Source: Armatimonadota bacterium (GTDB lineage Bacteria > Armatimonadota > SYMT01). Taken from it: a stretch of 64,000 nt of DNA. The stretch lies in contig JBKBRF010000007.1 of NCBI GenBank assembly GCA_046292385.1, positions 48,728 to 112,727 on the forward strand, given 5' to 3'. Shown here piece by piece: positions 1-64,000 of this stretch (positions are counted from its first letter, which is position 1; each line of letters opens with the position of its first letter). Both the position numbers and the translations under genes were made by a program. The notes under the pieces were generated by a model, which saw only the letters and a program-made list of their open reading frames with translations, was not told the DNA's origin and made no database searches.

Positions 1-1228
1 GCCGCTCGCCCAGCAGGTCGAGCGCCACGGTGCGCGCGTACATCTCCGCCGCGCTCTCCACCGGGCGCCGGGCGGCGGCGACCACTCGCTCGTCCTGCAG
101 CGTCACGCAGAGCGGCAGGTGGGTAGGGAGCAGGAGCCGCAGGTAGGTTACCAGCTCCGCGGAAGTCTCTTCGTCGACCAGGTCGGTGAAGAAGACGACC
201 AGCGACCGTCGCTTCACGCGGGTGGCGATCTGCTCCAGCGCGCCGCGGTAGTCGACGTGGCAGAGCCGCGCCTCCACGCCGTAGAGCAGCTCCAGGCACT
301 GGCGGAGCTGCGGCTCGCCTTTGCCGAGCGGCAGGTAGGCGTCGACCTCATCCGAGACGATCATCAGCCCCACGCGGTCGCCGGCCCGCAGCGCCACGTG
401 CGCCAGCATCAGGGCGGCGTTGATCGCGTAGTCGAGCTTCGCCAGCTTCCCCACGCGGCCCGCCATCATCCGGCCCGCGTCGAGCACGATCAGCACGTTC
501 TGGCTGCGCTCCACCTCGTAGACGCGGCTCATCGGGCGGTGGCGGCGGGCCGTCGCCTTCCAGTCGATCTGCCGGTACTCGTCGTCCGGGGTGTAGTCCC
601 GGATCCGCTCGAACTCGGTGCCGCGCCCGATGTGGCGGGAGCGGTGGATGCCGAATTCACCCAGGCGGCTGCGGCGCGCCATCAGCTCGTACCGGGCGAC
701 CTCCCGCAGGTCGGGATAGGTGCGCACCTCCGCCGGGGCGGGGAGGGTCCACTGCCGCACCGCCAGTCCCGGCGCGTGCTCCACGCGGAGGTGCAGGTCG
801 CCCAGCTCGTACCGCCCCCGCGCCGGGGAAATGACGTGGTACGTCAGGGTCGCCTCCTCCTGCGACCGCAGGGTGAGCGAGCCGGGCAGCCCTTCCACGT
901 CCCAGGTCGGCGGCAGGGTGTCCTGGATCGTGAGCCGCAGTGGGAAGCGGCTGTAGTTGCGCACCCGCAGCTCCACGCACTCCCGCTCCCCGAGCGAGAG
1001 CCGCTCCGGAGCCAGGCGCACCACCTCCACGTCTTTCGGACGGATCCCCAGCAGCGCGTTGCCCGCCATCAGCACGCCGCAGACCGCCAGGTAGAGCAGC
1101 GCCACCGCGAAGAACGCGGGCGAGACGACCGCCAGCGCCGCCGGCGCCAGCCCCAGCGCCGCCAGCAGCAGCATGCGGCGGCTGGGGAGCACGCGGGAGC
1201 GGAGGGCAGGAGCTTCGGCAGATGACAT
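1..1228 (-). CDS. DUF58 domain-containing protein (MoxR-associated), 3' end runs off the window
   Basis: Not in the ORF track (truncated). Manual translation from ATG 1228 gives an N-terminal TM segment, then GTEFERIRDYTPDDEYRQIDWKATAR and NVLIVLDAGRMM, the typical DUF58 motifs. Confidence 0.9.
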   Translation of the reverse strand, partial: MSSAEAPALRSRVLPSRRMLLLAALGLAPAALAVVSPAFFAVALLYLAVCGVLMAGNALLGIRPKDVEVVRLAPERLSLGERECVELRVRNYSRFPLRLTIQDTLPPTWDVEGLPGSLTLRSQEEATLTYHVISPARGRYELGDLHLRVEHAPGLAVRQWTLPAPAEVRTYPDLREVARYELMARRSRLGEFGIHRSRHIGRGTEFERIRDYTPDDEYRQIDWKATARRHRPMSRVYEVERSQNVLIVLDAGRMMAGRVGKLAKLDYAINAALMLAHVALRAGDRVGLMIVSDEVDAYLPLGKGEPQLRQCLELLYGVEARLCHVDYRGALEQIATRVKRRSLVVFFTDLVDEETSAELVTYLRLLLPTHLPLCVTLQDERVVAAARRPVESAAEMYARTVALDLLGER

Positions 1229-1287
1229 AAGAGCGAAAGGCGGCGGACGCCTAAAGAAGTCCCCCACGCCGCCCCCGATCTCCTCTT

Positions 1288-1641
1288 CGAACCGGATTCA
1301 CCACGGAGCGCACAGAGGGCACCGAGATTTCGAACCGGATTCACCGCAGGGAATTGAACCGCCAAGACGCCAAGCTCGCCAAGAGGGATGGGCCGGGTTC
1401 GCCTGTCGAGTACCGTACAGCGGCCCCGGGCCGAACCGATTTCACCGCAGAGATCGCGGAGAGCGCAGAGGGGACGCAGAGAGGGGAAGAGAGGGTTAGG
1501 CCAGATCCGCTGACGAGTCCGTGAGCGGCCCCGGAGTTTCTCCTTCTGGTTCCCCTCTCTGCGCCCTCTGCGCTCTCTGCGGTGAAATCCCGTTCGGTTC
1601 CTCTCGGTGCCCTCTGTGCGCTCCGTGGTGAATCCGGTTCG
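1288..1641. repeat. Nested inverted-repeat (BIME/REPIN-like) element built from ~9-nt CGCAGAG/CACAGAG units
   Basis: 1288-1327 is the exact reverse complement of 1602-1641 (40 bp). An inner pair at 1438-1487 / 1551-1589 is also inverted. CGCCAAG occurs three times at 1360-1383. Confidence 0.9.
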
Positions 1642-1727
1642 GAGGTCCCGGGGGTGGTTGGCTGCCGGGGAGACACGGTATGATCTTCCTGCGCTTGCCC
1701 GGAACAGGCCGGCGAAGCGTACTGAGG

Positions 1728-2690
1728 ATGCGTGAGTCAGTGGAGCCGTTCTGCCCAGGACGATACGCCGCGATCGATGTCGGGAGCCATTCGGTGCTGC
1801 TCCTGGTGGCCGACGTGGACGAAGAAGGCCGGTTGACGCCGGTGGCAGACGGCGCCCGCGCCACCCGTCTCAGCGAGCGGTACTACATCCGCAAGCGGCT
1901 GAGCCGTCCCGCGCGCGACCGCACCCTGGAGGCGATCTGCGACTTCAGCCGCATCGCGCGCCGCTGCGGCGCGGAGGGGATTGCCGCGGTCGGCACCTCC
2001 GTCCTGCGGGACGCGCCGAACGGCACCGAGTTCCGCTCGCAGGTCCGCCAGGAGTGCGGCCTCCCGATCGAGGTGATCACCGGCGAGCAGGAGGCGGAGC
2101 TGGCCTACGAGGGGAACCTTCACGACCGCCTTCTGCCGGCCTGCGACGGCGAGCGGGTCGTGATCGACGTCGGCGGCGGCAGCACGGAGCTGGTCCGCGG
2201 CATCGGCGGCACCCTCACCTCTCGCGTCAGCTTCCCGATCGGCGCGGTCCGCCTCACGGAGAGCTTCCTCCGGAGCGATCCGCCGTCCGCGGCGGAGTGC
2301 GCGGCGGCGGAGGCGGCGGTGGAGCAGGCGTTCTGCGACGTGGAGCCTCTGCTGCCCGCTTCGGTGCTGATCGGCTCCAGCGGCACGGTCTACAACCTCA
2401 CTCGGGTCGCCATCGCGGGCGGACTGATCCCGGCGGAGAAGGTGCACGGCGCGGCGCTCCCGCATACGCGGGTGGCGGAGCTGGTCGACCTCTTCCGCAG
2501 CCTGCCGATCAAGTTTCGCAAGCGGGTCCCCGGGCTGGAGCCGGAGCGCGCCGACGTGATCTTCGCCGGCGCCATGATCCTCCACCAGGTGATGGCGCGG
2601 CTCTCCGCCACGCAGCTGACCACCAGCAGCAACGGCGTCCGCCACGGCTGCATCTACAACATGGCCCGCCGCGCCCTGCTCAAGCGGTAA
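1728..2690 (+). CDS. Ppx/GppA family exopolyphosphatase
   Basis: Motifs IDVGSHSVLLL, GEQEAELAY, IDVGGGSTE and RADVIFAG. Confidence 0.9.
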   Translation: MRESVEPFCPGRYAAIDVGSHSVLLLVADVDEEGRLTPVADGARATRLSERYYIRKRLSRPARDRTLEAICDFSRIARRCGAEGIAAVGTSVLRDAPNGTEFRSQVRQECGLPIEVITGEQEAELAYEGNLHDRLLPACDGERVVIDVGGGSTELVRGIGGTLTSRVSFPIGAVRLTESFLRSDPPSAAECAAAEAAVEQAFCDVEPLLPASVLIGSSGTVYNLTRVAIAGGLIPAEKVHGAALPHTRVAELVDLFRSLPIKFRKRVPGLEPERADVIFAGAMILHQVMARLSATQLTTSSNGVRHGCIYNMARRALLKR

Positions 2691-2729
2691 GCTGCCGGGC
2701 TGCGCTCGACGAGATGGGTGGCTCGTTAT

Positions 2730-2820
2730 CAGGTTGTCAGGTTACAGGTTGGCAGGTTCCGAACCCCGTCTCCGGAGTGCCTGACTTGCAGCTTGCCAAC
2801 TTGCTAACCTACGAACCTGC
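2730..2820. repeat. Short tandem repeats (CAGGTT x4) with an inverted AACYTRC array
   Basis: CAGGTT at 2730, 2738, 2745 and 2753; AACTTGC/AACCTAC/AACCTGC at 2798-2820. Confidence 0.75.
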
Positions 2821-2877
2821 GTGATGCGACAGGTCCGCCGTCTCTCGGCAGACAATCTCTCACCGGAGGTGGCCTCG

Positions 2878-3774
2878 ATGCGCGTTCTCAAGAGCCTGGG
2901 TGCGGTCCTCATCGGTGCGGCGGTCCTGGCCGCGGCTCCCGGAGCGAGTGAGGAAGGGCGGATGCTGCCGCTGACCCTGCGCCGGCAGGTGGAAGCGGGC
3001 GGCCGGTTTACGCCGCAGGAGACGAAGGTCCGCTGGAAGCCTGCGGAGACGGCGGTGATCGTGATCGACATGTGGGACCGCCACTGGTGCGCCGGCGCGA
3101 ATCGCCGCGGCGCGGAGCTGGCCCCGCGGGCGGACCGCTTCGTCGCCCGCGCCCGGGAAGCGGGAGCACTGATCGTTCACGCCCCCAGCGGCTGCATGGA
3201 GGCGTACCGCGATCATCCCGCCCGCCGCCGCGCCCAGAGCGCCCCGCCTGCCCCGAACCTGCCGGAGGGCATCGAGAAGTGGTGCTACTCGATCCCGGCG
3301 GAGGAGCGCGGCAAGTACCCGCTGGACCAGACCGACGGCGGCTGCGACTGCCAGCCGAAATGCGCCACCAGCAATCCCTGGAAGCGGCAGATGGACGCGA
3401 TCCGCATCCGGGACGAGGACGCGATCAGCGACTCCGGGCCGGAGGTCTGGAACCTGCTGGAGCAGCGCGGCATCCGCAACGTCCTGATTCTGGGGGTCCA
3501 CACCAACATGTGCATCCTGGGCCGCCCGTTCGGGCTGCGGAACATGGCGCGCTTCGGGAAGAACGTCGCGCTCGTCCGCGACCTCACCGACACGATGTAC
3601 AATCCCCGGGCCTGGCCCTACGTCGACCACTTCCGCGGAACCGGGCTGATCGTGGAGCATATCGAGAAGTACGTCTGCCCCACCGTCTCCTCGGAGCAGC
3701 TCCTCGGCGGGAAGCCGTTCCGCTTCCGTGAGGCTCCCACGCCGGAGCCGAAGCGCGGCAGCGACGCGGAATAG
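2878..3774 (+). CDS. Secreted isochorismatase/nicotinamidase-like cysteine hydrolase
   Basis: GGAGG SD, signal peptide, VIVIDMWDRHWC and GVHTNMCILGR motifs. Confidence 0.8.
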   Translation: MRVLKSLGAVLIGAAVLAAAPGASEEGRMLPLTLRRQVEAGGRFTPQETKVRWKPAETAVIVIDMWDRHWCAGANRRGAELAPRADRFVARAREAGALIVHAPSGCMEAYRDHPARRRAQSAPPAPNLPEGIEKWCYSIPAEERGKYPLDQTDGGCDCQPKCATSNPWKRQMDAIRIRDEDAISDSGPEVWNLLEQRGIRNVLILGVHTNMCILGRPFGLRNMARFGKNVALVRDLTDTMYNPRAWPYVDHFRGTGLIVEHIEKYVCPTVSSEQLLGGKPFRFREAPTPEPKRGSDAE

Positions 3775-3782
3775 ACCACGCG

Positions 3783-4094
3783 ATGAACCGGACCACCTTC
3801 AAATTCACGCTCGAGTTCCAGTCGGAAGATCCCCACTCCGACCACGCCCGGCTGGTCGAGTTGCTGAGCCGCGTGCCTGGGGTCGAAGCCGTCGCGACCG
3901 TCGAAGAGATTACCGAAGGCTGCCCGGTCGCCCGCCTGGCCGTCGACACGCACTTCCAGGACTCGCAGCAGGCCTGGAGCCTCTACAACCGGCTTACGCG
4001 GCAAATCCATACCTGCGCCGGCGTCTATCTCTGGAAGCGCGAGTGCCGCCTGGCCGAGATGCACGCGAGCGAAGAGGCGCTGCGGGAGAGCTGA
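3783..4094 (+). CDS. Hypothetical protein (103 aa)
   Basis: Protein-like composition, 8 bp after the upstream gene, followed by a terminator. Confidence 0.7.
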   Translation: MNRTTFKFTLEFQSEDPHSDHARLVELLSRVPGVEAVATVEEITEGCPVARLAVDTHFQDSQQAWSLYNRLTRQIHTCAGVYLWKRECRLAEMHASEEALRES

Positions 4095-4183
4095 ACGCTC
4101 GGCCGGGATGGGGTGGAGAGCGGGGAGGCACGGGTGCGGCAACCCTCACCCGAACCGAAGGTGAACGGCTCGCCGGAAAACAA

Positions 4184-4223
4184 CGCGGCCCGTCCCGGAG
4201 AGGGACGGGCCGCGCTCTTCGTT
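4184..4223. terminator. Intrinsic terminator hairpin between convergent genes
   Basis: 13-bp stem CGCGGCCCGTCCC/GGGACGGGCCGCG with a 5-nt loop and a pyrimidine-rich tail. Confidence 0.7.
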
Positions 4224-4239
4224 CGGACGGCTGCGGAGG

Positions 4240-4770
4240 TTACACACCTGCCTGGTAGAGGGCCTCCAGCCAGTAGTAACCACCATCCGCTCGGATGAGG
4301 GACTCGAGCCAGTGGGTGAAACTGGCTGCGATCGGTCGCCATTCGCGGGGCTGCTCGGAATGGATCCCGTCCAGGACGTGGCCGGTTTCCAGATCGAACG
4401 CGAGGAAATCGCCGGACCCGTTTACACGGGCGAAGACCGCGTAGCGCTCCAGGGCCTCAGTTCCGTAAAAGTCCTCTTCTTCCTCCTGCAGATCCACAAT
4501 CAGCTCGGTCGACGCAATTCCGACCCCGTGCAGGCCGGACTCGTTGACGAACAGGTTGGCGCCGTTGGTGAAGCGCCAGAAGACCTGGAAGTCGACGGGG
4601 AGCTTGCGCCGCAGCCGCGTCTCCGCGGCGGCGACCGCCTGATCCTCCGCCGGAGGGAAGAGCATCACCTCATACCAGTCGGATACGCTGCCGGTCTCGA
4701 CTCGCAGCCCACCGTCCGCATGGATGCGGCGGAGCTCTGCGAGTAACGGCGCCAGAGGATGACTGTCCAC
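4240..4770 (-). CDS. SMI1/KNR4 (SUKH) family protein
   Basis: PPAEDQAVAAAETRLRRKLPVDFQVFWRFTNGA and C-terminal IAASFTHWLE, typical of SMI1/KNR4. Confidence 0.85.
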   Translation of the reverse strand: MDSHPLAPLLAELRRIHADGGLRVETGSVSDWYEVMLFPPAEDQAVAAAETRLRRKLPVDFQVFWRFTNGANLFVNESGLHGVGIASTELIVDLQEEEEDFYGTEALERYAVFARVNGSGDFLAFDLETGHVLDGIHSEQPREWRPIAASFTHWLESLIRADGGYYWLEALYQAGV

Positions 4771-4915
4771 GGAAAGGCTCCTGCACCGGCGCTCCGAGAG
4801 GGGCCGCGCCGGACACCGCTCTGTTCCCCGCCCTGGGCACCGGTTCCTCCCGCCCGGTGCTATCGCGCATCTTTCACACGCCCGGTGGAGCCGCCGCTGC
4901 TCTGCCGGCGCGTCT

Positions 4916-4956
4916 TTTGAAGAGAGCGGACCCCGGGGAGCTCCCCCGGGGTCCGC
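4916..4956 (-). terminator. Hairpin terminator downstream of the DUF4139 gene
   Basis: 13-bp stem 4926-4938/4944-4956 followed by TCTCTTC on the minus strand. Confidence 0.6.
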
Positions 4957-4963
4957 ACCTCGT

Positions 4964-7198
4964 CTAACCTACCGACAGGCTGTCGAGGTACTGCCGCAGC
5001 TCCTGCTGGGCTTCCGCCTCCTGCTGGCGCAGCCGCCGCTGCTCCGCGCGCAGCGTCTCGATCTGCGCCTCCTGCTCGGTCAGCTTCTGCACGTACTGCA
5101 TGTAGAGCGGGCTGTTGCGGTCGAGCCGCTCCATGTTCTGGCGGATGCGGGCCTGCTCCGCGTCGATCTCCTTCAGCTCCGCCTCCACCGCGGCGCGGCG
5201 GCCCTGGAGCTCGGTGATCTTGCGGCGGCGCGTCACCAGCTCTTCCAGGGCACGCTTCACCTCCGGGCTGACGCGGTCGTTCCGCGTGTAGGTGAGGAGG
5301 AGGTCCAGGTCGGCGTCGAGCAGCGCTACCGTCTCCGTAACCGGCCGCTCCGTGCTGACGGTCAGCTTCTCCGTCTCCCCCGGGGCCACCGTCACCCGGA
5401 AGCGGTAGGCCTCCGGCGTGATCTCCGCGGCGGTTTTCGGCTGCGCCAGGTCGAAGCCCTCGTCCTTCGCCTGCTGCACCAGGAGCGTCTTTGCCGTCTT
5501 GCCCTTGTTGCGGAAGCTGTAGGTGCGGGTGAGGTGCTGCTTGCGGGTGATGTGCAGCACGCCGCTCTTGATGCTGATCGTCACGTTCTCCGCGCGGGGC
5601 TGCGGCCCTTCCTGGTCGGCAACCAGGTCGAGGTCCACCGCGTACGCGAGCAGCCGCTCCTCGCCCGGACCGACGTGCCCCACCTGCGCGTCGCCCGCGT
5701 AGGCGTCGTCCTCGAAGACGGTGATCGGCCCGCCGGAGAGGTCGAGCCCGGTGGTGTTCTTCAGCCGGAAGCCGCGGAGCGCGTGCCGGGAATCGGCGCT
5801 CGGATCGAAGATCGAGAGCCGCTCGCCCTGGATGCCGGCGCCGACGATCGGCACCATCGCCGCCTTGCCGCGAGGGAGGGTGACCGGCTGCTGGATGGCG
5901 TACTCGAACAGCTCGCCGCGCTCCGCACCCTCCGCCTGAGCCTGGGTCCCCTCTACGCCCTCAATGGAGAGACCGAGGTCCCGGCGACGCTCCCGGGAAA
6001 GCTGCTCCAGCGCGGCACGGTCGCTCGGCCCCGGCGCTCCCGCGGGTCCCGGCGGGCCCTGCGGTCCCCGGTCCCCGGCAGCGCCCGCCCGCGCGCCCAG
6101 GTTGACGCTGCCGGTAATCTTGGGCATGCGCGCGATCGTAGCGGCCGCCTTGGCATCCTCGAACACTTCTACCGCCTCACCGTAGAGCTGCGGGCGCGGA
6201 GAGCCGACCACCTGCGGCTGCACGACGGGGCGGGGGACGTAGAGCGGCTGGTAGAGGTCCTGGATGAAGCTGATCGGCCGTCCGGAGACGAGCGAGAGCC
6301 GCACGTCGCGCCAGTCCTCCCCCGTCGTGTTCTCCACGATCGCCCAGCCCTGCAGATACGCGCCTCCGGCCCCGTTCGGCGCCGGCGCGGCCGGCTGCTG
6401 ACCGGTGGCAGGCTGCCCGGGGGCGGGCTTGTCGTCCAGCACCAGGCGGTAGCTCGTCTTCCAGACCGGCGTCTCCTGCAGGTAGCCGGCCCGCACCTCC
6501 CGCGCCGCGTCACCGGTGAAGCGCAGCTCTACCTCTCGCTGCTCGTCGGAGAGGCCGGTCGCCAGGAGCGCCAGGCTGTCCCGCAGCTCGCGGTCGAGCC
6601 GCTCGTCCAGCAGCTGCACCTGCTGCACCGCCTCCAGCGGGACCGCCCGCAGGCCGGTCGCCGTCAGCACGTTCAGCACCTCCTGCTCCACCGGCGGGTG
6701 CCCGTCCCGCACCGGCGGCACCACTTTGCTGCTGACGCTGACCAGCCGCCCTTCCACCTGCTCCTTGGCGAGGTGGAGGCGCAGGCGGGCGCCCTGGAAC
6801 TGCCGCAGGAGGGCGCCGAGCGAGACGCTGCTGCCGGTGGCGAGGGCGCGGACCCCGGGGCGGAGGAGGTGCGCGTCCTGCGTCGTGTACGTGACGGGGC
6901 GCACCTGCCCCTGCGGATCGATCAATACCAGGCTCTTCAGGATGTCGTTCACCTGGCCCGCCCGGAACGAGAGCTTGAGCGAGGTGGTGCCGCGGACGGT
7001 GCCGCGCCGCTGGAAGTAGCCGACGCCGCTGCTGAAGAGCACCACGTCCTTCAGCGGCAGCGGCTGCGCGGGGGCGGCGGGGCCGCCCTCCTGCGCCCGC
7101 AGCGGCGCCGCCGCCACCCCGCAGGAAAGCAGCGCGAGCGCCAATAGGGTCAAGCGCGGCGGGACAGTGCGCCGCGCGCGAACGTTCGTAAGGGACAT
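4964..7198 (-). CDS. Secreted DUF4139 domain-containing protein
   Basis: Signal peptide; VVLFSSGVGYF, VNDILKSL, PVWKTSYRL, QGWAIVENTTGEDW and GRPISFIQDLYQP motifs; C-terminal coiled coil. Confidence 0.85.
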   Translation of the reverse strand: MSLTNVRARRTVPPRLTLLALALLSCGVAAAPLRAQEGGPAAPAQPLPLKDVVLFSSGVGYFQRRGTVRGTTSLKLSFRAGQVNDILKSLVLIDPQGQVRPVTYTTQDAHLLRPGVRALATGSSVSLGALLRQFQGARLRLHLAKEQVEGRLVSVSSKVVPPVRDGHPPVEQEVLNVLTATGLRAVPLEAVQQVQLLDERLDRELRDSLALLATGLSDEQREVELRFTGDAAREVRAGYLQETPVWKTSYRLVLDDKPAPGQPATGQQPAAPAPNGAGGAYLQGWAIVENTTGEDWRDVRLSLVSGRPISFIQDLYQPLYVPRPVVQPQVVGSPRPQLYGEAVEVFEDAKAAATIARMPKITGSVNLGARAGAAGDRGPQGPPGPAGAPGPSDRAALEQLSRERRRDLGLSIEGVEGTQAQAEGAERGELFEYAIQQPVTLPRGKAAMVPIVGAGIQGERLSIFDPSADSRHALRGFRLKNTTGLDLSGGPITVFEDDAYAGDAQVGHVGPGEERLLAYAVDLDLVADQEGPQPRAENVTISIKSGVLHITRKQHLTRTYSFRNKGKTAKTLLVQQAKDEGFDLAQPKTAAEITPEAYRFRVTVAPGETEKLTVSTERPVTETVALLDADLDLLLTYTRNDRVSPEVKRALEELVTRRRKITELQGRRAAVEAELKEIDAEQARIRQNMERLDRNSPLYMQYVQKLTEQEAQIETLRAEQRRLRQQEAEAQQELRQYLDSLSVG

Positions 7199-7416
7199 GG
7201 AAGGGTTCTCCCGTCTGGCCGGCGCCGCAGCCCGGCAGCACTGGTGTGGCAACAGAAAGTTGGACGCCGCCCCGCGCGCCAGGGTTACCCCCCCTCTGGC
7301 TTAGCGGCCGGCTCGCTCACTGGTGAGGCCCGACTGGGTGCAAGGGAGAGTGGGAGAAACCGCCCTCGGGAGCAGGGCTCGCTTGCCGGGTACGGTAGCA
7401 TTCCGGGAGCGCCATT

Positions 7417-7501
7417 GAGAAAGAGAATGAGAAGGAGAAAGAGTAGGAGTGTCCGTACCGGAAGGTTCGGATTCATCCCGCATTCTTCCGCCCTCATCCC
7501 T
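7417..7501. repeat. Short tandem repeats (GAGAAA-like hexamers, then TTCATCC-like heptamers)
   Basis: gagaaagagaatgagaaggagaaagagtaggag, then gattcatcccgcattcttccgccctcatccct. Confidence 0.6.
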
Positions 7502-7607
7502 CTAGCTCCCGTGCTCTCCTTTGCACCGACTCAGTTCCGCGTGAGGCGGGCACTGGCGGGGGCGGGGTAAAATAGCTTTCGTCATCGGAACCCAGAGGAG
7601 TGCACCC

Positions 7608-7874
7608 ATGCCGACCGGCAAGTCGGACCAGCCCGCCACTATCCAGGACGTGAAGAACGCCGCCGACGAAGTACTGGCCCGCCTGAGCGGCCCGGAGCTC
7701 ACCGCCTCCGGCCTGTTCCCCTTCGGAATCACGCAGATCGCCATCTCCGTAAAGGCGGGCGACGCCGAGATCAACGTGCAGATCGCCGGACCGGACCACG
7801 CTCACGGGGACGAGGGCGAGTGGTTCGAAGAGGAGATGGGCGATCTGTTCGACGAGGATGACGACGAGCTCTAA
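7608..7874 (+). CDS. Small acidic hypothetical protein
   Basis: GAGGAG SD, TAAAAT-like -10 upstream, host-like codon usage, acidic C-terminal tail. Confidence 0.75.
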   Translation: MPTGKSDQPATIQDVKNAADEVLARLSGPELTASGLFPFGITQIAISVKAGDAEINVQIAGPDHAHGDEGEWFEEEMGDLFDEDDDEL

Positions 7875-8727
7875 CGACACCGCTGCTGTCTCCTCGGTGA
7901 GCGCCGCCCCGGCCAGGCTCCCGCGGCAACCCACGCCTGATCCCGAGCTGGAGTGGCTGATCGAGAGGATCTCCAGCGGGTATGGGTTCGACGTGCGCGC
8001 CTACAAGCGGTCGACGCTCTACCGCCGCATCCGGAAGCGCATGCACGACGCGCGCTGCGGGTCCCCCCGGGAGTATCTCTTGCGCCTGGAGGGGGACCCG
8101 GAGGAGCTGCAGCAGCTCCTCTCCACGCTGCTGATCAACATCACGGAGTTCTTCCGCGATCCCGAAGCGTGGGAAGCGCTGCGCCGGCTCGCGCTGGAGC
8201 CGCTCCTCCAGGACCGTGCTCCGGACCAGCCGGTGCGGGCCTGGAGCGTCGGCTGCGCCACTGGCGAGGAGGCGTACTCCCTCGCCATGCTGCTCTCCGG
8301 CTGGACCGACGCGGGGGGCACGCTCAAGCTGTTCGCCACCGACGTGAGCCAGCCGGCGCTGGCCGCGGCCCGGACCGGCACCTACCCGCACTCCAGCCTC
8401 CGAAACGTCTCTCCGGACCGGCTGGAGCGGTTCTTCGAGCCGCGGACCTTCGGTTACGCCGTCCGGCGAGAGCTGCGCGCCGCCGTCACCTTCGGCGCTC
8501 ACGACATCCTACGCGATCCCCCGATCTCCCGGCTCGATCTACTCGTCTGCCGAAACGTGCTGATCTATCTCGGGCGGGAGGCGCAGCATCAGGTGCTCCG
8601 CCGCTTCCACTACGCCCTCCGCGAAGGCGGCTGCCTCTTCCTGGGGAAGGCGGAGACCCTGATGACGCGCTCCCACCTGTTCGAGCCCCTCGATTCCCGC
8701 TACCGCATCTTCCGACGATTACCCTAG
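7858..8727 (+). CDS. cheR: CheR-type protein-glutamate O-methyltransferase
   Basis: LLINITEFFRDPEAW, RAWSVGCATGEEAYSLAM, LFATD, DLLVCRNVLIY and LFLGKAE motifs. Confidence 0.9.
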   Translation: MTTSSNDTAAVSSVSAAPARLPRQPTPDPELEWLIERISSGYGFDVRAYKRSTLYRRIRKRMHDARCGSPREYLLRLEGDPEELQQLLSTLLINITEFFRDPEAWEALRRLALEPLLQDRAPDQPVRAWSVGCATGEEAYSLAMLLSGWTDAGGTLKLFATDVSQPALAAARTGTYPHSSLRNVSPDRLERFFEPRTFGYAVRRELRAAVTFGAHDILRDPPISRLDLLVCRNVLIYLGREAQHQVLRRFHYALREGGCLFLGKAETLMTRSHLFEPLDSRYRIFRRLP

Positions 8728-8894
8728 CTCCGCTTTCGCCAGCGCGCCCTCCCGAACTGAGAAGCGGAACTCTCTCTGTCCCTCTGTCTCTCCGTCCAGC
8801 CGGCAGGCAGCGGCTCCCACCCCGGGCATGTTTTGAACCCGGACCCGCACGGAAAAATGCGAGTGCCGGGAGCTGAATGTAATGCGGATAGAAC

Positions 8895-9389
8895 ATGCTC
8901 GAAATTAAGCAAAAAGCTGGCGGGAAGGTACTGCTCCGGCTCCGCCAACCGACTCTACGCGGAGCTGATCTCCGGGGGCGGGACCTCTTCTGGGCTGACT
9001 TGCCGGGAACGGATCTTACCGGGGCGATTCTGGAGGACGCGGATATCGGTTACGCCGATCTCACCGGCGCCACGCTGACTTCCGCACGCCTGCACTGCGC
9101 GAACCTTCAGCGCGCGCGCCTGGACCACGCCGTCCTCCATCAGGCCGACCTGCGCCAGGCGAACCTGCGCGGCGCCAGCCTGCGCGGTGCGACCCTGCGG
9201 GGGGCGAACCTGAGCGGAGCCAACCTGGCGGGGGCAGACCTGACCGACGCTGACTGCACCGGCGCCGTGGTGACGGGCGTCTACTACGATCACACCACGC
9301 GCGGGGCGAGCGGATTCCTGACCCGGCTGCACGGCGAGGAGGACGAGGACGACGTGCAGAGCCCGTCCACCAACTCAACGGCGCAGTAG
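8895..9389 (+). CDS. Pentapeptide-repeat protein
   Basis: Tandem A(D/N)LxG repeats (ADLRG, ADLTG, ANLRG, ANLSG, ANLAG). Confidence 0.9.
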   Translation: MLEIKQKAGGKVLLRLRQPTLRGADLRGRDLFWADLPGTDLTGAILEDADIGYADLTGATLTSARLHCANLQRARLDHAVLHQADLRQANLRGASLRGATLRGANLSGANLAGADLTDADCTGAVVTGVYYDHTTRGASGFLTRLHGEEDEDDVQSPSTNSTAQ

Positions 9390-9456
9390 CGATCGCCACG
9401 CCAGGGGTGGATCGGCGCAGGGCACGTCCGGGCTCCCGACAGCCCGCCCTACGAGT

Positions 9457-9501
9457 GAACTCGGGGCTACAGGGAGCGAAGCCCCGAAAGCTTTCGGGGC
9501 T
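9457..9501. repeat. REP-like sequence with a perfect 22-bp palindrome between convergent genes (possible bidirectional terminator)
   Basis: AGCCCCGAAAGCTTTCGGGGCT at 9480-9501, preceded by GAACTCGGGGCTAC. Confidence 0.6.
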
Positions 9502-9541
9502 GCCAAACCGCAGTCTGCGCGGGAAGCCTCTGCTGATTCCT

Positions 9542-11014
9542 TCAGGTTCCCTTCGCGTCCTTCGCGGAGACTTCGCGCCTTCGCGTTCGTTCGGGATCAG
9601 CACTCCGGATCGCGCGTCCGTTTCCCGGCCCGGGGACCAGCTTTCCGTCCCGCACGGCGAAGCGACCGTTGACCAGCACGTGCCGGACACCGCGGCTGTA
9701 CTGGCGGGCGTTCTGGAAGGTGGCCTGGTCCAGCACGGTGCGGGGGTCGAAGACGGTCACGTCGGCGTCCATGCCGGGAGAGAGGCGGCCCTTCCGCTTG
9801 AGCGCCGGGGCGCCCGGCTCGATCCGCTGCACCGGCTGCACCGTCATCTTGCGGAGAGCGGTCGCGAGCGGCAGCACCTTCCGCTCGCGGACGTAGCGGC
9901 CGAGCACGCGGGAGAAGGTGCCGGCCCCGCGCGGGTGACTCACCTCGCCCTCGCCGATCCAGCCGTCGCTGGCGACGGAGACGGCGGGATGACGCAGCGC
10001 CAGCTCGATCTCCGCTTCCGGAATCTGGTGGCAGGCGACGAAGCCGCCCATCTCCCGGAAGCGGGGGAAGCTCTGCTCCGTGACGCGCTCGCCGGTGGCG
10101 ACCCAGACGAGGTCGTCGTAGCCGAGCAGGTACTTCTCCTGCCAGCCCGGGTCGAAGATGGCGCTCTGGATGCGCGTCATCCAGGCGTCGTACGGATAGA
10201 TGTCGGCGGCGAGGTCGATCTTGCGGGCGCGGGCGCGGTCGAGCAGCGCCAGCGCCTCCTTTTGCCGGCGGATCGCCATGCTCCCGATGTGGGCCACCTG
10301 CACCCGCGCGCCGGTGAGCGCGCCGGCGGCGATCAGCTCGTTGATCCCCTGGAACGGGTCGAGCAGGTGGGGCAGCCGGATGTGGGAGTGGACGCCGGTC
10401 CGGTGCCGCGCCGCCACCTCCGCCAGCGCGGTCACCTCCTGCCCACTGGTGCCGGGGATGTACTCCACCCCGAAGCCGACACCCAGCGCGCCCTCCCGGT
10501 GAGCGGTTTCCGCCAGGCGGGCCATGCGCGCGGTCTGCTCCGGCGTGGCGGGCGCGCCGCGGTCCGCCGCTCCCACCGCTTCCCGCAGCGAGCCGTGTCC
10601 CACCACGGTGCCGAAGTGGACCAGCGGCCGGCGGCGCGCCTGCTCCGCCAGCCAGTCCGCCACCTTTACCGGACCTCCGTGCGTGGAGAGCACGGTCGTG
10701 ACGCCGTCCATCACCTTGTAGGCGTCCCCCTCCGGATGAGTGCTGGAGAGGATGTCGACGAATCCCGGCGCGACCACCAGGCCGCGCGCGTCGACTCGGA
10801 CCCGTCCCCGCAGCCCGCGGCCGGAGGTCGTCTCCACGCGGCCGCCGCGGATGCCGATGTCGGCGGTACGATCGGTCCCGCTCGCCGGATCGATCACTCG
10901 CCCGCCGGAGAGCACCACGTCGTAGACCGGTCCGCCGGCCTGCCCGGAGGCGGATCCGGCGCCGAGGACCAGCGCCGCGCCGAGCGCAGCTAGCAAACGC
11001 ACAGAGGGCTGCAC
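9542..11014 (-). CDS. Secreted amidohydrolase (D-aminoacylase/dihydroorotase-like)
   Basis: DVVLSGGRVIDP, DARGLVVAPGFVD, SHPRGAGTFSRVLG and KGRLSPGMDADVTVFDP motifs. Start codon uncertain (GTG 11014 or 11002). Confidence 0.85.
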   Translation of the reverse strand: MQPSVRLLAALGAALVLGAGSASGQAGGPVYDVVLSGGRVIDPASGTDRTADIGIRGGRVETTSGRGLRGRVRVDARGLVVAPGFVDILSSTHPEGDAYKVMDGVTTVLSTHGGPVKVADWLAEQARRRPLVHFGTVVGHGSLREAVGAADRGAPATPEQTARMARLAETAHREGALGVGFGVEYIPGTSGQEVTALAEVAARHRTGVHSHIRLPHLLDPFQGINELIAAGALTGARVQVAHIGSMAIRRQKEALALLDRARARKIDLAADIYPYDAWMTRIQSAIFDPGWQEKYLLGYDDLVWVATGERVTEQSFPRFREMGGFVACHQIPEAEIELALRHPAVSVASDGWIGEGEVSHPRGAGTFSRVLGRYVRERKVLPLATALRKMTVQPVQRIEPGAPALKRKGRLSPGMDADVTVFDPRTVLDQATFQNARQYSRGVRHVLVNGRFAVRDGKLVPGPGNGRAIRSADPERTRRREVSAKDAKGT

Positions 11015-11367
11015 TTTCTGGCGCTGGCTCGCATTTGGGAGTCGGCGCCCGCGTCTGCGGACGAGGCGGCAGCAAGCAGCGAGCATTTCGGGATGGCCCT
11101 CCGGAGCGCGGGCAGCGACTGGGCGGGAGCAGCCGCCTCGTCGTTCGTATTCTACGCGCGGCGGAGGCACGCTGTTCAGTGGCAAGCGGATCCACTGCCG
11201 GGCGAGCGGGCGCTGAAGGTGTGATCGGACAGGGGTTTGGAGTGTAAGGCCTTCGGGGATAAGGGGTTGGAGCCGGGACGGCAGCCGACGCGTGCGTGCC
11301 GCTGCCCGGTCGAGTTTACGCCCATCAATGCCGGCCTGCCCGGCCTGTCAGTTAGGAACAGCTTCTC

Positions 11368-12711
11368 ATGGTAGTCGATCAGTACGCGGGCGCGCCGCGA
11401 ACCGGAGAGCACGAACGGCTGCGCCACAAGATCGCCACGCGCGAGGCGGAGATCTGCGTGGTAGGCCTGGGCTACGTGGGGCTGCCGCTGGCCGTGGCGC
11501 TGGCGGAGGCGGGATTCCGCGTGCGCGGCCTCGACGTGGCGGCGGATAAGGTCCAGGAGCTCCGGGAAGGCCGCTCCTACATTCTCGACGTGCCGAGCGA
11601 CTCGGTGGCGGCGCAGACGGAGGCGGGACGCTTCCGCGCGGAGACCGACGCCGCCTACGCGGTGCGCGGCGCGGACGTGATGATCATCACCGTCCCCACC
11701 CCCTACACTTCCAGCAAGCAGCCCGACCTGCGCTACGTGATGCACGCCTCCGAGACGATCCGGATGCACCTGCAGCCGGGAGCGCTGGTGGTCCTGGAGA
11801 GCACCACCTATCCGGGCACCACGGAGGAGATCGTGCAGCCGCGGCTGGAGGAGACCGGCCTGGTCTGCGGGCAGGACTTCCTCCTCGCCTACTCGCCGGA
11901 GCGGATCGAGCCGGGCAACCGGCGCTTCGGGCTGAAGAACACGCCGAAGATCGTCGGCGGCGTCACGCCGGAGGCGACCGAGCTGGCGGGAATGGTCTAC
12001 GGCTCGATCATCGAGCAGATCGTGCCGGTGGAGAACCCGCGCGTGGCGGAGATGGCGAAGCTGCTGGAGAACACCTTCCGGCACGTGAACATTGCGCTGG
12101 CGAACGAGATGGCGATCCTCTGCCGGGAGATGGACATCAACATCTGGCAGGTGATCGACGCCGCCGCCACCAAGCCGTTCGGCTTCATGCCGTTCTACCC
12201 GGGCCCCGGCGTGGGCGGGCACTGCATCCCGATCGATCCCTACTACTTCGCCTGGAAAGTGCAGGAGTTCCAGGGGTACGCCCGCTTCATCGAGCTGGCC
12301 GGGCAGGTGAACGACCAGATGCCGGAGATCGTGGCGCGGCGGGTGCAGGACGCGCTGAACGACCACGGCAAGAGCCTGAAAGGCGCCCGCGTGCTGGTGC
12401 TCGGCGCGGCGTATAAGAAAGACATCGACGACGTCCGGGAATCGCCCGCGCTGCACGTGATTGAGCGGCTCCACAAAAAGGGCGCCGAGGTGAGCTACCA
12501 CGACGACTACGTCGCCTCCCTCCGCACCGCCGCGGGAGAGCTGCGCTCCGTGCCGTTCAGCCCGGAGGTGCTCCGGGCGGCGGATGCGGTGGTGATCGTG
12601 ACCGACCACACCAACATCCCGTACGGCGAGGTGCTGCGGCACGCCGCGCTGGTGATCGACACCCGCAACGCGATGCGCGGCTACCGGGATCCGAAGATCG
12701 TCCGGTTGTAA
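11368..12711 (+). CDS. Nucleotide-sugar dehydrogenase (UDP-GlcNAc/UDP-ManNAc 6-dehydrogenase family)
   Basis: GLGYVGLP, ESTTYPGTT, SPERIEPG, GPGVGGHCIPIDP and YKKDIDDVRESP motifs. Confidence 0.95.
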   Translation: MVVDQYAGAPRTGEHERLRHKIATREAEICVVGLGYVGLPLAVALAEAGFRVRGLDVAADKVQELREGRSYILDVPSDSVAAQTEAGRFRAETDAAYAVRGADVMIITVPTPYTSSKQPDLRYVMHASETIRMHLQPGALVVLESTTYPGTTEEIVQPRLEETGLVCGQDFLLAYSPERIEPGNRRFGLKNTPKIVGGVTPEATELAGMVYGSIIEQIVPVENPRVAEMAKLLENTFRHVNIALANEMAILCREMDINIWQVIDAAATKPFGFMPFYPGPGVGGHCIPIDPYYFAWKVQEFQGYARFIELAGQVNDQMPEIVARRVQDALNDHGKSLKGARVLVLGAAYKKDIDDVRESPALHVIERLHKKGAEVSYHDDYVASLRTAAGELRSVPFSPEVLRAADAVVIVTDHTNIPYGEVLRHAALVIDTRNAMRGYRDPKIVRL

Positions 12712-13034
12712 AGACCACTGCCGGCGAGGAAGTGGGCAGGGGGCAGGTTCGCGGCCAGGCACAAAGCTGGATTCGGAGCCGGCAACCTGGAACCTGACGG
12801 CCCGCCGGGCAAGTCAAAGTGAGAAGGGTGAGGCAGATCGAGGGCCGGGAGCAGCCGTCAGCGGCGCTCCCGGCCCTCGCGTTCCGGCGCCGGGTCCGGC
12901 CGCAGCCTGCCCGCTTGGCGGAGCGTCCCGTAGATCGCCGCGGGGCAGCCCGGCCGCATACGGAGGCAGCGCTCCACACGGGTGGAGAAGCGGCTGGCCG
13001 AGTGGAGAGGCTCCTGGGCAGGCAGAGGCGGCTC

Positions 13035-13502
13035 CTACTCGTAGTTGCCGTAGAAGGTCACCTCGATCCGGCGGACCTCTGCCGGGATGCCGGAGAGCTT
13101 GCGGACCCAGTTGCCGGAGCGGCTGTCGCCGAAGTAGATGCCTTCCTTCTCCAGGCCGGCGAAGTCGCGGGAGTAGAGCACCTGGTCGTCGCCGCTGTAG
13201 CCGCGCACTTCCACCCGCTCTCCCAGCAGCGCGAACGAGACCTGCCCGCGGCGAACGGTCCGCGAGACCCTCACGGTCAGGCTGCCGGCGCTCCGGGTGC
13301 GGCGCAGCCGCAGGCGCGCCTCGGCGTCGCCGCCGCCGAACGACTGGTCGTACAGCTCGTAGACCAGCCCGCGGCGCTCTCCCAGGGAATCGAGCGAGTA
13401 CCGCTCCAGGACCGGCAGCTCTTCCGCTGCCGGCGCGGCGGAAACGACCAGGGCGACGAGTACGAGACCAAGACGGAGGGTGCGAGAGACGAGTGAAGAC
13501 AT
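13035..13502 (-). CDS. Secreted hypothetical protein
   Basis: Signal peptide, host-like codon usage, beta-rich mature part. Confidence 0.7.
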   Translation of the reverse strand: MSSLVSRTLRLGLVLVALVVSAAPAAEELPVLERYSLDSLGERRGLVYELYDQSFGGGDAEARLRLRRTRSAGSLTVRVSRTVRRGQVSFALLGERVEVRGYSGDDQVLYSRDFAGLEKEGIYFGDSRSGNWVRKLSGIPAEVRRIEVTFYGNYE

Positions 13503-13580
13503 CGGAGCGACTCCGGAATGAGTTCGACTGCTCGTTAGACTCGGCCGAGGCGGAAGTTGATGCGGAGCTTTCGAGCCGGG

Positions 13581-14444
13581 CTACTTCTTGCGCCGGAGGT
13601 GCTGGCCCAGGAACTCCAGCGTGGCGGCGTCGGCCTGGCGGGCGTGCGGAGAGTCGGCGGGCCAGCCGTGCCCGGCACCCTCCAGGATCAGGAGCTTGCT
13701 CTCCACGCCTTTCCCGCGGAGCGCGTCGTGGAGCAGGTGCGACTGCTCCTCCGGGTTCACCGTGTCGGCGTCGCCGTGGATGATCAGGAACGGCGGGGCC
13801 TCGCGGGTGACCATGCTCGCGGGCGAGGTGATCCGGTAGATCTCCTTCCGCTCTTCCGGCGAGCCGCCGAGCCAGGCGGTGAGGGGCCGGTGCGCCATCT
13901 CGATCTTCCACATCCGCACCAGCTCGTGCGCGCCGTAGAGGGCGACCACCGCCTCCGGCCGGCTGCGGAACCGCGCCAGCTCGCGGTCGCTGTTGTCCCG
14001 CGCCTTCCGCACCCCGATCAGGGCCGCCAGGTGCGCCCCCGCGGAGGCGCCCATCGCCGCCACCCGCCGCGGATCGATGCCGTAGTCCCCCGCGTGCGCC
14101 CGCACCCAGCGCACCGCCCGCTGGCAGTCGTCGAAGGCGGCCGGGTAGGGGAACTGCGGCGCCAGCCGGTAGCCGACCGCGCACGCCGCATAGCCGTTTC
14201 GCGCCAGCCAGAGGCCGGTCTCCCGGTAGCCCGACTTGTTCCCGCCGATCCACCCGCCGCCGTGGATGAGCAGCACCGCCGGGTGCGGCCCCGTCCCTTC
14301 CGGGCGGTAGATGTCCATCAGCAGCCGGTAGCCGTCCGGCTCCCCGTAGAGGACGTCCTGCTCCACGCGCGGCTCGGCGGCGCGGGCACCGAGGGCGGAG
14401 AGGGCGAGAGCGGCGGGGGTAAGGAGGAGGGTGCGGCGGTTCAT
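13581..14444 (-). CDS. Alpha/beta hydrolase (HSL/BD-FAE-like esterase), secreted
   Basis: MNRR signal peptide; HGGGW, GASAG, HGDAD and GAGHG motifs. Confidence 0.9.
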   Translation of the reverse strand: MNRRTLLLTPAALALSALGARAAEPRVEQDVLYGEPDGYRLLMDIYRPEGTGPHPAVLLIHGGGWIGGNKSGYRETGLWLARNGYAACAVGYRLAPQFPYPAAFDDCQRAVRWVRAHAGDYGIDPRRVAAMGASAGAHLAALIGVRKARDNSDRELARFRSRPEAVVALYGAHELVRMWKIEMAHRPLTAWLGGSPEERKEIYRITSPASMVTREAPPFLIIHGDADTVNPEEQSHLLHDALRGKGVESKLLILEGAGHGWPADSPHARQADAATLEFLGQHLRRKK

Positions 14445-14523
14445 ACCTGTTGTTTCCCGCCGGAGCGAGAGATCTCCTCGCCAGCTCGGCAGCCAAATAC
14501 CGATGACGTCTGGAGGCGCAGCC

Positions 14524-14908
14524 GTAGGCTGGGCTGGAGGACGGCGACTGTGACCCCCCTGGGAGCCAGGGGGGGTAGCTCGAAGGCTCCGGATCCAGCC
14601 CGTGAACCTCACCTTGGGTGCGATGGAGCGCGGTGGCGCGGGAAGAGGTTCTCGGAGCGACCCCCGCAGCGGTCTGCTAACGGAGCGAAGCGGAGTGTGA
14701 AAAGACCGCGGAGGGCCTGCGTCGCGGGAGGGCTGGATCCGGAGACAAGGGCTCGGGGTCGAACCCCGGGACCGACGCTGCTGCCCGGCAGGCCGCAGAA
14801 GCCGCGGCAACGCGACCGATGTCGGTCCTCGGTGCCAACACGGCTCGGCGATCCGCAGACAGGCTCATCCGGGCTGAACACCCACTCTTTCACCGCACTC
14901 AGCCCTAC
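14524..14908. other. Highly structured intergenic element (candidate ncRNA or non-autonomous mobile element)
   Basis: Perfect 15-bp inverted repeat 14587-14601/14730-14744 enclosing nested stems, further hairpins, and GTAG...CTAC ends. Confidence 0.5.
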
Positions 14909-15011
14909 CGCCGTGCTCCGCTGATCCTCCGCGTAGGAAGGCTGAACGACCCCGGGGCGCGAACTCAGCCTGGCCGGGATTTCCACCGCACGCCGACGCC
15001 CGAGGATAGCC

Positions 15012-17573
15012 ATGTCCAGCCGCCACTCCCTCTCCCGCCGGGAAGCCGTCCAGGCGCTCGCCGCCCTCGCGTCCGCTCCCGCCGCGGCGTTTGTCCCCGC
15101 CGCCGTAGAGGCCGCTCCGGGCGGGAAGGACGACGCGCGCGAGCGGCTGTTCGACGAGGGCTGGCGCTTCCATCGCGGCGATGCCCCCGGCGCGGAGGCG
15201 GCGGGCTTCCCCGACGCGGAGTGGCGCACGGTCTCGCTGCCGCACGACTGGAGCATCGAAGACCTCCCGCCGCAGCCGCGCGAGACGACCGGCGAAGGAT
15301 CGCTCTGGGAGAACGCGAGCCCTCCCCCGCGTGTCGGGCCGTTCGACCGCGACCGCAGCGAGGGGAAAGGCTCCACCGGCTGGGTGGTCGGCGGCACCGG
15401 CTGGTACCGGAAGCGGTTCACCGCGCCCGCGGGCCGGCAGGTGGAGGTCCGGTTCGACGGCGCCTACATGAACGCCGACGTCTGGATCAACGGGCACCAC
15501 CTCGGCTTTCACCCCTACGGCTACACCGGCTTTGCCTACGACCTGACGCCGCACCTGCGCCCGGGAAGCGAGAACGTGCTGGCGGTCCGCGTCCGCAACG
15601 AGGGGCAGAACAGCCGCTGGTACTCCGGCTCCGGCCTCTACCGCCACGTCTGGCTCACCGTCACCGGCGAGGTCCGCGTGCCGCTTTGGGGGGTCTTCGT
15701 CACGACGCCGGAGGTCGCGCGGGGGGCCGCCACCGCGAGGGTCGCGGTCCAAGTTGAGAACCGCGGGCGGGAAGAGCGAGAGGTGCAGGTGCGGGTCCGG
15801 CTGCTCGGTCCCGACGGGCGCGGGGCCGGCACCGGGGAAGTCACGCAGCCGGTGCCGGCCGGCGGGGAGGGCCGCGCGGAGCTGCTGCTTTCGGTCGCCG
15901 CGCCGAAACTCTGGTCGCCCGACTCGCCCCACCTCTACCGCGCCGAGGTGGAGCTCCGGGTCGGCGGGAAGACGGTCGACCGCGTCACCACCCCGTTCGG
16001 CATCCGCCGGATCGAAGTGGACGCCGCGCGCGGGCTGCGCCTCAACGGCGAGCCGCTCCTGCTCCGCGGCGGCTGCCTGCACCATGACAACGGGGTGCTC
16101 GGCGCCGCCGCGATCGACCGGGCCGAGGAGCGACGGGTCGAGCTGATGAAGGCGAACGGGTTCAACGCGATCCGCTGCAGCCACAACCCGCCTTCCTCGG
16201 AGCTCCTGGACGCGTGCGACCGCCTCGGGATCCTGGTGATCGACGAGGCGTTCGACCAGTGGGAGCTCCCGAAGAAGCCGCAGGACTACCACCGCTACTT
16301 CCGGGAGTGGGGCGAGCGCGACCTCGAGAGCATGGTGCTGCGCGACCGCAACCACCCGAGCGTCCTCTTCTGGAGCATCGGCAACGAGATCCCGGAGCGG
16401 GCCGATCCCGCCGGGGTGGAGACCGCGAAGCGCTTCGTCCAGGTGGTGCGGCGGCTCGACCCGACGCGGCCCGTCACCGCCGGGATCCCCACCTTCTTCG
16501 AGGGCGGGCGGCAGCGTCCGTGGACCGACAGCGACCTGGCGTTCCAGCACCTCGACGTGGCCGGCTACAACTACCTCTGGCAGCAGTACGAGCCGGACCA
16601 CGCGCGGCATCCGGAGCGGGTGATCCTGGGCACCGAGTCGTTCGCGCAGCACGCCTTCGAGAACTGGCAGCTCGTCCGGAAGCACCCGTACGTGATCGGC
16701 GACTTCGTCTGGACCGGGATGGACCACCTGGGCGAGTCGGGCATCGGCAACGCGCAGCTCGTCCCGGCAGCCCGGGAGCCGGCCGATCCCGCGGCGGAGT
16801 GGTCCGCCAGCTTCGCATTCGCGCTGCGGCCGTATCCGTGGTTCAACAACTACTGCGGGGATCTCGACCTGATCGGGGAGAAGAAGCCGCAGAGCTACTA
16901 CCGGGACGTGGTGTGGGGCCGGAGCCGGCTCGAGATGGCGGTGCAGCGCCCGGTGCCCTCCGGCCGCCGCGAGGTGCTGAGCCCCTGGGGCTGGTCGGAC
17001 GAGCTGCGGAGCTGGACCTGGCCGGGTCACGAGGGCCAGCCGCTTCAGGTGCGCGTCTACTCCACGGGAGACCAGGTGCACCTGCTGCTCAACGGAAGAG
17101 AGATCGGCGTCCAGCCCGTCTCCGAGGAGACGAAGCTCCGGGCCGAGTTCACGGTGCCGTACGCGCCGGGCGAGCTGCGGGCGGTGGCGATGCGGCAGGG
17201 GCAGCCGATCGCGGAGCTGACGTTCCGGACCGCCGGCCCACCCGCGAAGCTGCGGTTGAAGGCGGACCGGACGTCGATCCGCCGCGACCGGCGTGACCTC
17301 GCCTTCGTGACCGTCGAAGTGCTGGACAGCGAGGGGGAGCTGGTGCCGGACGCGGTGGTCCCGGTGGAGCTGCGGCTTCGCGGCCCCGGCCGGCTGGCGG
17401 GCGCCGGCAGCGCCAACCCGCGCGACGTCCGCAGCTTCCAGCAGCCGCGGGCGCGGACCTTCCACGGAAAATGCCTGGCCGTCATCCAGCCCACCGGCAC
17501 GGCCGGCGCGCTCCTGCTGCGCGCGGAGGCGGAGGGCCTCGCCTCCGCCGAAACGGTCATCCGCGTGCGGTGA
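15012..17573 (+). CDS. Glycoside hydrolase family 2 (beta-galactosidase-like), Tat-exported
   Basis: SRREAVQ Tat signal; LPHDWSIE, SRWYSGSGLYR, GGCLHHDNG, NAIRCSHNPP, RDRNHPSVLFWSIGNE and GDFVWTGMD motifs. Confidence 0.95.
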   Translation: MSSRHSLSRREAVQALAALASAPAAAFVPAAVEAAPGGKDDARERLFDEGWRFHRGDAPGAEAAGFPDAEWRTVSLPHDWSIEDLPPQPRETTGEGSLWENASPPPRVGPFDRDRSEGKGSTGWVVGGTGWYRKRFTAPAGRQVEVRFDGAYMNADVWINGHHLGFHPYGYTGFAYDLTPHLRPGSENVLAVRVRNEGQNSRWYSGSGLYRHVWLTVTGEVRVPLWGVFVTTPEVARGAATARVAVQVENRGREEREVQVRVRLLGPDGRGAGTGEVTQPVPAGGEGRAELLLSVAAPKLWSPDSPHLYRAEVELRVGGKTVDRVTTPFGIRRIEVDAARGLRLNGEPLLLRGGCLHHDNGVLGAAAIDRAEERRVELMKANGFNAIRCSHNPPSSELLDACDRLGILVIDEAFDQWELPKKPQDYHRYFREWGERDLESMVLRDRNHPSVLFWSIGNEIPERADPAGVETAKRFVQVVRRLDPTRPVTAGIPTFFEGGRQRPWTDSDLAFQHLDVAGYNYLWQQYEPDHARHPERVILGTESFAQHAFENWQLVRKHPYVIGDFVWTGMDHLGESGIGNAQLVPAAREPADPAAEWSASFAFALRPYPWFNNYCGDLDLIGEKKPQSYYRDVVWGRSRLEMAVQRPVPSGRREVLSPWGWSDELRSWTWPGHEGQPLQVRVYSTGDQVHLLLNGREIGVQPVSEETKLRAEFTVPYAPGELRAVAMRQGQPIAELTFRTAGPPAKLRLKADRTSIRRDRRDLAFVTVEVLDSEGELVPDAVVPVELRLRGPGRLAGAGSANPRDVRSFQQPRARTFHGKCLAVIQPTGTAGALLLRAEAEGLASAETVIRVR

Positions 17574-17589
17574 GGCTCCGTTTCCGGCG

Positions 17590-18966
17590 TTAGCTGCTCC
17601 GGCGGCGGTGAGGGAGCGCCGGGAAGCAGCGAGAGAGCCGCACCGCCGGCACGCAAAGCACCCCGAAGAGTGGACGCAGCCCCGCCGGGCAGAGGCGATG
17701 GAGGCGCGCCGGGGTGCGGTGCGTCTCCCGCACCTTCCAGACGAAGAGCGCGGCGCCGACCGCCGCCACGCACGCCATCACCCCGAAGGTCCAGGGCAGC
17801 CCCCACTGCTGCGCGATCCAGCCGCCGACCGCCGGGCCGGTGGCGGCGGCGATGCCGCTGGTGGCGGTCAGGCGCGCCTGCATCGCCCCACGCTCCGCCT
17901 CGCTGCAGAGGTCGCTGACGAAGGTGATCGCCACCGTCGCCATGATCCCGAAGTTGACCCCGTGGAGGAGCTGCACCCAGAGAACGCCCAGCGGGGAGCC
18001 GGCGACGACGTAGAGTGCCAGCCGGACCGGCATGGCGAGGAACGCCACCGCCAGCAGCGGGCGCCGGCCGAAGCGGTCGCAGATCCGCCCCGCCTGGGAC
18101 ATCACCAGCACCTCGCAGATCACCCCGGAGGCGAAGACCCCGGTAATCCAGAACGGCGTGGCGCCGAGCGAGCGCAGGTGGAGGCTGATGTACGCCGCGC
18201 AGCCGGCGTAGGCGAAGACGTAGAAGAAGTAGGCCCGCAGGAACTGGTCCAGGTTGCGGAGACCCACCTGCCGCGGTCCCGCCGGAAGCGCATCACTCTC
18301 GCCGCCTGTCGGCGCAGCCCTGCGCTTCGGGTCCGGCAGGAAGCCGATCAGCACGGCGACCAGCAAGAAGAGCAGCGGGCCGTAGAGGAAGATCGGCGCC
18401 ACCGCGGCCCGGCTCGCCAGCGCCTGCGCTCCCAGGGCGCGGCCGAGCACCCAGCCGGAGAGGAGCGAGACTACCACGTACCCCACCGAGCCCCAGATCC
18501 GGTACGCGGCGAAGGTCCCGGCGCGGGCCGACTTCGGCCCTTCCTGCGCGGCGAGGCGGCTGACCAGCACCGCGTTCGCGGTGTTCAGGTACATCACTCC
18601 GTTTACCCCGAGCGCCGTCAGCAGGACGAACGGGAGCAGCCCCTCCGCGGAGCGGTACGAGAGGTAGGCGGCGCCCGCCGTGAGCGCCGCGGCCAGCATC
18701 AGGGGCCGCCGGGCGTCGAGCCGGTCGGAGAGCCTCCCCAGGAGCGGCTGGATCAGCAGTGCCAGCCCCGTGCCGATCCCAGAGACCAGGCCGATCTCGC
18801 CCCGCGCCAGGCCGCTGAGCTCCAGGTAGAGCGGCACGAACGGCTCCAGAAAGCCGAACGCCGCTACGCTCAGGAACATGCTCAGCGCCAGCAGGCAGCG
18901 GCGCAGGACCGGAGTCCCGGTCCCCTGTTGGTCCTCGCCAGAGGTCTCCCCCGTCTCCCGCTGCAT
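17590..18966 (-). CDS. MFS transporter
   Basis: About 12 hydrophobic segments; GRLSDRLDARR and GRICDRFGRR MFS motif-A copies. Likely start is ATG 18966 within a longer ORF. Confidence 0.9.
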   Translation of the reverse strand: MQRETGETSGEDQQGTGTPVLRRCLLALSMFLSVAAFGFLEPFVPLYLELSGLARGEIGLVSGIGTGLALLIQPLLGRLSDRLDARRPLMLAAALTAGAAYLSYRSAEGLLPFVLLTALGVNGVMYLNTANAVLVSRLAAQEGPKSARAGTFAAYRIWGSVGYVVVSLLSGWVLGRALGAQALASRAAVAPIFLYGPLLFLLVAVLIGFLPDPKRRAAPTGGESDALPAGPRQVGLRNLDQFLRAYFFYVFAYAGCAAYISLHLRSLGATPFWITGVFASGVICEVLVMSQAGRICDRFGRRPLLAVAFLAMPVRLALYVVAGSPLGVLWVQLLHGVNFGIMATVAITFVSDLCSEAERGAMQARLTATSGIAAATGPAVGGWIAQQWGLPWTFGVMACVAAVGAALFVWKVRETHRTPARLHRLCPAGLRPLFGVLCVPAVRLSRCFPALPHRRRSS

Positions 18967-19075
18967 CTCCACCCCGACATTCCATCCCACCCGTGCCGCC
19001 GCATCCCAGTCTATCTTCGGGGAGAGTCCCCGCGACACCCAGGGTTGAAACTGGCCGTGGGGAGAGGCAAAGCGG

Positions 19076-20011
19076 CTACTCGCGGCGGCGCATGCGGCGG
19101 AAGTTGCGGAGGCGGTCCGGGTGGATCTCGCCGCGGTCCACGGCGGTCCGGACGGCGCACTGCTGCTCCCCGGTGTGGGTGCAGTTGCGGAAGCGGCAGC
19201 GCGCGGCGAGGGCGGCGATCTCCGGGAAGGTGTCCGCCACCGACTCGCCGTCGTCTTCCAGCAGGCCGAGCGTGCGGATCCCGGGCGTATCGGCGAGATA
19301 GGTACCCTCGCCGACCGGATAGAGCCGGCTGCTGGTGGTGGTGTGCCGGCCCTTATGGCTCCACTCACTCACCTTGGCGACGCGGGCGCCGAGTCCGGGA
19401 TAGAGCGCGTTGACCAGGCTGCTCTTGCCCACGCCGGACTTGCCGCTCAAGACGGCGATCCGACCGCGGACCGCCTCCCGCAGGGCGTCTATCCCGCTAC
19501 CGTTCACCGTGCTGGTGAAGTAGACCCGGTCGCCCGCGCTCTGGAGCGGCGCCGTCTCCTCCTGGAGCAGCGCCGGGTCGGCGAGGTCGTACTTGTTCAC
19601 CACGACCAGCGGCTCCACGCCGCCGCGGCGGGCCATGCCGATGAACCGCTCCGCCAGGCGCCGCTGAAACGGCGGCTCGGCGGCGGCCTGGACGATCAGG
19701 AGGAGGTCGACGTTCGCCGCCAGGAGCTGCTCCACGCCCGCGAAGCCGGGGCGCGCCAGCTCGCTGCGGCGCGGCTGCACCGCTTCGATCACGCCTCCTC
19801 CGTCCGGCAGGCGCAGCAGCTCGACGCGGTCGCCGATCACTACCGGGCTCGACGCTCGCCGCCCTCCCAGCCGCAGGCGCCCGCGCAGGCCGCAGTCGAG
19901 CACCTCGCCCGCCGCCTCTACCTGGAAGCTGGCGCCCTCGTGACCCACCACCAGCCCGGTCTCCCGGGGCTCGTGGCCCGCTTGTCCTCCGCTCGCGCTG
20001 CGCTTCGACAC
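19076..20011 (-). CDS. rsgA: Ribosome small subunit-dependent GTPase A
   Basis: ANVD, NKYDL, GKSGVGKSSLVN, KGRHTTT, DTPGIR and CRFRNCTHTGEQQCAV Zn finger. Confidence 0.97.
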   Translation of the reverse strand: MSKRSASGGQAGHEPRETGLVVGHEGASFQVEAAGEVLDCGLRGRLRLGGRRASSPVVIGDRVELLRLPDGGGVIEAVQPRRSELARPGFAGVEQLLAANVDLLLIVQAAAEPPFQRRLAERFIGMARRGGVEPLVVVNKYDLADPALLQEETAPLQSAGDRVYFTSTVNGSGIDALREAVRGRIAVLSGKSGVGKSSLVNALYPGLGARVAKVSEWSHKGRHTTTSSRLYPVGEGTYLADTPGIRTLGLLEDDGESVADTFPEIAALAARCRFRNCTHTGEQQCAVRTAVDRGEIHPDRLRNFRRMRRRE

Positions 20012-20151
20012 TCGCTCGTCTCCCGCACCCTCTATCGTCGTGGAGAAGGGCGCTGCTAAACGGCGGCTCCCGGGTAGGATCTCTTGAGCAGAGAGCCGGG
20101 GCAGGACGATAGGGACGGCGAAAAGCGGGAACCCTGAGGACAGGATCGGAG

Positions 20152-20334
20152 ATGAGGATGCCGACGCGAATACGAGGAAAGGCCGCCGGCCGCAGTGAGC
20201 TGGCCCGGGACGCGCACTTCCGCACCGGCGGAGGTGCGATGGGCGGAAGCCGGAAGCTGCAGGCGAAGCGGCGGCGCCGGGCGGATCGGCTGGAGGAGCA
20301 GCGCGCCGCCCGCGAGCGGGAGCAGGCCGAGTAG
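20152..20334 (+). CDS. Small basic hypothetical protein (60 aa)
   Basis: AGGA/GGAG upstream, host-like codons, followed by a hairpin (GCCCGC TC GCGGGC). Confidence 0.45.
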   Translation: MRMPTRIRGKAAGRSELARDAHFRTGGGAMGGSRKLQAKRRRRADRLEEQRAAREREQAE

Positions 20335-20420
20335 GCGTGACACGAAAGCCCGCTCGCGGGCGGGAACCTCCGGTTGAAGATTCGGGTCTTTATAGATAGC
20401 TCTCCCCGAGCACCCCTTCG

Positions 20421-20870
20421 ATGCGACGACGCACCCCGTCAATCTGGCTCGCCCTCTACCTGGCCGTTCTGCTCCCGCTCCTGGGAGCGGGTGGGCCGGC
20501 GGCATGGGCGTGCGGCGAGCAGTCCGGCTGCTCCGGCCATGCTGCGGGATGCGACGGACCGGGACAGGCGTGCGGCACCGAGTGCGGCCACGGCGCCTCC
20601 GCGAAGGCGGACTGCTGCGCCGCGGGCCACTCCGAGAGTCCGTCGGTCTCCGCAGGCGACTGCGTCTGCGTGGTCGAATCGGCTCCGGCGCCCGATCTCT
20701 ACCGGGTGGTCGTCGCGGCCGAGGTGCCGATCGCGGCGCCTCCCAGCGTTCCCCTGCTCCTGAGCGCCCCGCGCGCGATCCGGGTGCGCCAGCGCAGCAC
20801 GGCCCCCGCCGCGGTGCGGGGACCCCCACTCTCTCCTCTCGGCTCGCGCGGACCTCCGCGCCTCGGATAA
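20421..20870 (+). CDS. Secreted Cys/His-rich leader protein with C-terminal RGPP motifs (DUF2946/CruR/CutF-like arrest-peptide candidate)
   Basis: Signal peptide, 9 Cys and 3 His, Pro-rich linker, ends VRGPPLSPLGSRGPPRLG. Confidence 0.75.
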   Translation: MRRRTPSIWLALYLAVLLPLLGAGGPAAWACGEQSGCSGHAAGCDGPGQACGTECGHGASAKADCCAAGHSESPSVSAGDCVCVVESAPAPDLYRVVVAAEVPIAAPPSVPLLLSAPRAIRVRQRSTAPAAVRGPPLSPLGSRGPPRLG

Positions 20871-21029
20871 CTGCGTCTCCCACGGGAGACCCCTGACGGC
20901 CGCCGGCCTGGAGCCCCTCCGGCTCCGGAGCTCCGCGCGGGGTCCGGCTTCGGACCACCCGACTCGTCAACTTGCAGTTATCCGGCCCCGATGGGCCATT
21001 GCCCCCGCACGTGGGGCAGAGGAGAAGTC

Positions 21030-21527
21030 ATGTCTCGTTTCATTCAGATCGCCCTGGCCGTCTCCGGCCTCTCCGTCTTCGCCTTCGGTCTCGCGGGCGC
21101 GGCTCCCAAGGCAGCCGCCCCGGCCGCGAAGCAGCCAGCCTGCTGCGCGCAGAAGAAGGAGTGCTGTGCGGAGAAGAAGGCGTGTTGCACCACCGCCAAG
21201 CCGGCCGCGTGCTGTGCCGAGAAGAAGGCGTGCTGCGACAAGAAGGACGCCGCCTGCTGCGCCAAGACCGCGGCGGCCGCGGCTCCGGCCTGCTGCGTGG
21301 AAAAGAAGGCCTGCTGCGACAAGAAGGCCGCCTGCTGTGATCAGCACCACGCCGCGGCGGACTGCTGCGTGAAGGGCGCCGAGTGCTGCGCGAAGGGTGC
21401 CGAGTGCTGCACCACCGCGAAGAAGGCCGCCGCGATGGACTGCTGCGCCGCCCCGGCCAAGGCCGTTTCGGTGAAGAAGGCGGCTGCGGTGAAGAAGGCC
21501 GCCATGCCGTGCTGCGAAGAGCGCTAA
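21030..21527 (+). CDS. Secreted Cys-Cys-repeat, metallothionein-like protein
   Basis: AGAGGAGA SD, signal peptide, 14 CC doublets (28 Cys) in Ala/Lys-rich repeats. Confidence 0.85.
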   Translation: MSRFIQIALAVSGLSVFAFGLAGAAPKAAAPAAKQPACCAQKKECCAEKKACCTTAKPAACCAEKKACCDKKDAACCAKTAAAAAPACCVEKKACCDKKAACCDQHHAAADCCVKGAECCAKGAECCTTAKKAAAMDCCAAPAKAVSVKKAAAVKKAAMPCCEER

Positions 21528-21550
21528 GCGGCTGAGCGATCGCTCGTGAG

Positions 21551-21585
21551 CGAGGGAGGGGTCTCCGGATCCCTCCCTCGTTTCT
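21551..21585 (+). terminator. Intrinsic terminator after the CC-repeat gene
   Basis: CGAGGGAGGG...CCCTCCCTCG stem followed by TTTCT. Confidence 0.7.
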
Positions 21586-21676
21586 GTCGCGGCCGGAAGA
21601 GACCGCTCTACCTTCGTTGCCATCCGGGCGCCGCCGCCGCTACAATCCCGGGTAGAGCCTCATTCAGGATGCGCAG

Positions 21677-22117
21677 ATGACACAGGTAGTCGTGATCTCG
21701 GATCGGAACTTCCGGCAGGAGATCTGGGCGGGGGACCACACCCTCGTCGCGGACGAGCCCCGGGAGCTGGGCGGCGACGATACCGGCGCCACCCCGTACG
21801 AGCTGCTGCTCGCCGCGCTCGGCGCCTGCACCTCCATCACGCTGCTGATGTACGCGCGCCGGAAGGGGTGGGAGCTCCAGGCGGTGGAGATCCGCCTCCG
21901 GCACAACCGCGTCCACGCGAAAGACTGCGCGGAGTGCGAGGAGAAAGACAGCTACCTGGACCGGATCGAGAAAGAAATTGCGGTCTCCGGCAATCTCTCC
22001 CCCGAACAGGTGGAGCGGCTGGCGGAGATTGCGGAGAAGTGCCCGGTGAACCGCACGCTGCGTGCGTCGATCGTAACGAAGCAAGAAATCCGCCTGGCCG
22101 CCGCGGGCTCCGCCTGA
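21677..22117 (+). CDS. OsmC family protein
   Basis: ADEPRELGGDDTGATPYELLLAALGACT and EIAEKCPVNRTL motifs. Confidence 0.92.
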   Translation: MTQVVVISDRNFRQEIWAGDHTLVADEPRELGGDDTGATPYELLLAALGACTSITLLMYARRKGWELQAVEIRLRHNRVHAKDCAECEEKDSYLDRIEKEIAVSGNLSPEQVERLAEIAEKCPVNRTLRASIVTKQEIRLAAAGSA

Positions 22118-22194
22118 AGGTCCGGTCGCCAGGCTCCCGTTCCCCTCTCTACTGCGGCTCTGCCCTCCCGGGCAGTAGACCGAGGAGTGTCCCG

Positions 22195-22836
22195 ATGATC
22201 AAGTCCCGAATGCGTTCCTATGCCCTCGCCGGCGCCGCGGTGCTGGCCGCGACCGGAATCGCCCGCGCCGCCGTCGACGCGGAGCCGATCCCCGCGGACT
22301 ACCTGCAGCAGCTCGCGCCGATCGCGCTGCAGCTCTTCCAGGACCAGTTCCCCAACCCGCCCGTAAAGGTGACCGCCAACCTGGAGAAGGTGAGCGGCTA
22401 TCACGTGATGCAGCAGGTCGGCGTGGTGGTGATGCCGGACAAGAACCTCACCGCCGACGCCGTGGCGAAGAGCGCGGAGAAGGAAGCGCCCGCCGCCATC
22501 GTGGTGGCGCGGGGCCTGACCTTCAAGAATAAAGACAAGGCGGTCCCCGCGGAGCGGATCGCCAACGCCGACCTGGGCCAGGCGAAGCTGCCGGTCTACT
22601 TCTTCGCTGTGAAGGGAGAGGGCGAGGAGCGCTCGCTCCTGATCTACTCCAAGGACGCGGAGCCGATCGCGACCGCTCCGATGAAGAAGCGCGAGACGGC
22701 CGGCACCGATCAGTTCGAGCTGAAGCTCGCCAACGTGGACCTGGAAAAGAAGACCGCCGAGCTGAAGGTCGGCGTTGGCGGCACCCACGAGACGACGCTG
22801 AACCTGGAAGTGCAGAAGGTCGAGCCGCTGCAGTAG
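22195..22836 (+). CDS. Secreted hypothetical protein
   Basis: GAGGAG SD, signal peptide, strongly host-like codon usage. Confidence 0.8.
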   Translation: MIKSRMRSYALAGAAVLAATGIARAAVDAEPIPADYLQQLAPIALQLFQDQFPNPPVKVTANLEKVSGYHVMQQVGVVVMPDKNLTADAVAKSAEKEAPAAIVVARGLTFKNKDKAVPAERIANADLGQAKLPVYFFAVKGEGEERSLLIYSKDAEPIATAPMKKRETAGTDQFELKLANVDLEKKTAELKVGVGGTHETTLNLEVQKVEPLQ

Positions 22837-22837
22837 G

Positions 22838-23061
22838 GCGTATTTCGTATCGCGTATTGCGTAGCGGCAGGCCTATTCCGCTTCACAGTACGTCGTGCCG
22901 GGCGGGGCCTATTCCGTATCGCGTATTGCGTAGCGGACAGCCGCTACCTCGGTTCCAAGACATCGTGCCGGGCGGGACGCTGAAGGAGCGTTCCGCCCGG
23001 CACGACGTGCTGGTGAAGCGGGATCATCCCGCCGCAACGCAATACGGAATACGCAATACGC
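22838..23061. repeat. REPIN/MITE-like element with ~68-bp imperfect inverted arms tipped by (CGTATTG)n heptamers
   Basis: Arm 22838-22905 matches the reverse complement of 22993-23061; internal partial copy at 22908-22976. Confidence 0.85.
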
Positions 23062-23126
23062 CTCCCTCTCGCCAGCGAGCCGCCGCCCTCGAGAGAGCGC
23101 CGGCGGCTACGTGCAAGGAAGGACCA

Positions 23127-23987
23127 TCATCGTACGAGCGAGGCCGCGCGGAGGATCTCCTCCTCTCCGGCCTCGCTCGCTGCGTACCGGGCGAGCGCGC
23201 GGGCGGCCGCGAGCGGATCGGCGCGCAGCTCCTCGAAGCGCAGCTCCAGGTAGCCGCCGGGGTGCTCCCGGAACCGCTCCGCCTCGGTCACGTAGCGCTC
23301 CCACAGGGCTCGCGCGTAGTTGGGGTCGGTGCTGGGGTTGGAGGGCGGTGGGGACAGCGGGGCCAGCCCCAGCTTACTCCCGGCGCGCCGCAGCGCCTCT
23401 CCCGGGTGGGAGAGCCACCAGCGCAGCCGCTCGCCCGAGGGCAGCGGCGCCCCGGCAGCGCCTGCCCCTCCCGAGCGGCGGGTGAGGCTGCGGACCACCG
23501 CCTCGGCCTCCCGCCGCACGTGGAGGACTCGCGCGTGGGGAAAGAACCGCAGCCAGTAGGGGAGCGTCAGGGTGGTGCGGGGGTCCTTCCACCCCCACGC
23601 CCGCCGGGCACTCTCCAGCTCCGGCTGCAGGTAGTCCCGCCGCAGCGGACCCGACAGCGCCGACGCGATCAGCGCCTCCGCCCGCGCCGCCAGCTCCGGC
23701 GTGTCGCGCCGCTGGAGCAATGGCTCCACGCGGCACCAGTCAGCCTCCGCCGCCGCCAGCAGCGCCTCGTTCACGCGGACGAAGGCGAGCGCCTCGCCGT
23801 AGCCCTCCGTCCGCAGCCGCTCCTGCAGGGAGGCGGGGTCGGCCTCCGTCGGGATGCGCAGGCCCGGCCCCATGTAGACCCCGAGCGCCCCGAGCATGCC
23901 GGCGACGACGCTGGTCCCCGACCGGTGCATGCCGATCACGACCAGCGGCGGCGGCAGCTCGCCGAACGGCGACTCGGGCGGCAGCAT
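23127..23987 (-). CDS. Sulfotransferase family protein
   Basis: VVIGMHRSGTSVV (5'-PSB loop), WGWKDPR and LELRFEEL motifs. Confidence 0.9.
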   Translation of the reverse strand: MLPPESPFGELPPPLVVIGMHRSGTSVVAGMLGALGVYMGPGLRIPTEADPASLQERLRTEGYGEALAFVRVNEALLAAAEADWCRVEPLLQRRDTPELAARAEALIASALSGPLRRDYLQPELESARRAWGWKDPRTTLTLPYWLRFFPHARVLHVRREAEAVVRSLTRRSGGAGAAGAPLPSGERLRWWLSHPGEALRRAGSKLGLAPLSPPPSNPSTDPNYARALWERYVTEAERFREHPGGYLELRFEELRADPLAAARALARYAASEAGEEEILRAASLVR

Positions 23988-23995
23988 CGCAGTGG

Positions 23996-25048
23996 TTAGC
24001 TTCCGGTGCCGGGATGGACGGCGACCTTGAGCGGGCCGCCGCCGCGGGCGAGCACCGGGAGCAGCGTGGAGAGCTCCGCGAGGGTGGCGTGCTCCTGGAT
24101 CAGCACCTCCGCCGGAATCTGCCCCGCCGCCAGCAGGCGCAGCGCCTCTCGCACCATCTCCGGGGTGTGGTGGAAGGTACCGATCAGCGTGAGGGCGTCG
24201 TAGTGGAGGCGGGTGGTGTCGACCTGAATCGACGTGCCGGAAGCGCAGCCGCCGAAGAGGTTCACCACGCCGCCCTTGCGCGCCAGCGCGATCGCCTGCG
24301 ACCATGCCTCCGGCGTGCCGACCGCCTCGATCACGCGGTCCGCCCCCCGGCCGCCGGTGCGGCCGCGCACCCACGCCACCGGGTCGACCTCACCGGCGAC
24401 GTCGAGCACCTCTTCCGCGCCGAGGGCGCGGGCGGCGGCGAGGCGCCCCTCCCGCCGGCCGAGCATCAGCACGCGAGCGCCCTTCAAAACGGCGCAGCGG
24501 GCGAGCAGCAGCCCGAGCGGCCCGGCGCCGAGGATGGCGACCGTCTCCCCCGCTCGCACGCCGGTCTCGTGGACGCCGTGGACGGCGCAGGCGAGCGGCT
24601 CCGCCAGGGCGGCGGCCTCGAACGGGAGCGTCTCCGGCAGGCGGTGCAGGTTCTTCCGGACCAGCCGCGCCGGGAGCGTGGCGTACTCCGCGTAGGCGCC
24701 GTTGAAGAAGAGCAGGTCCTCGCACAGCTCCTCGCGGTCGACCCCGCAGAAGAAGCACTCCCCGCACGGCGCGGAGTTCGCCGCCACCACACGGTCGCCG
24801 GGGGACCAGCCGGTGACGCCCTCGCCGACGGCGTCGATCACCCCGGCCAGCTCGTGACCGAAGACCGCCGGAGGCACGATCATGCGGGCGTGGTAGCCGC
24901 GGCGGAAGACTTTCAGGTCGGTCCCGCAGGTGAGCGCCGCGCCAATCCGGACCCGCACCTCGCCCGGGCCAACCGCCGGCACCGGGACGCGCTCCAGCCG
25001 CGCGTCCTCCTTGCCGTAGAGCACGAGAGCCTGCATCGTCTCACTCAC
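23996..25048 (-). CDS. Zinc-dependent alcohol/polyol dehydrogenase
   Basis: ALTCGTDLK, GHE, CGECFFC...C and GAGPLG motifs; GTGA overlap with the upstream gene. Confidence 0.92.
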   Translation of the reverse strand: MSETMQALVLYGKEDARLERVPVPAVGPGEVRVRIGAALTCGTDLKVFRRGYHARMIVPPAVFGHELAGVIDAVGEGVTGWSPGDRVVAANSAPCGECFFCGVDREELCEDLLFFNGAYAEYATLPARLVRKNLHRLPETLPFEAAALAEPLACAVHGVHETGVRAGETVAILGAGPLGLLLARCAVLKGARVLMLGRREGRLAAARALGAEEVLDVAGEVDPVAWVRGRTGGRGADRVIEAVGTPEAWSQAIALARKGGVVNLFGGCASGTSIQVDTTRLHYDALTLIGTFHHTPEMVREALRLLAAGQIPAEVLIQEHATLAELSTLLPVLARGGGPLKVAVHPGTGS

Positions 25049-26118
25049 GGCTGCACCAGCACCTTCAGGGAGTCGGGCCGGGGCCGCGCCGCCACCTCCA
25101 GCGCCTCCGCGATCCGGTCCAGTGGAAAGCGGTGGGTGATGAGCGGGCGCACGTCGATCCGCCGAGTGAAGAGCAGCTCCGCCGCCAGCGGCTGGAGGTC
25201 GATATCGGCGCTGTAAGAGCCGAGAAGCGCCTTCTCCCGCATGCAGACCTGGCCGGCGTCGAGCGTGACCGCCTCGCCCAACCGCGTCTGCGCGAAGAGC
25301 AGCACGCGCCCGCCCGGCCGGACCGCCCGGAACGCTTCTTCCACCACCGCGGTGCTCGCCACCGCCACCACCGCCAGGTCCGCCCCCCGGCCGGCGGTAA
25401 GCTCCGCGCAGAGGGCGGGAACGCCGGTCCCGCGCGGGTCGACCGACCGGGCGCCGAGCTGCTCCGCAATGGCCCGGCGGAACGGATGGAAGTCGGTCCC
25501 CACCACCTGCACGCCGCGCTCCCGCAGCGCCTGAGTGAAGAGCAGCCCGATCGGCCCCTGCCCGATGACGAGCGCGGTCTCTTCGGCCTGGGCCCCGGCG
25601 GTCTCCACGCCCTTGAGCACGGTGTTCAGCGGCTCCAGAAAGCTCGCTTCCTCGAAGCTGATCTCGTCCGGGATGGCGACCACCCCCCGCCGCACGAACG
25701 GCAGCACCCGCGCGTATTCCGCGAAGCCTCCGCCCGCCGGCTCGAACCCCGCCGTCACGCCGGTGCGGAGGTAGCCGGCACAGAAGGCATACTGTCGCCG
25801 CGCGCAGTAGAAGCAGTCGCCGCACGGCACGTGGTGGTGCACCACCACCCGGTCGCCCACGCGCCACTCCGTCTCCCCGGGCGCGACCGCGGCGATCGTT
25901 CCCGCCGTCTCGTGCCCGAAGACCCGCGGCGGCGGCGTGAGGCCGTACTCGATCTTCTTCAGGTCGGTCCCGCACACCCCGCAGGTGTGCACGCGCACCA
26001 GCAGCTCTCCCGGCCCGATCTCCGGCACCGGCAGCTCCTCCACCTCCACCCGCCCTTCGCCGCGGTAGACCGCTGCTCTCATGCGCGTCGGTGACCTCTC
26101 CACGTGCTGCTCGATCAT
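25045..26118 (-). CDS. Zinc-dependent alcohol/polyol dehydrogenase
   Basis: CGVCGTDLK, GHE, CGDCFYC...C and GQGPIG motifs. Confidence 0.92.
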   Translation of the reverse strand: MIEQHVERSPTRMRAAVYRGEGRVEVEELPVPEIGPGELLVRVHTCGVCGTDLKKIEYGLTPPPRVFGHETAGTIAAVAPGETEWRVGDRVVVHHHVPCGDCFYCARRQYAFCAGYLRTGVTAGFEPAGGGFAEYARVLPFVRRGVVAIPDEISFEEASFLEPLNTVLKGVETAGAQAEETALVIGQGPIGLLFTQALRERGVQVVGTDFHPFRRAIAEQLGARSVDPRGTGVPALCAELTAGRGADLAVVAVASTAVVEEAFRAVRPGGRVLLFAQTRLGEAVTLDAGQVCMREKALLGSYSADIDLQPLAAELLFTRRIDVRPLITHRFPLDRIAEALEVAARPRPDSLKVLVQP

Positions 26119-26501
26119 GCGGCTTTTGCTGGAGCAGCCGCTGCGTCCGATGGACCGTCACCCCGAGGTGTTTCCTGCGGAAGCAGCTCAAAGCTAACTA
26201 CCACCCGCCGCCCCAGAGCGCTCGCGATTCGCCGCAGCATCGTCAATGAGTGCCCTTCGTACTCGGCATCCTCTAGTTGGCTGATGACGGACTGCGTCGT
26301 GCCCACGCGCTCTGCCAGGTCTCGCTGCGAAAGTCCCGCTTCCTTACGCAGCGACTGGAGCGCCTGCCCCACGGCGAGAGCCTCCTCGAACTGACGCGAG
26401 AGCTCATCGGCGCGTGCCTCTGCACGGGCTATCGCCTCCCGATCACCCTGGAGTACGACCTCACGAAGGATCTCCAGGCCATTCCTCGTCTTCCGCTTCA
26501 T
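26115..26501 (-). CDS. XRE-family HTH protein (HigA-like antitoxin), no intact toxin
   Basis: LRKEAGLSQRDLAERVGTTQSVISQLEDAEYEGHSLTMLRRIASALG; less GC-biased codons. Confidence 0.88.
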   Translation of the reverse strand: MKRKTRNGLEILREVVLQGDREAIARAEARADELSRQFEEALAVGQALQSLRKEAGLSQRDLAERVGTTQSVISQLEDAEYEGHSLTMLRRIASALGRRVVVSFELLPQETPRGDGPSDAAAAPAKAA

Positions 26502-26879
26502 AGCTCTACCTCTGCCGTGTGAGCGCGTGGTTCCTGCCTACCACCGCGGTCCAGTTGCCGCCGGAGCCCGTGGCGGGCCAGCGTTCCGAGCACGGGTGTA
26601 AGATGTTTCGCAGGTTAGTCTCCACCTCGCGCCCGGGCGTCGGCTGGCTCAACATGACAGTTCTTTGGGGCGGCCGTGCCGTATCCGAGTGGGCTGTGCG
26701 TGGAGCTCACACCACTCACCAGTGCAGTCATTCTGAACGTCAGTGAAGAATCTCGGCAGCTGCTCTGGGACGGCATTCGCATCGGGGTGATGAGGATTCC
26801 CCCCCTCCGGTACCTTACCGCTCCCGCCGGTCTACCGCCCGCATCCCAGAACCGAACCGCCGTGTGCGATAATCAGCCT

Positions 26880-28391
26880 ATGACCCCCGATACCTCGATT
26901 CTGAACGAGCTGACGCCCGGAATGCCGATCCTCTACGGCGGGAACCGCGTGACGCGGGTGCCGGAGGAGACGGCGCGGCGCTTCCGGCCGGGCGACCGGC
27001 TCCTGGTGGTGGAGCAGACCGGCGACCTCCTGCTGGTGCCCGCGGAGGCATTCCGCGAGGCGGGGGAGGCGGTGGGCCGGGCGCACGCGGCGTTCCAGGC
27101 GATGGGCTCCGTGCCGGACGAGGCGATCACCCGTTTTTACGAGGAATTCGCCCGGCGGCTGGAATCCGAAGAGAGCTGGGGCGCCATTGCCGCGGCCAAC
27201 GCGCAGGACGTGGAGCAGGCGCGGGCGCGGGGCCGCTCCGTGACCCGGCTGGTCGCCTCGGAGAAGATGCGCGCCGACATGATCGCCGGCCTCCGCGGCT
27301 GGCGGGACGCGCCTACCTCCCGCGGCCGCGTGGCGGAAGCAGTGGAGCACGACGGCTGGCGCGTGGAGCAGGTGGTCGCGCCGCTGGGGGTGGTCGGCTT
27401 CGTCTTCGAGGCCCGGCCGAACGTCTTTGCGGATGCCACCGGCGTGCTGCGCGGCGGGAACACCGTCGTCTTCCGGATCGGCAGCGACGCGCTCGGGACC
27501 GCGCGCGCCATCGTGGAGCAGGCGCTGGAGCCGGCGCTCGCGGCGGCGGGCCTGCCTTCCGGCGCCGCCTCGCTGGTGCAGAGCGGCGACCGTGCCGCCG
27601 GCTGGGCCATGTTCTCCGACCCGCGCCTGGCGCTGGCGGTGGCGCGCGGCTCCGGCCAGGCGGTGGCGCAGCTCGGCGCCGTGGCGCGGCAGTCCGGGAT
27701 CCCGGTGAGCCTCCACGGCACCGGGGGCGCCTGGCTGGTGGCCGCGCCGGACGCGGACGCGGAGCGGTTCGCGGCGGCGGTCTACCACTCCCTCGACCGC
27801 AAAGTCTGCAACACGCTGAACGTCTGCTGCATCGACCGCTCCCGCGTGGGCGACCTCCTCCCGGCTTTCCTGCAGTCGCTCGGCCGGGCCGGCGAACGGC
27901 GCGGGCAGAACAGCAAGCTCCACGTGGTGGAGGGCGACGAGCGGTATCTTCCCGAGGGCGCGCTGGAGACCCGGGTGCGCGTGCGCCGCGCGGAGGGCGA
28001 CGTGGAGGAGCCGTGGGCGGAGCTGCTCCCGGAGGCGGAGCTGGGTCGGGAATGGGAGTGGGAAGAGTCGCCGGAGGTTTCGCTCAAGATCGTCGACGGA
28101 ATCGACCACGCGGTGCGGCTCTTCAACACCTACAGCCCGCAGTTCGTCGCCGCGCTGGTGAGCGAGGACCCGGAGGCGCACCGGCGGTTCTACGAGGCGG
28201 CCAACGCGCCGTTCGTCGGCAACGGCTTCACCCGGTGGGTCGACGGCCAGTACGCCTTTCTCCGTCCGGAGCTCGGCCTCTCCAACTGGCAGCACGGCCG
28301 CCTCTTTGCCCGTGGCGCCGTCCTGAGCGGCGACGGCGTCTTCACCCTCCGCACCCGCGCCTGGCAGTCCGACCCGGAGGTGCACCGGTAG
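26880..28391 (+). CDS. Glutamate-5-semialdehyde dehydrogenase-like (ProA-like aldehyde dehydrogenase family)
   Basis: PLGVVGFVFEARPNV, VARGS, KVCNTLN and ELGLS motifs. Confidence 0.8.
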   Translation: MTPDTSILNELTPGMPILYGGNRVTRVPEETARRFRPGDRLLVVEQTGDLLLVPAEAFREAGEAVGRAHAAFQAMGSVPDEAITRFYEEFARRLESEESWGAIAAANAQDVEQARARGRSVTRLVASEKMRADMIAGLRGWRDAPTSRGRVAEAVEHDGWRVEQVVAPLGVVGFVFEARPNVFADATGVLRGGNTVVFRIGSDALGTARAIVEQALEPALAAAGLPSGAASLVQSGDRAAGWAMFSDPRLALAVARGSGQAVAQLGAVARQSGIPVSLHGTGGAWLVAAPDADAERFAAAVYHSLDRKVCNTLNVCCIDRSRVGDLLPAFLQSLGRAGERRGQNSKLHVVEGDERYLPEGALETRVRVRRAEGDVEEPWAELLPEAELGREWEWEESPEVSLKIVDGIDHAVRLFNTYSPQFVAALVSEDPEAHRRFYEAANAPFVGNGFTRWVDGQYAFLRPELGLSNWQHGRLFARGAVLSGDGVFTLRTRAWQSDPEVHR

Positions 28392-28440
28392 CTCTTCTCG
28401 CAGCGCCCGGCACCCCGCGCCGCCCACCCTCCGAGACGGC

Positions 28441-29121
28441 TCAGGCCGCCGCGGAAAGGCGGGCGGCGGGGCCGAGCTGGGCCAGGAGCCGGGCTACCTC
28501 TTCGTCGGTGCTCTGGTCGAAGTCCTGGTACCAGGCGCCCACTGCCATGAACGGCTCCGGGGTGCGCAAGGCGACCACCTCGTCGGCGATTTCGCGGAGC
28601 TGCGGGATCGCGCTCGGCGGCGCCACCGGCACCGCGACGACGAGCTTCCCCACCCCCTGCCCGCGCAGGCCTTCCAGCGCCGCGCGGATGGTGTAGCCCG
28701 TAGCGATACCGTCGTCGACCACGATCACGGTGCGCCCCGTCAGGTTCGGCTCCGGCCGCCCGCTGCGGTAATAATCGACCCGCCGCCGGATCTCCTCGAG
28801 CTGTCGCCGGCTCTCCTCCTCGATGTACTCTGCCGAAACCCGGAGCATGCGGATCGTCCGCTCGTCCAACAGCCGCGTCCCACCGCTCACCACGGCGCCG
28901 ATTGCCAGCTCCGGCTGCATCGGCGCGCCGATCTTGCGGGCGATGATCACGTCGAGCGGCGCGTCCAACGCCCGGGCCACCTCCGCCGCAACCACCACTC
29001 CACCGCGCGGAACGCCCAGCACGATCGTGTCCGGTCCGGCGAACCGCTGCAGCGGCTCCGAGAGCAGCCGCCCGGCCTCGGTCCGGTCCAGAAATGTCTG
29101 CAGGCCCCTTCGAAACTCCAT
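28441..29121 (-). CDS. Phosphoribosyltransferase family protein
   Basis: DRTEAGRLL, LGVPRGGV, VIVVDDGIATG and AVGAWYQDFDQ motifs. Confidence 0.92.
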   Translation of the reverse strand: MEFRRGLQTFLDRTEAGRLLSEPLQRFAGPDTIVLGVPRGGVVVAAEVARALDAPLDVIIARKIGAPMQPELAIGAVVSGGTRLLDERTIRMLRVSAEYIEEESRRQLEEIRRRVDYYRSGRPEPNLTGRTVIVVDDGIATGYTIRAALEGLRGQGVGKLVVAVPVAPPSAIPQLREIADEVVALRTPEPFMAVGAWYQDFDQSTDEEVARLLAQLGPAARLSAAA

Positions 29122-29195
29122 CGCCGCCTCCTCTCCCCTCCATTCTTCCCCGGCGCGCGCGAAGCGAAAGCCCGGCTGCGTGATGCGGCGGTCCG

Positions 29196-30131
29196 CTATC
29201 CCAATGTGCGTGCCACCTCTCGCCGGACGGGGCCCGGCCGGTAGCCGAGGCGCCGGTTGATCCGGATCATCGCGGCGTTGTCCAGCTCGCTGGAGGTGAA
29301 GAACTGCTCGACCCCCTGTCGCCGCGCCCACCGGATCGCAGCGAGCTTCAGCACCGGCGCGATCCCGCGGCCGCGGTAGGCGGGGGCGACCCCGGTGAAG
29401 TCGTTCTCCGCCGCCGTCTCCGTCAGCCGCCGGAGAAAGGTCATCCCGACCGGCACCCCCGCGTCCAGCGCCACCCAGAAGCTCTCCGGCGAGAGCCCGG
29501 GACCGTCCAGCACCGCGCCCCGCCAGGAACCGAAGCCCGGCAGCGACGCACCGCCCCCCGGATCCTCTCCGGAGGCGAGGCGATGGAGCGCCTGGAGGAA
29601 TGCCTCGTGAGGAGACAGCTCCGCCAGCGAGGCGAGGCGCAGCCCTTCCTGGCGGAGCCGCTCTTCCACTCCCGCATAGGGGGCCAGGGTCGCTTGCGAG
29701 AGCCGGAGGTGATACTCCTGGACCGCCTGGCCGGTCTCCACGAGGCCGCGCCGCTGCGCGAAGCGCCGGGACCGCTCGTCGTCCGCGCGCACCCAGCCGA
29801 GGAGCCTCGCTGCTCCCCGCACCTCCAGACGGCGCGCCAGGTGCGCGTAGAGCCCGAACCCGACGCCGCGCCCGTAGTGCGCCGGCTCGACCCGGATCTC
29901 GAGCGAGTAGATGCCGGCGTCCGCCACCCACCAGGCCGGGCTGGCGGTGCCGTATCCGGCCAGCTCTCCCCGGCGCTCCGCAGCCCACTGCTCGGCTTCG
30001 CCCCGCGGCTCTACGGCGAGTGGGGAGAGTGGAGGCCCGTCCGGCTCCTGGCGCGCGTAGAGCTCCGCTACGGTGGGAGAGTCGTCCACGCGCAGGGGGC
30101 GCAGGAGCAGCTCATCACTCTGAGATGGCAC
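29196..30131 (-). CDS. Tandem GNAT N-acetyltransferase
   Basis: VEPAHYGRGVG and TGVAPAYRGRGIA acetyl-CoA motifs; NAAMIRINRRLGY. Confidence 0.88.
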   Translation of the reverse strand: MPSQSDELLLRPLRVDDSPTVAELYARQEPDGPPLSPLAVEPRGEAEQWAAERRGELAGYGTASPAWWVADAGIYSLEIRVEPAHYGRGVGFGLYAHLARRLEVRGAARLLGWVRADDERSRRFAQRRGLVETGQAVQEYHLRLSQATLAPYAGVEERLRQEGLRLASLAELSPHEAFLQALHRLASGEDPGGGASLPGFGSWRGAVLDGPGLSPESFWVALDAGVPVGMTFLRRLTETAAENDFTGVAPAYRGRGIAPVLKLAAIRWARRQGVEQFFTSSELDNAAMIRINRRLGYRPGPVRREVARTLG

Positions 30132-30197
30132 CAGCAGGTTCCTCCGCTCGCCCCCGCCAGGGTTCAGCGTCCGCGGCCGATCGCTCGTCCCGGCCCG

Positions 30198-30404
30198 CTA
30201 CTGCTTGATGCCGTAGCCAATGCCGAGCAGCTCCCCGCAGGCATCGCAGGAGTAGATCGCCTCCTGCTGATAGAAGCCGCGCGACAGGTACTTGCGAATG
30301 ACCTGGAGCGGCTTGCGGCAGTGAGGACAGGGCGGCACGTAGTCGGTCTCCACCACGCTCGAGCCCTCGTAATGCTCCGGCTGGTTATCGTACTGGCTGC
30401 TCAT
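30198..30404 (-). CDS. Small Zn-ribbon hypothetical protein
   Basis: CPHC...CDAC pairs. Confidence 0.7.
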   Translation of the reverse strand: MSSQYDNQPEHYEGSSVVETDYVPPCPHCRKPLQVIRKYLSRGFYQQEAIYSCDACGELLGIGYGIKQ

Positions 30405-30500
30405 CGGTTGGTTCCCCTACGATAGAACGCCCCAGCCTGACTGCCGGTTTCGCGAGAGCCGATCGTCGAGGGCGGCGGGGTACCGGGACCGCGGCTCGCG

Positions 30501-31478
30501 TTAGCTCTGCCGCAGGTGCCGCCGGGCGGCGTCGACCACGCGCGCCACGGCCTGCGGCAGCGGTCCCGGGAGCGTGCAGCCGGCAGCCGGCACGTGGCCG
30601 CCGCCGTCGAACTCCTCCGCGATCTTCGCCACGTTGGCGTGCCCCCGGGAGCGGAGACTCACGCGCACTTCGCCATTGTGCTCTTCGCGGAAGAAGAGGG
30701 CGATCTCGCTCCCCTCCACCATCCGGATCTGGTCGACGAAGCCTTCGGTGGCGTCGGTGTCGACCCCGATCTTCCGGAAATCCTCCTGCGAGAGGCTGGC
30801 CCAGACGATCTGCCCGTTCTCCGCGTGCTCCAGGGTGTGGAGGAGCTGGCCCAGCAGCCGGCTGGCGCCGAAGGGACGGGTGCCGTAGACCCACTCGTAA
30901 ATCGGCGACGGGTGGGCGCCGGCCTCCACCAGCTCCGCGGAGATGCGGAACGTCTCCGCCGTCACGTTGCCGAAGCGGAAGCAGCCGGTATCGGTCAGGA
31001 TCGCCGCCATCAGGCAGCAGGCGATCTCCGGGGTGAGCGTGACGCCCAGCGCCTTCAGCACGTGGAAGACCAGCTCGCCGGTGGCGGCGGCGGTCGGATC
31101 GACCAGCCGCACGCTCCCGAACGGGTCCGGGCCGGTATGGTGGTCGATGTCGATCACCGTCGGCAGGGCCAGGATCGCCGCCTCCGCGGAGCCGAGGCGA
31201 TCGGAGCCGTCGGCATCGAGCCCGATGCCGACCTCCCACTCGCCCTCGACGGTCGTCACCACCCGCTCCCAGGAGGGGAGGAAGCGATAGAGCTCCGGCA
31301 CGCCGTCCGGGCTCACGGCAAGCACACGCTTGCCGAGCTGCTCCAGTCCCAGCGCCAGGCCGAGCAGCGACCCGAGGGCGTCCGCATCCGGCCGGATGTG
31401 ACACGCGAGGGCGAGGCTACTCGCCTTCCGGATCGTCTCCGCCGTCTCCGCTACCCGATCCCGCCGCGCCTGCGTCAT
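30501..31478 (-). CDS. nrnA: DHH/DHHA1 phosphoesterase (oligoribonuclease/PAP phosphatase NrnA)
   Basis: HIRPDADALGS, IDHH, TDTG and GGGH motifs; directly after rbfA. Confidence 0.92.
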   Translation of the reverse strand: MTQARRDRVAETAETIRKASSLALACHIRPDADALGSLLGLALGLEQLGKRVLAVSPDGVPELYRFLPSWERVVTTVEGEWEVGIGLDADGSDRLGSAEAAILALPTVIDIDHHTGPDPFGSVRLVDPTAAATGELVFHVLKALGVTLTPEIACCLMAAILTDTGCFRFGNVTAETFRISAELVEAGAHPSPIYEWVYGTRPFGASRLLGQLLHTLEHAENGQIVWASLSQEDFRKIGVDTDATEGFVDQIRMVEGSEIALFFREEHNGEVRVSLRSRGHANVAKIAEEFDGGGHVPAAGCTLPGPLPQAVARVVDAARRHLRQS

Positions 31479-31833
31479 GCTGCCGTGCCTGCTCCAAGAG
31501 TTGACTGATCCGGGCTCCGCGGTCCGCGGAAGGATCGTAGTGGAACCGAATGTCCGGAACATACCGCATCTGCGCGCGCCGGGCGAACTCGCTGCGCACG
31601 AACCCGGCGGCCCGGTTGAGGGCGGCGCCGGTCTCCTCCCGCTCCTCGTCCGTGCTGACGCCGGTCGCCCCCAGCACGCTGAAGTAGACGCGCGCGTGAC
31701 GCAGGTCCGGCGTCACCTCCGCGTCGGTAATCGTGACGAAGCCGATCCGCGGGTCCTTGAGGTCCCGGCGGACGATGTCGCTGATCTCCTGGACCAGCAT
31801 CTCCTGCACTCTCTTCTGTCGCTGCGTTGCCAT
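31417..31833 (-). CDS. rbfA: Ribosome-binding factor A
   Basis: LKDPRIGFVTITDAEVTPDLRHARVYFS and RYVPDIRFHYD motifs. Confidence 0.97.
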   Translation of the reverse strand: MATQRQKRVQEMLVQEISDIVRRDLKDPRIGFVTITDAEVTPDLRHARVYFSVLGATGVSTDEEREETGAALNRAAGFVRSEFARRAQMRYVPDIRFHYDPSADRGARISQLLEQARQHDAGAAGSGSGDGGDDPEGE

Positions 31834-31865
31834 GCTACTGGTGCGTCCGGCTACTTCTGATGTAT

Positions 31866-31954
31866 GGGAGTGGGCGCAAGGGCGAGTGGGGGAGTGGGAG
31901 AGCCGCTCTCGTGAGCCGCTTCTCCAGCTCGCCCTCTCGCCCGCTCTCCCTTGC
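31866..31954. repeat. Inverted arrays of GGGAGT/GGGCGAGT-like ~8-mers inside the nusA operon
   Basis: gggagtgggcgcaagggcgagtgggggagtgggagag ... ctcgccctctcgcccgctctcccttgcc. Confidence 0.65.
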
Positions 31955-32076
31955 CAAACTCGTCCATCGATCTCGGCCTCACGGGCTAGTGGTTGGAGCC
32001 TGTCCCGGCCGCGGTCCCGCTATCCGGAGCGCGCGCCGCCTTCCGTGACGCTATCGCCCGCGGACCCGTCCGCCGC

Positions 32077-32364
32077 TCAATAGAAATCGAGCTCCACCGC
32101 GGAAACGTTGACCCGGGGGTTGGCCTCTACCCAGTCGACCACCTTGTTCAGGACCTCGTTCGCATGCTTCTGGCTGTTGCTCACGCAGGCGATCCCCACG
32201 CCGGCGCGGCGCCAGGTGTCCAGGTGCTCGACCTCGGCGGCGGAGACGTTGAACTTGTTCCGCATGCCCTCGAGCATGCTTTTCACGACGGAGCGCTTGT
32301 CCTTCAGCGAGTTCGCCTCCGGGATGTAGAGCTCCATACTGCAGATACCCACTACCATCGACAT
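32077..32364 (-). CDS. ylxP: DUF503 (YlxP) family protein
   Basis: MVVG...SLKDKRSVVKS...FNVSAAEV; located between infB and rbfA. Confidence 0.92.
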   Translation of the reverse strand: MSMVVGICSMELYIPEANSLKDKRSVVKSMLEGMRNKFNVSAAEVEHLDTWRRAGVGIACVSNSQKHANEVLNKVVDWVEANPRVNVSAVELDFY

Positions 32365-32509
32365 GGCTAGTGATTCGAGGCGCGACCCCACCCAAAAGTG
32401 GGTGGGGCCGTCGATCGCTCCGGTGCCCGGCAACCTCGCCCGCACCCGCGTATTATCCAGCCGGGAGAGAGTGAGGCCCGCGCGGCGAGCCGCACCTCCT
32501 CCCGCCCGC

Positions 32510-34372
32510 TTACAGCTCTCGGGCGACCTGCTGGTTCTCGAAGCACTCCAGGATATCGCCCTCTTCGAACGCGTTGAAACCATCCAGGAGGATACCGCAC
32601 TCGTAGCCGGCCGCCATCTCCCGCACGTTCTCGCGGACGTGGCGGAGGCTGTTGATCTCGCCCTCGTGGAGCACCTGCTTGCCCCGGATGACGCGGATCT
32701 CGGCGTTGCGCCGGATCACGCCTTCCGTGACGTAGCAGCCGGCCACCACGTTGTTGTTCGGCAGCTTGAAGGTGGCGCGCACCTCGGCCCGGCCCAGCCG
32801 CACTTCCTGGTAGACCGGCGCCAGTAGCCCCTTCATGGCGGCGGTGACGGCGTCGATCAGCTCGTAGATGATCCGGTAGGTGCGGGTCTCGATGCCCTGG
32901 TCTTCCGCCGCCTTGCGCGCCGCGGGGTCGACCTTCACACCGAAGCCGAAGACCATCGCGTTGGAGGCGGAGGCGAGGAGCACGTCGTTCTCCCCGATGT
33001 TCCCCACGCCCACGCGCAGCACTTTCACCCGGACCTCGGAGGTGCTGAGCTTCTCCAGGCTGTCCCGCACCGCCTCCGCGGAGCCCTGGACGTCGGCCTT
33101 GATAATGATGTTCAGCTCCTTCACGTCGCCCTGCTGGATCTGCGCGAAGAGCGTGTCCAGGCTCAGGCGGCCGGCGTGGGCGCCGAACTTCGCCTCGCGC
33201 TCGGCGCCGCTCCGCTCCTGGGCGAGCTGGCGCGCCTCCCGGTCCGACTCCACCGAGATGAGGCGGTCGCCGGCGGAAGGCACCGCGGAGAGGCCGAGGA
33301 TCTCGACCGGGGTGGCGGGGCCCGCGCGGTTCACCTTGTTGGCGCGGTCGTCCGACATCGCCTTGATCTTTCCGTAGATCGAGCCGACCACCACGCTGTC
33401 ACCGGCATAGAGCGTGCCGCTCTCCACCAGCACCGTGGCGACCGGACCACGGCCCGGATCGAGGCGCGCTTCGAGGATGACGCCCTCGGCCGGCCCGTTC
33501 GCGTCCGCCGTCAGCTCCAGCAGCTCGGCCTCGAGCTGGAGCCGGTCGAGCAGGTCGTCGATGCCGAGACCCTGCTTCGCGGAGATCTGCACGGTGCCGG
33601 TCTCGCCGCCGTAGTCTTCCGGGACGATGCCGTGCTGGGTCAGCTCGGTCAGCACCCGGTCCGGGTTGGCGTCTTCCAGGTCGACCTTGTTGACCGCCAC
33701 CACCATCGGCAGCCCGGCCGCTTTGGCGTGGTCGATCGCCTCCACGGTCTGCGGCATGATGCCGTCGTCCGCGGCCACCACCAGCACGGCGATGTCCGCC
33801 ACGCCGGAGCCGCGGGCGCGCATGCGGGTGAACGCCTCGTGACCGGGGGTATCGAGGAAGGTGAGGCGGCGCATCACCTTGCGGCCTTCGCGCTCCTCGC
33901 CCGTCTCGATCGCGGTCTGGAAGGCGCCGATGTGCTGTGTGATGCCGCCGAACTCCTTGGCGGCGACGTCGGTCTTCCGGATCGTGTCGAGCAGCGTCGT
34001 CTTACCGTGGTCGACGTGTCCCATCACCACGATGATCGGCGGGCGCGGCGTCGGTCCGGTCGGCCGGGCCTTCTTCCCCTTGCCCTTGTCGGCGGTGGGG
34101 GCGGCCTTGGCCGCCGGCGTGGCGCCCGGCTTGGCGGCGGCGGGGGTGGGGGTCACTACCACGAACCCCATCTTCTCGCCCACCTTGGCGGCGTTCTCCA
34201 CGGTTACCTGGGCATTCAGGTTCGCGAGGATCCCCAAATTCATCAGCTCGCGCTGCACCGTCTGCGGTGTTACGCCGAGCTCGCCCGCCAACTCGTTCAC
34301 GGTGAGCGGCTTGCTGATCTCTAGTAGCTTTTCTTCTTCCGGCATGGTCGGTGTTGTCGTAGTGAGACTCAC
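32510..34372 (-). CDS. infB: Translation initiation factor IF-2
   Basis: [34 protein letters not shown] and KADVQGS motifs. Confidence 0.98.
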
Positions 34373-34504
34373 AGAGCTCCAGTCCTTACTGCTTTATGCG
34401 AATGTAGCGACCCCGAAGGGCCGTAGACCGAGCCAGAGCCGGATGCGAAGGAGCCGCCGGCCGGAGCCGGGCGGGTGATTCGGCAGACGAAGAAGCCTAC
34501 TGGA

Positions 34505-34846
34505 TCATGATTCAGCCTCCACCGTCGCCGCGGACCCGTCGCCAGGCTGCTCCGCGGGGACTCCCTCTCGGGCCTTCCGGGTGTGCTCGTACTCGTGAAA
34601 CCGTGTCTCGAGCTCCGCCACCGCGTCCCGGGGGACGGCCTGGCGGAACGCTCGATCAAAGCTTTTACGCTTTAACGCGCTGGTTAAACAGGCCGGGTCC
34701 GGGCAGAGATATGCCCCACGCCCCGGCAGCTTGCCGGAAGGGTCCAGCGCGAGCTTCCCTTCCGGGGTCAGCGCCACCCTTACCAGGTCGCGCTTTTCCC
34801 GCACCGTCCTGCAGCCGATGCAGCTTCGTTGAGGACTTCGACGCAT
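34505..34846 (-). CDS. ylxR: YlxR/DUF448 RNA-binding protein
   Basis: PQRSCIGC and GKLPGRGAYLC motifs; located between nusA and infB (alternative start 34888). Confidence 0.93.
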   Translation of the reverse strand: MRRSPQRSCIGCRTVREKRDLVRVALTPEGKLALDPSGKLPGRGAYLCPDPACLTSALKRKSFDRAFRQAVPRDAVAELETRFHEYEHTRKAREGVPAEQPGDGSAATVEAES

Positions 34847-34890
34847 CTGTTTGCCGGTCCTCGGCGCTACCGCCGGCAGGCGGTACATAG

Positions 34891-34926
34891 CTCACCCGCC
34901 CCTCCCCGGAGGGAGGGGCGGGTGAG
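34891..34926. other. Perfect 16-bp intra-operon hairpin between nusA and ylxR
   Basis: CTCACCCGCCCCTCCC-CGGA-GGGAGGGGCGGGTGAG. Confidence 0.75.
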
Positions 34927-34934
34927 GCAGGCCT

Positions 34935-36071
34935 TTATGCTTCTTCTTCGTCCCCGGCGGGGGCCGCCTCGGCGTCCTCGCCGGCCGGCTCCGAGCCGCG
35001 GGCCGCGTCCTGCCCGGCCAGCTCCTGCAGCCGCCGCTCGCGGTCCTGCGCCTCGCTGCGGATGTCGATCCGCCAGCCGGTCAGGCGCGCCGCCAGCCGC
35101 ACGTTCTGCCCCTCTTTGCCGATGGCGAGGGAGAGCTGCGTATCCGGCACCACCACGTAGGCGCTCTTCAGCTCGTCGTTGATCGAGACGCTGACCGGCT
35201 TAGCCGGGCTCAGCGCCTCGCGAATGAACTCCGCCGGATCGTCATGCCAGCGGATGATGTCGATCTTCTCGCCGTAGAGCTCGTTCACCACCGCCTGCAC
35301 GCGGCTGCCGCGGTGGCCCACGCAGGCGCCGACCGGGTCGACCTTCTCATCCGTAGAGGTCACCGCGATCTTGGAGCGGGCGCCGGCCTCGCGGGCCACG
35401 CTCTTGATTACCACGGTGCCGTCCTCGATCTCCGGCACTTCCAGCTCGAAGAGCCGGCGGATCAGCGACGGGTGCGAGCGGGAGACGATCACCTGCGGGC
35501 CCTTGGTGGTCTTCTTGACCTCCAGCAGGTAGACCTTGATCCGGTCGTTGAAGCGGTACGCCTCGTGGTGCACCTGCTCGCTGAACGGCAGCAGCGCCTC
35601 CACCTTGCCCAGCAGCACGAAGGCGTTGCGCTGCTCCCGGCGCTGCACCACGCCGGTCAGCACCTCGCCCACGCGGTGCGCGAACTCGTCGAACACCTTC
35701 TCACGCTCGGCCTCGCGGATCCGCTGCACCACCACCTGCTTGGCGGTCTGGGCGGCGATGCGGCCGAACCCCTCCGCGGGGAGCGCCATGTCGACCGTGT
35801 CGCCCACCTTCGCCAGCGGGTTCCGGCGCTGCGCCTCCGCCAGGGTGACCTCCCGGTGCGGATTCTCCACCTGCTCCACGACGATCTTCTGGAGCACCGG
35901 CTGCAGACCCTTACCCTTCGAGTCCATCCGGAGCTTCACTTCGCCGCCGTCCGCGAAGGCCCGGCGGTACGCGGAAGAGAGAGCCGACTCGATCGTCTCG
36001 ATGAGCTGGTCGAACGGGATGTCCTTCTCCCGCTCGATCTGTCTCAGTGCGTCAATGAAATCGCCGTTCAT
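34935..36071 (-). CDS. nusA: Transcription termination/antitermination factor NusA
   Basis: [33 protein letters not shown] and [14 protein letters not shown] motifs. Confidence 0.98.
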
Positions 36072-36150
36072 GCTCGCCTCTGCCCCCGCTTCTAACGCCG
36101 CTGCGCCGCCAGTAAACGGCCGCGCGCCTGGTTTTTCACCCTTATTAGTG

Positions 36151-36177
36151 CAAAAGAGTGGGCTCTCACCCACTCTC
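36151..36177 (-). promoter_or_regulatory. rimP/nusA-operon leader hairpin (attenuator-like)
   Basis: Minus strand AGAGTGGG-TGAGAG-CCCACTCT-TTTG, the hairpin type commonly seen upstream of rimP-nusA operons. Confidence 0.65.
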
Positions 36178-36224
36178 GCACGGGACAACAAAAGAGGGCA
36201 GCGGCGCGGTGCCGCTGCGAAGGG

Positions 36225-36254
36225 AGTATATCACGCGAGCGACGCGCTCTGCAA
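36225..36254 (-). promoter_or_regulatory. Sigma70-type promoter of the nusA operon
   Basis: TTGCAG-N18-TATACT with an extended -10 (TGn). Confidence 0.6.
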
Positions 36255-36322
36255 TAGCCGGGCAACCGCACCGCAGCCATGCTGACAGTCCCGCGCGGCC
36301 GGGAGTCGGCTCGGAGCGACCC

Positions 36323-37504
36323 TCAGGGAGCGATCCGGAACGACCGCGTGAACCGCGGCGCGCTGGCGGCGGGACGCGCGTGCTGCTCCGGCGCCGTTTC
36401 GAAGAGGCGGTGCAGGCTGTTGCCCGCCAGGTCTTCCAGCACCCCGTCCGCCTGCAGCTCGTAGTCGCCGGCCTGCCACGGCATTGCGGGCGTGAAGCGG
36501 AGCGTGCGGACCTCCGGATCGGCGGTCACCTCGCCGCCCCGGTCGAGCCGGTCGTCCCGCCGGAGAACCTGGAGGGAGCTGACGGCGAGGGCGTGGTCGA
36601 GCGGCTCGGGGAGGCGGACTACCAGCGGCTCGCGCGTGCCGGCGGCCGGCGCGGTGAGCTGCCACTCCTCCACGCGCGGCTGCCGGCGGTCGAACCCCGC
36701 GGTCCGGAACCGGTGCCGGAACGGCTGCGCCAGCACCCGCCCGCCCTGGTCCCGGAGCCCGGGCCGCACCTCCAGCACGTACTCCTGGCCCGGCCGCAGC
36801 ACCGGTCCGTCGGTCTCACTGAAGCCGAGCGACCGCTTGGTGCGCCCCGGCTGGATCCAGAGCGTGGCGCGCCGGTGCTCGTCCGCCCAGAGCTCTACGC
36901 CGCGGAACGCCATCGGGACCTCTCTCCCGGCGGCGTCGAGGAGACGCGCGTGCTCCAGCAGCCGTCCCTCGCTCATCGGGCGGCTGAAGTGGAGGTAGAA
37001 CTTGAGCAGGTTGGCGGGGACCACTGCCTGTGAAGGATAGATCGCCGTGACGCGCGGGGGCGGCACCGTCTCCCCGTCCTCCGGCCGCGGCGTGTAGCTT
37101 TCCGAAAAGCGCGGCAGCTTCGGATCGAGGCGCGGCCCGTCGAACACCGCCCGGTAGGTGAGCCCCAGCGTGAGCGGCGCCTGCGGCTCCAGCACCGCGT
37201 CGCGACCGCTCCACCCGAGCCGCGCCAGCAGTGGAAGGGCGGGGCCCTGGTCCGTCTCCACCGTCAGGTAGAAGACCTCGTCCCGCCGGGCCGGCTCCGG
37301 CCGGTCTCCCAGGTGGTGCCGCAGCAGCGCCGCGCCGCCGGTGAGCCGCACCACCACGCGCCCGGCGCGGGTCGTCTCCGGCGTCACCGAAAGCGCCAGG
37401 TCCGCCGGCGCCGCCACCCCCCGCGTACAGCCGCCCGCCACCCCGGCCGCGAGGGCCGCGGCGAGCAAGAGGCCGGGAGCAGCGCTAGCACGCGAGAGGA
37501 GCAT
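36323..37504 (-). CDS. Hypothetical lipoprotein with Ig-like domains
   Basis: Lipobox-like AGGC; VTAIYPS...PANLLKFYLHFSRPM and LEDLAGNSL (Ig-like/Big-type). Confidence 0.8.
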   Translation of the reverse strand: MLLSRASAAPGLLLAAALAAGVAGGCTRGVAAPADLALSVTPETTRAGRVVVRLTGGAALLRHHLGDRPEPARRDEVFYLTVETDQGPALPLLARLGWSGRDAVLEPQAPLTLGLTYRAVFDGPRLDPKLPRFSESYTPRPEDGETVPPPRVTAIYPSQAVVPANLLKFYLHFSRPMSEGRLLEHARLLDAAGREVPMAFRGVELWADEHRRATLWIQPGRTKRSLGFSETDGPVLRPGQEYVLEVRPGLRDQGGRVLAQPFRHRFRTAGFDRRQPRVEEWQLTAPAAGTREPLVVRLPEPLDHALAVSSLQVLRRDDRLDRGGEVTADPEVRTLRFTPAMPWQAGDYELQADGVLEDLAGNSLHRLFETAPEQHARPAASAPRFTRSFRIAP

Positions 37505-37515
37505 CGTTCGCCAGA

Positions 37516-37748
37516 AGGACGGAGTGCAGAGGACGGAGTGCGAACGCGGCTACTGCTTACGCGGCCTCACCCCCGTCCCCTCTCCTGAACGGAGAGGGGA
37601 GCTATGGGTGTGGGGCTCGAGAGCCGATCGTCGTCGGGTTTTCTGCCGCCAGGTCTGCTGAGTAAGAGGAGGAGTAGGAGTGGTTGTGCACGGGTGGCGC
37701 AGCCGGACCGGCACAGACCTACACCCTACCCCCTAAACCCTATCCCCT
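37516..37748. repeat. Cluster of intergenic repeats: 12-bp direct repeat, CCCCTCTCC..GGAGAGGGG REP-like hairpin, hexamer and heptamer tandems
   Basis: AGGACGGAGTGC x2 (37516, 37530); CCCCTCTCC-TGAAC-GGAGAGGGG; gagtaagaggaggagtaggag; cctacaccctaccccctaaaccctatcccct. Confidence 0.65.
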
Positions 37749-37753
37749 GCCCG

Positions 37754-38905
37754 CTAGGGCAAAGGCATCGGCTCCAGCGACATGCCGCCGTCGGTCGGCT
37801 TCACCACCAGGAGCTGGCGGTCGGCCGCGGTGTAGGCGCGGGCGTCCTTCAGCGACTCGACCGCCTCGATGCCCGGGAATGGCGTCATCCCGCGGTCGCC
37901 GCGGTCGGCGGTCGTCTTCTCGTTGACGGCGCTCGTCTCCATGGCGATCTTGCGGTCGACCTTCAGCACGCCGAACCGGCTGTTGTTCAGCAGGAGCGAC
38001 TGCTTGCCGGGATCGCCGTAAGCAACCATCGCCATCGGGCGGTTCTGGCTGCCAAGCTCCGCCACGGTGACGCCGGTGACGGTGGCGCCCGGCTTCAGGT
38101 CGTCCAGGTTGAACCGTACCACGGGGGTGCAGACGTAGGCCGCCATCAGGTACTCGCGGTCGCCGTCGCGGTAGACCGTCAGCGTCTGGATCGGGGAGGC
38201 GGTCTCCTGGCGCTTGTGGCTGACGTGGTAGATGGAGGTGGCGAACCGCTCCACGCCGCCGTTGAACGGCACCGGCACGGAGATCAGGTTGGAGTCGAAC
38301 TGCTCCTTGGAAAGGGAGGCGACCAGGAGCCGGCCCTTCGCGTAGGCGAGGTCGGTCACCAGCCGCGGATCCCGTCCCTTCGCCGCGTTGAGGCTCACGC
38401 GGGCGAACGGCTTGCTCGCCAGGTCGACCGCCGTGATCTCGCCGGAAGGGGCAACCGAGAAGAGCGCGTAGTTGGCGGGGTCGGCCGGGTTGTTGTCCGC
38501 ACCGTCGGTCTTCCGCACGGAGAGGTAGACCGCGTGGGAGACGGGGCTCACCGCCAGGTCCTTGATCTCGATCCCCGCGGGGGTGGTGCCGAGCCGCGCC
38601 GCGAGGGTGGCGCCCAACTCCGGCACGCGCGCATACGGCGCCGCCTGGGAGCGGGTCTCCGCGAGGTCGACCCCGTAAATCGCACCCGCCTGGTCGTCCG
38701 CGAAGAAGAGGACGCCGCTGGGGCTGAAGGCGAGCGGCCCGATCGACTGGTGGTCCCAGGCGCCCTTGCTGAAGCCCCGGGTGAGAGCGTCGCGAGACTC
38801 CGCGGCCGGCGCGGCCTGGGCGCGGGTGGCCATGCTCCACCCCGCGGCGCCCAGGACCAGCGCGCCTGCCGCCACCGCCGTGGCACGAAGAAGCTGGCTG
38901 CGCAT
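37754..38905 (-). CDS. Secreted hypothetical protein (probable beta-propeller)
   Basis: GAGGAG SD, signal peptide; SIGPLAFSPSGVLFFAD, IKDLAVSP, YHVSH and AAYVCTPVV motifs. Confidence 0.85.
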   Translation of the reverse strand: MRSQLLRATAVAAGALVLGAAGWSMATRAQAAPAAESRDALTRGFSKGAWDHQSIGPLAFSPSGVLFFADDQAGAIYGVDLAETRSQAAPYARVPELGATLAARLGTTPAGIEIKDLAVSPVSHAVYLSVRKTDGADNNPADPANYALFSVAPSGEITAVDLASKPFARVSLNAAKGRDPRLVTDLAYAKGRLLVASLSKEQFDSNLISVPVPFNGGVERFATSIYHVSHKRQETASPIQTLTVYRDGDREYLMAAYVCTPVVRFNLDDLKPGATVTGVTVAELGSQNRPMAMVAYGDPGKQSLLLNNSRFGVLKVDRKIAMETSAVNEKTTADRGDRGMTPFPGIEAVESLKDARAYTAADRQLLVVKPTDGGMSLEPMPLP

Positions 38906-39199
38906 CGATGATCTCCTCGAGCGGTCGAGAGTCTCCGCGCCGCAGCGGGAACACCGCGGGGGAGAAGCCGCTCGGGACAAGGTTCGCCGCCTGACACGGG
39001 GCTCCTGCGTGGGTTGTGCTCTGAGCCGGACTCGATCCGCGGCGAAAAACCGGCAGTCGGACCGGCTTCCCGGCGCTCCCCCGGTGCCCTCTCCACGTAA
39101 AACGAGGCAGCAGGGGTCGGGAAAGCGCCCAACCGCCCCTGCGGTACCACTCCTGAATAACCCGGGAGTCGATCGCTCGAGCGCAGCCTGTGGAGTGCC

Positions 39200-39802
39200 A
39201 TGACGAAGAGGATCCTTCTACTGCTCGCCTTCCTGGCGGCCAGTCTCGCCACCGTGGGAGCGCTCCTGAACGCCGCCGCGCCCCGGCAACTGCTCTCGGC
39301 AGCGGAACGCGGGGACCGGCGGTACGTGGCAGCCCTGCTCGATCGGGGAGTGAGTCCAAGCGTCAGGGGCAGGTTTGGCGGCACCCCGCTGACGCTTGCG
39401 GCGGAACACGGGCACCTGGCCGTGGTGGAGGAGTTACTGGAGCGGGGCGCATCCGTAGACGAGGCGGCGGAGGATGGCACCACCGCCCTCCACTTCGCGG
39501 CCCAGGGCGGGCACACCGAGATCGTGGGCCTGCTGCTGAAGCGCGGGGCAGACCCTAACCGGGAGTCCCGCGGGTACTGGACCCCACTTCTGACCGCCGC
39601 GGCCGGCGGGCACACCGGGACCGTGGAACTGCTCCTGGGAGCAGGAGCCGACCCCGATGCTGCCACGGCTGATTGGGAGACCGGGGCCGATCTCGCGGAG
39701 AGCTTTGGTTACAAGCAGCTCAGCGCTCGCCTCCGTCGGGCGCAACGGGAGCAGGAGCGGCGTCGAGCCGCAGTTGACAGGGCCGCAGCCGGCAAGAAGT
39801 GA
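39200..39802 (+). CDS. Secreted ankyrin-repeat protein
   Basis: GTPLTLAAEHGH, GTTALHFAAQGGH and TPLLTAAAGGH repeats. Confidence 0.92.
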   Translation: MTKRILLLLAFLAASLATVGALLNAAAPRQLLSAAERGDRRYVAALLDRGVSPSVRGRFGGTPLTLAAEHGHLAVVEELLERGASVDEAAEDGTTALHFAAQGGHTEIVGLLLKRGADPNRESRGYWTPLLTAAAGGHTGTVELLLGAGADPDAATADWETGADLAESFGYKQLSARLRRAQREQERRRAAVDRAAAGKK

Positions 39803-39913
39803 TGCCCTACGCGGAAGACACGCTGACCGAGGCGGCCCGGCGTGGGCGCGAAGAGCCTCCTGGCCCCCGATGCGAATGCGACCCCTTTCCCCTCCAGATG
39901 GTTCGGACGCGGG

Positions 39914-40303
39914 TCATGGCCTCGCCCCATGCTTTCGGAGCAGGCGGATCATCTCTGGATTCTTCCGGCGGCGGGCGATCGACAGCACCGGCTGCGCCCA
40001 CCGGCCCGTCGACTGTGGGCTCGCACCCCGACGCAAGAGCTCTGCGGCAGCCTCCAGGTGCCCGAGCCGCACCGCCTCCGACAGCGCGGAGTAGGAGTAG
40101 TTGTGCATCGGCCATGGATGGTCGTACCGGGCGTTCGGGCTGGCTCCTCGCGAGAGGGCGCGGCGGAGCGCCGGAATGTCGTTCCGCATCACGGCGGAGA
40201 ACAGCTTCTCGTCGGCCGCGTGCTGCCGCTGGCCGAGGTAGCAGCCGCGCACCCCGATGAGCACCGCGATCAGGACCAGAGAAAGCAGGATGCCGCGCCG
40301 CAC
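39914..40303 (-). CDS. Small membrane-anchored ankyrin-repeat protein
   Basis: N-terminal TM; LFSAVMRND..LSRGASPN and SALSEAVRLGHLEAAAELLRRGASP. Confidence 0.8.
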   Translation of the reverse strand: MRRGILLSLVLIAVLIGVRGCYLGQRQHAADEKLFSAVMRNDIPALRRALSRGASPNARYDHPWPMHNYSYSALSEAVRLGHLEAAAELLRRGASPQSTGRWAQPVLSIARRRKNPEMIRLLRKHGARP

Positions 40304-40319
40304 AAATCTGGATCTCCGA

Positions 40320-41249
40320 TCAGCGGCCGCGGGGGCCCTGAACCTCATACGGCAGGAGGTCCAAGAAGGCGCTCACCGTCTGGAATAACGTATCCGGACC
40401 GCAGAGTTGCTGCTGGAGAATCTGGCTGTCCTCGTACAGATCCACCTCAAAGCGGAGGGTGGCACCCCGCGCACCCACCAGTACGTACCGGGTCTGCTTC
40501 CCCCACGGTTCAGCCGAGATCTTGAGCGCGTAGAGGGAGAGGGTGGCCCAGAATCTGTCAGCCGCGCCGCTCGCCTCCAACTCCTTCACCAATCGCGCCA
40601 GCGGCCCCGCGGGGGGATACGGTGGTGCCTCTGCCGCACGCCGCTCATAACGCTGGCGGGCTTGGCCCCACGAGTCACGGCGCTCCTCTGCCTCCACGAC
40701 TGACGCCCGGGACGGTTCCACGCCGGCGGACCGTTGCGGGCTCGGCAGGAGACTGAGCCCGATTCCCGGCCGGTCCGGCTCTTCCGGTCGATACTCGAGG
40801 ATGATCCGGGTGCAGTCGTTCTCACAGTACACGCCGGGATGTACCCACTCATCCCCTGGTGGAGGCGTGTCCGGACCCACGAAGAAAAGGGGCTGGTGAC
40901 ATACCTCGCAGAGCACGGACTCCCCACGGACTACCGCAGCGATCCTCTCCATCGTTCGCACTGTGCCGGGCTTGAACCAGTCCCGCTGCTCAGCCAGCTC
41001 GCGCAGCCCTGCGAGTCGCTCCGCATGGCTTGGACGGTTCACCCGCTGCTGGCACCTCGGACACTTCCAGAGCGTAGAGCCTCCGATGAACACCGCGTCC
41101 CACGTCTCGGGCGGTGCGTTGCGGTCGAAGTTCCCGATGGTCCAGCCGCGCTCCCGCTTCAGGTCTTGGAGGAGATCGTCCGTTACTTCCCCCGGGAGCA
41201 GGTAGAGCCCGCACGCCGGGCAACGGGGATACTCATCTTCCTCGTCCAT
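40320..41249 (-). CDS. Hypothetical multi-module protein with several CxxC motifs
   Basis: CPAC, CPRC, CEVC and CENDC motifs; distinct C-terminal domain. Confidence 0.65.
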   Translation of the reverse strand: MDEEDEYPRCPACGLYLLPGEVTDDLLQDLKRERGWTIGNFDRNAPPETWDAVFIGGSTLWKCPRCQQRVNRPSHAERLAGLRELAEQRDWFKPGTVRTMERIAAVVRGESVLCEVCHQPLFFVGPDTPPPGDEWVHPGVYCENDCTRIILEYRPEEPDRPGIGLSLLPSPQRSAGVEPSRASVVEAEERRDSWGQARQRYERRAAEAPPYPPAGPLARLVKELEASGAADRFWATLSLYALKISAEPWGKQTRYVLVGARGATLRFEVDLYEDSQILQQQLCGPDTLFQTVSAFLDLLPYEVQGPRGR

Positions 41250-41441
41250 GTGGGCTCACCCCCGCGTCGAGTGCCGCGTCAGTGCTGCCAAGGCGCTCCT
41301 CCGCTTCCACCGGACCACCCGACCCGCGATGTGTGGCCACGGTGGTTTCGCGCCGAGCTGGCGCCGGACCTCGGCTCGCGAGCCGCTCCCGGCTCTCCCC
41401 GGATCTCCCAGGCCGGTTCAGACCAGATTACCTGGCCGCGA

Positions 41442-41750
41442 CTACTGCCTCTCCCGTCGGACGGCACGCCAGTGCAGCCAGATCCCGATCGCCAGCATCC
41501 CGGACGTGAAGAGCAGATACCCCACCGCCCGCTCCGGAGGCCTCACCTTTACCACCGTTGCGTCCGTATCGAAGAGCAGGAAGAAGTAGACTGCGAGCCA
41601 GATTGCCGCGATGGAGTAGGCGAGAAGGTTCGGGAGAGCCGCCACTCTACGCTTTCGCAGTTCGCGTCGAAAGACGACCAGCCAGGCGAGCCAGATCGAC
41701 CAGAAGATCCACACGCCCGGGTTCGACACGTAGTTCAACACGGTTTCCAT
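41442..41750 (-). CDS. Small hypothetical membrane protein (3 TM)
   Basis: Three hydrophobic, Trp-rich segments. Confidence 0.7.
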   Translation of the reverse strand: METVLNYVSNPGVWIFWSIWLAWLVVFRRELRKRRVAALPNLLAYSIAAIWLAVYFFLLFDTDATVVKVRPPERAVGYLLFTSGMLAIGIWLHWRAVRRERQ

Positions 41751-41932
41751 AGCGTCAGCTTTCATCGCGCGGGCCGAGGCTCCACCGGGGAATTTACCCT
41801 ACCCCGCCGCCGGAACCTGCCCAGCGGCGAGACCGCTCGGCCCTATCCCCGGGGTGGCGCGAGGACGCACCAGCGGCTGCCGTGGTGGTCGAGCTCCAGG
41901 TGCGTCCCGTCTCCGGACCAGGTGAGGTTCCG

Positions 41933-42046
41933 TCAGAGCAGGGGGCGCAGGGTGCCGCGGCGCGCGGAGACGACCTGCAGACCGATCGGAGAGTCCGAGG
42001 TCTGGCCGACGTGGCGTCGGAAGCTTTCCGAATGGGCGTTGGACAT
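41933..42046 (-). pseudogene. 5' stub of a class-III (acetylornithine-type) aminotransferase gene
   Basis: Manual translation MSNAHSESFRRHVGQTSDSPIGLQVVSARRGTLRPLL* resembles the F..HVAQTS..P.GL.V..A.G N-terminus of this family. Confidence 0.45.
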
Positions 42047-42272
42047 GGGCTGTGCGAGGTCGGGCGTGAGGCGGCCATGCCTCACGCAAGCTTGTCACTC
42101 GGCGGTGCGGCCGTGGCTCCCGGTGCGCGGGCGGCGACTCGACCGAAGTGGAGCTCCTCTTCGAAGATAGGGCATCAGACCGGGTGATCGCAGTCCCCAC
42201 CCCGGCGCTCTGAACGGCGACGGCTGCCCCTCCGCGGGGGATCGGGATCTCCCCCGAAAACAGGCGCCGCCG

Positions 42273-42305
42273 CGTCACTTTTCCGTCATTTTCCCCGGCT
42301 ACGAT
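42273..42305 (+). promoter_or_regulatory. OmpR/PhoB-type direct-repeat box plus -10 element
   Basis: CGTCAC-TTTTC-CGTCAT (11-bp period), 10 nt upstream of TACGAT; pho-box-like geometry. Confidence 0.55.
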
Positions 42306-42389
42306 TAGGTCAACGGCTCGGCTCGCCCGGCACTCTGCCGTGGGGAGCCCTGGGCCGCGGTGACCGGATCAGCCGGTCGGAGAAAGACG

Positions 42390-43115
42390 ATGTTGCCGTT
42401 CGCTTCACCCCGTCGGACGGAGCGGCGCCGTCCGTCCGGGTTCACGCTGGTCGAGCTGCTGGTGGTGATCGCCATCATCGCGATCCTCGCCGGGCTCCTC
42501 TTCCCCGTTCTGGCGCAGGCGCGCGCGAGCGCCCGGAAGTCGACCGCCCTGAGCAACCTCAAGCAGGTCGGCACCGCCCTCGCGATCTATACCGCCGACT
42601 ACGACGACCATCTGCCGAGCCGGTGGCCGATCTGGAACGGATACAGGCCGTTCTTCTGGAGGGTGGACGGCGGCGATCTTCCCACGCTCCTGAACCCGTA
42701 CGTCCGGAATCGAGCGGTCTGGTACAGCCCGGAGGACCGCCGGTCGAGCCGCGGCGTGACCAGCTTCATTCTGAACGCCGAGCTGGCGCCCGGATGGCAG
42801 ATGTCGAAGATCGGCAGGCCCGCGGAGGCGGTCTACCTCACCGACCGCACCGATCTCGACCTGCTTTCGATCGGCCCGGACGAGGACCCGCCGGCCGAGT
42901 ACTTCTGGTGGGAGTTCTGCGACCCGCCGCTCGACCGGGGACCGGCGGACCTCCCGCGTCCGTACGACGACCTGATGGTGGCGGTCCAGATCTCGCCCCG
43001 GCGCTACGTGGGCGATGTCGGCGCCTACCTGTTCGTCGACGGCCACGTCCAGGCGCTGCCGTTCGCGAAGACGTGGGGTGATGCCTCGACCAACCTGCAC
43101 TACCCGTTCAAGTAG
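42390..43115 (+). CDS. Prepilin-type N-terminal cleavage/methylation domain protein (DUF1559-like)
   Basis: [29 protein letters not shown] and YLFVDGHV motifs. Confidence 0.92.
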
Positions 43116-43127
43116 AAGAGAAGGCCC

Positions 43128-43331
43128 GTGGAAGAGAGGAATAGTATGATGCGTGTATGGATGCTGAGCGTCGGGGTGATCCTGCTGGCCGGAACGCTCC
43201 TCGGGGCGCTCTCCGGCTGCGGGCATGACCCGAACCACGACATCGACATGGAGCAGGCCCGGAAGGCCGCCGACCGGGTCCATCCGCCCCCTCCGCCGGG
43301 AGAAAAGAGGATCCCGGGCCACGGCGGATAA
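43128..43331 (+). CDS. Small lipoprotein
   Basis: Lipobox LSGC, Pro-rich tail, sits within the operon. Confidence 0.75.
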   Translation: MEERNSMMRVWMLSVGVILLAGTLLGALSGCGHDPNHDIDMEQARKAADRVHPPPPPGEKRIPGHGG

Positions 43332-43345
43332 CCGCGGAGGAGCCG

Positions 43346-44041
43346 GTGCGTCTATTACTCGTCGAGGATGAAGCGGCGATCGCCTGCCGGACCCGCGAGA
43401 GTCTGGAAGAGGCGCTCTACACGGTCGATTGGGCACGCGACGGCGTCGAGGCGCTGGCGCTGGCCCGGGAGCGGGAGTATGCCGCCATCATCCTCGACCT
43501 GATGCTGCCCGGCGTCGACGGCTGGGAAGTGTGCCAGACGCTCCGGCGGCGCCGCGATCCGACGCCGATCCTGATGCTCACCGCCCGCGGCGCGCTGGAG
43601 GACCGGATCCGCGGGTTCGAGATCGGCGCGGACGACTACCTGCCCAAGCCGTTCGAGCTGCCGGAGCTGCGGGTCAGGGTGCGGGCGCTCATCCGCCGCG
43701 CGGCGGTCCACCGGACGCGGCTGATCCGGATCGCCGACCTGGAGATCGACACGGAGGCGCGGCGCGTGAGTCGCTCCGGCCGGGAGATCCCGCTCACGCC
43801 GCGGGAGTATTCGCTCCTGGAGGCGCTCGCCCGCAACGAGGGACGGGTGCTCTCGCGCGAGTATATCCAGGAGCGGGTCTGGCACGACGACGAGAGCTAT
43901 TCGAACACGATCGCCGTCCGCATCCGGCAGCTCCGGCAGAAGGTGGACGACGGCCACGCCGTCCGCCTGATCCACACGGTCTACGGCCAGGGGTACGTGC
44001 TCCGGGCGCCCGAAGCGGAGGAGGACCGTCCCCCCGGATGA
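43346..44041 (+). CDS. OmpR-family response regulator
   Basis: LLLVEDE, DLMLPGVDG, GADDYLPKPF, LTPREY and IHTVYGQGY motifs. Confidence 0.96.
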   Translation: MRLLLVEDEAAIACRTRESLEEALYTVDWARDGVEALALAREREYAAIILDLMLPGVDGWEVCQTLRRRRDPTPILMLTARGALEDRIRGFEIGADDYLPKPFELPELRVRVRALIRRAAVHRTRLIRIADLEIDTEARRVSRSGREIPLTPREYSLLEALARNEGRVLSREYIQERVWHDDESYSNTIAVRIRQLRQKVDDGHAVRLIHTVYGQGYVLRAPEAEEDRPPG

Positions 44042-44241
44042 GCGCGCTCGCGCGGACGGCAGGAACTCGGGTGTCTACCGCTGAACAGAGAGGCACTACT
44101 CTAACGGCCAGCCGAAAGTGCGCCAATACCGCGCCCGATTTCGACTGCGCCGGCCTCATCGGGACCTGGTCCGACATCGTCTCCACAACGGCGCAGCCGT
44201 GGCTATCGTGGAACGGTAGTCCGTGGGAAATAGTACTACGA

Positions 44242-45453
44242 ATGAGCGCTGCCCGCACGTCTTCCCCTCCGGCGAACCGGACGCTCGCCAACGCGAAAGC
44301 GGCCAGGAAGGACGAGTTCTACACCCGGTACTTCGACATCCAAAAGGAGGTCGAGGCCTACCTGGAGTTCGACGCCGACACCTTCCGCGGTAAGGTCGTG
44401 TATTGCAACTGCGACGACCCATTCGAGAGCAATTTCTTTAAGTACTTCGCCGCTAATTTCAACAAGCTCGGTCTCAAAAAGCTCGTCACCACCAGCTACG
44501 ATGGCTCCCCGATCGCCGGGGGGCAGCTCGCTTTGCCGGAGTTCGACGACGGAAACAGTAAGCGAGAAAGACCCAAGGCAATCGCCGTCGAGATCGAGAA
44601 TGTGAAGGATGTCACCGGAGACGGCGCAACCGGCATCGAAGACGTCAAGCTCTTCCTAGAGCAGAACCCCCACACCCGCACTCCCCTCGCGGGAGGCGGC
44701 GACTTCCGCAGCCCTGAGTGCGTCGAATTGCTCAAGCAGGCGGACATCGTGGTTACTAATCCGCCTTTCTCCCTCTTCCGGGTGTACGTTGCCCAGCTCG
44801 TCGAGCACCGCAAGAAGTTTCTGATCATTGGGAACACGAACGCGATCACCTACTTGGAGATTTTTCCGCTAATCAAGAACAACAAGCTTTGGCTCGGGTG
44901 CACCAACTTCAATGTTGGTATGTTTTTCGAGGTGCCGGATGACTGGGAGCGCTTTCACCACATAGACAAGGAAACCGGGAAGAAAATCGCAAGAGTGTCT
45001 ACTTCGTGCTGGTACACAAACCTGGATCACGGTCGCCGACACCAGCCTCTTAATCTAATGACCATGGCGGAGAATCTTAAGTTCAGTAAAAGTTTGAGAG
45101 GGAAGGCGGCGTATGATCGATACGACAATTACGACGCGATAGAGGTCGCAACCTACAAGGAGATCCCAAGCGACTATAATGGCGTCATGGGCGTTCCTAT
45201 TACCTTTCTTGACAAATATAACCCTGACCAATTCGAGATTGTCGGAAACAGCGATGATTCAGGTATGATGCGTGAGATTGGAGTCCGTCCTCTCGGGCGC
45301 GAGTTCATAAATGCATATCGCGCCCGTGGCGGTACTGGACACTACAGTCCGGCCATGCGGATGCTCTGTCTGCAGGAGCCGCAACCGCGGATAATTTTCA
45401 AGCGCATTCTGATTCGGCACCGCACTCCGCCTGTGATGGGAACGGGAAAGTGA
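44242..45453 (+). CDS. Adenine-specific DNA methyltransferase, EcoRI family
   Basis: KDEFYT, CNCDDPFESNFFKYF, GDFRSPEC, DIVVTNPPFSLF and GVMGVPITFLDKYNPDQFEI motifs. Confidence 0.92.
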   Translation: MSAARTSSPPANRTLANAKAARKDEFYTRYFDIQKEVEAYLEFDADTFRGKVVYCNCDDPFESNFFKYFAANFNKLGLKKLVTTSYDGSPIAGGQLALPEFDDGNSKRERPKAIAVEIENVKDVTGDGATGIEDVKLFLEQNPHTRTPLAGGGDFRSPECVELLKQADIVVTNPPFSLFRVYVAQLVEHRKKFLIIGNTNAITYLEIFPLIKNNKLWLGCTNFNVGMFFEVPDDWERFHHIDKETGKKIARVSTSCWYTNLDHGRRHQPLNLMTMAENLKFSKSLRGKAAYDRYDNYDAIEVATYKEIPSDYNGVMGVPITFLDKYNPDQFEIVGNSDDSGMMREIGVRPLGREFINAYRARGGTGHYSPAMRMLCLQEPQPRIIFKRILIRHRTPPVMGTGK

Positions 45454-46616
45454 AGACCACACTGAAAACTGACATCACCGTCGCCAACATATGTGACGGA
45501 TTTGTCTACAACCAATTGGAAGGCAAAGGTCTGTTTGGGTTGAGCGGAAAACTAACCATTCAGCCGGAATATCAGCGGAACTACATCTATGCCGAGAGCG
45601 GCGGCAAAAGGGAGCAGGCGGTCATCCACTCGCTACTCAATGGGTATCCACTCGGGCTGATCTACTTCAACAAAGTCGGCGAGGACAAGTACGAGGTGTT
45701 GGACGGGCAGCAACGGGTCACCAGTATCGGGCGGTTCGTAACGAACAAGTTCGCGATCATGGACAACGGCCATCCAAAGAACTTCGACAGCCTACCCGCC
45801 GACCAGCGGGCGAAGATCCTGGCCTCGAGCCTACTGATCTACGAGTGCGAGGGAACCGAAAGTGAGATAAAGGAGTGGTTCGAGACAATCAACATCGCAG
45901 GCGTGCCGCTTAACGACCAGGAACTGTTGAATGCAATCTACTCCGGCCCATTCGTGACCCTTGCGAAGGCCGAGTTCAGCAACACCCAGAACGCGAACAT
46001 CCAGAAGTGGAAAGCGTACGTCAAGGGCAGCCCGAACCGGCAAGCGTTCCTTGAGCGGGCGCTGGACTGGGTGAGCAAGGGCGCTATCGGCAGCTACATG
46101 AGCGCGCATCGCAACGATGGCGACATCAATGAGCTGAAGGCCTACTTCAACAGCGTGATCGACTGGGTTTCCGGCGTGTTTATCGACGTTCTCCCCGAAA
46201 TGTGCGGGTTGGAGTGGGGGAGATTGTACGAGGAATACCACAGCCAGTCCTACGATCCGAAGAAGATGTCGGACGAAGTGAACAGGCTCGTCGCCGACCC
46301 CTACGTCATGAACCGCAAAGGCATCTTCGAGTACCTCTTGGGCGGCTCAGTCGATAGTAAGTTGTTGGACGTGCGCGTATTCGACACTCAAGTTAAGCGG
46401 GTGGCCTACGCTAAGCAGACGCAAGCAGCCGAGGCTAAGGGCCAGTCCAATTGCCCGCTCTGCGGGGTTGGGCACGACGCTAACAAGGGCAGGATCTACA
46501 AGTTCGATGAGATGGACGCCGACCATGTTGCGGCGTGGAGCAAAGGCGGCGCAAGCACGGCCGACAACTGCCAGATGCTATGCAAGACGCATAACCGCGC
46601 CAAGGGCAATCGCTGA
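45450..46616 (+). CDS. DUF262 (GmrS/ParB-like) plus C-terminal HNH endonuclease
   Basis: PEYQRNY, DGQQR and FETIN (DUF262); CPLC..DADHVAAWSKGG..NCQMLCKTHNRAK (HNH); GTGA coupling to the MTase. Confidence 0.92.
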   Translation: MKTTLKTDITVANICDGFVYNQLEGKGLFGLSGKLTIQPEYQRNYIYAESGGKREQAVIHSLLNGYPLGLIYFNKVGEDKYEVLDGQQRVTSIGRFVTNKFAIMDNGHPKNFDSLPADQRAKILASSLLIYECEGTESEIKEWFETINIAGVPLNDQELLNAIYSGPFVTLAKAEFSNTQNANIQKWKAYVKGSPNRQAFLERALDWVSKGAIGSYMSAHRNDGDINELKAYFNSVIDWVSGVFIDVLPEMCGLEWGRLYEEYHSQSYDPKKMSDEVNRLVADPYVMNRKGIFEYLLGGSVDSKLLDVRVFDTQVKRVAYAKQTQAAEAKGQSNCPLCGVGHDANKGRIYKFDEMDADHVAAWSKGGASTADNCQMLCKTHNRAKGNR

Positions 46617-46635
46617 CGGCACTATTCGGCTGCGG

Positions 46636-48027
46636 ATGACGCTCTGGAACGTCGCCGTGCTGGCCCTCATCCTGGGCGCCATGGGCGGCGTGGTGCGATA
46701 TCGCGTGCAGGCCGACCGGCTGGCGGCGGTCGACCGGACCCTCGCCGAGCGGGCGCACGAGTCGGGACGCCTGTGGGCGCTCGGCCCTGCCCCTCCCGGG
46801 CTCCGCGCCGCCGGCCGACGCAGATTGCTCGACCCGACGCCCGCGGCTGCCGACGGATCGCCCGGCGCCCCCCGCGCGCTGCCGCCGCTCCCGCCGCGGA
46901 TCGTCCCTCGCGACCGGGCCGGCAAGGAGCACTGGGATCAGCCCTGGGATCGAGACGCCTTCGCTCGCTGTCTCGCCGGTCGGACCGTCTATTCCACCGT
47001 GTGGGACGGCGGCGTGCCGATGCGGATCCTGTCGATGCCGATCGAGCGCCGGGGCCGGATCGACGAGGTGCTTCAGCTCGCCTATCCGCTCGGCGGCGTG
47101 CTGCGGGAGATCGACGAGCTGACGGCCACGCTCCTGGCCCTGGTGCCTCTCGGGCTGCTCGCCGCCGGGCTGGGCGGCGCCTTTCTGACCGGCCGCGCGC
47201 TCCGTCCGGTACGGGAGATCGCCGCGACCGCCGCGCGCCTGGGGGTGAATGACCTTTCCGAACGGCTGCCGGTCTCGGGTCGGGACGAGCTCTCGGAGCT
47301 GGCGGTGTCGATCAACGCCATGCTGGCGCGGCTGGAGGAGGCGTTCGAGCGCCAGCGCCGCTTCACCGCGGACGCCTCCCACGAGCTGCGCACGCCGCTG
47401 TCGATCGTCAAGGCGAACACCGGCCTCGCCCTCGAGCACCCCTGGCCCGAGGACCGGTATCGTGAATTCCTCACTGCCATCGACACCGCCGCCGGCCGGC
47501 AGAGCCGGATCGTGGAAGAGCTGCTCTTCCTCGCCCGGGCCGACGCCGGCAAGCTGGCCCGCGACGTGGGGCCGGTCTGCCTCCTCGACGTGCTGGAGGA
47601 AGCCGCGGAGGCGGTGTCGCGGCCGGATCGCCCTCCCATTCGGCTGGAGCCGATCGACCCGGCACTCATGGTAGCGGGCAGCGGCTCGGAGCTGGCCCGG
47701 CTGTTTACCAACCTGCTGGAGAACGCGGCCCGGCACACCCCGCCCGAGGGCAGCGTCACGGTCTCCGCGAGGGTCGAGGCGACGAGCGTCGTCGTCGCGG
47801 TGACCGATACCGGCGAAGGCATCGCGCCGGAGCACCTGCCGCACCTCGGCGAGCGGTTCTACCGGGTCGATGCCGCGCGCTCCGCCAGCACGGGCGGCAA
47901 CGGCCTGGGCCTGGCGATCTGCCGGAGCATCACCGAGGCCCATGGGGGCCGGATGAGCTTCGAGAGCCGGGTCGGCGAGGGTACGACGGTGCGGATCCGG
48001 CTGCCGCTCTGCCTGCCGCAGACGTGA
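46636..48027 (+). CDS. HAMP-domain sensor histidine kinase (original 5' end separated by the insertion)
   Basis: TM1, HAMP, FTADASHELRTPL, NLLENA, DTGEGI, RFYRVD and GLGLAI motifs. Confidence 0.93.
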   Translation: MTLWNVAVLALILGAMGGVVRYRVQADRLAAVDRTLAERAHESGRLWALGPAPPGLRAAGRRRLLDPTPAAADGSPGAPRALPPLPPRIVPRDRAGKEHWDQPWDRDAFARCLAGRTVYSTVWDGGVPMRILSMPIERRGRIDEVLQLAYPLGGVLREIDELTATLLALVPLGLLAAGLGGAFLTGRALRPVREIAATAARLGVNDLSERLPVSGRDELSELAVSINAMLARLEEAFERQRRFTADASHELRTPLSIVKANTGLALEHPWPEDRYREFLTAIDTAAGRQSRIVEELLFLARADAGKLARDVGPVCLLDVLEEAAEAVSRPDRPPIRLEPIDPALMVAGSGSELARLFTNLLENAARHTPPEGSVTVSARVEATSVVVAVTDTGEGIAPEHLPHLGERFYRVDAARSASTGGNGLGLAICRSITEAHGGRMSFESRVGEGTTVRIRLPLCLPQT

Positions 48028-48131
48028 CCCGGCGTCTCGCTCCCACCTCCCGGAGAGCACTCGCCCGTGTCTGCAGATCGGCCCGGCCATGTCGTAGTGG
48101 AAGCGATATTTCGAAAAAGGCGGCGCCGCCA

Positions 48132-48157
48132 TGTCGATTCGGACTCCCCCGCACGAC
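48132..48157 (+). promoter_or_regulatory. ECF42-type promoter
   Basis: TGTCGA-N16-CGAC upstream of a DGPF gene matches the ECF42 consensus TGTCGA / CG(A/T)C. Confidence 0.65.
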
Positions 48158-48195
48158 CACTCCATGACGAAGCAAGATCCCGACAAGGAGAAACG

Positions 48196-48603
48196 ATGGC
48201 CAGGTACCTGTTGCTGAAGCACTACCGGGGGGCGCCGGCGCCCGTGAACGACGTTCCGATGGACCAGTGGACGCCCGAGGAGGTCGAGGCGCACATCCAG
48301 TTCATGCGGGACTTCGCCGCGCGGCTGGAGAGCACCGGCGAATTCGTCGACGCGCAGGCGCTGGCGCCGCACGGCGTGTGGGTCCGCTACGACGGAGAGG
48401 GGCGGGCGCCGGTGACCGACGGTCCGTTCCCCGAGACGAAAGAGCTGATCGCCGGATGGATGGCGATCGACGTCGACAGCTACGAGCGAGCGATCGAGCT
48501 GGCCGGGGAGCTCTCGTCAGCCCCGGGGGCCGGTGGGAAGCCGATCCACGAGTGGCTGGAGGTGCGACCGTTCCTGACCGCGCCGCCTGTCGCCGCGGAG
48601 TGA
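48196..48603 (+). CDS. YciI/DGPF family protein
   Basis: VTDGPFPETKELIAGW motif; AAGGAG SD. Confidence 0.92.
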   Translation: MARYLLLKHYRGAPAPVNDVPMDQWTPEEVEAHIQFMRDFAARLESTGEFVDAQALAPHGVWVRYDGEGRAPVTDGPFPETKELIAGWMAIDVDSYERAIELAGELSSAPGAGGKPIHEWLEVRPFLTAPPVAAE

Positions 48604-48696
48604 CCGATCCTCCCGCACGCCTGGACGACCCTCGACGGGTGTCTCCCGTCGGGGGCAGCTCACCGCGACCTTCGCTCACACAGGGGCTATGCGATC

Positions 48697-49170
48697 ATGA
48701 CCGAAAAAGGCAAATTGCTGCGGATGGACAACGTGCTCATCGTGGTCGAGGACCTAGAGGCTGCCAAAGCGTTCTTCGTCGAGCTCGGGATGGAGCTGGA
48801 AGGCGAGACGCAGGTCGAGGGCGGCTGGGTCGACCGCATCGTCGGGCTCGAGGGCGTCCGCGCCGACATCACGATGATGCGGACCCCGGACGGCCACAGC
48901 CGGGTCGAGCTGACGAAGTTCCACACGCCGCCGGCGGTGAAAGCGGAGCCGGAAAGCGCGCCGGCGAACACGCTGGGCCTCCGCCGCCTCATGTTCGCGG
49001 TCGAGGGTATCGACGAGGTCGTCGCGCGCCTGCGCCGCCGCGGCGCCGAGCTCGTCGGCGAGATCGCCCAGTACGAGGACCTCTACCGGCTCTGCTTCCT
49101 GCGCGGCCCGGAGGGCATCCTCATCGGGCTGGCCGAGCAGTTGGGCAATCCACCGGTGACGGATGCCTGA
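48697..49170 (+). CDS. VOC/glyoxalase family protein
   Basis: RMDNVLIVVEDLEAAKAFF, TPDGHSRVEL and RGPEGILIGLAE motifs. Confidence 0.92.
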   Translation: MTEKGKLLRMDNVLIVVEDLEAAKAFFVELGMELEGETQVEGGWVDRIVGLEGVRADITMMRTPDGHSRVELTKFHTPPAVKAEPESAPANTLGLRRLMFAVEGIDEVVARLRRRGAELVGEIAQYEDLYRLCFLRGPEGILIGLAEQLGNPPVTDA

Positions 49171-49228
49171 GGGAACGCTCGGCGCAGACGAGACGTGTCT
49201 TCGCTTGCGCAGCGCTCTCGGGTGTTTC

Positions 49229-51817
49229 TTACCGGAAGTGGAACCGGATGCCGCCGGTGAAGTGACCGTGCTTGAGCTGCCTCACCTGGTCTGCCGCGGC
49301 GCCGGGATCGATCCGGCGGGCGGCGGCGAGTGCCTCCTCGGCGGTGCGGGCGGCGATCGGCGTCAGCGGGCGCTCCCGCGGCTGCCGCTCCACCTCCGGG
49401 GTGGGGGTCCACTTGTACCAGCCGGCGGGGACGTACTCCGCCACGATCGAGGCGTTCAGGAAGTCCTCCGGCCGCACGTTCATGGAGCGTTTCCCCCACT
49501 GCCGCTCCGATTCGCGCATCGTCTCTTCGTGGCGCTGCATCGTCGCCTGCTGCTGCGCTGGCGAGAGCAGGCGGAACGGCACCCCCTCCGGCTCCAGCGC
49601 CTGCCGGAGCTGCGCCGGGGTCAGGATCGTCAGGTAGCGGGCGAGAGTGCGGAAGAGGGGATCGTTGTCCGGTCGGCCGCCGAGGAAGTGCCACTCCGGG
49701 ATGCCCCGGCAGTGCATCACCGCCTCCGCCAGGCCGCTGGAGCTGAGCTGCGGGTCGGGAAGGCCGGCGATCTCCAGGAAGTCCGCGAAGGGAAGCCCGC
49801 CGTTCGCTTCGGCGCTGCGCTGCCAGCGGTCCAGCTCGCGGTTGGGAACCTCCTTCAGCTTGTCCCAGAAGTAGCTGGTGCTCCGCGCCAGGAGGAAGTC
49901 GCCGTCTTTCGTCCAGCGGACTCCTAGCGCGTCGCCGGCCTCGCAGAGGGTGTCGAACAGCTCCGCTTCCGGGCGGGTGAAGGCGGTCTGCGGGTAGATC
50001 CGGGTGTAGTAGTCCGCCACGATCGGCAGCGCCGTCGCCTGGTGAATGGCTTCCCACACGTCCGCCGAGGTCACGTGCGGCTCCACCTTCTTCTCGTCCC
50101 TGGTGGGTGCTTTGCCCGGCTTCAGGGCGGGGCACGACGGCTCCGGCCGCAGCGCGAGGCGGCGGTCGAACGGCGCCCGGCCCCGGAGAGCGGCATTCAG
50201 CTGCGCGTTGCCCGGCTTCTCCGCGGAGGGGTTCCGGGCGGTGGCCAGCTTGCTGTCCCAGAAGGTCTGGCCCTCGTACCCCTTCTCGGGCCAGGAAGCG
50301 GTGGTCCGCGCGCTCAGCGTGAGCTCTCCCAGCTCGGAGCGGTGCAGCTTCAGCCGGAGCTGAGTGACGCGGATCCCCGGCACATCCTGGATCTTCACCG
50401 TCCCGTCGCCGTGGCGGACGGAAGAGGGGCGCGACTGCAGGATCGGCTGGGACCACTCACCGGGCAGCCGGCGGTCCGGGTTCGGGTCGTCCGGGCGCAG
50501 CACCACTTCCTCGCCGGAGACCAGCGCCGCCCGCTCTCCCGGGGTCAGCCGGTGGTAGAGCTGGGTGCCGCCCCAGCCGCCGCCATTCACCAGGTTGAAC
50601 AGGCTCTTGTCCCGCGGGCTCTGCTCTTCCCACTTCATGTAGGCCTGCGCGAACGGCAGCTCCGTGTAGGGCCGCAGTCGCTGCATGTCGCTGTCGAGCT
50701 CGAGGAGCGCGGCATGGAGGTCGCGGTTCCGCAGCTCTTCCTCCGCGAGCTGCGACTTCAGCTCCAGGACCAGCTCGTACCGGTAGGCGCCTTCCTCGCC
50801 GGTGCGACCCCACAGCGCGCCGAAGAGGCGGGCGACCGCGCGCATCACGCTGCGCGCGTCCTGGTCCTTCACCAGCACCGTCGCCTTCTCGTCCGCCAGG
50901 GCGCGGGAGATGCGGAGCTGCACGCCGGTCTGCTCCTGGAGCTGCGCCGCGACCTCGGCGAGCGCGGCTCCCTTCGCCCGGAGCGTCACCTTGCGGAACA
51001 GGCGCGGGTCTACGACCTTCGCCTGCTGCTCGTACTCCCGCACCGCCGCCGCAACCGCGGGTCCCTGCGCCCGGCCCGCCAGCCGGGGCAGCGGGATCCG
51101 GACGAAGTCGTCCGCCGCCGGCGGCAGGCTGCGGAGGACGGCGGCGATCTGCTCCTGCTCCTGCGGCGTGGCGGCGGTCCACTGCGCCAGCAGCGCGAGG
51201 TCGCGCCCGTCCAGGAACTCGTCATCCCCCTCCCGGGTCGGCGCCACTCCGGGAGTCGTGCTCCAAGGCGCTGGGGGGAGGCGTCGTGGGGAAGCCGCCA
51301 CCTGCGCGCCCGCCCCTGCGAGCTGCGGTCTCGGTTTCGGCGACGTGGGGAGACCTCCGGCCGGCGCGGGCGGCGGCTCCACTCCGGCATGCGTTGTCCG
51401 CGGTGCGGTGGAGCGGGGGGCGGGGCTCGGCGTGCCGTGGACGGGCGGCTCACTCCGGCGAGCCACCGCGGGCGAGCCCGGCCGCTCCGGACGGTTCAGC
51501 AGGAGCACCGCCGCGCCGACCGCCGCCGCGGCCGCGAGGCCACCCGCCGTTGCGAGGGCCGGCAGCCGGGACGGCGACCGCCGCGCGGCGAGCGGCGTCT
51601 CGGAGAGGCGGTCCAGCACCTTCCGGACCAGCTCGTCGCCCGCCGCGGGGATCGCGAGACTGCCCGCCAGCTCCCCGGAGAGGCGGAGCAGCGACTGCCA
51701 CTCGGTCCGGCACGCCGCGCACCGCTCCAGGTGCGCCGCGAGGCCGGCGGGGAGCTCTCCGCCGAGATCGGCGTGCCGCTCCAGCTGCTTGCGGGACCAG
51801 GCGCAGCGCAGACTCAT
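49229..51817 (-). CDS. Large membrane protein with N-terminal zf-HC2 anti-sigma domain and an STN-like extracytoplasmic domain
   Basis: HLERCAAC, one TM, Pro-rich linker, RKVTLRAKGAALAEVAAQLQEQTGV (secretin/TonB N-terminal-like); ATGA overlap with the sigma gene. Confidence 0.8.
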   Translation of the reverse strand: MSLRCAWSRKQLERHADLGGELPAGLAAHLERCAACRTEWQSLLRLSGELAGSLAIPAAGDELVRKVLDRLSETPLAARRSPSRLPALATAGGLAAAAAVGAAVLLLNRPERPGSPAVARRSEPPVHGTPSPAPRSTAPRTTHAGVEPPPAPAGGLPTSPKPRPQLAGAGAQVAASPRRLPPAPWSTTPGVAPTREGDDEFLDGRDLALLAQWTAATPQEQEQIAAVLRSLPPAADDFVRIPLPRLAGRAQGPAVAAAVREYEQQAKVVDPRLFRKVTLRAKGAALAEVAAQLQEQTGVQLRISRALADEKATVLVKDQDARSVMRAVARLFGALWGRTGEEGAYRYELVLELKSQLAEEELRNRDLHAALLELDSDMQRLRPYTELPFAQAYMKWEEQSPRDKSLFNLVNGGGWGGTQLYHRLTPGERAALVSGEEVVLRPDDPNPDRRLPGEWSQPILQSRPSSVRHGDGTVKIQDVPGIRVTQLRLKLHRSELGELTLSARTTASWPEKGYEGQTFWDSKLATARNPSAEKPGNAQLNAALRGRAPFDRRLALRPEPSCPALKPGKAPTRDEKKVEPHVTSADVWEAIHQATALPIVADYYTRIYPQTAFTRPEAELFDTLCEAGDALGVRWTKDGDFLLARSTSYFWDKLKEVPNRELDRWQRSAEANGGLPFADFLEIAGLPDPQLSSSGLAEAVMHCRGIPEWHFLGGRPDNDPLFRTLARYLTILTPAQLRQALEPEGVPFRLLSPAQQQATMQRHEETMRESERQWGKRSMNVRPEDFLNASIVAEYVPAGWYKWTPTPEVERQPRERPLTPIAARTAEEALAAARRIDPGAAADQVRQLKHGHFTGGIRFHFR

Positions 51818-52386
51818 AGCCCGTACTCCTCTCCGACCGCCCGCCGCAGCAGGCGCATCGCCCCGGCCAGGCGGCCGATCACGGTCGATTCGGGAACCCC
51901 GAGCGCGAGGGCGATCTCCCGCCGGGAGCAGCCGCCGCCGAAGCGCATTACCACCGGGACGCGGTACTTCTCCGGGAGGGACGCGACCGCCCCGCCCAGC
52001 GCCCGGCGCCGCTCGTCCGTCAGCAACTGCAGCTCCGGGGAAGCGCCGCCGTCCAGCCAATCGGGATCGATCGCCTCGGTCCGGCGCACTCGCTTGCGGC
52101 GGAGCAGGTCGCTGCAGAGATGGCGCGCGATCTGCATCAGCCACGGCTGCCACTGGCCGGCGCCGCGGAGACGGGGGAGGGACTGGTAGGCGCGGAGGAA
52201 GATCTCCTGGACCGCGTCCTCCGCCTCCTCCCGGCTGCCGAGTTGCGCGTAGGCGTAGACGTAGACGAGCTGGCGCTCGCACTCGATCAGCCGCGAGAAG
52301 GCGGTGCGGTCTCCCGCCCGGGCGGCCTCGATGAGCTGATCGTATGACCGGTCCACCTGCTTCCGCTCCAGTGCCAGGCTCCACAT
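51814..52386 (-). CDS. ECF RNA polymerase sigma factor
   Basis: EAEDAVQEIFLRAY, WLMQIAR, LPEKYR and EIALALGVPESTV motifs. Confidence 0.93.
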   Translation of the reverse strand: MWSLALERKQVDRSYDQLIEAARAGDRTAFSRLIECERQLVYVYAYAQLGSREEAEDAVQEIFLRAYQSLPRLRGAGQWQPWLMQIARHLCSDLLRRKRVRRTEAIDPDWLDGGASPELQLLTDERRRALGGAVASLPEKYRVPVVMRFGGGCSRREIALALGVPESTVIGRLAGAMRLLRRAVGEEYGL

Positions 52387-52496
52387 AGCTGCCTCTAGCG
52401 AGGACGGGGTTGCTCGCTCTGCATGCTAAGACGCACCAGTTACCGGAACGAAAGATTCTTCTGCCGGGATTTTGACGGGAGTACTGGGAGCGGCTT

Positions 52497-53237
52497 CTAC
52501 ACGGCGGCGAAGCGGCGGTTTACCTCCGCCCAGTCGAGGTGCTCCAGGAACTTCGCCACGTAGTCGGCCTTCTGGTTCTGGTAGTCGACGTAGTAGGCGT
52601 GCTCGTAGACGTCGCAGACGACGAGCGGCTGCCCGAACCAGAGCACCCCGACCTCGTGCAGGTCGCTGGCGACGTTGTAGAGCTGCCCGTTGACCGCGTC
52701 CCGCGCCAGGATTCCCCAGCCGTTGGCCGCCATGCTCGCGGCGCGGAAGTCGTCCGCCCAGCGCTCCAGCGAGCCGAAGCGCCGGGCGAGCGCCGTGCGG
52801 ACGTCCTCCCGCGGGCCGGCCGGGGCCGCCGTCATGTTGTCGAAGTAGAGCTCGTGGAGCACCACGCTGTTGGCGCGGTTGATCCGGTCCTTCACCAGGA
52901 AGCTGTGGGCGGGCGAGGCGACCGGTCCCTCCGCCTGCAGCGCCTTGGAGAGCTGCTGCTCGTCGTTCAGCAGCGCCTTCAGCGCTCCCCCGTAGTGCGC
53001 GGTGTGGTGCGGCGTGAGCTGCGCCGTGGAGAGGAAGCCGGGGATCTCCGCGTAGGGGAGCGGCTTCGGCGTCTCCGTCCGCAGCCCGGAGCCCTGCGGA
53101 TACGGCGCGAGGCGCCCTTCCCGCGCTTCCCCGGCCTCCGCGGGTGCCAGCTCGGCTACCATGATTCCGGCGGCGCAGCCGGTGAAGCCGCGCAGCACCT
53201 CGCGGCGAACGATGCGACCCCGACCGTTACGGTCCAT
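52497..53237 (-). CDS. Fe/Mn superoxide dismutase family protein with Tat-like signal (ChrC-like)
   Basis: RREVL signal; HHTAHY, LHELYF and CDVYEHAYYVDY motifs. Confidence 0.88.
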   Translation of the reverse strand: MDRNGRGRIVRREVLRGFTGCAAGIMVAELAPAEAGEAREGRLAPYPQGSGLRTETPKPLPYAEIPGFLSTAQLTPHHTAHYGGALKALLNDEQQLSKALQAEGPVASPAHSFLVKDRINRANSVVLHELYFDNMTAAPAGPREDVRTALARRFGSLERWADDFRAASMAANGWGILARDAVNGQLYNVASDLHEVGVLWFGQPLVVCDVYEHAYYVDYQNQKADYVAKFLEHLDWAEVNRRFAAV

Positions 53238-53364
53238 AAGCGTCCTTTCTCCGGCCGCGTCCGGCGCGGCTCCATAGAACTGTGCGAGGAGAAACCCGGC
53301 TGTTTCCTCCAAGTTACCATGGCGGAGTGAGAGTGGCTGCCGGACGGCGGCCGGGGAGAGCTAC

Positions 53365-54318
53365 GTGAGCTTCAAGCTGGTCTTGCTGGAGCCGGTGAAC
53401 GAGGAGCGCTGGGCGGAGGCGGCCCGCGGGGCGGTGCCGGAGGCCGCGGTGGTGGTCTGCCGGGACGCGGAGCAGGCGGCCGCGGAGATCGTCGACGCCG
53501 ACGCGGCGTTCGGCACGGTACCGCCGGAGCTGCTGGCGCGCGCCGGGCGGCTGCGCTGGCTGCAGGCGCCGCAGGCCGGGCCGCCCGCCGGCTGGTACTA
53601 CCCGGAGCTGGTGGCGCATCCGGTCACGGTCACCAACTTCCGCGGCATCTTCAACGACCACCTCGGCGCGCACATCCTGAGCTTCGTGCTCGCCTTCGCC
53701 CGCGGGCTCCACGTCTACCTGCCGCGCCAGCTCCGCCGGGAGTGGCGGCCGGGCGCGCCGCTGGTCCACCTGCCGGAAGCGACCGCCATCCTCGTCGGCG
53801 TGGGCGGGATCGGCGGGGAGACGGCGCGGCTGCTGGCGGCGTTCGGCGTGACGGTGCTGGCGGTCGACCCGCGCCAGACCGGAGCGCCGGAGGGGGTGGC
53901 GGAGCTCCACCCGCCGGACCGGCTGGACCACCTGCTCCCGCGGGCCGACTTCGTCATCAGCACCGCGCCGGAGACGCCGGAGACGCAGCGCCTCTTCGAC
54001 CGGGAGCGCCTCCGCCGGATGAAGCGCTCCGCCTACCTGATCAACATCAGCCGCGGCGCCCTGGTGGTGCTCGACGACCTGGTCGCGGCGCTGGAGGCAG
54101 GCGAGATCGCGGGCGCCGCCCTCGACGTCTTCGAGCAGGAGCCGCTGCCGGCCGGCCACCCGCTCTGGACGCTCCCCGGCGTGCTGATCACGCCGCACGT
54201 CGGCGGGGAAGGGCCGTACCTGGACGAGCGCCGCGCGGAGATCCTGGCGGAGAACTGCCGGCGCTTCGCCGCGGGAGAGTCGCTGCGGAACGTCGTCGAC
54301 AAGGCCAACTGGTTCTGA
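53365..54318 (+). CDS. D-2-hydroxyacid dehydrogenase family protein
   Basis: GVGGIG, INISRG, AALDVFEQEPL and ITPHVGG motifs. Confidence 0.93.
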   Translation: MSFKLVLLEPVNEERWAEAARGAVPEAAVVVCRDAEQAAAEIVDADAAFGTVPPELLARAGRLRWLQAPQAGPPAGWYYPELVAHPVTVTNFRGIFNDHLGAHILSFVLAFARGLHVYLPRQLRREWRPGAPLVHLPEATAILVGVGGIGGETARLLAAFGVTVLAVDPRQTGAPEGVAELHPPDRLDHLLPRADFVISTAPETPETQRLFDRERLRRMKRSAYLINISRGALVVLDDLVAALEAGEIAGAALDVFEQEPLPAGHPLWTLPGVLITPHVGGEGPYLDERRAEILAENCRRFAAGESLRNVVDKANWF

Positions 54319-54322
54319 CCGC

Positions 54323-56131
54323 GTGACCCGTCCCTCGCGCCCCGCCCGCCCCTCCCCGCCGCTGCTCCTCGAGGCGGCGGAGGCGGCGCTCGCCTACCTG
54401 GACGATTGCCTGGACGCGGAGACGCTCTCCCGGGAGGGGCGGCTGGCCGTCCTCTTCGAGCTGCTGACCGGACAGGCCCCGCGCACTGCCGCCCTGCCGG
54501 ACCGGGTCGTGCGGGAGCTGGAGCGGCGCCTCCGGAGCGAGCTGCCCGCGGGAGCCCCCTCCGCCGAGGAGCTGGGCGCCCTCTATCAAAGGCTGCTCCA
54601 CGATCCGAGTGGGAGCAGCAGCGGCCACCGCAAGCGCAGCGGTATCTACTACACCGGCGGCGCGCTCGTCGGTCTGCTGGTGCGGGAGGCGCTGGCGCCC
54701 GCCCTGCAGGACCGCCTGCGCGGCCTCCAGGGCCGCGCAGAGCGAGAGCGCGCGCTCCTTTCCCTACGGGTGTGCGACCCGGCCTGCGGCACGGGGCAGA
54801 TCCTGCTCGGGGCGGCGCGCTACCTGGCAGGCGAGCTGGCGCGCCTGCGGGAAGGGCCGGACCCCTCGGAAGCCGTCCGGCGTGACGCGCTGCGGCAGGT
54901 GGTGACCACCTGCCTCTACGGCCTCGATCTCGACCCTCTCGCCGTCTCGCTCTGCCGCACCCTCCTCTGGCGGGAAGCGGCGGATGGGCCAGCTCCGCCG
55001 CAGCTCTCCGCGCACCTCCGGGCCGGCAGCGCCCTGGCCGGCTCCCTGTTCGACCAGGCGGACGAGGCGCCGGCGAGCCTCGCCCCGTTCCACTGGCCGG
55101 AGGCGTTCCCCGAGATTGCCGAGCGGGGCGGGTTCGACGTGGCGCTCGGCAACCCGCCGTTCGTCAACGCGATCGAGGGCGGCATCGCGCCGGAGGTCCG
55201 CGAGCACGCGCGCCGGCGGCATCCGCGCGTGCGGGGCGCGGCGGATCTCGCCTGCTACTTCCTCGATCTCGGCGTGCGGCTGCTGCGGCCCGGCGGCCGC
55301 CTGGGAATGGTGCTTCCCCGGGCCCTGCTGCGCGCGCCTGCCGCGGGGCGGATCCGCGCCGCGCTCCCGCCGGAGCTGCAGCCGACGCTGCTCTACGCCC
55401 CCGGCCGCGCCACCTTCTTTCCCGGCGCCGCCGTCTACGTCTGCGTGCTGGCGCTCGGCCCGGGCGGCGTCTGCCGCGTCAGCCGCGATCCGGATCCGGA
55501 GCAGGCGACGTGGCGTGAGGGCGCGATCGAGTCGCCGCACTGGTGGTCCGAGCTGGACCGCCTGACCCGATCCGCCGCTGACCCAACTTCCCCGGCGGGA
55601 GCGGCGTGCCTGGAGGAGCGGTTCGAAGTCGCCGCCGGAATGACCGCCGGAGAGGCATACCGGGTGCGGGAGGCGGTGCGGGACCAGCCGGACGGCGACG
55701 ACTTGAAGCTCGTCACGACCGGGCTGATCGACCCGGGCGTCTGCCGCTGGGGCGAGGCGAAGTGCCGCTACCTGAAGCGGGACTACCGGTTTCCGCGCGT
55801 CGTAGACGAGGCCTCCCTCCCGGAGACGGTGCGCCGCCGGCTGCTGCGCGCGCGCCGTCCCAAGCTCCTGGTAGCGGGGCTCTCCGCGCGGATCGAAGCG
55901 TTCCTGGACGAGCAGGGCGAGTACGCCGGCGCCGTCTCCACCTGGGCGGTCTTCCACCCGCGGGACGACCTCGCGGCGCTCGACGCGCTCCTCCGGCTGC
56001 TGCTCTCGCCCGCGGCGACCGAGCGCTTCCGGAGGGAGCTGGGGGCCAACGCGCTGGGCGGCGGCAACATCACGATGACCGGGGAGTTCCTCCGCCGCTT
56101 CCCGCTGCCGGACGACTTCCCCGCCGATTAG
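54323..56131 (+). CDS. Orphan N6-adenine DNA methyltransferase (gamma class, TaqI/Eco57I-like)
   Basis: RKRSGIYYT, VCDPACGTG, LYGLDLD, FHWPEAFPE..GGFDVALGNPPF and ADLACYF motifs. Confidence 0.88.
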   Translation: MTRPSRPARPSPPLLLEAAEAALAYLDDCLDAETLSREGRLAVLFELLTGQAPRTAALPDRVVRELERRLRSELPAGAPSAEELGALYQRLLHDPSGSSSGHRKRSGIYYTGGALVGLLVREALAPALQDRLRGLQGRAERERALLSLRVCDPACGTGQILLGAARYLAGELARLREGPDPSEAVRRDALRQVVTTCLYGLDLDPLAVSLCRTLLWREAADGPAPPQLSAHLRAGSALAGSLFDQADEAPASLAPFHWPEAFPEIAERGGFDVALGNPPFVNAIEGGIAPEVREHARRRHPRVRGAADLACYFLDLGVRLLRPGGRLGMVLPRALLRAPAAGRIRAALPPELQPTLLYAPGRATFFPGAAVYVCVLALGPGGVCRVSRDPDPEQATWREGAIESPHWWSELDRLTRSAADPTSPAGAACLEERFEVAAGMTAGEAYRVREAVRDQPDGDDLKLVTTGLIDPGVCRWGEAKCRYLKRDYRFPRVVDEASLPETVRRRLLRARRPKLLVAGLSARIEAFLDEQGEYAGAVSTWAVFHPRDDLAALDALLRLLLSPAATERFRRELGANALGGGNITMTGEFLRRFPLPDDFPAD

Positions 56132-56198
56132 CCGCGTAGCGCCCCGCACCACGTGGGAAGATCGATTCCGTCCTCGTGTCCTGTTCCGGGAGAAGACC

Positions 56199-57230
56199 AT
56201 GCCGCAGAGCACTACCACCAACCGCCGCTTCGTCCTGGCAGAGCGCCCGCGGGGGCTCCCGACGCCGGCCAACTTCCGCCTGGAGGAGCAGCCGGTGCCG
56301 CGCCCGGAGGAGGGCCAGCTTCTGCTGCGGACCCTCTACCTCTCGCTCGACCCGTACATGCGCGGCCGGATGAGCGACGCGCCGTCGTACGCCCCCGCGA
56401 TGGAGCTGGGCGACGTGATGGTCGGCGCGACGGTCAGCCGGGTGGAGGAGTCGCGGCACCCGGACTTCCGGGAGGGGGAGCGGGTGGTCGCCTACTCCGG
56501 CTGGCAGGACTACGCCCTCTCGGACGGGGAGGGGCTGCTGAAGCTCGATCCCGGGCTCCCGCGGCCTTCCTACGCGCTGGGCGTGCTGGGGATGCCGGGT
56601 CTCACCGCCTACGGAGGGCTGCTCGACATCGGCGCGCCGCAGCCGGGCGAGACGCTGGTGGTCGGCGCGGCGACGGGCGCGGTCGGCTCCGTGGTCGGCC
56701 AGCTCGGCAAGCTGAAAGGCTGCCGGGTGGTCGGGATCGCCGGCGGCGAGGAGAAGTGCCGCTACGCCGTGGAGGAGCTGGGCTTCGACGCCTGCCTCGA
56801 TCACTACCAGCCGGACCTATCCGCCCGCGTGGCGGAGGCGTGTCCGGAGGGGGTCGACATCTACTGGGAGAACGTCGGCGGCGCCCTCTTCGACGCGGTG
56901 CTGCCTCACCTGAACCCGAAGGCGCGGATCCCGGTCTGCGGCCTGATCGCGCACTACAACGACACCGGGCTCCCTCCCGGTCCGGACCGCATCCCCCTCT
57001 TCCTGGGAACGATCCTGCGCAAGCGCCTGCGCGTGCAGGGCTTTATCGTCTTCAGCGAGTACGGCCACCTCTTCCCGGAGTTCCAGCGGGAGATGTCCGC
57101 GTGGGTGCAGGAGGGGAAGGTCCGCTACCGCGAGGACGTGGTCGAAGGCCTGGAGAGCGCGCCGGAAGCGTTCATCGGTCTGCTCCAGGGGCGGAACTTC
57201 GGCAAGCTGGTGGTGCGGGTGGGCGAGTGA
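56199..57230 (+). CDS. NADP-dependent oxidoreductase (CurA/YncB, prostaglandin-reductase-like)
   Basis: YLSLDPYMRGRM, LGVLGMPGLTAY, AATGAVGSVVGQ and GRNFGKLVV motifs. Confidence 0.93.
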   Translation: MPQSTTTNRRFVLAERPRGLPTPANFRLEEQPVPRPEEGQLLLRTLYLSLDPYMRGRMSDAPSYAPAMELGDVMVGATVSRVEESRHPDFREGERVVAYSGWQDYALSDGEGLLKLDPGLPRPSYALGVLGMPGLTAYGGLLDIGAPQPGETLVVGAATGAVGSVVGQLGKLKGCRVVGIAGGEEKCRYAVEELGFDACLDHYQPDLSARVAEACPEGVDIYWENVGGALFDAVLPHLNPKARIPVCGLIAHYNDTGLPPGPDRIPLFLGTILRKRLRVQGFIVFSEYGHLFPEFQREMSAWVQEGKVRYREDVVEGLESAPEAFIGLLQGRNFGKLVVRVGE

Positions 57231-57503
57231 TCCGGCCGCGGGAGCAGGCCGATCCCGCCGGCTCGCCTCCCCACGCCGCTCTCGTCGACGCGGTAGAGCT
57301 GCTCGACCGCCTCTCGGCTCCACCCTCGTGCTCGCCGGTGGCAAATCCCGGAGCTTGCCCACCCGCGGAAACTATTCCAATTCCTTAGATTGCTCGCGGC
57401 TCGCCTTGGGGGCAGAGTGGTGGGTGCTTCTCTGCTCTGCCCGCCGTGGCACGCAGAGGGTGCCCTCTCGTAGTTGTGCCCTATCCCAAGGAACGAGGCG
57501 CAA

Positions 57504-59816
57504 ATGAGACACCGGGACCTGCTCACCACCCTTCCGGCGGCGCTGCTGCTGGCGTTCGCAGGCGCTCCTGCCCACGCGGCTGCGTTCACCGTCACCCAGC
57601 TCGGCGACAGCGGCGCCGGGTCCCTGCGACAGGCCGTCGCGGACGCCAACGCGGCGGCGGGGGCGGACATCATCAACTTTCAAGAAGGGCTCAGCGGGAC
57701 GATTATCCTGACCGCCGGCCCGCTGACGCTTACCGGATTCCTGGAGATCCAGGGTCCAGGCGCCGCCACTCTGGCGGTGAGCGGGAACAACGCTTCCCGC
57801 GTCTTCGCTGTCGACCCCGGAGCCACGGTGCTGATCCGCGATCTCGCGATGCGGGATGGAAAGTATGCCGGTCCCGAGTCCGGCGGCGGGGGCATCTACA
57901 ACCGGGGTGACCTGCGGTTACTCGACTGCGTTCTCTCGAACTGCACGGCCCCCGCGGGTGTCGGCGGCGGGATCTTCAACGAGGGTGCCCTGATGGTGCT
58001 CAGTACTACCCTGCGGGACAACACTGCCCCGATCGCGGGTGGGGGCCTCTTCAATCTCCAGGGCACGGTGGTGATGCGGAGCTCGCTCCTGGTCACCAAC
58101 CGGACCACGGACCCGGACCTCACTCGGGGCGGCGCTGGGATCGACGTCGAAGGCGGGACGCTTTTCGCGGACCGGTGCATCTTCGATCGCAACCGGGCGA
58201 GCCGGTCCGGCGGGGCGCTGCTGATCGCTCCCACCAGCTCGGTAACCCTGACCGAATGCCACCTCATCTCGAACCAGGCGGTGCGGAGCGGCGGTGGCGT
58301 TCTGAACAGCGGCACTCTAGCTCTGAACGACTGCAGCATCGTGGACAATACTGCCGTCATTTCGGGGGGCGGTGTGGAGAACTTCGGTGGCCTGACGGTC
58401 TCCAGCAGCAGCTTCTCCGGCAATAGCGCCAGTGACGCTACTCTCAGCGAGGGGGGTGGTCTCTTCAACAGCGGCAATGCGGCGCTGAGCCACTGTTCGT
58501 TCGCGCAGAACCGGGCCCCGCGAGCCGGCGGCGGGATCTTCAACGACGGGATCCTGACGGTGACGAGGAGCGCGCTTTCCCAGAACAGCGCAGGAGTGGG
58601 GGCCGGCCTCGCCAACGTTGGAACCGTAACCGTTTTCCGCAGCTCCTTCGAGTCAAATAGCGCCGGCATCGCGGGAGGCGCCCTCGGCAGTGGTGGCGGA
58701 AACGTCTCGCTGACCGAGTGCCGGCTCTTCGCGAACTTCGGCGCCGAGCGGGGCGGCGGCGCGCACGTCGACGGCGGCATTCTGACCGCGACGGCCTGCA
58801 CGATCGTGGGGAACGGCACCGGCGGCCTGGGCGGCGGCCTCCTGAACCGGGGCGACACGACGGTCCGGCGATGTACGATCAACGGTAACATCGCGTCCGA
58901 GGGCGGCGGCATCCTGAACCAGCCGCTGGAGATCGTCGAAGGGCCCGGGCCTGGAGGCAGCCCCGGGACGATCCGGTTGGAGAACAGCACGCTTTCGAAT
59001 AACCGTGCCTTCCTTGGCGGCGGTCTCTCGAACCAGGCGGTGGCGCTGCTCGTCAACTGCACGTTCTACGACCATTCCGCCAGCGACGGAGAGGGCGGCG
59101 CCCTGCGGAACAGTGGGATCGTCCGCCTGGGGAATACCCTCCTCGCCCGCAGCGGAGTCGGCCGCAATTGCCTGAATCTGGGCCTGATCTCGTCCGAGGG
59201 ACACAACCTGGACAGCGACGGCACCTGCGGACTCTCCGGGTCTGGCGACCAGAGCGGCACCATCGGCATGCCGATCGATCCGCTGCTCGGCCCGCTCCAG
59301 AACAACGGCGGTCCGACACAAACGCATGCGCTCCTGACCGGCAGTCCCGCCATCGACGCCGGGGACGATGGCCAGGCGTCCGGAACGGTGGACCAGCGCG
59401 GCTTCTCCCGCTTCGCGGACGGGGATGGGGATCGGGTCGCGGTCGTAGATATCGGGGCCTTCGAGCTCGGCTTCTTCCCCCCCGAGCCTCTCGGCGATCC
59501 TGGCACGCGGCTCCTCGCCTACTCGACGATCCAGGATCCGACCACCTCTCTTCCGGAAGGGACCCAGGCGTTCAACCTGACCCTCCGCTACGCGGCGAAC
59601 GTGGTGCCCGGGACCCTCTCGGTGAAGCTGAATGGAGTAGACGTCACCGGGCTCTTCAACCCGGTTCCGAGCGGTGTCGAGACGGTGGCGCTGCCGCTGC
59701 GCCGCGGCCCGAACCTCTTGAGTCTCAAGGTGAAGGGAACCGTCGGGGGAAAGATGATCGAAGAAGTGGACACACTCCGCTTCATCGTGGGGGATCCCGC
59801 GTTCGGACCTAAATAG
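57504..59816 (+). CDS. Secreted right-handed beta-helix protein with a choice-of-anchor Q domain
   Basis: [10 protein letters not shown]; many N.A..GGG(I/L).N repeats; [36 protein letters not shown]. Confidence 0.9.
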
Positions 59817-59879
59817 CGCCGGAACAGCCGGGGCGGTGTTCGGCCAAAGGGGCGCGGGTGCGAAGGATTCGCGCCCGTG

Positions 59880-59920
59880 CCCCGAAAACCTGACCGCTGA
59901 AACCCCGACCCCTGAACCCC
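59880..59920. repeat. Heptamer-type tandem repeat (CCTGAAC/CCCGAAA-like)
   Basis: cccgaaaacctgaccgctgaaaccccgaccctgaacccc. Confidence 0.55.
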
Positions 59921-59921
59921 T

Positions 59922-60398
59922 ATGACAGAAACCTTCCACCCGATCCGCCTGCGCCTGGTCTGCGGCCCCCTGCCCGCGCGGGACTTCGACTGCTGGCGCG
60001 ACGTCCGGCTCGGCATCCAGATCGGCAAGGAGGTCTTTCCGGGGGAGGCGGGGCCGGACGGCGCCCTCACCTTCGAATGCGAGGCGTCGGTCTCGCCCCG
60101 CGGCCGCGAAGGGGCGCCGCTCTTCCGGGGGAAGGCGGTCCACGGCACGCCGGAGGCGCGCTTCCTCTATCTCTCCTGGTCCGCCCACGTGCGCCGGGGC
60201 GACGGCCGCTACGGCGGGCGAGAGATGTTCCGGCGGATCAAGATCCACCTCTCGCCCGTCACGCCGGAACAGGCGGAGGAGGCGCTCCGCACCGGCGGGC
60301 TGCTGGAGGCGCGTCTTTCCGGCGTCGGGAAAGACGGCACCCCCGCCTGCGCCTCCGTCCCGCTCCTCGACGGAGGCTGGGCGGTGCGCCCGGCTTAG
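59922..60398 (+). CDS. DUF5990-like hypothetical protein
   Basis: FRGKAVHGTPEARFLYLSW, FRRIKIHL and DGTPACASV motifs. Confidence 0.75.
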   Translation: MTETFHPIRLRLVCGPLPARDFDCWRDVRLGIQIGKEVFPGEAGPDGALTFECEASVSPRGREGAPLFRGKAVHGTPEARFLYLSWSAHVRRGDGRYGGREMFRRIKIHLSPVTPEQAEEALRTGGLLEARLSGVGKDGTPACASVPLLDGGWAVRPA

Positions 60399-60400
60399 CC

Positions 60401-61390
60401 TCACTCCACCTGGTGCAGGGTGCCCTGCCCGGTCTCGAACGCCGTGACGTTCTCCAGCGTGGTGGCGGCGATGTTCTGGAGCGCCTCCCGCGTGAAGAAC
60501 GCCTGGTGACCGGTGATTACCACGTTCGGGAAGGTGAGCAGGCGGGAGAAGACGTCGTCCTGGATCGGCTGCTGGGAGAGGTCCTCGAAGAAGAGGTCCG
60601 CCTCTTCCTCGTAAACATCGAGCCCCAGGTAGCCGATCTGGCCGGACTTGAGCGCCTCGATGACGGCGGGAGTATCGATCAGCGCCCCGCGGCTGGTGTT
60701 GATCAGCATCACGCCCCGCTTCATCCGGCGCAGCGCCTCCGCGTCGATCAGGTGGTGCGTCTCCGGCGTGAGGGGGCAGTGGAGGGTGACGAGGTCCGAC
60801 TCCTCCAGGAGGCGCTCCATGGAGACATACTCCACGCCCAGCTCCCGGCACTCGGCGCTCGGATAGAGATCGTACGCGAGCACCCGGCAGCCGAAGCCGG
60901 CGAAGAGCCGCGCCGCCACCGCCCCGATCTTACCGGTGCCGACCACCCCCACCGTCCGCCCGTGCAGGTCGAACCCGAGCAGGCCGTCGAGCGCGAAGTT
61001 CCCTTCCCGCACGCGGTTGTAGGCGCGGTGCAGCTTCCGGTTGAGGGTGAGCACCAGCCCGACCGTGTGCTCCGCGACGGAGTAGGGCGAATAGGCGGGC
61101 ACGCGGGCCACCGTAACTCCCAGCCGCCGCGCCGCGGCGAGGTCGACGTTGTTGAACCCCGCGCAGCGCAGGGCGATCAGCCGGGTGCCGCCGGCGGCGA
61201 GGACCTCCAGCACGCCGGCGTCGACGCAGTCATTCACGAAGACGCAGACGGCGGGGAAGCCCTGCGCAAGCGGGGCGGTTTCCCGGGTCAGCCGCGGCTC
61301 CAGAAAAGTGAGCTGGTGCCCGTGCGGAGCGTTGGCGGCGGAGAGGAACTCCCGGTCGTACGGCTTGGGACTGAAGACGGCGATTCTCAT
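60401..61390 (-). CDS. ldhA: D-lactate dehydrogenase-like 2-hydroxyacid dehydrogenase
   Basis: [36 protein letters not shown] and [10 protein letters not shown] motifs. Confidence 0.9.
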
Positions 61391-61398
61391 GGGTCGTT

Positions 61399-61590
61399 GC
61401 GTATTCCGTATCCTGTAGCGACGCGCCAGGACTGCTCGGCAGAAGATTACCGCCGGCGAGGCGCCGAGATCAGGCTACCCGGTTTTGGGATGGGGTGTCG
61501 GATTCGACCTGCCCGCCCGGCACGACGTTCCGAACAGCGGGATCAGCCCGTCGCTACGGGAAACGCGATACGCAATACCGAGATACGCGC
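61399..61590. repeat. Second copy of the CGTATT-tipped REPIN/MITE-like family
   Basis: 61513-61575 resembles 22993-23061 (CCGCCCGGCACGACGT..AGCGGGATCA.CCCG.CGC.ACG..ATACG); 61399-61423 is inverted relative to 61549-61573. Confidence 0.8.
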
Positions 61591-61592
61591 TA

Positions 61593-62519
61593 CTATCGAA
61601 AGCTCGCGTCCGGTGAGGAGAGGAACTCGAGCTCCCGGAAGAGGCGGAACTCCGCGTTGTTGCGCGACAGGAGCCCGTCAACCAGGCGCGGGTCGAGCCG
61701 GTCGTTCAGCAGGTCCGCCGTGAGCGTGCCGCGCGGGTTGGGACCGAGCCGCAGCAGGTTGAACAGGGCGGGGGTAGCGAGGATCACCCCCTTGGGCCCG
61801 TAGAGGCGCGCCCGGAAGCGCCGCCGCTCTTCCGGGGTGAGCGGCGCGTACGGCAGCGCGCGGACGTTGTTCCGCGAGCGCGACCCGGAGCGCAGCTCTT
61901 GCGCCACCCGGTCCCGCGCGAAAAGCGGGTAGGCCTCCGCGACCGGCATCTTGCTCCGCGCCGCGTCAGCTTTCCGCCAGCGCGCGAACGGCGGCCACGC
62001 TTCCACGCCGCGTGGGATCAGGTCCGGCCGCAGCTGGTGCGCCGCCGTCGCCTGGGCGTTGCAGGTGTCTACCGCCACCGTCACGTCCGCGTCGGAGAGC
62101 CCGCGCTCCAGCAGCGTGCGGACCAGCCACGGGTAGCTCGCCACCTCGCCGCGGGTCAGGTTGTCGGAGTAGGTCACCAGGCCGGTGCCGAAGCCGGAGT
62201 GGACGTGCAGCGAGAGCAGCACCGGGCGGCCTTCCTCCCGCACCCACCGGATCACCTCGGCGTGGTCGTCCAGCCAGACGGGGAAGTCACTCAGGATCCT
62301 GCCGGAGACGAGGCGCGCGTCCTTCCGCCCCCACTTCTCGTCCCGCTCGTTGGAGAGCAGGTCGGGACTGCGGAACGAGAGCACGTAGGCGTTCTGCCAG
62401 CGCTCGTGCACCTGCCGCCACCGGCCGAATGCTCCTTCGGCCGGCGCGACTGAAAGCACGGCAAAGAAGAGGCAGAAGCAAACGAGCAGGCGGATGACCA
62501 CACGGAAGGAGCTGCGCAC
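61593..62519 (-). CDS. Secreted hypothetical protein
   Basis: Signal peptide, AAGGA SD, host-like codons, LHVHSG motif. Confidence 0.75.
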   Translation of the reverse strand: MRSSFRVVIRLLVCFCLFFAVLSVAPAEGAFGRWRQVHERWQNAYVLSFRSPDLLSNERDEKWGRKDARLVSGRILSDFPVWLDDHAEVIRWVREEGRPVLLSLHVHSGFGTGLVTYSDNLTRGEVASYPWLVRTLLERGLSDADVTVAVDTCNAQATAAHQLRPDLIPRGVEAWPPFARWRKADAARSKMPVAEAYPLFARDRVAQELRSGSRSRNNVRALPYAPLTPEERRRFRARLYGPKGVILATPALFNLLRLGPNPRGTLTADLLNDRLDPRLVDGLLSRNNAEFRLFRELEFLSSPDASFR

Positions 62520-62651
62520 GGTTCCTTAACCCTCCAGCCCCTCTTACCCGCGGTGGCCGCCGCTCACGCGTAAAAGGGCGACAGCCTGGAGCGTGGAGCC
62601 GGAGCGGGGCCGACGAGCGCCCGCCGCGAGCTTCCGGTGCAGGTGCTGGAG

Positions 62652-64000
62652 CTAGGCGAGGATCTCCTGGATGACGTGGCCGTGGACGTTGGTCAGGCGG
62701 CGCTGGATGCCGTTGTGGTAGTAGGTGAGCCGCTCGTGGTTCACGCCGAGCAGGTGCAGCACCGTCGCGTGGAAATCGTGGACGCTGACCGGGTTTACGA
62801 CTGCCTTCCAGCCCACCTCGTCCGACCCGCCGTAGGAGACCCCGTGCTTCAGGCCCGCGCCGGCAAGCCACGCGGTGAACGAGTCGGCGTTGTGGTCGCG
62901 GCCGAGCCCGGCCTTGTCGCCGGCCGCTTCCGAGAACGGGGTGCGGCCGAACTCGGTGTTGAAGATCACCAGGGTGTCGTCCAGCATCCCGCGCTGGCGC
63001 AGGTCCTTCAGCAGCCCCGCCACCGGCCGGTCGATCATCCGGGCCTCGCGGCCGTGGTTATCCGGCACGCTGCCGTGCGCGTCCCAGTGCTGCTCCGCCC
63101 CGAAGGCGGCGCCGCTCCAGAGCTGCACGAAGCGGACGCCGCGCTCCAGCAGCCGCCGCGCGAGCAGGCAGCTCCGGCCGAAGTCGGCCGACTCCTTCGT
63201 CTCCATGCCGTAGAGCGCGCGGGTGGCGGCGCTCTCCTTCTCCAGGTCGGTTGCTTCCGGCACCGCGAGCTGCATCTTCGCCGCCAGCTCGTAGCTCTGG
63301 ATCCGCGCGGCGAGCGCATCTTCCCCGCCGCGCTCCTGCAGGTGGCGCCGGTTCATTCGCGCCAGCGCCGCGAAGCGTGCCGACTGCACCTTGGCGTCCG
63401 CGCCGGAGGCGGGCTGCAGGTCGCGGATGGCGGGGCCGCGCGTGTTCAGCACCACCCCCTGGTGCCGCGCCGGCAGGAAGCCGCTGGTCCAGTTGTTCGC
63501 GCCGCCGGTCGGCCAGGCGCGGCTGTCCGGCAGCACCACGAACGTCGGCAGGTTGTCCGCTTCGCTGCCGAGGCCGTAGGAGAGCCAGGCGCCGGCGCTG
63601 GGGAAGCCGAGGGTGCGGAAGCCGCTGTTCGACTCGTAGGTGGCCGGCGTGTGGTTGCCGGTGCTGGAGAACATCGAGCGGATGAGCGTCAGCTCGTCCG
63701 CCATCTCCGCCAGGTGGGGAAACAGGTCGGAGATCCAGAGGCCGCTCTTTCCCCGCTGCTTGAACTCGAAGTGCGGGCGGTGGAGGAGCCCCACCCGGCC
63801 CATGAACCCTTCCGGTTTCTCCGGGCCGGGGACCGACTTCTCGTGGAGCTTGTAAAGCTCCGGCTTGTGGTCGAAGGTGTCGACGTGGCTCAGCCCGCCC
63901 TGCAGGAAGATCTGGATCACCCGCTGCGCCTTCGCCGGTGGTCGAGGCGGCGGGTCCGCCGCCTCAACCACCAACGCCGCGGCGGCCTCCCGCCCCAGCC
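62652..64000 (-). CDS. DUF1501 domain-containing protein (5' end outside the window)
   Basis: GGLSHVDTFDHKP, SGLWISDLFP, LLARRLLERGVRFVQ, WDAH, EFGRTP and GRDHN motifs. Confidence 0.93.
   Translation of the reverse strand, partial: LGREAAAALVVEAADPPPRPPAKAQRVIQIFLQGGLSHVDTFDHKPELYKLHEKSVPGPEKPEGFMGRVGLLHRPHFEFKQRGKSGLWISDLFPHLAEMADELTLIRSMFSSTGNHTPATYESNSGFRTLGFPSAGAWLSYGLGSEADNLPTFVVLPDSRAWPTGGANNWTSGFLPARHQGVVLNTRGPAIRDLQPASGADAKVQSARFAALARMNRRHLQERGGEDALAARIQSYELAAKMQLAVPEATDLEKESAATRALYGMETKESADFGRSCLLARRLLERGVRFVQLWSGAAFGAEQHWDAHGSVPDNHGREARMIDRPVAGLLKDLRQRGMLDDTLVIFNTEFGRTPFSEAAGDKAGLGRDHNADSFTAWLAGAGLKHGVSYGGSDEVGWKAVVNPVSVHDFHATVLHLLGVNHERLTYYHNGIQRRLTNVHGHVIQEILA

Follow-up and report, generated by a model that had tools for sequence, protein, structure and literature searches.

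Upstream of a gene for a secreted, extremely Cys-rich protein of an Armatimonadota bacterium lies an open reading frame, ORF1, whose product carries a presumed signal peptide, several Cys residues and, at its C-terminus, the tetrapeptide RGPP repeated twice. Both RGPP and the related RAPP are reported to stall ribosomes in several sequence contexts and to occur upstream of metal genes (PMC12992588). The question raised by this locus is whether ORF1 encodes a protein needed for its own sake or a leader whose translation decides if the next gene, ORF2, is expressed. Here, we analysed the locus in a window of 64,000 nt (contig JBKBRF010000007.1 of assembly GCA_046292385.1, positions 48,728 to 112,727) together with its relatives. 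In our judgement, ORF1 is rather probably an arrest leader comparable to CutF and CruR, which unmasks the Shine-Dalgarno (SD) region of ORF2, probably in response to a thiol-loving metal.

The candidate leader gene and its family

The features on which the argument is based are the following:

20421-20870, + strand: ORF1, candidate leader gene, 149 aa (from the sequence and its homologues)
20421-20510, + strand: signal peptide of ORF1, aa 1-30, judged by inspection (MRRR n-region, hydrophobic core, A-W-A)
20511-20669, + strand: presumed Cys/His-rich sensor segment, aa 31-83 (W-x-C-x-x-G-x-x-C, CC, CxC)
20670-20816, + strand: Ala/Pro-rich linker, aa 84-132, poorly conserved (from alignment and spacing)
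20817-20828, + strand: proximal RGPP, aa 133-136, in frame (from the sequence)
20828-20839, + strand: anti-SD stretch ACUCUCUCCUCU, codons Leu-Ser-Pro-Leu, pairing with 21018-21028 in the MFE fold
20847-20858, + strand: distal RGPP, aa 143-146, in frame, three codons before the stop; invariant motif of the family
20871-21029, + strand: structured spacer of 159 nt, with hairpins at 20875-20890, 20941-20956 and 21000-21018, all in the MFE fold
21018-21028, + strand: SD region of ORF2, AGAGGAGAAGU, predicted by folding models to be masked in the free mRNA
21030-21527, + strand: ORF2, 165 aa, Lys-rich secreted CC-x5 repeat protein (from the sequence)
21548-21587, + strand: terminator-like hairpin of 13-16 bp followed by UUUCUGU (dG of -44.8 kcal/mol over 76 nt, z = -4.69)

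A preliminary description of this DNA had named ORF1, both RGPP motifs, the complementary anti-SD and SD stretches, the spacer hairpins, ORF2 and the terminator, and all these items were found again in place. ORF1 contains nine Cys and three His residues, with the CC pair at aa 65-66 and the CxC at aa 81-83, and ends in AAVRGPPLSPLGSRGPPRLG followed by the stop codon; the end of the signal peptide at aa 30 marks a putative cleavage site. The AF2 model of ORF1, built with 18 sequences, had a pLDDT of 55.7, with confidence limited to the signal-peptide helix (residues 8-22; mean pLDDT of 90 in the 10-residue block 11-20), and the mature part was predicted to be disordered, so no metal site could be derived from it. 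The promoter/terminator consensus scan gave no promoter upstream of ORF1. In the metatranscriptome run X12, contigs cover only 20300-20683 and 20989-21147, which is compatible with transcription of the two genes together or apart, and also with DNA carry-over.

ORF1 has no matches in Pfam and NCBIfam, a word-indexed search with it as query recovered only itself among 438 candidates, and as a lone query against 61 relatives it gave noise apart from the self match; homologous loci were also sought with a 7-sequence alignment. The resulting family, devoid of annotation, belongs to the Armatimonadota and is found in several genera with a common architecture: a signal peptide, the motif W-x-C-x-D-G-T-P-C, further conserved Cys residues, a poorly conserved linker and R-[AG]-P-P, with the stop codon 2-6 codons on. 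R[AG]PP is present in all 18 members of the alignment A5 and in 16 of 16 additional database matches, and a metagenome scan confirmed at least one further locus (L043). W29, C31, C37, C81, R143, P145 and P146 are invariant among the 18 aligned sequences, and the conservation of the Cys residues, proposed as a check in the preliminary description, is borne out at four Cys/Trp positions. The conservation of RGPP was there a condition of the reading, and here the outcome is divided: the distal motif is invariant, but in place of the first RGPP the two closest relatives have RLIA (P0002) and RLVA (P0003). An x-x-P-P sequence 11 codons upstream of the distal motif is counted in seven of the 18 rows of A5, the -11 position reading RPPP in L014-L016, SPPP in L022, RAPP in L044, REPP in L045 and FAYP in L028; L009, outside A5, has RPPP at -11, and the proximal motif of the window is at -10. 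Furthermore, in all 18 sequences the Arg of R[AG]PP comes 57-65 residues after the last invariant Cys; the sensor segment varies in length, and the distance from Trp to Arg ranges from 97 to 133. We take the length of the ORF1 linker to be approximately that of the exit tunnel plus the translocon channel.

ORF1 could be thought of as a chance open frame in GC-rich DNA, the region being an untranslated leader of ORF2; in fact, its GC3 (0.82, compared with about 0.92 in the neighbouring genes) falls to about 0.6 in the last 50 nt, no obvious SD is seen ahead of its ATG, and a 304-aa frame overlaps it on the opposite strand. However, protein-level homologues with 18-38% identity to ORF1 share its architecture in several genera, and the opposite-strand frame has flat GC1-3 values (0.75, 0.73 and 0.70), which make this explanation scarcely credible.

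The C-terminal motif itself is strikingly rare in this organism. RGPP occurs five times in 4224 crude genes of the genome, where 51.8 occurrences are expected (ratio 0.10), and RAPP eight times against 68.4 expected (ratio 0.12), whereas the reversed controls PPGR (52 vs 51.8) and PPAR (65 vs 68.4), with ratios of 1.0 and 0.95, are not avoided. The avoidance of R[AG]PP motifs proteome-wide has also been reported (PMC12992588). These figures bear on the idea that ORF1 is a periplasmic metal-binding protein or chaperone partnering ORF2, with an RGPP tail devoid of any regulatory role. Its signal peptide, its nine Cys residues and its co-location with a second secreted Cys-rich protein would suit such a role, but R[AG]PP next to the stop codon is the sole invariant block beyond the N-terminal Cys motif and is avoided about ten-fold elsewhere in the genome; moreover, the mature part is predicted to lack a stable fold, and the closest analogue, CutF, is reported to be degraded after export (10.1101/2022.11.11.516240). 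On balance, we regard this explanation as highly improbable.

Predicted pairing between the leader tail and the ORF2 ribosome-binding site

The sequences TCTCCTCT (20832-20839) and AGAGGAGA (21018-21025) are exact reverse complements of each other, as had been noted from the letters alone, and only 4 nt separate the second of them from the ATG of ORF2 (21030). Folding of 20800-21050 gave z = -3.1, with the anti-SD:SD helix closing the fold; in the spacer region, Rfam returned only sub-threshold chance matches. The probability of this helix was 0.93 in nine of the 12 segments folded, namely in every segment ending by 21150 irrespective of its 5' end; it was 0.13-0.91 once long portions of ORF2 were included, and 0.04-0.09 per pair when the entire 20400-21590 was folded. 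The near-identical DNA contigs X2, X4 and X7 show zero differences across the ORF1 tail and the spacer.

The position of the ribosome was then introduced in the thermodynamic models. In the free mRNA, the SD is predicted to be unpaired with a probability of 0.02, and its opening to cost 8.6 kcal/mol; placing a ribosome at the proximal RGPP changes these values to 0.35 and 4.3 kcal/mol, whereas a ribosome at the distal RGPP, or a terminating one, leaves the SD paired (unpaired probability of 0.03 and 0.02, respectively). The proposal that a stall at the first RGPP frees the SD stands to the extent that this is the sole freeing position in the models, but the first RGPP is the one that is not conserved in the closest relatives. 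The SD of ORF2 is predicted to pair with the anti-SD, but in the window a stalled ribosome would lie over the latter only at the proximal RGPP, the motif that is not conserved, and the longer folds give the helix a lower probability.

The predicted pairing recurs in the family. In 13 of 14 family loci analysed, the ribosome-binding site of the next gene is predicted to be paired with the tail of the leader by helices that differ in sequence, a result that bears on the covariation proposed earlier as a check. The placement of the anti-SD between two motifs, also put forward there, is not general: in most relatives the anti-SD lies past the motif or across the stop codon. The SD analysis excludes L020, L022, L028 and L030, as the start of their downstream gene was uncertain. 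In 10 homologous loci, the tail-to-SD duplexes were better than those of dinucleotide shuffles (Fisher p = 3.4e-4) and than those of other stretches of the same loci (p = 1.7e-5), combined values that are made up of weak per-locus p (0.015-0.67) and include some loci that are close kin. In addition, cognate tails and SDs shared longer stretches of perfect complementarity (7.0 nt) than non-cognate ones (5.43 nt; permutation p = 1.5e-4). Since Pro, Ser and Leu codons are pyrimidine-rich, anti-SD-like strings are frequent. In favour of the leader reading, the anti-SD is built of rare codons: TCT and CCT each account for 3.7% of the Ser or Pro codons of the genome, and its CTC TCT CCT codons recur in L043. 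When a ribosome was modelled on the RGPP of L043, an upstream CUCUCUC stretch assumed the masking. Tail-SD pairing is absent in the paralogue C10 and little (0.12) in a leader outside the family (C24), which precedes secDF.

Two alternatives concern the way in which this pairing would be used. As the anti-SD is inside the ORF1 coding sequence, every translating ribosome would briefly melt the helix, and plain translational coupling might be enough: constitutive translation of ORF1 would open the SD, R[AG]PP would lengthen the pause, nothing would be sensed and the Cys residues would serve a periplasmic role of ORF1. The AF2 model, which contains no folded sensor, agrees with this explanation, in which, however, the conserved spacing of 57-65 residues between Cys and motif has no obvious role. 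Furthermore, the invariant Cys pattern and the recurrence ahead of genes for metal efflux or binding point to a regulated stall, as for CutF and CruR (PMC9426467; 10.1101/2022.11.11.516240), and we consider plain coupling unlikely.

Alternatively, the control might be transcriptional or of opposite polarity: as CruR is reported to act through Rho (PMC9426467), and the spacer of the window is 159 nt long, a stall might shield the transcript from Rho-dependent termination and the ligand might relieve it, so that the metal would switch ORF2 off. Against this, the strong structure of the spacer (z = -3.1) contrasts with the rut region described for cruR, which is C-rich and unstructured; the SD is specifically predicted to be masked; and metal would presumably induce, not repress, genes for efflux or sequestration. 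We hold this possibility to be distinctly unlikely.

A proposed nascent-chain switch and its known counterparts

ORF1 has the sequence features that mark RAPP/RGPP arrest peptides, namely R[AG]PP near the C-terminus, an N-terminal signal (by inspection) and a co-directional downstream gene; the support for an arrest as such is indirect and consists in the ten-fold avoidance of the motif in this genome. We infer that ORF1 works as follows. ORF1 and ORF2 would form a two-gene unit, with ORF1 as a regulatory leader that is exported co-translationally. At the C-terminal R-G-P-P codons, peptide-bond formation would stall, as described for RAPP/RGPP arrest peptides elsewhere; with about 60 residues between it and the motif, the Cys-rich segment (aa 31-83) has probably crossed the membrane by this moment. 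As long as the mRNA is free, the pyrimidine stretch 20828-20839 in the last part of ORF1 would sequester the ribosome-binding site of ORF2. This pairing would be broken, and ORF2 translated, when the stretch is occupied by a ribosome that is either arrested at the first RGPP or queued behind one arrested at the second. The duration of the stall would most likely be set by the state of the exported Cys segment, the likeliest signal being, by analogy with CutF, the binding of a metal with affinity for thiols, e.g., Cu(I), Ag, Hg or Cd, and the product would be a periplasmic protein whose 14 Cys-Cys pairs may sequester such metals.

A bolder version can be drawn from the distance of 30 nt between the two RGPP stall motifs, since 30 nt is about one ribosome footprint, and from the x-x-P-P found 11 codons ahead of R[AG]PP in family relatives. 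With one ribosome arrested at the distal motif, the next would come to rest precisely at the proximal motif, covering the anti-SD; expression of ORF2 would then require a queue of ribosomes, and the response would be collision-dependent and, therefore, sharper. Such a two-ribosome switch, combined with a new class of target, a periplasmic soft-metal sponge of vicinal Cys pairs in heptad-like CC-x5 repeats, is an unlikely proposal.

Returning to the simpler reading of ORF1 as an arrest leader that unmasks the ORF2 SD, several of its elements have precedents. Leaders that combine RAPP/RGPP with Cys/His sensors ahead of metal genes have already been published, and so has the stem-loop that masks an SD in the case of CutF (PMC9426467; 10.1101/2022.11.11.516240; 10.1101/2025.02.05.636593; PMC12992588), so that the novelty claimed for the locus in the preliminary description was overstated; among switches of this type, which entered the literature in 2022-2025, the ORF1 leaders would form a new family. 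The nearest counterpart is CutF, a DUF2946 protein of the cutFOG operon of Rhodobacter capsulatus, for which both translation and export of the leader are reported to be needed to open the stem-loop. CutF resembles ORF1, as read here, in being a small Sec-exported protein with a Cys motif and, at the C-terminus, a Pro-rich motif for stalling; it immediately precedes a gene for metal detoxification, the SD of which is closed off in a stem-loop by an anti-SD, an arrangement comparable to that predicted for ORF2 (10.1101/2022.11.11.516240; 10.1101/2025.02.05.636593). In contrast with CutF, ORF1 has no match to PF11162 and carries W-x-C-x-D-G-T-P-C and other Cys motifs instead of CxxxC; its stalling motif is R[AG]PP, present twice, and the anti-SD is inside the leader coding sequence. 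The targets of the family are the CC-repeat protein or parts of RND efflux systems, not a multicopper oxidase, and the hosts are Armatimonadota.

CruR (Bp2923) of Bordetella pertussis, another DUF2946 protein with RAPP and CXXC, mediates copper-dependent control, and resembles ORF1 in its length (145 aa vs 149 aa) and as the leader of a metal-linked operon (PMC9426467); its arrest at Pro-Pro has been shown in a cell-free system (PMC12992588). As it is described, CruR differs from our reading of ORF1 in relying on Rho-dependent termination, in that copper relieves the stall and in that the signal sequence is not required; its CXXC is at a spacing of 45 residues, compared with the single invariant Cys at 57-65 residues in the ORF1 family, and its target is a TonB-dependent transporter, unlike the CC protein of ORF1. 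The RAPP/RGPP peptides of Streptomyces lividans (e.g., SLIV_16130) and those surveyed upstream of metal genes, compared here by their description, are similarly small and either secreted or membrane-bound; they carry R[AG]PP close to the C-terminus as well as conserved Cys/His residues, and the genes downstream of them are metal-related (PMC12992588). The main text of that report contains no mention of efflux, TolC, Armatimonad, tandem or anti-SD, and its supplements may list members of the ORF1 family. Finally, ApdA/ApdP and SecM, located upstream of secDF and secA, share with ORF1 the RAPP or RAGP arrest chemistry, a secreted leader and a downstream gene activated by the stall (PMC7897499; PMC10951233; PMC12992588), but they are described as sensors of export activity, not of metal, and are not known to have a conserved Cys pattern.

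A similarity of ORF1 to DUF2946 (PF11162), for which the preliminary description had proposed an HMM search, was not upheld: none of 11 family members matched the HMM at E <= 1, the six frames of the genome gave zero matches at E <= 0.01, and ORF1 was rejected as a member. Nor does ORF1 have a CXXC or CxxxC at a fixed spacing from the C-terminal motif; it has C81-V-C83, of which C81 alone is invariant. As a separate observation, weak true matches to DUF2946 occur in other Armatimonadota, in proteins of another architecture (L031, L034 and L038).

Downstream genes and other candidate leaders

At all the related loci with enough DNA, the gene downstream is on the strand of the leader, ORF2 starting 159 nt past ORF1, and the family heads genes of metal homeostasis. 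These encode a CusB/HlyD adaptor (L017), an adaptor with a heavy-metal-binding domain (L028), OEP/TolC proteins (L021 and L029) and YtkA (L027), while a MerP/UxxU-like protein follows the paralogue on C8. In the window, the target is the CC-repeat protein, for which a function in metal homeostasis is presumed, and no further metal gene adjoins the ORF1-ORF2 pair. A CC-repeat protein follows the leader at six loci (L014, L015, L019, L043, L009 and the window); L008, L011 and L012 contain neither a CC-rich ORF nor a leader.

ORF2 starts with a hydrophobic signal-like segment, and its 28 Cys residues are all arranged in 14 CC pairs. Across six such proteins, 22 of 47 spacings are exactly 7, the period of the CC-x5 repeat. 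ORF2 has zero matches in Pfam (E <= 1) and NCBIfam (E <= 1 or 0.01), metallothionein family models included. A word-indexed search among 8000 candidates returned nothing at E <= 0.001, not even ORF2 itself, which is likely due to composition filters. In the protein Atlas, its model has a pLDDT of 0.39, every structure match has TM < 0.3, and the top feature matches (0.85-0.86) are to unnamed Acidobacteriota clusters, to be taken as leads only. With Cys at 28 of its 165 residues, a very high proportion, ORF2 invites comparison with bacterial metallothioneins and with Mer proteins that have vicinal Cys pairs, from which it is distinguished by being secreted and Lys-rich, by its CC-x5 repeats and by the lack of Pfam and NCBIfam matches. 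Vicinal Cys-Cys pairs are known Hg(II) ligands in MerT and MerA. The terminator reported after this secreted 28-Cys protein was located as a hairpin with a U-rich tail (z = -4.69); it is absent from the listing of the consensus promoter/terminator scan.

Taken with its targets, the ORF1 family extends the class of metal-linked RAPP/RGPP leaders, represented by CruR, CutF and the Streptomyces peptides, to the scarcely studied Armatimonadota, and adds a presumed sensor domain for which no similarity to DUF2946 was detected. It also connects the class with RND metal efflux and with secreted proteins made of Cys-pair repeats, a family so far undescribed; if these proteins bind metal, they would represent a new kind of extracytoplasmic metal buffer. 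In addition, the SD-masking geometry, recurring with varied sequences, offers natural variants for gauging the reach of a stalled ribosome.

ORF1 is not alone in its genome. About seven such leaders were found there, ahead of secDF, a ZnuA operon, the MerP-like UxxU protein, outer-membrane proteins and the CC protein, a number that suggests nascent-chain sensing as a general regulatory strategy of this organism. In particular, a DUF2946-like RGPP leader lies upstream of the ZnuA operon, and the leader upstream of secDF (C24), the classical target of such peptides, is RAPP-tailed.

Layout of ORF1 and ORF2 and likeness to known arrest leaders

ORF1, the candidate leader gene, and ORF2, the next gene, lie on the same strand with the following features:

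20421–20870, +: ORF1, 149 aa as read from the sequence
20817–20828, +: proximal RGPP motif of ORF1 (aa 133–136)
20847–20858, +: distal RGPP motif of ORF1 (aa 143–146)
21030–21527, +: ORF2, 165 aa, with a signal-like N-terminus
21548–21587, +: strong hairpin with UUUCUGU, 3' of ORF2 (fold z = –4.69)

The ORF1 product opens with MRRR, a hydrophobic core and AWA; a stretch containing 9 Cys and 3 His follows, and the C-terminal end is ..AAVRGPPLSPLGSRGPPRLG*. The preliminary description had reported two C-terminal RGPP motifs, a perfect complementarity between the leader tail and the Shine-Dalgarno site (SD) of the next gene, three hairpins in the spacer and a secreted 28-Cys protein followed by a terminator. 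All of these were recovered: the anti-SD TCTCCTCT (20832–20839) is the exact complement of AGAGGAGA (21018–21025), shortly 5' of the ORF2 ATG, the three hairpins are all part of the minimum free energy (MFE) fold of 20800–21050, and 28 of the 28 Cys of ORF2 fall within 14 CC pairs. The observation is thus confirmed, and its interpretation is partly supported. GC3 supports coding by ORF1 over 20500–20800, with a weaker signal than in the neighbouring genes (0.82 overall vs about 0.92), and the GC profile of the overlapping opposite-strand frame is flat. Just upstream, at 20152–20334 (+), a very basic 60-aa ORF with a coding-like GC3 of 0.85 gave no family match. On the other side, an OsmC-like gene (21677–22117, +; PF02566, E = 8.5e-18), which also matches weakly, below cut-off, the OsmC-related (seleno)protein model NF041052, is preceded at 21617–21646 by a promoter-like TTGCCA-18-TACAAT (10 of 12 matches) and appears to be a unit separate from ORF1–ORF2.

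CruR acts through Rho and its stall is relieved by copper (PMC9426467). CutF, a DUF2946 protein, is Sec-exported, and the stem-loop that shields the SD of cutO melts when copper induces stalling (10.1101/2022.11.11.516240; 10.1101/2025.02.05.636593). According to PMC12992588, RGPP and RAPP stall ribosomes in several sequence contexts, are avoided proteome-wide and, in many phyla, occur close to the C-terminal end of small secreted proteins encoded upstream of metal genes, and seven S. lividans peptides arrest translation; the words 'efflux', 'TolC', 'Armatimonad', 'tandem' and 'anti-SD' are absent from its main text. From the comparison with CruR, CutF and these peptides, ORF1 would most likely work in a CutF-like way, as a putative arrest leader. 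Unlike CutF, it is not a detectable member of DUF2946, and the membership that the preliminary description had suggested checking was rejected; DUF2946-like leaders of other architecture are present elsewhere in Armatimonadota.

The leader family and its neighbouring genes

A single-sequence, word-indexed search with ORF1 matched only ORF1, and Pfam and NCBIfam searches returned nothing; an exhaustive representative search yielded two relatives, P0002 and P0003 (E about 1e-17). Searching with ORF2 led to loci of CC-rich secreted proteins in two genomes of the same taxonomic family, in which the ORF in front of each CC-rich gene has a signal peptide, W-x-C-P/Q-D-G-T-P-C, further Cys and the end ..RPPP-x7-SRAPP-x2-stop. 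A leader profile run against 401 genomes from the phylum matched at 10 places in 9 of them; the R[AG]PP tail is present in 10 of 10. Pattern scanning of species genomes, which placed the family in Armatimonadota, matched 39 stretches, 8 of which were confirmed (four of them new), a metagenome scan gave at least one locus (L043), and a weaker match of the ORF2 search, once checked, gave another (L009). The window's genome holds two ORF1 paralogues, on contigs C8 and C10. A last profile search, in which the best 8000 candidates of the word-indexed collection were scored, added at least 16 proteins other than ORF1. Each of them is unnamed and lacks Pfam domains, and [SG]RAPP plus 2–6 residues forms the C-terminal end in 16/16. 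The ORF1 group is a new, unannotated family, putatively of an already known kind of switch; what is new in it is the type of target and the unusual two-motif layout, with arrest, signal and ORF2 function all putative.

Conservation of the motif and of the Cys residues, proposed earlier as a check, was found in the 18 aligned sequences, where W29, C31, C37, C81 and, in the distal motif, R143, P145 and P146 are invariant. R[AG]PP is followed by 2–6 residues before the stop; the last invariant Cys and the motif Arg are 57–65 residues apart in 18/18 sequences, with a variable Trp-to-Arg distance (97–133). Because about 60 residues would span the exit tunnel and the translocon together, the Cys segment would be outside the membrane once the ribosome is at the motif. 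No usable model of ORF1 came from AF2.

The genes downstream of family leaders are:

L017: CusB/HlyD-type adaptor
L028: adaptor with a heavy-metal-binding domain
L021, L029: OEP/TolC proteins
L027: YtkA-domain protein
L016, L018, L022, C8: unannotated outer-membrane-like proteins starting HEPLWGE
C8: MerP/HMA-like protein
Window, L014, L015, L019, L043, L009: CC-repeat secreted proteins

CC pairs account for 106 of the 109 Cys of these six proteins, with a pair-to-pair spacing of exactly 7 in 22 of 47 cases. At L043 the CC-repeat gene is followed by a second secreted Cys-rich protein (1814–2236, +) with CC, CxxC and 'AFF' motifs. The secreted MerP/HMA-like protein, encoded downstream of paralogous leaders (L044:1495–2037, –, contig C8; also L022 oriented 2049–2834 and L016 oriented 2602–3456), has an in-frame TGA at both metal-binding Cys positions, ..KG[AV]T-TGA-A-T-TGA-GITLRKGLQRLDGV.., conserved in three genomes; when TGA is read as Sec, the protein has matches to NF041115 (UxxU metal-binding selenoprotein) and to MerP (E about 2.5e-8, below curated cut-offs). 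The window's genome has tRNA-Sec, SelA and SelB, and a review (PMC13188914) lists a family of UxxU metal-binding selenoproteins.

For most leader genes (L013–L022, and the window at 20385–20420) the 20 nt preceding the start contain no recognisable SD; several have a -10-like box 6–12 nt upstream (TATAAT in L019, TATGAT in L020), and they may be read from leaderless or short-leader mRNAs. At L033 (G040:C1, –) a DUF2946-like ORF (CFYCDW) is broken by a TAG with the in-frame continuation TSSRAPPAI*, which could reflect read-through, decay of the leader or an error in sequencing.

R[AG]PP-tailed leaders in the window's genome

In a crude set of 4224 genes built from the window's genome, RGPP was observed 5 times vs 51.8 expected and RAPP 8 vs 68.4, with the reversed strings at expectation (PPGR 52 vs 51.8, PPAR 65 vs 68.4); this scarcity matches the proteome-wide exclusion described in PMC12992588. 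Six-frame translation gave 128 ORFs, each 50 aa or longer, whose last 12 residues include R[AG]PP, a coding-like filter kept 16, and seven of these, ORF1 and the following six, have by eye a hydrophobic start:

C8 22129–22605 (L044:2130–2606), –: ORF1 paralogue (GWTCPNGDAC..), end ..GRAPPGRTAAGPRAPPSR*
C10 137781–138173, –: ORF1 paralogue, hydrophobic N-terminus, end ..APRGPPAA*
C24 59595–59984 (L048:3096–3485), –: leader of 129 aa, hydrophobic N-terminus, end ..GRAPRAPPCLS*
C70 7222–7584 (L046:523–885), +: DUF2946-like leader, H-x-C, CPAC, ..ASRGPPHS*
C3 192721–193254, +: Cys-rich leader, hydrophobic N-terminus, end ..SSPSRAPPASER*
C4 8534–8911, +: leader, hydrophobic N-terminus, end ..LGLRAPPAA*

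The C24 leader, located 147 nt 5' of a SecDF of 938 aa (Pfam SecD_SecF_C, E = 1e-56), is a candidate ApdA/ApdP-like monitoring substrate in Armatimonadota. The C70 leader precedes an unannotated 451-aa protein, ZnuA (E = 4.9e-51) and one more ORF; the C3 leader, unannotated secreted proteins and a MetA-like outer-membrane protein; the C4 leader, by about 350 nt, carbonic anhydrase and SulP.

Predicted pairing of the leader tail with the SD and its opening

The fold of 20800–21050 (z = –3.1) is closed in the MFE by ACU-CUCUCCUCU paired with AGAGGAGAAGU, and the SD partner is the stretch between both RGPP motifs. In 8/8 of the loci folded first, the MFE joins the leader tail to the SD region of the downstream gene, through the codons that directly follow R[AG]PP or through a segment across the stop codon, and L009 shows likewise a paired SD; at L043 the partner is the RGPP Pro codons (probability about 0.6). 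The pairing across homologues that had been proposed as a check is predicted in 13 of the 14 family loci analysed, L020, L022, L028 and L030 being excluded because the start of the next gene is unclear. Its probability is 0.82 for the C8 paralogue, in which two RAPP motifs stand in tandem, 11 codons apart, with a perfect 10-nt anti-SD, CUCCCAGUCG, directly after the distal one. Among leaders of the same genome unrelated to the family it is 0.68 for C3 and 0.91 for C70, where the partner comprises the stop codon and the codons following RGPP. It is not predicted for the family's C10 paralogue (0.0) or for the C24 leader outside the family (0.12).

Tail–SD duplexes at 10 loci gave Fisher p = 3.4e-4 vs dinucleotide shuffles and 1.7e-5 vs other windows (single-locus p 0.015 to 0.67); complementarity is 7.0 nt for cognate tail and SD vs 5.43 nt with the SD of other loci (p = 1.5e-4). 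All of these values overstate independence, because some loci are close kin. The window's anti-SD is built with TCT and CCT, each 3.7% of its own codon family, and shares the codons CTC TCT CCT with L043. Its helix with the SD has a probability of 0.93 in 9 of 12 fold windows (local and 5'-extended) and of 0.13–0.91 in longer folds, with competition from purine-rich Lys-codon repeats of ORF2; in the whole-transcript fold it is 0.04–0.09 per pair, with the SD still mostly paired.

Predicted SD opening by ribosome position (ribosome modelled as an unpaired stretch from –14 to +15 relative to the P site): state; P(SD unpaired); SD opening cost in kcal/mol
Free mRNA, no ribosome; 0.02; 8.6
Ribosome on proximal RGPP; 0.35; 4.3
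Ribosome on distal RGPP; 0.03; 10.5
Ribosome terminating at stop; 0.02; 7.1
Disome, both RGPP motifs; 0.35; 4.3

The proposal that a stall at the first RGPP uncovers the SD thus holds geometrically, with P rising from 0.02 to 0.35 in the model, but this motif is absent from the nearest relatives, which have RLVA or RLIA in its place. Since the two motifs of the window are 30 nt apart, about one ribosome footprint, a second, queued ribosome could instead cover the anti-SD. A literature search for tandem or collision-type RAPP arrests found nothing relevant among the papers listed. In 7 of the 18 aligned sequences an x-x-P-P stands 11 codons before the distal motif; the motif at this position is RPPP in L014–L016, SPPP in L022, RAPP in L044, REPP in L045 and FAYP in L028, and RPPP is found at the same distance in L009, outside the alignment.
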